Source of the DNA: Guillardia theta CCMP2712
Lineage: Eukaryota > Protista > Cryptophyta
Direction: 5' to 3'
Assembly: GCF_000315625.1 (NCBI RefSeq)
Contig: NW_005434590.1
Span: forward strand, 1 to 34,370
DNA: 34,370 nt
Shown here: in pieces, positions 1 through 34,370 of the stretch
Layout: every line of letters begins with the position of its first letter
Numbering within the stretch: the first letter of the stretch is position 1
Notes under the pieces: generated by a model
Seen by the model: only the letters and a program-made list of their open reading frames with translations
Databases searched by the model: none
Told to the model about the DNA's origin: nothing
Translations under genes and position numbers: made by a program

Positions 1-60
1 GAGAGGGAGAGGGAGAGGGAGAGGGAGAGGGAGAGGGAGGGGTGAGAGAGGGGGAGGGAG
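1..60. repeat. (GGGAGA)n purine-rich simple repeat inside an HKR intron
   Basis: gagagg tandem units are directly visible at the window start. Confidence 0.85.
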
Positions 61-220
61 AGGGAGAGAGAGGGGGGGGTGAGAGAGGGGGACGGGGACG
101 AGGAGGGGGAGGGGGAGAGTTTGACAAGGATGAAAGGGAACAGTGGAAAGAGAAGCAAGGTAGAGCCAGCCAGCCAGCCGAGGGAGGAGGAGGGAGGAGG
201 AGGAGAGAAGGAGAGAGAAC

Positions 221-2208
221 CTGGGAGAAGGGCTTGAAGAGAAGGTCCTGCTGATCTTGAGGAATCCCTTCCCCATTGTCCCAGACCTCCATGCTCAAGA
301 ACGCGGAGCCATCAGGCGCCTCCTCGAGCAGCTCGATTCTCAGCACCACCTGCCCGCCCTCGTCCTTGGCGAACTTGACGGCGTTGTCGCAGATGTTGAT
401 GAGGCACTGGCGGATACGGAAACTGTCGCCGTAGAGGCAGGGCACGCTCCCCCCCTTGTACTCCGTGCAGAGCTCGATAGCAAAGTCAACCTTGCGGAGG
501 TTGACGCGAGCCGTCAGGATGTCGCACAGCTCGTCGCAGAGGTCGGCGAGGAAGAAGGGCTTCTCCGTAAGCTCGATGCTCGATGGCAGCAGGTCCTGGC
601 GGCTGCTGCCGCTCTCCGACCCGTCCGCCTTCGATTCAAGCCGCGCGTACTCGAGCACCTGGTTGATAATGCCCAACAGGGCCTCGGCTGAGGTGAGGGA
701 GGACTTGACGTACTCGCGGTGGACAGGGTTGAGGTCGTCGGCGTCTAGGAGGAGCGAGTTGAAGGCGACGACCGAGTTGAGGGGCGTGCGGAGCTCGTGG
801 CTGATGTTGGCGACGAATCGACGGGAGAGGCGAGCGGAGGTCTCTGCCTCTACACACGCCATCTGCAGCGCTCGGTTCATCACCTCAGCCCGCAGCACCG
901 TCTTGTCCTTACTGTCCCTCTCCGCCTGCAGCTGCTTGATCCTCAGCGTCGCCACCGTGTCGAGAATGCAGAAGTTGCCAGTCAGGAGCGCGACGGTGTA
1001 CACGGCCTTGGCAACGACGTCCACGAAGGTTCGCATGATCTCGTACTGCACAAGGTCGATGCGGCGAAGGAAGTAGAGCACGTGGACGCAAGGGAAGAGC
1101 GACCATAACATGTAGGTGAACCACTCGATGCCGCGGAGGGAAGCGATCTCGTAGGTAGTCGCCGCGTTGTTGACGCTCGCGTTGGAGATCTGATGGATGC
1201 GGCGGAACACAACCACCATGCAGCATCCAGAGCAAACACAGCAAACCCAGCCGATGATGCTGGAGCCCAACATGGTCTGGACCAGCCCTAGCACAAGCAT
1301 CGTCTCGTCCCACAGGATCGCGTTCACTACCACCCCCCAGTCCTGCACAAGGACGTCCTGCATGGAGGTCCCAAGGCAAGCTAGGATCAGGATCATGATC
1401 GGGGTCGTGTTCATCCACTGTACGTAGAACTGGATCTGAACGGGGTTGCCGTCGAAGTCGAACATGAGGGGGAAGTAGTCCAAGATGGTAGAGACGTACA
1501 CGATGAAGGAGACGAGGTTGATGAAGAGAGCAAAGCTGTTCAGCGGCCGCTTCTTCGCCGACACCTGACACAAGTCACGTCAGAACGAGGAACGAGCGGC
1601 AGGGCGGCACACCTGAAAGATCATCCCCGCTAGATCCATCACGACACAGATCCCAAAGATGAAAGCAGCAAGCACCTGAGGAGGAGGAGGAAGAGAGTCA
1701 AATCCTGGCATGTTACCGAACTCAGGATCACCTTGACGAACTTGGCCTTGTCCATGATGACCTGCTCGTTCCTCGTGCCTGACGCTGACTGCTGCCTGCA
1801 GTACGCCGAGAGCTGCCGAGCACCCGAAAGTACGAGCGCGTACATGAAGCACCAGGCAATGAACAGAACGACCCCCGGGGCCTCGGAGCGGATCATTCCC
1901 AGCGACCATTTCTTGTCGGCGGTGTCTATGCGAAAGCTCCCCTGCCTCGAGCCCTTGTCGGGGGAGTGGATGAAGCTCGACTTGGACGACTTGTTGACAA
2001 ACGACGAGCTCTCGGCCTTAGCGATGGCTGACTCCTTGGTCAGCCGCGCTCTAAGGTTCTGCTCCGAAGCCGTCGATGGCCGGAAGGAAGAGGCAATGGC
2101 GACGTCTTTCTTCTCCCTGCTGGGTTCATGGCTATTCGAAGTAGAGGTATTCTCATCATGGAGAGAAGCCGAGTGGGATGACATGACTACCGACGGGTTT
2201 CCTGGCAT
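221..2208 (-). CDS. Histidine kinase rhodopsin (type-1b 8-TM microbial rhodopsin + HisKA + HATPase_c); 3' part runs off the window start
   Basis: Spliced by hand: exons ~2208..1732, 1675..1613 and 1564..221, separated by GT-AG introns 1731..1676 and 1612..1565; a donor GT follows at 220. Opsin helices: TM3 FYVQWMNTTPIMIL (~1430-1390), TM4 WDETMLVLG, TM6 LWSLFPCVH, TM7 DVVAKAVY (Lys codon 1009-1007). Kinase motifs: H-box FVANISHELRTPLN (His 799-797), N-box LINICDNAVKF, G1 DNGEGI, F-box LFKPFSQ. The true start is uncertain; an upstream exon is likely. Confidence 0.92.
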
Positions 2209-2619
2209 GCACCAGACAGACCGCACAACGTCCTCGTCCTTCTGCTTTCACGCACGCAGGAAAGAGAGTTTGAGCACCCCAGGGTTCGAGGCTCAGGAGT
2301 ATGAAGACATGGTAACGACCTGAGAAGCATGTCAAACATGGCCGACAAGGTAGGACATGTAGCTCTGAGGGAATCAAAACAATTCAACTAGATCATTATC
2401 AGCCCATCACCGCCCCTTCCCCAACAAGATCAGAAGCACCATCACTATTCCTTATCCCTCTGCTCTATCTTCACTGCACCTCCTCCCTCCTCCGCTATCC
2501 TCCCATTCCGTTCTCTCCTCCGCCTCCTCGTCCTCCTCCTCGTCCTCCTCCTCGTCCTCCTCCTGGTGTCGACATGCCATCGCTCTTGTACAGATGAAGA
2601 GAGAAAATTGAACCACCCT

Positions 2620-3720
2620 ACCGTCTACCCCTTTCTCTCACCACCCCAACCCCCTCAGATAGTCCACCCCCGTAATGTGCGACGAAGGTTTCTACCCCCC
2701 TCCCCTTTTATATCTGAGGGATCGACATGCTGGGTGCGGTAGGGAAAAAAACGATCAAAATAGGGGTAGGGTCATTATATATGTGGGGTGATGAAGTCGA
2801 TCGTATGCAATCGACCATCAAATAGGTGGGTCATTGATAGGTTTTTTGATACATAAATGGGGTGGGGGTACGGATTTTGGGTAGGGTGTTGAGATTGACC
2901 CTACAGTACTGGGTACCCGTTTCATTTTCGAGGGGTCGGTGGCGACCCAAGTCCAGGTGCCACATCCCTTGCTATAACCACCCCTCCCCTCAGTACCCAC
3001 CCCTACCCCCTCGTTTACTCCCCTTCCAATACCCTACGTGGTTGGAAATTCCATTCCCCGACAACGGAGATGGAGGGGTACTTAAGGGTAGAAGAGGGGG
3101 TGGGGTGTTAAGACAGTCCACTGACAGCCAAAAAAAATACCGCAACCCTGACCACCCCTCCTTTTCATCTCAAGTACCCCTACCTCCTTGACGTTCGTCC
3201 GCATATCCATTCGGCCGCTTCCTCGGCCCTCATCCCCGTTTGAAATGTGACTAAAACTTCTGGTAGTCTGCGACCCATGCATCCATGCTCGCGTCTGAAA
3301 GTGAGTCTTTTCGGATCTTTGGTAACGTGCACTGACGCCTGGTCCGTGCGCCATCAGAGATAAATTCAACATAAAAACTCTCCCGGATACCACCCTACCA
3401 CCCCCCAATTCATCTGGAGATTTCACCCCACCTGTGTCCCACCCCACGTCCCGTGCACCATCGAATTTGGTACGGAGACAGGGGTTGTCAAAGTAGCGAG
3501 GGATCGTGACTCCAATGCCAAGAACAGGGGTGCATGTAACCCATACTTGCGCCTTACAGAAGGGGTAGGGTAGAGGGTGTAAGGGGGTGGGGTTAGGTCG
3601 CCCGCTCGTGAAGGGGAACTGGTCAGTTGGCGCTTCTGTCTCCTTCGCCCTTTAAAACCCATTGTATAAAGCTTATAATACTTATAGAGCCCATGTCCCA
3701 AAACGTATAATACTTATAGA
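2620..3720. promoter_or_regulatory. GGGGT/ACCCC-rich intergenic block in a divergent upstream region
   Basis: Dense ggggtag/ctacccc/accccac motifs and no credible ORF. It lies between the HKR 5' end and the cyclase 5' end. Confidence 0.4.
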
Positions 3721-3729
3721 GACCGAGAT

Positions 3730-5370
3730 CCCAAGATTCACTTGAACCGACGTCTGCCTGATGAGGTCCGATCTCAGTGACGGGACTCATACCGGACCTG
3801 GGCCTCGGACTCCGACTCGCCGCAGGCCGAAAGCCTGGGCCGGCTCAGCGGCAAGCAGCTGCTGAGCACTGCAGCACAGAGGTGGCCTATAAAGATCATC
3901 AAAGGGCATCATACGGTATGGGCGGCATACTATGCCATGCGGCATATGCTCAGCACGCCCCGGCCCCGCCAAAGCGGCCTTTCTTCCGGGCCCATCATGG
4001 CATCATCGCCAGCCGCCAGGCGGCTGAGCCGCCTGGGCCGGGCGGCTGAGGCCCAGGCGGCTGAGCCGCCTGGGCCGGCGGATGCGTTGCGCTTCTCACT
4101 TCGAGTCCGCCAAGGCTTTCTCAGCCGGGCTGTCACTGGCCAGTCCATGGGTTGCTGGCGGATCCGAGCGCTGAGTCGGCGAACACTGAGCCTCGGAGGG
4201 AAACGGCAGCGCTGGATCATACTATGATGGGTCTCCACTCGTCACGGCGTCGGCCTCCCGGCAGACGCTCCGCCGCCGCCGGGTCGGCTGAGGCCAAGCC
4301 TCGCCGGTCACCGAGTCGGCGTACGGTCACCGTAGTAGTGGGCCGTCACGGTACTACGCCGGGCCGCCGCGGTCCGGATCCCGGTCGGACGTGGCGCGGC
4401 GCGGCCGCCAGTGGGCCTCACCGCCGGCCCGGACGGTCAACTCAGGCCGGGCCCGCCGGGGGCCTCGGCCTGACCCGGTACGGTCGTGTCCTTGCCGCCG
4501 CACTGCAGTGCGGCTGCCGCTGTCACCCGTCACGCGGCCATGATCGCCGATGACGATCATGATGATCATCAGTGGTATGTGATGATCGGCCGGTGGGTCC
4601 GATCACCCGGCCCGGTGTGACAGCCTCCGGCTGAGCCTCCGGCTCGGAGTGTGGCAGGCTTTCGGCGCCGCTCGGCCGCGTCCGGGACACTGACGTAACC
4701 GTGGCAGTGACAAGTTTGAATGCCGCATGATCGGCCGTGGCTTACCGGGACTCCCGGCCCGGAATCAGGGTCCTGCACGCAGTGACTCAGTACTAGCACC
4801 TGGCCCCACCGTGGCAGTACCCGGTGACCGGCGTACCGTGACGGTTAAGTAAGCCAGTGAGTTCCCGGCGGCGGAAGGGCCGCTGTCACGTGTGGTCACG
4901 ACGGTAGCCTACCGCCTGACTCTGAGCCTGGCGCGGCCGCTGAGCGGGATCCGGGACAGCCGGCGGCCGCCGGGGCGCCCGGAATCTGACGGAGCACAAG
5001 TTTGTTAGACTTGTACTGTGCCAAAGTAGCACATGAGAGATAGACAGTGTATGCTAGGATGTGAAACCCAACTGAGCATGGGCCAGGCCCGGCGACATCA
5101 TCGGAGCCTCGGAGGACTCCGGGACCCGGCTTAGCAAGACGGCTCCGAAGCTAGGAAGGCCCCTCAGGCTTCGTCTGTCGAGAGTGCGGTCAGGCAGGCC
5201 CGGCAGCCTGACTCATGACTGAGTCTCACGACGGTACAGGCTGCCCCGGAGGCTACTACTTGAGTGACGGCTTTCAAGCGCTGACGTAAAGAAGACCGTC
5301 CGACACCCGGCCGCCCGGCTGCCAGTGACTCAGTGAAAACGATCCGGTGCGGGCCCGTGCTCGGCGGCAG
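3730..5370. other. Very GC-rich, palindrome-dense non-coding island
   Basis: Many ccgg, ggcc, gtac and gctnagc palindromes and short hairpins. The ORFs here are Arg/Gly/Pro/Ala-rich noise. Confidence 0.55.
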
Positions 5371-5376
5371 GTCGCA

Positions 5377-6580
5377 ATGGCCCTCTTGCTAGGAATGGCC
5401 GTCATGTCGCAGGTGAACAGAAGCAGTTGCTGAAACATGTCATGCTCTCCATTACTACAAGCATCGTCACCATCATGATCTCCTTCGCATCTCCATCATC
5501 ATCATCATCATCATCATCGTCAGCGGCAGCGGCAGCAGCAGCAGCAGCAGCATCTCCATCATCATCCCAACTATCATCTTCTCCATCATCATCATCATCT
5601 CCATCATCATCTCCATCATCATCTCCATCATCATCATTTCTCCATCATCATCTCCATCATCATCTCCATCATCATCATTTGCAGCAGCAGCACCATCGTC
5701 AGCGGCAGCGGCAGCAGCAGCATCTCCATCATCATCCCCACTATCATTGTCTCCATCTTCGTCTCCTTCATTGGAATCATCACCATGCTACACACTTCTC
5801 TGTACACTTGTTTCCTTTGCTTTCTTCTCATCTCTTCGTGTTTTCGCCTCCTCATCGTCTCGTGTAGGTTGTGGGCGGCAGCGCGTTCCTCACATCCACC
5901 TGGTCCCTCCTGCCGTCCTTCGTCCCCCCTGTCCCACGAGTCAGCCAGCTCGGGGAGGCGAGGAAGCAAGAGCTGCGGCGGTCGGCGCTTGGAGGGCGGA
6001 GGAGGGAAGGAGGAGCGACGGAGCTTGTTGGGTTCGACTTCTCCTCGAGCTCCTCTGTGCGGGTCGAGGCTTCTCCTGCTCAAGTCTGGCGCGTGTGGTC
6101 GGATCTGGAGCAGATGCCCAAGTGGCAGGCGTGGATACATTCAGTGCACGTGCAGCCAGACGGGAGCTCTAAGTGGACCCTCAAGAAGTCTGTGCTGGGC
6201 GTGCCTCTCTCCTTCTCCTGGACAGCACAGGAGCTGCCGCGTGAAGAGGGGAGGCTGATCCAGTGGGAGGCGACATCGGGCGTGAAGAACAGAGGGAGGG
6301 TGGAGTTCGAGGAGGAGGAGGAGGGAGGGAGGGAGGGGGTGAGGGTAACGATGACGATCGAGTACTCGCTGCCTTCTGTGATTGTCTTCCTTTTCCGGTC
6401 GACCTGAGATTGCAAGTCGCCCTTGAGCTGATGGCATGGCAGGGAGAGCAAGGACGGGAAGGGAAAGGTGAAGCGAATGATCGAGAGGATGTTGCAGGTG
6501 AATTCCTCCTCCTCTTCCTCCTTCTCATCATCATCATCATCATCATCATCATTATCATCATCATCATCATCATCATCATT

Positions 6581-6613
<33 letters not shown>

Positions 6614-6634
6614 GTCATCATCATCATCATCTCT

Positions 6635-6718
<84 letters not shown>

Positions 6719-6954
6719 TCAATCAACACTACCGCCACCGCCACCACCACCTCCTCCTCCAACAACAGCAACGACAACAACAGCAACAACAACATCAACA
6801 GCAACAACAACGTCAACCGACTCCACTTGTCTGACATGACCATTGACAGACGGATCTGAGACGCTTCAAGCACATTGTGAGAAACTTCCTTTTCCCCTGC
6901 CTTCATCTAACTTCTTGTGCGCAGATGGAAAACCATCCTGAAGAGTTTGATTGA
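5377..6954 (+). CDS. SRPBCC/START-fold polyketide cyclase/dehydrase-like protein, probably plastid-targeted (bipartite presequence)
   Basis: Exons 5377-5412, 5868-6397, 6443-6497, 6850-6876 and 6925-6954, all GT-AG with consistent phase. Protein: MALLLGMAVMSQVVGGSA-FLTS...VEASPAQVWRVWSDLEQMPKWQAWIHSV...FSWTA...IQWEATSGVKNRGRVEF...VTMTIEYSLP...IERMLQTDLRRFKHIMENHPEEFD*. This matches the cyanobacterial/plastid cyclase-dehydrase pattern. Confidence 0.88.
5490..5745. repeat. Compound (ATC)n/(GCA)n microsatellite in intron 1 of the cyclase gene
   Basis: catcatcat, gcagcagca and ctccatcatcat units are directly visible. Confidence 0.9.
6526..6810. repeat. (ATC)n microsatellite (~190 bp) followed by (ACC)n/(AAC)n, intronic
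   Basis: Directly visible inside intron 6498-6849. Confidence 0.95.
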
Positions 6955-6986
6955 TTCAAGACAAACTCCCTTCCTTCACACCTGAA

Positions 6987-7028
6987 CACTCTCCGACTCC
7001 ACACTCTCCGACTCCACACTCTCCGACT
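6987..7028. repeat. 15-bp unit (acactctccgactcc), about 3 copies
   Basis: Directly visible tandem copies. Confidence 0.8.
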
Positions 7029-7275
7029 CTTCATCCGTCCACTCCACCTTCTTCCCCACTCCCGTCCTCTCCCGTCCCTGCTCACTGCTTGTCTCCATCT
7101 CCCCCTCTCTTCCCCTGCCCGGTGCGATCCTCCCTCCTCCTCTTTCCCAGTCAATCTCAAGCAAGCCCTCCTCATTTCACTTCCTTCACTTGATTCTTTT
7201 CACTTCGACGGTCTCAGGTCTGCCTGCCAATCGTCTGCGACTTATGTACACTCGCTTGCCTCCTCCTCTTTCTCC

Positions 7276-10200
7276 CTACGTCCCGACCACGTTCTGAATC
7301 TGCGGCCAGGGTTCAGCAACAACCCACCAGACAAGCCAACAGGGGCAGCAGATAGGTCACCTGTGACAGCAGCGCCTGCACGTCCCCTATGTCCAGCGTT
7401 GCAGTCTCGGCAGCAGGAGCTGGCTCAGCCTTCGTTTCCTCCCTCCCCTGCTGTCCCTCCTGCCTCGTCTGGCTGCTGCTTGGCTCCGCTGCTTTGAGAG
7501 CTCCTTGGCTTTCTCGTTCACTCCCCTCTCCTGCTGTCTGGCCCAGCCCTCCTTGTCCTCCCACTGCCCCAAGCAGCGCCAGCAGATCCTCATGCCCAAC
7601 TTCTCCCTGCGCGTCTCCTCTCCCAGCTCTCTCTGCCTTCAACGAGCCAGCTCCTACATCATAGTCTCCTTGCCCGCCGCCCATCCCCTGCTGCTGCTGC
7701 TGCTGCTGCTGCTGCTTCCCCCCGTACGCGCCTGAGCCGAAGCCTCCCTGGCCTCCCTGGAACGTCCGACGAGGGTCAGAGTAGGAGACAGACGCGGCGA
7801 CGTGCATAGGGGCAGGAGGAGGAGCCTTGGGAGCTGGAGGGAACTTTGATATCATATAGTCTGCATGATATGCTAAGTTAGCTGGGATCGAGCTCGGGAG
7901 GAGGTTTCACCAAGGACGGCACTCTGACGCTCGATGACGCTAGCGTTCGCTGTTCCTGGCTCACAGCCAACAAAACCAGGGATGCGAAGCTAGAGGGAAA
8001 TCAGAGAGCAGGAAACAAGAAAGGATGAGAAGAGAGAAGGGAAGGGGGAAGAGGGGGACGAGGACAAGGGGCAAGAGAGGAGGGAGAGGGAAATGGGCTG
8101 GTGAACCTGTTGCATGACATGCTGCTCGCGGGTGATGAGATCTGCGAGATCTGCGAGGCTTGTGAGAACAGGCGACAACTTCACCACTCTCACCTGCTGC
8201 ATGCTGTTTCATGAACCCCATCTTCGCCTCCTGGTACTCCTGGTCGCAAGGTATCATCCCTCTCGCCCCCCGCACGTCTTGCTCGCAAGCTCAACCTGCT
8301 CGAGCTGCGCGAACTGCTGGTGGTGAGTTTGCATGAGATAGCCCGAGTCAGCCGCCGAGGAATTCTGAAGGTTGAAGCGATGCAGCTCTCCCATCTTCAC
8401 CTGGTTGCCCAATATGTCAGAGCTCCGAGACCTTGAGTCCCGACCGCCTGACCTTGGCGGTTCGATGCTTATGATCGAGATCTGCGATGTTTTGATTGTA
8501 TTCTGCATGCTTCAGCTGTGGTTCAACTGGTTACACGCAGACAGTCGTCGACTTCTTTGACCTTCTTCAGCTCGGCAAAGCCTTCGATGATCTCACGCGT
8601 GGTGGCGATGTTCCAAGTGTTCTGGCGGGCAAGTCATGGAGAGGCATGCCACGTCCTCTTCACCTCGCATTCGTCGATCTGACGCAGCAGGAGGGCATCT
8701 AGCACTGGCTTCTTCACTCGCTTCGACGGATCCTCATGCACTCGCGGCGGCATGGCTACCATCTCCGCCTCCTTTCGGCCTCCCTCCGGCCTGTTAGCCT
8801 TCTTCTCGTGCGCGACGTTCCTCTCAGGTCGATCGTTCCTCTCCCGAACTCTTGCAGGCTCGTTCTTGTCGCTGTAAGGCTTGATGTGGATCGATTGACC
8901 TCCGATGACCGTTCCCTGCACAGGCGAGTGAGTCAGCCTATCTCTTCCCTCCTCCGCCTCCTCCTCGCCCTTCTCCTCCTAAGCCCCTTCTCCTCCTCCC
9001 CCTGTCCTTCCCCGCATCTTTCTCCTCCTTCACCTGCTCCGAATTCATCGCCCTTCGAGCAGAAGCAGGGTCTTTGAACTGTGACAGAGTTACGGGCGGA
9101 TACAAGCTCTGTAAACACCTGTATGAAAGCAAAATTCTTGCGGATGACTACGGGCCCTGCGAGCTGTCCGTGCCTACCACAAGCAGTGAGGGAGAGTCGT
9201 GAGTGACGTGGCAGACCTCGAGAAGACGTCACGGAGCTCTCTCTCGTTGGTCGCTTCGGACGCGAGGTTGCCCACGTAGAGCCTAGAGAGGAGGTGACGT
9301 CACCTCCATGCGCTCTCACATCTCTCGTCACTTGGTGTCGTTGCTCTTGAATTCCACCTTGTCTTGGCTGGAACCTTCTCCTTCGGGCTTTGAATCTCCT
9401 GAGTTCGCTTTCTTCGGGATCTTTATCTCCCCGTCCGCATAAACCTGTCGCGATCCTCACGCTCCAGTAAAACACAACCAGGTAAACCTTCTTCTTCGGA
9501 GCTGGAGGAGGCGGAGCTTTCGCCTTCTCTTGCGCTCGCTCTCTTTCCGACGCTCTGTCATCAGTCGAACTCCGGGCAGAGGCAGGGAGGGAAGGAGGTG
9601 GAGCAGGAGCCCTGCGACGCGAGTGTCAAACTTGCGCCAGTCACTTCAGTCGTGCTAGTGGTTCTCACTTGCTCGATTCATTGGGTGTTTTCTTGCCGAA
9701 ATCTTTGAGCCTCTTGCAGGCGTTGCAGTACCTGGCGCCCGTCACACGGCAAACGACAAGCAGCCACGAGGCCTACCAGGGGTCAGGCAACTTGGATGGG
9801 TCGGCCACTCCGATGCAAGCAGCATGATAGGCTGCCGGGCAGCCATCGCAACAGAGAAGATCTCCAGCGTCTCCACAGCTGTTGGTTACGTTGTAACGTG
9901 CAACACCCAGTGAGCTGACACCCCCAGTAGGCAGAAGCCAACGACTCACTCATCGCAGTAGTCGTGGTTGCGAGCCTCGTCCTCGGAGCTCTCCTGTGAC
10001 TCCTCCTTTGCAGTGTCGATGATCGGCTTCTTGGGCTGAGACAAGGCGAGTGAACCAGCGGCAAGGCGAGGTATGAGATGAACGGTCACGGGTTCAAGAG
10101 GCTTACCATGCTCTTTTTCAGCTCCTTGTCTTTGCTCTTCTTTTCCGCTGCTTTCTCAGTCTTGCTATCCGAAGTTTCCTCCTGCTTCTCTTTCTTTGGT

Positions 10201-11838
10201 TCGGCCTCTTTCTTGGCCTTTCTTTCAAACCTATGCAAGCATCACTTTCACCTCGACAACGACCGACTCTTACTTCTCCTTGTGCTCCGGATCTAATCCT
10301 TGCCACATCTTCACCATCACCATCACCACTTCCGCTGGAGTGGCTTTTGGATTCGCCTTCAAACACGTCAGCATGTTGGCGGAGCAAATTCGGTTAGTTT
10401 CTCACTTGCTGTACTTTTTGCCTATTCGTGTTACAAAAAATCTCGAATCCAGTCTTGGCTTTCGATGAAGTATCTTCCGATGACGAGTTCGTCTCAGATT
10501 TTGATTTCTTGCTGCTCTTGGCATCATCCTCTTTCTCAATCTTGTGCTTCTCAGAGGTTTTCTTTTTGCTTTCTTTCTTCTCTTGTTTCTGTTTCTTCTT
10601 CTTGCTTCTGCCAAGCATATCATTCAGCACTTCCTCGTTTATTCAACGCTACATACTTTGAACTTTCGTCTTCAGAGTCGCTGGATGAAGAATCATTCGA
10701 AACTCTACTCCTGCGCAGTTTGCAATCAACTAGCAAACGCAACACATCAGCAATAGCAACCTCTTTTTACTTGATTTCTTTTTTTCTTTCGGAATTGGAT
10801 CCTCATCTTCCCTGCGGTCTCAAGTCAAACAGATCGAAACATCAACGCAAGCGTGTCCGACTCAGGAGGAAACGCGGCCGCAAGTTGTGAGCCCGGCGAT
10901 TCTTTCTCGAGGTTTGCTTCCTGCACAGCTGTCTTGAAGAGTTTCGAGGTTGATTTCTTCGACAGTTCGTTGTAGTGCTTGTCGAAATTCTTCAGCTCGT
11001 CATTTCTTGACCAAGTAAACATATGATCTCCGAAGCAGTAAGCCAGCTCCGACTCTGGTCTCTTTGCATCGAGCACATTGTCCTACAGGAGACTATCACA
11101 TCGCGACGCGCATCACGATCGGAAAGAGCACCTTCAAGTGCGGCGGAACATCTTCCATCTCAACTATCATTCCAGGCCACCAGGGATACCCCTTGATGCG
11201 CACCCACGTCAGTTGACCGCGCCTCTTGCTACTTGAAGCTGATGAAGTCTTCTTCTCTGACGCTTTTTGGTCCGAATTGTTCTCCGCGGCTTTGCTTTGT
11301 TTTGCCGGAGCTTTTTCCGTCTTCGCCGTGCTCTGTCAAAATAAAAAGTTAGACAGTATGTAGTCAATGAAAGCAGGTAGCAGTGCTTGTCAAGTATACA
11401 CATACGTCGGTGCTTTCTTTGTCTTTTTCCGAATCCAATTTTCCTTTTTCGCCACCTTCCTTGGCCTTGTCTTCCGACGAGGATTTGACGGCCTGAAAGC
11501 AGGCATGATTTCAAGCAAGCAAGAATCTCAGCAAATACGCTTTCTGCATTTTCGCCGGCAATGGCATCATTCTCAATGCCGTTCGAATTCTCTTTCGATG
11601 TTTCACCTTCATCTTTGGAAAGGTGAGTCTTGCAAGGCTGTAAAACCTGTCCTTACTTTGAGCTTTCTTCTCGGCAGAGTCTGATGAGTCAGGCACTGTC
11701 TTAGATGAGTGGTCTTGTTTCACTTCTGTGCAACACTATCAGCAACCTACAGGCACCTCACAGAGGGCTACCATCTTCCGAACTCGAGCTGCTTGAGTCT
11801 GAGCCCTCCCTCGACGCAGCTTCTGGTGAAGGTGCCAT
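7276..11838 (-). CDS. Multi-exon chromatin/RNA-binding protein: PWWP + HMG-box + PHD finger + RRM
   Basis: Likely start MAPSPEAASREG (11838). PWWP: WVRIKGYPWWPGMIV...YCFGDHMFTW...LFKTAVQEA (~11206-10920). HMG: KTGFEIFCNTNRQKVQQ|ANPKATPAEVVMVMVKMWQGLDPEHKE (~10460-10210). PHD: DYCD|xCGDAGDLLCCDGCPAAYHAACIG...PW|YCNAC (~9965-9710). RRM: LYVGNLA...KNFAFIQ...GTVIGGQSIHIK (~9285-8870). Last exon IQNVVGT* ends at 7276. Continuity as a single gene is inferred from phase-compatible introns where checked. Confidence 0.8.
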
Positions 11839-12339
11839 GGCTGGAAAACAAACGCGTCAGGCCAAGAAACCATGTCTCCATCATGAACTCTCTCTCTAAC
11901 ACACTCACACACACTTGCTTCATAGTCATACATCACAAATGCTGCTTGCTCACTACTCGCTTTCCTCGCACTTCCACGTCCATATCTGCATCCTCTCTGC
12001 TCCTGATGCCTTGTCGCCTACTCCTTACAGTAAATCACTTCAGAATTCTCATATCCTCGCCCTCGCGCACTACCAGCTGATCTCTTCGCACATCGATACC
12101 TCTTCTCCTCGCCTCGTTTGTTAATTTCACCCGCTTCTTCTTACCGCCTCGTCTTCTGACAACCTTTTCTCTGTGAACTTGTTCTGATGAGAGTGCATTC
12201 TTGCCCTCTTCCCTTCTCCACTCCTGCTCTTATCTGAACTCACCCTCCTCTCACATCCTCTCTCCTCCTCTCTCCTCCTCCATTCCTCTCCTCCTTCGTT
12301 TTCTGTTTCGACTCGCATCTTCCTGCTTCTCATCTTGAC

Positions 12340-12900
12340 TACCCCACCCCTGTTTGTCACTACATAACCCTACCACAACCACCATCGGCTAGTGGTACAC
12401 TACCCCCACCACCATTTCAAGAATTACACCCCTGGTGGTAAGCCGTTCAGTTTATTGGATTTCGAAGGTAGATACTACCCCTACCACACTGATTTGTACC
12501 CCTACCCTGATTCAATCTACCGAACCACCCACAACCTCAGCTCTGAAACCCTGCCACTGCACTACCCCCACCTAGAGCGCTATAAGCCTCACCCACCTTA
12601 AGATACCCACCCCTTCACATCACTACCCGTACTATTCTCCAAAAGTACCCCCCTTCATCAAGAGAGACTCCCACCCTAACCTCAAAACTTTTACCCCACC
12701 CAAGCCCTTCGATCACACCCCACCCACTATTTTCAAAAGCTTAGCCAGTACCCCTTCGTTCTCACTGGTAAGTGAGGCAGCACCTACCTCGACATTGATA
12801 GCAAATATTCCTTGAATGACCGGGTACTTGGATTGACCCACCCATACCGATTTTGTGTTTCTGCTACCCCCACCCCCTCTACATCATTAGAGACGCGTGC
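12340..12900. promoter_or_regulatory. ACCCC-rich intergenic block upstream of the PWWP gene
   Basis: Dense taccccc/accaccc motifs on the + strand; no credible ORF. Confidence 0.4.
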
Positions 12901-12929
12901 TGATTGTGGAATGTGGTTATGTTCGACGT

Positions 12930-13915
12930 TCCGACTTGCCCACCCGGCCCGGCGGGCCCCGGCGAGGCTGAGGCCCGGCCCGCCGCGGCCGGGCTCACGC
13001 GTGATGAGACTCAGAGTCGGGGCCCGGGCCCGAGTCCCGGCGGGACAGCCTGACGCCCGCCCACAGGCTGCCGCGAGTGGAACTCCGCCGGGGACAACCT
13101 AACGGTCACGGGCGGAGTCCGGCGGTCCCAGCCTGGCAGCGTACCGTGGCCCGTGGGCGGCGGCGGGCGCCGGCCGGGCGCCGGCACAGTAGTCAGGTTC
13201 ACGCCGATCCGGGCCGCCGCCGGGCCCGGTGGCTCCGAGGACCGTTCGGACACTGCCGGTACTACCGTACGGTACTGCAGTACTAAGTGTCGCAGGCTGA
13301 GTTCAATCGGAGTGACTGGTCCGGCCTGCGGCGGCCGCGGCCGCGGACAACCGTTGAACTTTGCCAGTTGAAGCGGGCCCGGCCCGGCCCGGCTCAGTAG
13401 CCGTACACTGCTTCGGGCCGGTCCCGGGCCGAGTCCGGTCCGGGCCGTCCGAGGCTCGGCGGCCCCGCGGCGGCGGCGTAGACGGCTGAGTGCCGCCGCC
13501 GCCGCTCAGCCGCTGTCGGACTCCCCGGGCCCGGCGGCGCTCCCGCTGAGCCCGGTGGTTCCGAAGATCAACTCGGCAACTCCGGGGGCGTTATCGGTCA
13601 TCACCGAGTCCGCTATGATCATGCCATGGAACATGATGGCGGCTTCCGGCCGCCCTCGCGGGCCGCCGCGGGCCGGGCCAACCGTAGTGACTTGAAGCCA
13701 GGCTCACAGGCTGACACGACTGACTCGGTCACCTGCTGCCACACGGTACGGTCCGTACGGCGGTCCGGGCCCCGCCCGGAACTTTCCGACCGTACTGAGG
13801 GGGCGGTGCCCCCGGGGGCTCAGTCACTGAAAGTTCCGACTCCGGACCGTCTGAGTAACGCCGGCGGCCGGGGTGAACTTCGGAACGGCCGTGACGGCCG
13901 GGGTTTACTACTGAC
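12930..13915. other. Very GC-rich, palindrome-dense non-coding island
   Basis: Same vocabulary as 3730-5370 (cccggg, gggccc, ccgcgg, agtact, gctnagc). Confidence 0.55.
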
Positions 13916-13983
13916 GGGTGGGGTGTTATGAGCCGCTCATAGGAGAGAGGGGTGGTCATGGAGCCTGGGGTAGTGGGGCGATT

Positions 13984-16900
13984 ATGGCGCAGGATCCTCA
14001 GGGAGGGAGCAGGGCGGGCGTCGTCAAGGTGGTGGAGGGAGTGTGGGGAGGGAGAGGAGGGAGGGAGAGCAGAGGAGTAGAAGCTGCGAGCAGATGGGCG
14101 TCAGGTCGAGCGATGGCCTTGACTCGATCGTCATGGGCGGCTGCCGTGTTAGAGAGGAACCAAGCGGAATGGCTGCTGGTGTCTGGCGACGGCAACATGA
14201 GCAGGCATGTGGGAGGGTGGGGACAAGGGTTGCTTGCTCGCGCGTTGGAAGGTCAAGTTGTTTTGTGCAACGACGTCAATGCAGGTGAATCAGCTCGCAT
14301 CCTGACTTGCCATGAGCTTCGAAATCGTCGCCACCTCGCTCCACGTTCGCGAGGTGGCGGCTGGCGTATGCTGATCTTGTTGGCAGAACCTCGCTACGTG
14401 TCCCAGAAGGACTGCAAAGGACGAGGAAGCTCGAAGGAAGAGCCGACATGTATGCTGGTTGTTCCTCTCATGGACGAGGACGGGGACTGCATCGGGGCCC
14501 TCCAGGTGGCGGGGAGCAAGGGCAAGAAGTGAGTGAGATTGAGGGAGTAGCAAGTCAGACTGACGAGGACGAGCAGGTTCAGTAAGGAAGATGTAGCTGT
14601 ACTTCAGCTCATTGCACTGAAACTTGTGTGCGTCCTTGAGAACTGTCACTTCAATCACAAACACAAGTCTGCCCTTGACCTTGGGGCGACGCAACCGACC
14701 AACTTGCATGTTGAGCTGCGAACAATGCTCAAGGCGTGCGAGGGTGATCGGGCCAGCATGACGTCGACAGTTGAGCGTCACATCACCTCAGTGGTCAACT
14801 GCCAGCATGTCCACATCCGCCTCCATCACAAGAGAAGCGGAGAAGCACCAGACTATCTGACTGACGGCAGCAGCAGCCTCGGGCCCTTGGCGACAGAGAG
14901 CACCAGGGCTGACGTAGAGCTGACAAGCATCTCAGTTCCGGTCATCTCCTCTCCCCTAGATCAGATCCCTTGGGGGAGCATCCTACTCCATGGTTGCGAA
15001 CCCCTGAGCGATGGCGCAAGCGACTGGCTCAGGCAGGTCGCCCAGCAGGTTCTCCTCTCCTCTCCTCTCCTCTCCTCTCCTCGCCTTCTCCTCTCCTCTC
15101 CTCTGCTTCAAGTTGCCTGCTGACAGCAGCCGCAAGTTTGGGGCTCATCTCAGCAAGAGAAGCGTGGAAGAGGCGGCAGCACGCGGGTCGCGCTGCTTTG
15201 GAAGCATCTGTGGCGCGCGAGATTTCAGCTCGGCGTCTGCTGAGTTCGTCTGCTGGGTGGAGGAGAGCCTGGACGCGCAGGGCGGGGTGATACGTAGGAG
15301 GGGAACGTCGGTGAGAAGACTCGCGAGCATCTTGTAGCTGACAAGACGCCAGGAGTATGAGATGTACGTCAATGGCAGGACGAGCCTCGTGAAGGTCAAC
15401 TGCTGGGCTGCTCCTGGGCCGCTCCTGGGCTCTGACGCATGGCAGGATGGTCAGCGGTGGAGATCACGGATGGTGGAAGTGGTTATGGAGACAGGGGAAG
15501 CCCTCGTAGCGGACAGGTGGCCCTGCGCTACCTCGACGCCTCTGAGTAGCCGCAGAGTCTGGAAGGAGGAGGAGACTAGAACAAGGAGGGGAGGGGAGGA
15601 GGAAGAGGAGGAGGAGGAGGAGGACTTGTTGTTGTGGTATGAGACAGACAACAAGGTAGGGCGTCTCTTTTGCTCGGCCTCCTCTTGACTCTGTCGACCT
15701 TCAGCGTCTCGCCTCCTGCATCCTCTGCGTTCCTCTACTCAACTGGAGTACTCGAGAAGTGGAGGGGGTCGCCTTTGCTCGGAGGTTCTCCAAGGTGAGT
15801 CAGCAGACGTTGCAGCTGGAGTTGAGCTGGAGCAGGCGAAGTTTGCGCAAGAAGAGAAGCAAGTGGTGGAGAGCATGACCCTCGCGCTCTCCTGCCACCT
15901 GCTGCTCTCTCTCCGAGTCGCTGCCTGCGCTCGCTCTTCGATGCAACAGCAGCGTTTTAGAAGCTTTGCAAGGGAGCTGACGACGATGTTCAGGGAGGTA
16001 GATGCCAAGAAGTGAGTCCGTCTCCTCTCCTTCTCCCCCCCTCTCCTCCCTCCTCTGCTCCCCTCCTCTCCTTCTCCTCTCCTTCTCCTCTCCTTCTCAT
16101 GCGCTCTCAGGCTCCTGCACACCTCTTCCTTGACGCTGTCAAACCTGCTCGATGCTGAGCAATGTGAGCTGGGAAGCAGCTGAGCCCGCCTCAAGTCTCA
16201 AGTCGCTTGTCAGGCCACATCTTCTCTGTGGATCGCAAGTCGAACGAGGTCGCAGGGCAGGTGAGCCGTCGACCCTCTCCAGCTGCAGCTGAGGAGCAGC
16301 AGGGGACCGTCACGATGCCCAAAGACGAAGGACTCTTCGCTCAGGTCTGCCTGCCTGCCGCCCCGCTGCTGCTGCTGCTGCTGACGTCACCGCCACAAGG
16401 TTCTCAAGTCCAAGAAGTCGCTCACGGTGGACGCGCGAGCTCTTGTGACCGCCGTCCCTGCGGTTCCTCCTCTCACTTCCCTCCAGGTCCAGCCCGACCC
16501 AGCACGACCCTCAGCTGCCAGGGCGATGATCTTGTACCCGGTCGTGAGCAGCAAGCACAAGGTCCTGGCGATCATCCAGCTGACCTCCAAGGAGAGCGCG
16601 TGGGGAGAGGAGGAGCTCGAGCTCGTCAGCAGCTTCGCCGTGGCTCTAGCAGTGGCGCTGGAGCAATGCTCGAGATCCTCCACGGCGAGACGAAGCTGAG
16701 AAAACGCGAGTGGCTGATGTTGGCTGAGCAGGAGCTGGGCGACCAACTGAGCCTTCCGATCGATGCAGCTGAGAAGGTGATGCGCCGGCAGATGCAGAGG
16801 AGGGTGAAGGAGAAGCTCAGCTGCAGAGCTGCCGTCGTGTACAAGTTCGACCCCAACTGGAAGCAGCTGACCTGCCTGGACCCCGTGGGAGTCTTGAGAC

Positions 16901-19261
16901 GAGTCAGCAGCGTCAAGGGGATCGTGGGCCACGTGTTCCAGACAGGGGAGATGGTGTCGTCCGACGACCCGCTGTCGGTCCCGCACTTCCATGCTGATGC
17001 CGACAAGCCGCTCGAGGAAGACGTGGGCGAGGAGAGGCAGATGATGACAAGCTGATGTGTCGGGGCAGGTCAAGACGCTACTGTGCTCAGCTCTGCTGGA
17101 CCGAGCTGGGAATCACGTGGGGGTGATGTTGGCGGTGAACAAGAGCAACGGGAAGTTCTCCTTCAAGTGCGTTGATGAGCTTTGAATCTCGACCCGCCTG
17201 TTGACCTCCAGCAGGGACGAGAAGTGGCTCAAGTCCGTCTCCTCCGACTTTGCTGAGCTCCTGCAGACAGTCCAAGTTCGAAGACGCACGTCAGGCCGTC
17301 AGAGCCGATGGCGCCTTCTTGCACGCCATTGGCCGCTTGTCCGGTACCGCCAGTGACTGCCGTTGCCCCTCTAACTCGCCGCAGGCTTGACGTCCCTCAA
17401 CGAGTTCCTCGCTGAGTTGCGGCAGCACGTGAAGCAGCTCATGGCCTGCTCGGCCTGCTCCTCCTACCTGCTGGATCGCGACATGGCAAGCTTCTTCACC
17501 GTCGACGCCGGCGGCAACGAGTGTCGCATCCCCAGCAGCCCCGACACCGTCATAGGTCACGTGGCCCTCAAGCAGACCCTCGTCCGCGTCGCCGACCTCC
17601 ACAAGGCTCCGCGTCAGCTGGGAGTGAGCTGGGGTCTGACTGCCTCTCAGGACCCGCGATTCTCTCACGCGGCGAGGGGGAGGGAGGGGGAGGACCCCGT
17701 GCGCATGCTCTGCTGCCCCATCGTGACTGATCGCCGAGTGACGGGAGTCATCCAGTCACCTCAGCTCGCAACTTGACGAGCTCTGACCAGCTGGTGGCAG
17801 GTGCGTGAGAGCCAAGGAGGAGGAGGAGTTCTCCCCCCACGACGAGCTGCTCCTCGAAGATTTCATCCGCGTCGTCGTGGTCGAGACCCTCAGGAGCGTC
17901 GAGAGGAACGTCAGACTGCTGGATCTCCAGCAGCTGCCGCAGACTCTGCTGGCCCTCACCTACCATCATCGAGACGCCTTCAGCTTCTTCGAGAGCGCAA
18001 AGTCGACGCTGCGGGAGGCGCTGGACTGCGAGCGGGTGAGGAGGGGAAGGAGGAGGATAGGTGGGAGCACGAGGAAGCTGAGGGACAGCAGGTGAATCTC
18101 TTCCTCGTGGACCCGGAGCAGCAGACGGTCAGGCTCGACCAAGGCCTCGGGTGAGCTCGTGGAGCTGCTGCCGTCCCCCATGACGATCCTCAGGTACTCG
18201 GATGAGGTGGCGCAGTTGGAGGCGCAGGTCAGAGCAGCGGAGAAGGCAGCAGAGGTGAGCGAGTGAGAGGAGGGGAGTAGGGCGAGAGTCAGAGAGGTTG
18301 AGCAGGAGGAGAGCGAGAGGAGGGAGCTGAAGCTGAAGCTGGGACATGCTCGCCGGATGCAAGAAGAGCTGCAGGGAACGTTCGTCTCGTTCCCCATCGG
18401 GCAGGGAGTGGCCGGTCGAGCAGCGACACGTCAGGGAGTGACGAACTTTAGCAGCGTCGAGCATGAGAAGTTGCAGGAGGTCGAGAAAGTCTCCATCCTG
18501 GGGAAGCCTTGTCGCAACATGCTGTGCTGCCGAGCTGTCGACGGCTGCGAGCGAGTTGTTGCGGTTGTGCAGGCGATCAACAAGAGAGCAGGAGTGTTCT
18601 CCCAGGCTGACGCCTCCCTCCTGGCCTCCCTCTCTCCCCAACTCGCAGCTTCTGTGGCAGAGGCAGCTCATGCTCAGCAGCTCGAGCATGGCAGGAGCCG
18701 CTTCATGGACTTGAGCCGCATGGCAGTCGACAGTCTGGCCTGCTTGGACGAGACTTCGCTCTGGTGCCTCGTCGCCGCTTGAAGCTTCTTGACTCACGCC
18801 TGGTTCAGTGAGCTGGTCTTGAGCTGGGGCCCTCGGGTCACAGGCGCTCACACGTGCAAGCTGTGGGTGTATGACAGCAAGGAGGGCCTCCTGGCCTCCA
18901 GCTCGGCCTCGCATGGGCGGCGGAGTCTGAGCCTAGACGAGCACTCGGCGACGGCCATCGGTAGCGTCGCCTGCCGCTGCTCCTCCCTCACCTGCCGCAG
19001 GACAAGCCGCCTTGTCAGGCGAGCGACAGCTGGGCCAGGTGGAGGGCGGCAGGCGTGTACAGTACGAGCCCGTTAAGTCAGGCACACGAACCGTCGGGGT
19101 GCTGGAGCTGCGAATGAGCAGGTGGGAGGGAGGGAGAGGAGGTGTGGGATAGGTGAAGGTGTTGCAGGAGCACAGAGAGCGAGGACGAGAAGGAGGCGGT
19201 GGAGATTCTGATACGAATGATCGCAAACGCACTTGAAAGGCTCAGCCCGACAGAAACTTGA
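13984..19261 (+). CDS. Multi-exon protein with about 8 tandem GAF domains (cNMP-PDE-like GAF) and no recognisable catalytic domain
   Basis: Repeated GAF cores: CMLVVPLMDEDGDCIGALQV (~14450); CILCVPLLNW (~15720); MILYPVVSSKHKVLAIIQL...EEELELVSSFA (~16530); KGIVGHVFQTGE...GVMLAVNKSNGKFS (~16915-17160); VIGHVALKQ...DPRF...MLCCPIVTDRRVTGVIQ (~17550-17755); FPIGQGVAGRAAT...MLCCRAVD...VVAVVQAINKRAGVFSQAD (~18390-18610). Final exon ...EAVEILIRMIANALERLSPTET* ends at 19261. Start and exact exon edges are approximate. Confidence 0.8.
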
Positions 19262-19328
19262 TGCATGTAAACTTTCATAGCGCAACAATATGATTAAACA
19301 AACTTCCTTACTGCCTCCTCCCTTACCT

Positions 19329-21160
19329 TCAATCCTCCCTCGCTCTCTTTGAAACTTCACAAGGCACCTCACAAGCTTCTGCCAGACTTCTTTTCTGCCC
19401 CGCAATGTCCGATCCTTTTGACCCCTCCCCCTTGCTATCTTTGTTCTCTGTCGATTGTTCCTCCGGCCCCATTGGTGGGCCCACACTTCGCGTCCTGTTG
19501 CAGCCTTGCTTCAACTTAAATGACTCGAGCTCACACGCCTTTGACGATTTTGTCTTGGAGCATGCCGGAAACAGCTCAGCACTCAACGGGATCGTGTGGA
19601 CGCCACACAACATCGAGTTCATGCTACCCAACCAAGCCTCTTTCTTATACCTTCGCTCCGCCAGTCCCCCTAGCTCAACCTTTCCCGGTCGATTGAGCTT
19701 GTCGTTCTTCTCCCTGACAAGCATAACGACATCGCCCCAGTACTCCTCCCTCGAGCTGCAAGTGGTTGACGCCTTGCTGGAGGATGAGACACTTCTCGTG
19801 AAGCCTCGGACCTCTTCCTCGCCCTCCTCGTCCTCGTCAGGGGTCTCAGCTTCTTGTGACGCGCAACTTTGTACCCTGGTCACGTCGCTATCGGAGGGGC
19901 ATACAGACAAGGACTTGAGGTTGTGGATCTCCTCTCGCGATGCCGGTCGCACCTAACTCGTTGTCAGGTCGATTCGAGCAAAGACACAGGAAAGCTCACC
20001 TTAGCCAAGCTCTCGCCCGCCGAAGCTTTCAACACAACAGTAGCGAACTCTTCGAGCTTATCCGACTGAGGGACAAGATGAGACCCATGAGAGGACGGCA
20101 AATACGGACGAACCTCCAGCTTCTCCAATTCTGAGTGGATGGAACCGACAAGGGCATCTTTCCAACGATTCATGCTTATAAAAAGCTCCTGTTGATTCTG
20201 CTTGACGCAAATCAGAACCGACAGCAGAACAAGGCAAGGCGTATTACATCTTTCACGTTCCATGTCTTCTTCTGCGAATCATACGACTGTTGTATTTTGC
20301 TGCAGAGCATTAGTGTGCAAGCCTTCAGGATGATTACAAGCGTACCGACACTGATCAACGAAGCAGGAGGTTTGTCCACGTAGCAGTCGGATCTGACACT
20401 CCTGCAACAATGTCAAGACTTGCCACGTAAGTGTCTCGCGCAATACCTGAGCCAGCCTATCTAAGACAATACGAACCACCTTGGACTTGACAAACAAGCA
20501 CAGCAATTCCCATCTCTCCAGCATCGTCTTAGATGTTTCGTCCACAATCGACTGCTGACGGCGTATACGAGTTTTCAGCAGCGCAAAATCAGACAAGCTT
20601 GGTTCTTTAAGCTTCTTCTCTTGCAGTGAAAGCAAGTATTCCAGTTGCTTCTTTGCCTGATTCATTTGCACAACAGACTCGTGATAATATACATCTGCTT
20701 TTCGGACTTCCGCGATAAGTTCTTTGACAGAGCTTGATTCGAGCTGCGTGACATTCGGGTTGACACCAATGAGAGACTCGAGGAGGTGAATCGCCACCGC
20801 ATGATCAGTCAGCTCGGCTCGAGAAAGAACGGTTGACTTGCTTCCGTAGATACTTTGTGGGTCTAAAACAATCTTTAGCGCAGAGTCACATGCTGTATTT
20901 ATCGCATCTGTCAGCGTGTCCTTGTCGCCTTCGTGCAATCTCTTGCTGTTGGACATGGCTTCAGACAGAGCAAAAGAGCAAAGAAGCATTGCTTCATTGC
21001 TGCATTTTAATCTTAATTTCTCGCAGGAAAATTGTTCTCCAGCGCAAACGCTCGCATCTGAACTATCATTTTTCCTTGGAAATCGCGAAAATGCTGAGTT
21101 GTGGGAATGCTGGAAACAAGGGTCGTTTAGATTATCAGCCGGAACCTCAGAATTCTTCAT
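19329..21160 (-). CDS. Hypothetical multi-exon protein with a helical/coiled-coil core
   Basis: Long, non-repetitive reading frames 21160-~20445 (MKNSEVPADN...RIVLDRLAQ) and 19952-19329, joined through short exons with GT-AG introns. No family recognised; the start is uncertain. Confidence 0.55.
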
Positions 21161-21559
21161 GTTCTGTTCTCTGAATAAATACAAGCTGTGGATGTGGCAG
21201 TAGACGTGGGGGCAGCTGAGATTCGAAGGACCTGTTTGGATCAATGGCACTTGGGATGCATCCAGTATACAACGAGCAGGAGGAAGGGCAAGGCTTGATT
21301 GATTGGTACCAGCGCTGGTCGGAGGAGGGGCTGAACGGTCTAATCCGACAAAGAGCAGGAGGAATGGCAAGGTCCTGATGAAAGGAGGAGGATGCAAGGA
21401 GGATGGGAGAGGGAGAGGGAGGAGGAGGGAGGAGGAGAGGGAGTAGGAGGGGGAGTAGGAGGGGGGGGGGGAGGGGGAAGAGGGGGAGGAGGAATACGGA
21501 GGTGGGGGAGAGGTGCTGGAGGAGCAGGCGGGCAGGCAAGGGAGGAGAAAGAGATGGTA

Positions 21560-22600
21560 GGGGCTCGTAGTGAGGGGCGAGGGGTACTGATCTTTCAAAA
21601 AGGGGGGTAGGGTCATGGGTAATAAGGGGGTACATGTGTTCAACAAGAGAGTCGGATCATGGTGGGTTATTGGGGAGTTGGGGTAGTGACGCAATTTTCA
21701 GGTAGTTTTGGGGGAATATATGTGGTGGGTGGGTGGGTTCGATTAAAATTAAAAGATAGGGGTAGGAGGAATGTGAACAAAGAGTAGGTGGGGTAGTGAT
21801 ATTTTTGTGGATGTGGGTGGCAGGCAGAAGCACCATAGTCCACCCCTACCCTCCAGCTCCTCCTCCCATCCAATACACCTGGGTAGGGGGTAGGCAACTG
21901 ACCTTTGTGGACCCCCTGCAACAGAGGCAGCAAGACCAGGTGGGTGGGGGGTGACAGTCAGAATGTGGGTGACAAAAGATATGAGGTGGGTGGGGGTCAT
22001 CTGGACAGGGGTCCTTTTTAAACATTTTTGGTGGATACGGGCACGACAGACTGCCGGGGAGGTAAAAGGAGGTATGAATATAGGGGTACTTGTACGTAAA
22101 GGAGTGGGTAGGGGTGGAGCAGGGCAAAAGGTCGACCGCGCCTCCTTTGCTAGGTATATCTAGAGGGGGTACGGGGAGATGGGGGGTCAGGGTCATATTT
22201 TTAATTCTCCTGAGGATGTTACAATAATAGACTGTGATGAGTGAATTTTGAGGAGGAGTGGGAGGGTGGGGTAGTTCTATTTTGGCTGGGGTTTAAAAGA
22301 AGGGGGTAGGGCAGTTCACATCCGCCCGGGGTCACGAGGGTCCTGGCTTTTGATAGCTCCGAAAGAAGGGGTGGTCACGATAGGGTCAAGGGCAACCGTT
22401 GACTTACGCGGGGGTGGGGTGAGGGGTGGGTTGTTGATTTTGGGAAAATATGGGGTAGGGTTGTCATTATAACTCAATGACTATGGGTTCTGTGTAGGGG
22501 AACAGGGGTGGTTTATCAGGGGTGGGTGGTAATGAGAGGGTAGGGGTGGGGATCGGGCCGGGTTCTGCTGATTTTGTACCGGGAGACATGAGGGGACGGG
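21560..22600. promoter_or_regulatory. GGGGT-rich intergenic block between divergent genes
   Basis: Dense ggggtaggg/ggggtgggg motifs on the + strand; no credible ORF. Confidence 0.4.
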
Positions 22601-23102
22601 AGGAGTTCGGGCGAATTTAATTTTTAAAACATAAAAAATCAAAAATACAACAATTAACCAGCTATGTACCATGACCCCTCTTTTGAGGTGTTATTCCTAC
22701 TGATCGCTTTACAAAGATTTAAGATGGTCAAAAAGGTCGCAGCCCCAGTAGACTTGTACCTGCAATAATCCATATTTATAATATTAGTAGTATCGGATAT
22801 ATATAAAGATCTTTTTAGCTCCTTGTACGTCGATACAACCAGCAAGAATGGTACCGACATAGTACGGGGCCCTCGTAGATATGCTAGCTGGTGCGGCTCG
22901 GCCCTGCACGACTGCCCGTTGATGACGTCACGTTTTCCTCCCTGCAGTACCTGGTTTACCTTTTAAAATACTAGTAAATTTATATAACTACTTATAAAAG
23001 GCCCTCGGTCACTTTCCTTGACGGACCAATATCTGTACGGATGAGGGATGTACATAATTAAAACCTGGTACAAGGTTTAAATTTTATTATTAAACCAGAA
23101 TC

Positions 23103-26100
23103 ATGGTGAGCTCGCTGCGTTTCGAGCTCTTCCAGCTATTTCAGTTTGTGGATTTCATGCAAGATTCGAAGCTGGAGAAAAACGAGCAAGGTGAGGAGAG
23201 AAGAGCGATGAGGGAGAGACGGCTATGGCATGAGGGGGAGCACGACGAGGTTGTAGCAAGAGCTGTTTCTGAGATGCTCGAGACATGAGGAGGAGCGGCT
23301 GCATGAGGAGAGAGGAGCAGAGGTGGGCGAGAGGTTGAAGCTGAATGCCCTGCAGGTGAAACAGACGCAGTTGACTCTGCGTCTCTCCGAAAGCTGGAGG
23401 ATGATGTGATCGGTGCTGCCTCCTTTCACACCTCCCATGTCTTGCTCCTCCCCTCTCCCTCCTTGTTCGTCACGTCTGGCTCGCGTCCTCTTGCCCCTGT
23501 CTCGACGCACCCTGACAGTCGGGTCAGTCTTTGTCAAGATGGTCTCTGTCGTGGGGCGAACGGATCGAATAGTCAAGGAGGTGTCAAGCGTTGCCGTCGC
23601 TGCTGTAGCCGCTGACGACGTCAACAGTGGAACGAGGAGGAATTCCGAAGGGCAATGGCCTGGTCGAAGAGACTGGAGGTTGGAGCAGAGGGGGCGCAGG
23701 CAGCCGCAGGAAGATGTTTGAAGAAAGATGATGATGATGATGATGATGATGAGGAGGAGGAGGAGGAGGAGGAGGAGGAGGACAGTGGATTTGAAATCGG
23801 GAAGGGGGGCGGAGGAGGGAGAGGGAGCAGTTCTGACTATAAAGAAGGAACGAGCAAGAATGGTTCTCTGCTCGATGAGGGAGAAGGTGGGCGAAATGCT
23901 CGCTGCCTGGTCCCTCTTGCATGCTGATGCCCAGCCGTCGGTCAGGTCGAGGAAGGCATCACGAGGCGAATGGAGGCAGAGGGTCTGAGCGTGAGGAGGA
24001 GGAGGCGGCGGATCCTCCCGCTGGTTGCTGGAGAGGGAGGAGAAGGAGCCCGTTGGGTGCTGGTAATGAAGATCATAGTCATCGGGTTGCTCACCGATGT
24101 GAAGTTGGATGCGATCGTGAAGAACGTGCAGTTCGATTGGAAGCAAAGATGGCGCGGTGAGGAGGGGGAGGGGATGGAGGAGGCGCAAGGGATGAACACG
24201 GGAGGAGAGGAGGAGGGAGAAGGTATTTACAGTCTTTTAGATTCTCGGACTCCTCTCGGCCGGTTTGAGAGCAGCATCTTCACGACCTCCCTCTATGAAC
24301 TGGCGCAGATGGAAGCTGAGGTGAGGAGGAGGAGGAGGAGGAGGAGGAGGAGGAGGAGCCTGAACTGCTGCTCATGTCAACAAGTCCATGGAAGGAGGAT
24401 GGGAAGCTCTGATCGAAGAGAAGGTGCATGCACTGCAGAGGGACTGGAGCTGAGCTCGTCCTGTCGTAGGCCTCACAGCATCTGCTCCTTGCTCTCCGCC
24501 AACAGGTCTCCCCCTCCCTCTCCTCACCTCCTCGACCCCTCGCCGTAGCTTTGTCTTCCTCCCCCCGCTCTTCTTCCTTCCTCCCTCCTCCTCTTCCGCG
24601 TGCTCGCATCATGTCAGGCAACAGGCGCAAGTGGATCTCCTGCTCGCATGCTGCAGCGCCCTCCACCAGGCCAAACTGCAGTTGCGCGATCCGAGCTCGA
24701 GCTTCCTACTGCACTCCTCCACCATCAAGTGTCGAGCGCTCGGCAAACTGGTGAGGAAAAGAAGGAGGAGTAGAGGCAAAAAGTTCTCCTCCCTCCTCCT
24801 CCTCCTCCTCCTCCTCCTCCTCCTCCTCCTCCTCCTCCTCCTGCCTCCTCCTCCTGCGTGCGTTGCAAGATACTGATAGGAGAGAAGTTGCGGCGCAGAC
24901 TGTGTGAGAGGGAGAGGACGAGAGAGGAGTCGGAGAAGCTCGTGGAGGCGATGGAAGCGAAGATGGCATCGTTCATCAGCCAGCAGGTGATTTCTCCTCT
25001 TCTTCTCCTTGCTAAGACTTCGCAGCATGATCCTCCTGGCCTGTTGGACGTGCTGCTCTGGTGTCTGCTCCTCCCCTCGCTTGGTCTCTTTCTAGATCTC
25101 TTCGTCCCTTTGATCTCCTCACCTCTCTTACTTCCTCTCGCCTTCACCCCTTCGCATTCCCTTCATCCTAACATTCTCCCTCCTTTGCCCTCTTCCCTCT
25201 TCTCCTTTCCTCCTTCTCTTCTTCTCCCTCCTTTGCCCTCTTCCCTCTTCTCCTTTCCTCCTTCTCTTCTTCTCTCTCTTCCCTGCCCTCACCATCTCTG
25301 GATCAGATACTTCACAGCCTTGGCCCTCACTCCCCCAGTGGCTCAGCGACAGGCTGTGGGGACTGACATGCGAGGCTTCGCTGAGGTGAGAAGAGCCACT
25401 AGGTCCGCTGCCTCGTGCGGGTGCAGAGGAGAAGGAGGGGAGAAAGAAGACGGTGGGGGAACGAGGACGAGGACTGACAAGTGCACAGGAGCATGAGGCT
25501 GAGGACGCATCCTTGGCTGATCAGCCGGGCGGCGGCTGCTCATCCACCGCTGTGTTCGGTCAGTGATTGAAAGAGAGGCATGGAGAGTGAGGAGAGGGAG
25601 TGGAAGAGAGAGAGAACGACGTAGTGCAGCAAGGAGGGGAGAAGGGGAGGAGGAGGAGGAGGAGGAGGAGGAGGAGGAGTGACTGAGGAGAGCAGGAGCT
25701 AGTCGAGACTGCACAGAGGGGACTGCACAAGGCAAGCTGAGCTTCAGACTTCTCCTGCTCAAGTCCAGCAGGGCCTCCAACATGTACTCAGCGAACCAGG
25801 AGGGATGACGGATGGACCCCAGCACAAGGTAAGAGGATCCTGCATCACTGATGCGCTATCCTTCCTCTTCTCCCCGTCCCCACCTCCTCTCACTCTCACC
25901 CTCTTCCTCTCCTGCTCTCTCTCATCACAGATTCTCTCCGACAGGCGTGGGTCAGCCTCAACGCCGTCGCGGAGCTAGTGGCTCATCTTCTCCTCGCTGC
26001 TCCTGCGGTGACTACGAGCGAGCAAGAAGACGCGCTGACGTCCCTCGCAGACAAGAAGCGCCACAAGCGAGATGCTCTCTGCCCTCCTCCCCGCGGTGTT

Positions 26101-26389
26101 TGGCTCTCCTGCCTCGCTCAGCTTCTCACTCTCCTCTCCCTCAGCTGCCTCATCCCCTCGCCTGCGTCGTCTCAAAGGCGAGCACTGCTGCTGCTCCTCC
26201 TCCTCCTTCTGCTTCTGCTGCTGCTGCGTCGCAACTGAGGCTCACGCAGGCCATCGCGTGTGCGTTGGTCAGGATGCAACAGGTGAAGATGGGATTGGGA
26301 GGAGGAGGATGACGAGGAGGCAGACGAATCAGGAAGTTCTCTCGCTTGTTGATGGCATTGCTGGGATGGTCGACATGAATGAGGGCTGA
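23103..26389 (+). CDS. Hypothetical multi-exon protein (possibly more than one gene)
   Basis: ATG at 23103 (MVSSLRFELFQLFQFVDF...) followed by a donor. Coding-like segments (WVLVMKIIVIGLLTDVKLDAIVKNVQFDW; VDLLLACCSALHQAKLQL; EKLVEAMEAKMASFISQQ; AWVSLNAVAELVAHLLL; QEVLSLVDGIAGMVDMNEG*) are separated by (GGA)n/(CCT)n introns. The exon chain was not fully resolved. Confidence 0.4.
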
Positions 26390-26613
26390 TAGTGACATCT
26401 TCATCCCTTCCCTTTCTCCAACGTTGCCCTTTCCTGGTCTGTAATTGCCTGTCCTGCTGTTCTCGCATTCTTCCCTCACTGTCTTCTCTCACTGTCTTCC
26501 CTCACTGTCTTCCCCTCTCGTGCTCTCCCTCACATGTCGCTACTTGGCTTCTCATCACAGCTTCACTTCAAGTCTCGCTCGTTTCTCTTTCTGTTCATTA
26601 CCAGTAAATGTAA

Positions 26614-27591
26614 TTAGATGCCGTGAGGGCGCCAGACAGCGCGGGGGCCTGCAGCGAGATGAGACGAGAAACTGAAGAGACCAGAAGGAGGAGACGAGAA
26701 ACACGGAGGGAGCAGGAAGGAGACGAGAAACAAGGAGGGAGGCCAGCAGGAAGGAGGCAAGCAGGAAGGAGGTTAGCTAGTGCACTCACGGAGATCTCCA
26801 TCGTAGTCATCGCCAATGGTGTCCTCAGAGTTGTAGTTGCTGTTCACGCCAAAGAGACCAGACTGCGACTGATGTCACTTGACTCCTCATCCCACCCCTC
26901 CCTCACATCATCGTATCCTCCAAACGCTCCATCGAAAGAGTTGCCGGTAGAGGGCCAGTTGGTGTAGAGCATCTGCAACAACATGAGGAGACAACAACCA
27001 CCAACGAGCAGACAGGCAGCTTCGCTCACTAACAACACATCGACACGTCGAATGAAATTATAAACCGTTCATGCATAAACATGTTCCAACTTGTTTTTAT
27101 CTCTCAATACTTCCCTCATCCTTCACTCTCCTTATCAGACCTCGTCTTTTCTCGTACCAATCCTTCTATCTTCTCATGCTGACCCCTTGAATGCTCGATG
27201 ACGTATCCCCTCAACCAATGTCTTCCTCTCCTTCTCCTTCTCTCCTATACTTTCTCAATCTTTACTCCGGGGTGACAGCGCCCTGCGTAAACAAGTCCAC
27301 CCGACCATCATACGTTTCTTTAGAAGAAGCTACTCTGTATGCTTCTCTTCTTCCTCCTACTGCACAGCCTCCTATCTGGCCTTCTTGTTTTCCATCATCT
27401 CATCATTATGACATTCACCACCGTCACAATCATTACATACAATTTCAACTCTATCATCTTCGTCGTATTCATTCTCGTGTCAATAATCATCATCATCATC
27501 ATCATCACCATCACAATCTTCATCATCTTCATCATCATCATCTCCATCCTCCTCCTCTTACCTGCTTGGGGGCGAATTTGATCAGCAGCAT
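26614..27591 (-). CDS. 67-aa Asp/Gly/Asn/aromatic-rich microprotein (four exons)
   Basis: Exons 27591-27562, 26972-26907, 26862-26790 and 26648-26614, all GT-AG with consistent phase: MLLIKFAPKQ|MLYTNWPSTGNSFDGAFGGYDD|SGLFGVNSNYNSEDTIGDDYDGDL|RPRAVWRPHGI*. Confidence 0.7.
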
Positions 27592-27609
27592 CTTTTCGTG
27601 AAGGGGCAG

Positions 27610-27965
27610 CAGACCCACCCCCACTATAATGAAATAATACTACCCACCCTGCTCAGATCTTCCAAATGAATTATGAAATAACCCCACCCCATAGTCGCAT
27701 TGATTTAATAATGACCACCCCAACCCTTGACTTTTTCACCACCCGGCTCCTTGACCGTTGTATGTTCGTTACTGTCTAGGCCCCCTCAGCCCCGGCCCGG
27801 GCGCCGCGGCTGGCACAGTAAGTATATTGATATCCGGCGAGTGAGTGACACGGGCCCGGCCGCCGGGCTCATCGCCCGGCCGGGGGGTCGCCGGCGGCCC
27901 GTCAGTGTCGGTGCCGCATTCAGCTGCGCGGCGGGGGCCGGGCAGGCTGTGACACAGTACTTGAA
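27610..27965. promoter_or_regulatory. Short ACCC-rich + GC-rich bipartite block upstream of the microprotein gene
   Basis: accc-rich 27610-27745, then cccggcccgggcgccgcgg-type GC island 27780-27950. Confidence 0.35.
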
Positions 27966-28045
27966 GAAGCTTGACGGCAGTTGGGAACTTGGGAACGCGC
28001 GGGGTGAAAACAAGTGACGTGATCAGTTTGAGTTTATCAAGACGG

Positions 28046-28708
28046 TCAGATGGTCTTGGTGACTATGAGAATGACAAGCGCCCCGACAAGCACAAGAACC
28101 TGAAGCCTCGTGAGCGAGAGGAGGGAGGGAGTGGAAAGGTTCACCGTGATGAGGCAGAAGAGCGTTCTTCGGGCTCGCTTCTGGTTGGCTTGCGCCTTCT
28201 TCAGCTCCCTGCTGACAGTCAGCTGGGGCATGTTCATGAGCTGAGAAACTCACTCAGACGCGCTCTCAGCATGGGCTGCCGTGTTGACGATGCCGGACTC
28301 GATGTCGTCAAGCATGTGACCTTGATCGCTGCGGACAGTGAGAGGAGAGGAGGAAAGACAAGTCAGAAAGGGAAGCAGGTGGAGGAAGAGCGAGAGAAGA
28401 AGGAGAGCGAGAGAAGAAGGGGAGCGAGAGAAGAAGGGGAGCAGGAGGGGAAGGGGAGCGAGAGAAGAAGGGGAGCAGGAGGGGAAGGGGAGCGAGAGAA
28501 GAAGGGGAGCAGGAGGGGAAGGGGAGCAGACAGTACCTAACAAGAATCGCAAGGTCGCGAAAGATTTCATTGACATCGTTGACGTTCTTCTCGATGTCTT
28601 TGATCCCCTGCCACCTCTTCAGCCCCCACCCCACCCCACCCCACTCCAACCACCACCACCACCACCACCACCACCACCACCTCCTCCTCCTCCTCCTCCT
28701 CCTCCTCC

Positions 28709-28741
<33 letters not shown>

Positions 28742-30245
28742 CCTGCTGCCGCTCGAAGATAAGCGCCTCCGTAAACTGAAGTTCTTGATCGTCCTGAAGA
28801 GAGGAAGAGAAAAGATCGAGTCAGGCTCCTACCCCAGTACAGCCAACCCGCTATATGGCAAACAGACAGCTGGACGAGGAGAAAGGGAGGAAGAGAGAGG
28901 GAGAGAGGGCGGGAGCGACGAGGAGGCAACAGGATTCGGGCAGTGGAGCTTCACCTGCATGAACTGAAGAGATCGTTCGGTTTGCCGCTCCAACAGCCCC
29001 TCGCGCTCCTCGTCCTCCTGCTGTGAGGTCAGAGCAGCCAAGCACAAGAGGAGGAAGAGCAGAGAAGAGAAGAGGGCGGGGAGCAGCTTCTGTGTCCTCG
29101 TGCTTACTTCGTCTGCTTCCCTCGCTTGCTTTGCCCTCGCCACGCTCTCTCGCTCCTTCTGGAGGGTCGTGCGAACCACCTGAAGTACGGCTAAGCAAGA
29201 GGAGGAGGAAAGAAGGAGGGGGAGCGAGGGCAGGGGAGGAGAGAGGAGGAGGATACGGGGAGAGGTTGCAGGCGTCACCTCTTGAAATCTCTGAAGGGCT
29301 TTCTGAAAATCATCTGAAAGTTTCCGAGACTGAAAAAAGAAATGAGGGGAGAAAGAGAGGAAGCGACGAGCTACAAGGACTGAGACAGACATCACGGGGA
29401 TCAGGAGAAACTGCAGCAGGAGAGCGAGGGAGCGAGGAGGGAGGGAGCGAGCAAGTAAAGCAGATCTCCTTCTCACTTCTATTTTGTGTCGTTGCGATCC
29501 TGACCCGCTGCCCTGGTAACTTCCGTTTGCTATTTGGGTCAAATCCTTTATGATCCCCTGAGGTTGCGACAAGGGGAAAAGTGAGACGAGGAAGGAGAAA
29601 CAAGGAAACAAGGAGAGGGAAAGAGAGACAAGGAAACAAGGAGAGGAAAGAGAGACAAGGAAAGGAGGAGAGGAAGGAGGACGTGCGGATGAAGGGTAAG
29701 AGGAAGGGAAGGAAAGGCGGGTAAGAGGGAGAGAGGGAGAGAGAGCAGCAGCCTCATCGTACCTTTGTGTCTTGTGAGAGAAGTTTGGTCTCTTCAATCA
29801 CCTTGTGAAGCTTCTCCCGCAGGTCATGCTGTCAGCCTTGTAAGAGCATGTCGCCTCCTCCTTCTCATCTTGCCGTGTCTTTCCCCGTCCCGATTGCTGA
29901 CGACAGTCGCTGAACCGAGTTGATGTTGCTCAGCAGCTGCTGGATGTTCCCTCTTGCCAGGTTTGCCTGCATCAAGCTGGTACTCTCGTCCTCCTCCTGC
30001 TTCTTCCCTCCCCTCCCCTCCCCTCCCCCCCCCCCCCCTCCTCCTCCTCTCCATGCTCCTCCTCTCTTGATCGTCGTTCTCCTCTAATTGCCGGACCTGA
30101 GAGGTGAACTCGTTGTTCGCCATGCTCTCGTCCAACTTGCCGCCGCCTCTGCTCCTGCCATCACGTCCCCTCAGCTCTTCTGCAGTCGCCTCATCCTCAC
30201 TCGCCTCTGCCCGAGGCCATCCCGGTGCACGTCTCCGAACGACAT
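28046..30245 (-). CDS. Syntaxin, Qa-SNARE of the syntaxin-7/12/PEP12/SYP2 (endosomal/vacuolar) type
   Basis: Start MSFGDVHRDG (30245). Habc region: IQQLLSNINSVQRLSSAIGTGKDT|HDLREKLHKVIEETK...RKLSDDFQKALQRFQE|VVRTTLQKERES. SNARE motif: ALIFERQQ|GIKDIEKNVNDVNEIFRDLAIL|VSDQGHMLDDIESGIVNTAAHAESA...ELKKAQANQKRAR. C-terminal TM LVLVGALVILIVTKTI* ends at 28046. Confidence 0.93.
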
Positions 30246-30705
30246 CTCCTCTTGCCTGCTCTCCCGTCAGGACCCCAGCAGGGCCTGTGCTGTTTCCCTC
30301 ACCTCTGCTGCTCCTGTTTGTTCGCGCTCCTCCTGGGTCTTCCTTCTCTCTTCAGGTCCTCTTGTTTCGCCTTCCTGCTAACACAGTGAGCGCAGTAATG
30401 AAGCCATCTGCTCGGTCTCCTTCCCTCCGCCCCCTCCTTCCGCTTCCACTTCATCCCCTAGTCTATTTTCATAGCTCGTGTTGCATCTCTCTACAGGTGT
30501 GTTGTCCTCATCTCAACTTCCTGTCCTTGTCCTTGCCTAGTCTCACCTTCTTTCGTTCGGACCATCAGGTCGCATGCTCTCATGTCTCGCACCTACTTAC
30601 AGATACTCCCTCCTCCTCCTCCTCCTCTCTTTGTCAGACCAGGAATGATTCGGCAGACAAGTGAAAACTGCTGCTGCTACTGATCATGCTGCTGCTCCGC
30701 TGCTG

Positions 30706-30960
30706 CTACACACTTGCTACTTCTCCGCTTCCAACCATATCTCTTCTTCTGAGTGGGTTGAGTGATTGGAGCAGGTCGGATACTTCCTCCCTCCTCCATT
30801 CATCTTGTAACCTCGCTCCTCGTCTTGTCCGGGTTATCGCACTTGTTCTCAATGCATTGATACACTTCCTGTCTTCATTTGCAAGCTCGTTATGATCCAA
30901 CCAATCTTTCATGTTGATAACATCGGGTATCTCAAATTCACTTGCTTCAACACTTCTCAT
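30706..30960 (-). CDS. Probable exon of an unresolved hypothetical gene
   Basis: Non-repetitive coding-like frame (EIPDVINMKDWLDHNELANEDRKCINALR...). Flanking exons were not resolved. Confidence 0.25.
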   Translation of the reverse strand: MRSVEASEFEIPDVINMKDWLDHNELANEDRKCINALRTSAITRTRRGARLQDEWRREEVSDLLQSLNPLRRRDMVGSGEVASV

Positions 30961-31342
30961 TGTGATGTATCATTTGTGATGTATCATGAAAACCATGATA
31001 CGTCGGATCAATGCGTTAGCTTCCAACTAGCTATCTTTTCGTCTTCTTTCTTCTTCTCTTTCTCGTTTCACAATCCTTGTTCTTCGTTTGATTCTTCATG
31101 TGTCTCCTCCTCCTCGTCGTCGTCGTCGTCGTCCTCGTCCTCCTCCTCCTCCTCCTCCTCCAGCCATCTTCATAGTACCTGCTGTGACTCATCGCAAGAA
31201 AGAAGGGGATGAGCGGGGATGAGGACTATCAACCGCCAAATAACGGTAGCAGAGTGACTGAAATAATCGACATAACCGAAAGTAACGGCTTTCAAGGGAT
31301 TTGAAGGTTTGACAAAGACACGCATGGCCGATCGAGACACTC

Positions 31343-31530
31343 GAGAAGAGAAGAGAAGAGAAGAGAAGAGAAGAGAAGAGAAGAGAAGAGAAGTGAAGAG
31401 AAGAGAAGAGAAGAGAAGTGAAGAGAAGAGAAGAGAAGAGAAGAGAGGAGAAGAGAAGAGAAGAGAAGAGAAGTGAAGAGAAGAGAAGAGAAGAGAAGAG
31501 AAGAGAAGAGAAGTGAAGAGAAGAGAAGAG
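31343..31530. repeat. (AAGAG)n pentanucleotide microsatellite with AAGTG variants
   Basis: Directly visible. Confidence 0.95.
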
Positions 31531-31824
31531 GAGCAGGACCGGATGGAACAGGCAGAGGAGAGAAGAATGTCATCTTGCCTGGGACAACAAAGAACCGAGG
31601 AAAACGGTAACATATGAAACGAGGAAGAGCCTGAGGCAGCATCAAGGAGCAGAACGATGAGAGGTATCCAGCAGTTGCGAGTGAAGGAAGATCAGGCGAA
31701 AGAAGGAGACGACAGAAGGCTTCCTCTGGAATGTTCTTCGATGCTGATCAAGAGAGGAGGAGGATATGATCTTTTGAGTTAATCTCATGCTTCACCTGAG
31801 ATCGGGTTTGACTTGCTCTACAGC

Positions 31825-32985
31825 ATGCGAGCTTCATTACAGCCAATCTTCAAGGATAATCAGAGACCAGACGTGAATGTTGCACCTCCCTCCAACCCCC
31901 AACCCCCCCCCCGCCCCCTCCCTCCCTCCCTCCCTCCCTCCTCCCTCCCTCCCTCTCTTCCCCGGCCCCCTCCCTCCCTCCCTCCCTCCATCTGATTCTT
32001 CTCTCAGGGTGGCACTGTAGACTTCGAAGATCAAAGTCAAGAGGAAGAGCAGCAGGACGGGAGCATCAGGCGAGGCCTATCGAGCGATCACAATCAGACA
32101 CCACCACCTTCTACTCCTCATCTTCTCCCTCTCCATCTCCCTCTCCCTCATCTCCCACCAACCCTAAACCCTAAACTCTCCTCTCCTCCTCCTCTCTGAT
32201 CCTTTTCTCTTCAGCACTGGCGTCGGCATCATCTTCCACGACTTCTCCGACGCTCTCGTTGTCAGAGCTCTTGTGCCAGGATGCGCAGCCGCTGTGAGTC
32301 CTCCTCCCTCCCCTCGAAGCTCTCTCCTTCCCTCCCTCCTTCTCGTCGCCTTCCCTCTCACCCGCATGCATGGCAGCAAAGTGGAGTCATTCTGCCTGGG
32401 GACGAGCTCGTCATGATCGATGGCGTCAGTCCACCCAAGGAAGAGCAGCTGACGGTGACTCCCTCCCTCTTCCCCTCTCCCTTCCCCCTCCTCCTTCTCC
32501 TCGCCTTCGTCCTCATTTTCGTCGCTCCCTCTCTTCTCTCCTCCTCTTCTCCCTACCTCGGCTGCTTCTTTTCTCTTACTTCTCCTTCAGGGCCCCGAGG
32601 GCTCCTACGTCGTTCTCACCTTCTTACGGACATCCGGGGAGGAGGAGAGGAGCGAGCCAAGAGTCCTTCCCGCCATCCCGTTGGCTGCACAAGCGAAAAG
32701 CACTGAAGGTTTCACCTTCTCGCTCAATCTGATGCGGTAAGACCCCTTCCCTCCCCTTTCCTAGCATCGCTCTTAACTTCTCCTGTGGCAGGGGAGGAAT
32801 CGAGTTCATCGAACTTGCACGTGGGTCGTATGAGCTTCAAGTCCGATGCCAAGACCTGCAGGCCCTGGTGGGAGGGACGGAGGAGAGGAGGAGGAGAGAG
32901 TTACTCTGCTCCTCAGGTTCAAGATGCTGAGGCCGTCGCGGATGAGAACGTGCGACTGAAGGTCCTGATGTTGGTGGAGGAGTGA
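31825..32985 (+). CDS. PDZ-domain protein (multi-exon)
   Basis: Spliced: TGVGIIFHDFSDALVVRALVPGCAAA|QSGVILPGDELVMIDGVS...|GPEGSYVVLTFLR (32216-~32630), a canonical PDZ pattern. Start and end are approximate. Confidence 0.75.
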
Positions 32986-33062
32986 GAGGAGAGATGAAAA
33001 GAGAGTAGATGCATGTGGAGGAGCTCGAGCTCCTCCTAGCTCGGGCAGACCTCTGGTCGAGA

Positions 33063-34323
33063 TCAGAAGGGGAGGGGCAGGAGCGACCGGCTGGTCTCCT
33101 GACGCACGAGGAGGCGCGAGAGCTCTATGCTCCTCGGTACGTGATAGTCTGATGCCTGGCAGCTGCTTGACTCCTGTACTACAGGGACTGCCTCTCCTTC
33201 CTCTTCCCGGTGATGCTCCTCACACTCCCTTCCTCCTCCTTCCTCCTTTTCTTCACTCCTCTCCTCCCTATCCCTGCTCCTTACACTCCCTTCCTCCTCC
33301 TTCCTCCTTTTCTTCACTCCTCTCCTCCCTATCCCTGCCTGGTGCTAAACAAGATCGGCAGCTGCGTGAGAAACCGGAGAAGAAGGGAGTGGCAGGTGAC
33401 TTGAGAGGTCGAGGAGCTTGAGAGGTCGAGGAGCTTGAGAGGTCGAGGAGCTTGAGAGGTCGAGGAGTTTGAGAGGTCGAGGAGCTTGAGAGGTCGAGGA
33501 GCTTGAGAGGTCGAGGAGCTTGAGAGGTCGAGGAGCTTGAGAGGTCGAGGAGCTTGAGAGGTCGAGGAGCTTGAGAGGTCGAGGAGCTTGAGAGGTCGAG
33601 GAGCTTGAGAGGTCGAGGAGCTTGAGAGGTCGAGGAGCTTGAGAGGTCGAGGAGCTTGAGAGGTCGAGGAGCTTGAGAGGTCGAGGAGTTTGAGAGGTCG
33701 AGGAGCTTGAGAGGTCGAGGAGCTTGAGAGGTCGAGGAGCTGACATTGAGCAGAGGCGTTTTCTCCCCTGCACTTCCTCAGCATCTCTCCTCCGCCTCCT
33801 GCGGCAACGAATCCTGTCGGTCTTCCTGCTCCTCTTGCCCCCGACTCTCTCCCGTCCCTCCCGACCACGAAAGTCCCTCCAATCTTCCCAACTCCCTTCA
33901 AAATCACTACCTCCTCCTCCTCCTCCTCATCATCATCATCATCACCATCATCCGCCTTCCTCTTCCTCCTCCTCCTCCTCCTCCTCCTCCTCGCTGACCT
34001 GTCTATTCCTAGCCCTCTCAGGCCCCGTCAGGCGAGCAGAATGAGAGAATCGTAGTTCTTCAACGAGGAAATGGTGGGTCAGCAGAGACTGGGAGGAGGA
34101 GGAGGAGGAGGAGGAGGAGGAGGAGGGAGCTGACAGATTGGCAGCATCGGGTGTGGAGGGTCTGGGCGGCATTGGAATTCGATTTGAAAGACCAGCGTCG
34201 GTGGTGAGAAAGAGAAGGGGGAGGGAGGAGGAGAGGGTAAGACGTAAATGCTTCAGGCGTTCGGTCCCTTCATAATCTCTCACATCGCTCAAGGCAGCTC
34301 GGTAACGCCGAACCTCCTCCTGC
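33063..34323 (-). CDS. 3' exons of an unresolved hypothetical gene entering from the right edge
   Basis: Coding-like pieces (QEEVRRYRAALSDVRDYEGTERLKHL; HHFLVEELRFSHSARL; CHSLLLRFLTQLPILF) are separated by low-complexity, intron-like tracts. The exon chain is uncertain. Confidence 0.3.
33400..33739. repeat. 17-bp minisatellite (cttgagaggtcgaggag) x20
   Basis: 20 head-to-tail units with no spacers; two units begin with t instead of c. Confidence 0.97.
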
Positions 34324-34370
34324 CTCCGAGTCAGCTGAGACTTTCCTCCCCGCCCCCCCCCCCCCCCAGC

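What the first reader, a model, noticed from the sequence alone, without database searches (positions are those of the whole stretch)
221..2208. Hidden rhodopsin-histidine kinase (light-gated two-component sensor) missed by the ORF track
Seen in sequence: after removing two short introns, a 448-codon exon (1564-221) carries opsin helices 2-7 with the Schiff-base motif DVVAK. A coiled-coil linker (LRIKQLQAERD...ALQMACVEAETSARL) leads directly into HisKA (SHELRTPLN) and HATPase (N, G1 and F boxes). Established knowledge: HKRs are characterised mainly in green algae (Chlamydomonas COP5-12/2c-Cyclop, Ostreococcus). Inference: this is a light-regulated kinase in a probable cryptophyte, a lineage better known for channelrhodopsins; receiver or cyclase outputs would lie left of the window.
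Basis: partly seen in the sequence, partly recalled or inferred. Interest (0 to 1): 0.85.

Follow-up and report, generated by a model that had tools for sequence, protein, structure and literature searches.

The report
Known cryptophyte rhodopsin-histidine kinase gene

Summary
Window 221-1564 (-) is one open 448-codon exon with Pfam Bac_rhodopsin (2.6e-18), HisKA (3.4e-18) and the first 63 of 111 positions of HATPase_c (3.7e-12). Two GT..AG introns (1676-1731 and 1565-1612) join it to exons 1613-1675 and 1732-2208. Spliced contigs from two separate studies confirm both introns.

The window starts at base 1 of scaffold C84 of Guillardia theta CCMP2712. The gene therefore runs off the assembly after the donor at 221. 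The G2 box and receiver domain are missing here but are present in the paralogues. No cyclase lies near those paralogues.

The gene is already published. Awasthi et al. 2020 (PMC7693036) list it as GtRh9 (jgi|Guith1|144198, fgenesh2_pg.84_#_1), with the same start, the same end and eight matching numbered residues. It is "hidden" only in NCBI, where model GUITHDRAFT_77188 (207 aa, partial) holds only the kinase part. It is also absent from the RefSeq-based list of 42 opsins of Konno et al. 2020.

No biochemistry exists for any G. theta HKR. The retinal pocket lacks both R82 (Phe) and D85 (Gln) but keeps D212 and K216.

Verdict: real and correctly interpreted, already catalogued, low novelty.

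The parts
2209..2321 (-). 5' untranslated region, as far as the transcript contigs reach
   Evidence: The spliced contig of run X1 reaches 2321 and that of X4 reaches 2278.
1732..2208 (-). Exon 1: start ATG at 2208-2206, a Ser-rich N-terminal region of about 110 aa, and an extra hydrophobic helix (TM0, aa ~111-131)
   Evidence: The frame is open from the ATG. The hydropathy peak is 2.11. The start matches the published GtRh9 sequence MPGNPSVV....
1676..1731 (-). Intron 1, 56 nt, GT..AG
   Evidence: Skipped in contigs of X1 and X4; the DNA run X12 reads through it.
1613..1675 (-). Exon 2: opsin helix A (VLAAFIFGICVVMDLAGMIFQ)
1565..1612 (-). Intron 2, 48 nt, GT..AG
   Evidence: Skipped in contigs of X1 and X4.
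980..1564 (-). Exon 3, opsin helices B-G. F226, Q229 and H341 sit at BR positions R82, D85 and W189. D362 (BR D212) is kept.
   Evidence: Pfam Bac_rhodopsin 2.6e-18. Alignment to bacteriorhodopsin chains. Residue table. AF2 model with Foldseek hit 7d7q, the Rh-PDE transmembrane domain.
1007..1009 (-). Codon AAG of the Schiff-base lysine (K366 of the model, BR K216)
   Evidence: Invariant column K186 in 46 sequences. Aligned to BR K216.
824..979 (-). Helical linker between TM7 and the DHp domain; 70 residues separate K366 from H436
   Evidence: Helices are predicted but with low pLDDT (46-54), as expected for a monomer model of a coiled coil.
632..823 (-). HisKA (DHp) domain; the phospho-acceptor His436 codon CAC is at 797-799
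   Evidence: Pfam HisKA 3.4e-18. The H and T(H+4) columns are nearly invariant.
221..430 (-). N-terminal part of HATPase_c (N, G1 and F boxes), cut at the splice donor after ..FKPFSQ
   Evidence: Pfam HATPase_c profile positions 1-63 of 111. In the paralogues the next exon carries profile positions 60-110.
1..220 (-). Start of intron 3 (GT at 220-219) in CT-rich low-complexity DNA that runs to the scaffold edge. The rest of the gene is not assembled.
   Evidence: Window = C84:1-34370. Transcript contigs stop matching at 221 and carry 60 further letters (table 8). No orphan 3' exons exist elsewhere in the genome.

Best explanation
Window 221-2208 (-) is the first three exons of GtRh9, one of at least six histidine-kinase rhodopsin (HKR) genes found here in the Guillardia theta nuclear genome. 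The protein starts with a cytosolic Ser-rich tail and an extra helix (TM0). A seven-helix microbial opsin follows, with the retinal lysine K366. A helical linker of about 50 aa leads into a DHp domain (H436) and a CA/ATPase domain. The scaffold ends inside the intron after the F box, so the G2 box and the receiver domain are missing from the assembly. Likely mechanism, by analogy with characterised HKRs (inferred, not shown): retinal isomerisation moves helix G and the dimeric linker. This changes autophosphorylation of H436, and the phosphate passes to a C-terminal receiver aspartate. No cyclase is attached, so the output after the receiver is unknown.
For: Domains. Structure: AF2 mean pLDDT 77.5; Foldseek hits GacS, RetS and HK853 for the kinase half and Rh-PDE 7d7q (TM-score by target 0.63) for the opsin half. 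One uninterrupted exon spans helix B to the F box. Transcripts: spliced contigs in X1 and X4 (two studies) cover 947-2321, and overlapping pieces cover 221-976. Catalytic and retinal residues are kept: K216, D212, W86, W182, P186, the H box, N box and G1. Paralogues are 68% identical in protein. GtRh8 on C99 has a transcript-derived protein P0179 of 958 aa with Rh, HisKA, HATPase_c and Response_reg. The GtRh10 locus has a Response_reg exon. dN/dS among the three paralogues is 0.19-0.57. Identity with GtRh9: eight of eight numbered residues and the printed sequence match. Light-inhibited kinase signalling and the 8-TM topology in green-algal HKRs come from PMC6284317.
Against: The 3' end of this gene was never seen, so a receiver domain is inferred only from the paralogues. 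No retinal binding, photocycle or kinase assay exists for any G. theta HKR (PMC7714340). The pocket lacks R82 and D85, so normal photochemistry is not assured. Logan contigs are short pieces, and the 646-976 stretch is tiled by several that share words with the paralogues, so a single continuous mRNA is very likely but not strictly proven. The raw RNA run X19 gave one read. No Hpt domain was found in the genome, so the downstream relay is open.
Confidence: 0.88

Rival explanations
1. The locus holds two genes, or only a kinase gene, as in the NCBI model GUITHDRAFT_77188. That model starts at the internal Met of MNRALQ and has no opsin.
For: NCBI lists only a 207-aa partial protein covering aa 229-448 of the exon. 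The same holds for the paralogue model GUITHDRAFT_77158, 276 aa.
Against: There is no stop codon and no intron between helix G and HisKA. Transcript contig 947-2321 already contains helix G and the start of the linker, and depth is continuous. Homologues from Chroomonas, from MMETSP transcripts and from metagenomes align as one stretch across opsin, linker and kinase.
Confidence: 0.04
2. It is a truncated or decaying duplicate at a scaffold edge that makes no working receptor.
For: The 3' exons are absent from the assembly. dN/dS of 0.3-0.57 is not very low. R82 and D85 are lost.
Against: The frame is open over 628 codons and the gene is expressed in several runs. The transcript continues 60 nt beyond the donor at 221. 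All kinase boxes and the retinal lysine are intact. F82/Q85 is shared by all three paralogues, so it is an old, retained state.
Confidence: 0.05
3. It is a two-component cyclase opsin (2c-Cyclop type) whose cyclase lies in the unassembled 3' part.
For: Several green-algal HKRs carry a cyclase (PMC6284317, PMC7693036). The 3' end is unseen.
Against: None of the 81 Guanylate_cyc matches in the genome lies on C84 or C99, or near the other HKR loci on C1, C272 and C31. The full-length proteins of GtRh8 (P0179) and GtRh4 (P0314) end after the receiver.
Confidence: 0.03

Closest known systems
GtRh9 (jgi|Guith1|144198, fgenesh2_pg.84_#_1) in Awasthi et al. 2020, Life 10:259 (PMC7693036)
   Same: It is the same gene model: same start (MPGNPSVV), same end (..LLFKPFSQ), and Q229, T233, T234, I240, D362, L346, Y354 and K366 all match. 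It is listed there as a rhodopsin with HisK but without a response regulator, which fits the scaffold cut.
   Different: Nothing in the sequence differs.
GtRh10 (C84:~200.6 kb) and GtRh8 (C99:~2.3 kb), G. theta paralogues
   Same: 68% protein identity over the big exon, the same intron after FSQ, and the same F82/Q85/H189 pocket. They group with the window gene with SH-aLRT support of 96-97.
   Different: Their loci are complete and show the G2 exon and the receiver. Position BR 96 is Val in both and Ile in the window gene.
Chlamydomonas HKR1/Cop5 and Cr2c-Cyclop1/Cop6, Ostreococcus Ot-HKR (characterised HKRs)
   Same: An opsin with an extra N-terminal helix fused to HisKA, HATPase_c and a receiver. 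The D85 position is not acidic in Cop5 (Met) or Cop6 (Gln) (PMC7693036 Table 2B; PMC6284317).
   Different: No cyclase, SAM or SMC modules. The protein is much shorter (paralogues ~960 aa against 2549 aa for Cr2c-Cyclop1). K-to-H spacing is 70 residues, against 54 in Cr2c-Cyclop1 (K298, H352). R82 is Phe. In my tree the cryptophyte clade is separate from the clade holding a chlorophyte (Nephroselmis) sequence. COP sequences themselves were not in the tree.
Salpingoeca rosetta rhodopsin phosphodiesterase (PDB 7d7q)
   Same: It is the best structural match for the opsin half (Foldseek E 7e-7, TM-score by target 0.63). It is also an 8-TM enzyme rhodopsin with a helical linker.
   Different: The output domain is a phosphodiesterase, not a histidine kinase. 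Sequence identity is 22%.

Membership tests
Histidine kinase rhodopsin (HKR) | Microbial (type 1) opsin domain with the Schiff-base lysine in helix G | tested here: met
   Pfam Bac_rhodopsin 2.6e-18. K aligned to BR K216 and D to D212. The K column is invariant in 46 homologues.
Histidine kinase rhodopsin (HKR) | HisKA/DHp domain with phospho-acceptor His fused in the same polypeptide after helix G | tested here: met
   Same open exon. HisKA 3.4e-18. H436 lies in SHELRTPLN.
Histidine kinase rhodopsin (HKR) | Complete HATPase_c (N, G1, F and G2 boxes) | tested here: inconclusive
   N, G1 and F are present. The G2 box lies in the next exon, which is off the scaffold. It is present in the paralogues.
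Histidine kinase rhodopsin (HKR) | C-terminal receiver domain (hybrid kinase) | not testable with these tools
   The 3' part is absent from the assembly. Paralogues GtRh8, GtRh10 and GtRh4 have Response_reg.
Histidine kinase rhodopsin (HKR) | Eight transmembrane helices with a cytosolic N-terminus (type Ib) | tested here: inconclusive
   An extra hydrophobic segment at aa 111-131 precedes helix A. The best fold match is the 8-TM Rh-PDE. Topology itself was not tested.
Histidine kinase rhodopsin (HKR) | Retinal binding and light-dependent kinase activity | not testable with these tools
   This needs expression and assays. None is reported for G. theta HKRs.
Two-component cyclase opsin (2c-Cyclop) | Guanylyl cyclase domain after the receiver | tested here: not met
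   No PF00211 match lies on C84 or C99 or near the other HKR loci. P0179 and P0314 end after the receiver. For the window gene itself the 3' end is unseen.

The most novel reading that the evidence does not exclude
The G. theta trio GtRh8/9/10 has neither the helix-C arginine (R82 is Phe) nor the helix-C counterion (D85 is Gln). This leaves D212 as the only charged partner of the Schiff base. It could give unusual photochemistry, such as a UV-absorbing or bistable state as in HKR1, in a compact HKR with only a receiver as output. That would be a new kind of light-switchable kinase for optogenetics.
Probability: 0.2. Interest if true: 0.5.

Novelty: already known. Interest (0 to 1): 0.2.

Why it matters
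The practical value is curation. The NCBI/RefSeq model of this locus (GUITHDRAFT_77188) and that of the paralogue at C84:~200 kb (GUITHDRAFT_77158) drop the opsin. As a result the RefSeq-based census of 42 G. theta opsins (Konno et al. 2020), including its expression study, lacks GtRh8, GtRh9 and GtRh10. Cryptophyte HKRs remain biochemically untested, and this subgroup has an uncommon pocket. They are reasonable candidates for expression, but the gene and its class are already described.

Tried and rejected
1. The look-up of encoding contigs on the NCBI proteins P0003 and P0008 returned nothing, because records of the window's own genome are left out.
2. I searched the genome for the missing 3' exons using the G2 exon and the middle region of GtRh8. 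Only known paralogues matched (C99, C84:200k, C1, C31, C272) plus an ordinary kinase on C78. No orphan copy exists.
3. The C1:~990-993 kb hit was considered as the missing 3' part. It is rejected because it is a complete, separate HKR gene with its own opsin exons.
4. The search for homologous proteins with the opsin region (length window 246-784 aa) gave one metagenomic protein and no NCBI opsin model for this locus. Searches with P0005 and P0301 found no full-length GtRh9 protein.
5. The C191 rhodopsin-like frame is not an HKR.
6. Raw RNA run X19 laid one read on the stretch and is uninformative.
7. Luck et al. 2012 (PMC3501036) is not held.
8. The Hpt family search of the genome found no match. 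Small split exons may hide it.
9. A tree with named COP5-12 could not be built. Their sequences are available only as machine-read text in a supplement, and I did not retype them.

Full report
OBSERVATION. On the minus strand, window 221-1564 translates without a stop for 448 codons. Pfam finds three domains: Bac_rhodopsin (aa 4-195, E 2.6e-18), HisKA (aa 248-311, E 3.4e-18) and HATPase_c (aa 379-448, E 3.7e-12). Only profile positions 1-63 of 111 of HATPase_c are covered. PDB sequence searches match GacS, HK853 and RetS kinases with the C-terminal half, and bacteriorhodopsin and rhodopsin phosphodiesterase with the N-terminal half. These E-values are far beyond chance.

GENE MODEL AND TRANSCRIPTS. 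Upstream there are two more exons. Exon 2 (1613-1675) encodes helix A. Exon 1 (1732-2208) encodes a Ser-rich N-terminus and an extra hydrophobic helix. Both introns (1676-1731, 56 nt; 1565-1612, 48 nt) have GT..AG ends.

Contigs of runs X1 and X4, from two different studies, skip exactly these intervals and run from 947 to 2321 and to 2278 respectively. Run X12 reads through the introns and is therefore DNA. Further contigs tile 221-976. The one covering 221-673 stops matching at 221, the predicted donor (CAG|GT), and carries 60 more letters (table 8). So the mRNA continues into an exon that the window does not hold. The opsin and the kinase lie in one exon, and depth is continuous. Nothing suggests separate transcripts.

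WHERE IT IS AND WHY IT IS CUT. The window is C84:1-34370 of an 87.1-Mb, 669-contig assembly. Source names give Guillardia theta CCMP2712. The gene runs off the scaffold start, with only 220 nt of CT-rich intron left. Searching the genome with the downstream exons of a paralogue finds only other complete paralogues and no orphan 3' end.

PARALOGUES. The genome holds at least six HKR loci:
- the window gene on C84;
- C84:200647-201993;
- C99:2302-3633;
- C1:~990.4-993 kb;
- C272;
- C31.

The two closest are 68% identical in protein and share the intron after FSQ. In them the next exon carries HATPase_c positions 60-110 (the G2 box), and later exons carry Response_reg. The transcript-derived protein of the C99 gene (P0179, 958 aa) reads Rh 139-348, HisKA 401-464, HATPase_c 530-647 and REC 821-939, with nothing further. 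None of the 81 Guanylate_cyc matches in the genome lies at an HKR locus. So the family here is opsin-kinase-receiver without a cyclase.

IDENTITY WITH A PUBLISHED MODEL. Awasthi et al. 2020 (PMC7693036) list seven G. theta rhodopsins with HisK (GtRh4-10). Five of these have RR (GtRh4-8); GtRh9 and GtRh10 do not. Their Table 2B gives GtRh9 as Q229, T233, T234, I240, D362, L346, Y354 and K366. My model starting at ATG 2208 has exactly these residues at these numbers. Ile at BR position 96 is unique to the window gene among the loci I read.

Their supplement names GtRh9 as jgi|Guith1|144198, fgenesh2_pg.84_#_1, and prints a sequence from MPGNPSVV to LLFKPFSQ. GtRh10 is jgi 144226 (the C84:200k paralogue). 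GtRh8, listed as 145205, ends ..SANPRVSPTA like the C99 gene. GtRh4 and GtRh5 are 107802 (C31) and 122016 (C272).

WHAT IS HIDDEN. NCBI holds only GUITHDRAFT_77188, partial, 207 aa, equal to aa 229-448 of the exon. For the paralogue it holds GUITHDRAFT_77158, 276 aa. Konno et al. 2020 (PMC7714340) built their list of 42 opsins from RefSeq. Their alignment file contains the helix-C word QWMNTTP only in Gt_122016 and Gt_107802, and lacks the words of the window gene and its two close paralogues. That census and its expression study therefore miss GtRh8-10. They do call Gt_122016 a putative HKR, and note that the kinase activity and physiological role of HKRs have not been shown.

RETINAL POCKET AND KINASE RESIDUES. 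I aligned the opsin to bacteriorhodopsin and tabulated 46 homologues.
- Kept: W86, T89, T90, D115, W182, P186, D212 and K216.
- Changed: R82 to Phe, D85 to Gln, D96 to Ile, Y185 to Phe, W189 to His.
- F82 with Q85 occurs only in GtRh8/9/10 and in two proteins that the tree places as near-identical copies of GtRh8 and GtRh10. Other clade members have R/E or H/Q.
- Gln at position 85 is common in modular rhodopsins (17 of 47).
- The H box, T at H+4, the N box and G1 are canonical.

I confirm R82F, D85Q and W189H.

STRUCTURE. An AF2 model of the exon, built with a 46-row alignment, has mean pLDDT 77.5. It shows six long helices, then a linker (low confidence), then two long DHp helices and an alpha/beta CA domain. 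Foldseek matches GacS, RetS and HK853 for the kinase half. For the opsin half it matches the transmembrane domain plus linker of Salpingoeca Rh-PDE, an 8-TM enzyme rhodopsin (7d7q).

RELATIVES ELSEWHERE. Colinear opsin-linker-kinase homologues occur in several places:
- Chroomonas, Goniomonas, Nephroselmis and Balamuthia (names);
- MMETSP transcripts;
- many marine metagenome contigs whose neighbouring genes are split like eukaryotic genes.

In a quick ML tree, GtRh9 joins GtRh10 (SH-aLRT 96) and then GtRh8 (97). This trio sits inside a fully supported 23-row clade with Chroomonas, GtRh4 and unnamed marine sequences. dN/dS among the three paralogues is 0.19-0.57.

MECHANISM. Shown here: the domain order, intact catalytic and retinal-binding residues, and expression. 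Inferred: light isomerises retinal on K366. Movement of helix G passes through the helical, presumably dimeric linker (70 residues from K366 to H436) to the DHp/CA pair and changes autophosphorylation of H436. The phosphate goes to a receiver aspartate in the unseen C-terminus. In Cr2c-Cyclop1 light inhibits the kinase (PMC6284317); the sign here is unknown. No Hpt domain was detected in the genome, so the step after the receiver is open.

VERDICT. The finding is correct and well read, but the gene model and its class are already published, so novelty is low. The useful residue is an annotation correction and a candidate for biochemistry.

Noticed in passing
G000:C84:200258-201993 (L026) and the NCBI proteins P0003 and P0008: NCBI models GUITHDRAFT_77188 (207 aa) and GUITHDRAFT_77158 (276 aa) start at an internal Met and drop the opsin. 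The RefSeq-based list of 42 G. theta opsins (Konno 2020) lacks GtRh8, GtRh9 and GtRh10.
   Followed up: yes
L026:6529-6681 (-): The GtRh10 locus has a Response_reg exon (E 2.4e-07) downstream of its kinase, although Awasthi et al. list GtRh10 without a response regulator. The JGI model is probably too short.
   Followed up: partly
window 824-979 compared with L026: Between GtRh9 and GtRh10 the linker has dS 0.19, against 0.67-0.75 in the opsin and kinase parts. This may reflect gene conversion between the two copies on the same scaffold. Logan contigs also break in this stretch.
   Followed up: no
G000:C1:~990400-993900 (L032): A further complete HKR paralogue. Its opsin is split by more introns, and it has Val at BR position 82 and Gln at 85.
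   Followed up: partly
whole genome G000: A six-frame search found no Hpt (PF01627) match, although there are several hybrid kinases with receivers. The relay partner is unknown, or the domain is split by introns.
   Followed up: no
P0175 / P0004 cluster; L036: An HKR 53% identical to the window protein is filed in NCBI under a Promethearchaeia (Asgard) MAG. A related marine contig has split, eukaryote-like neighbouring genes (aldolase, ankyrin), so the MAG contig is probably a mis-binned eukaryotic piece.
   Followed up: partly
P0030: A 1352-aa Balamuthia protein with Bac_rhodopsin, HisKA, HATPase_c and a weak, below-cutoff Response_reg match is named enoyl-ACP reductase in NCBI. This is an apparent misnaming, and an HKR-like protein in an amoebozoan record.
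   Followed up: no
window 1-220: CT-rich low-complexity DNA (CCCTCT-type runs) fills the scaffold edge. Similar runs occur on many other scaffolds, and this probably explains why the assembly breaks inside this intron.
   Followed up: no
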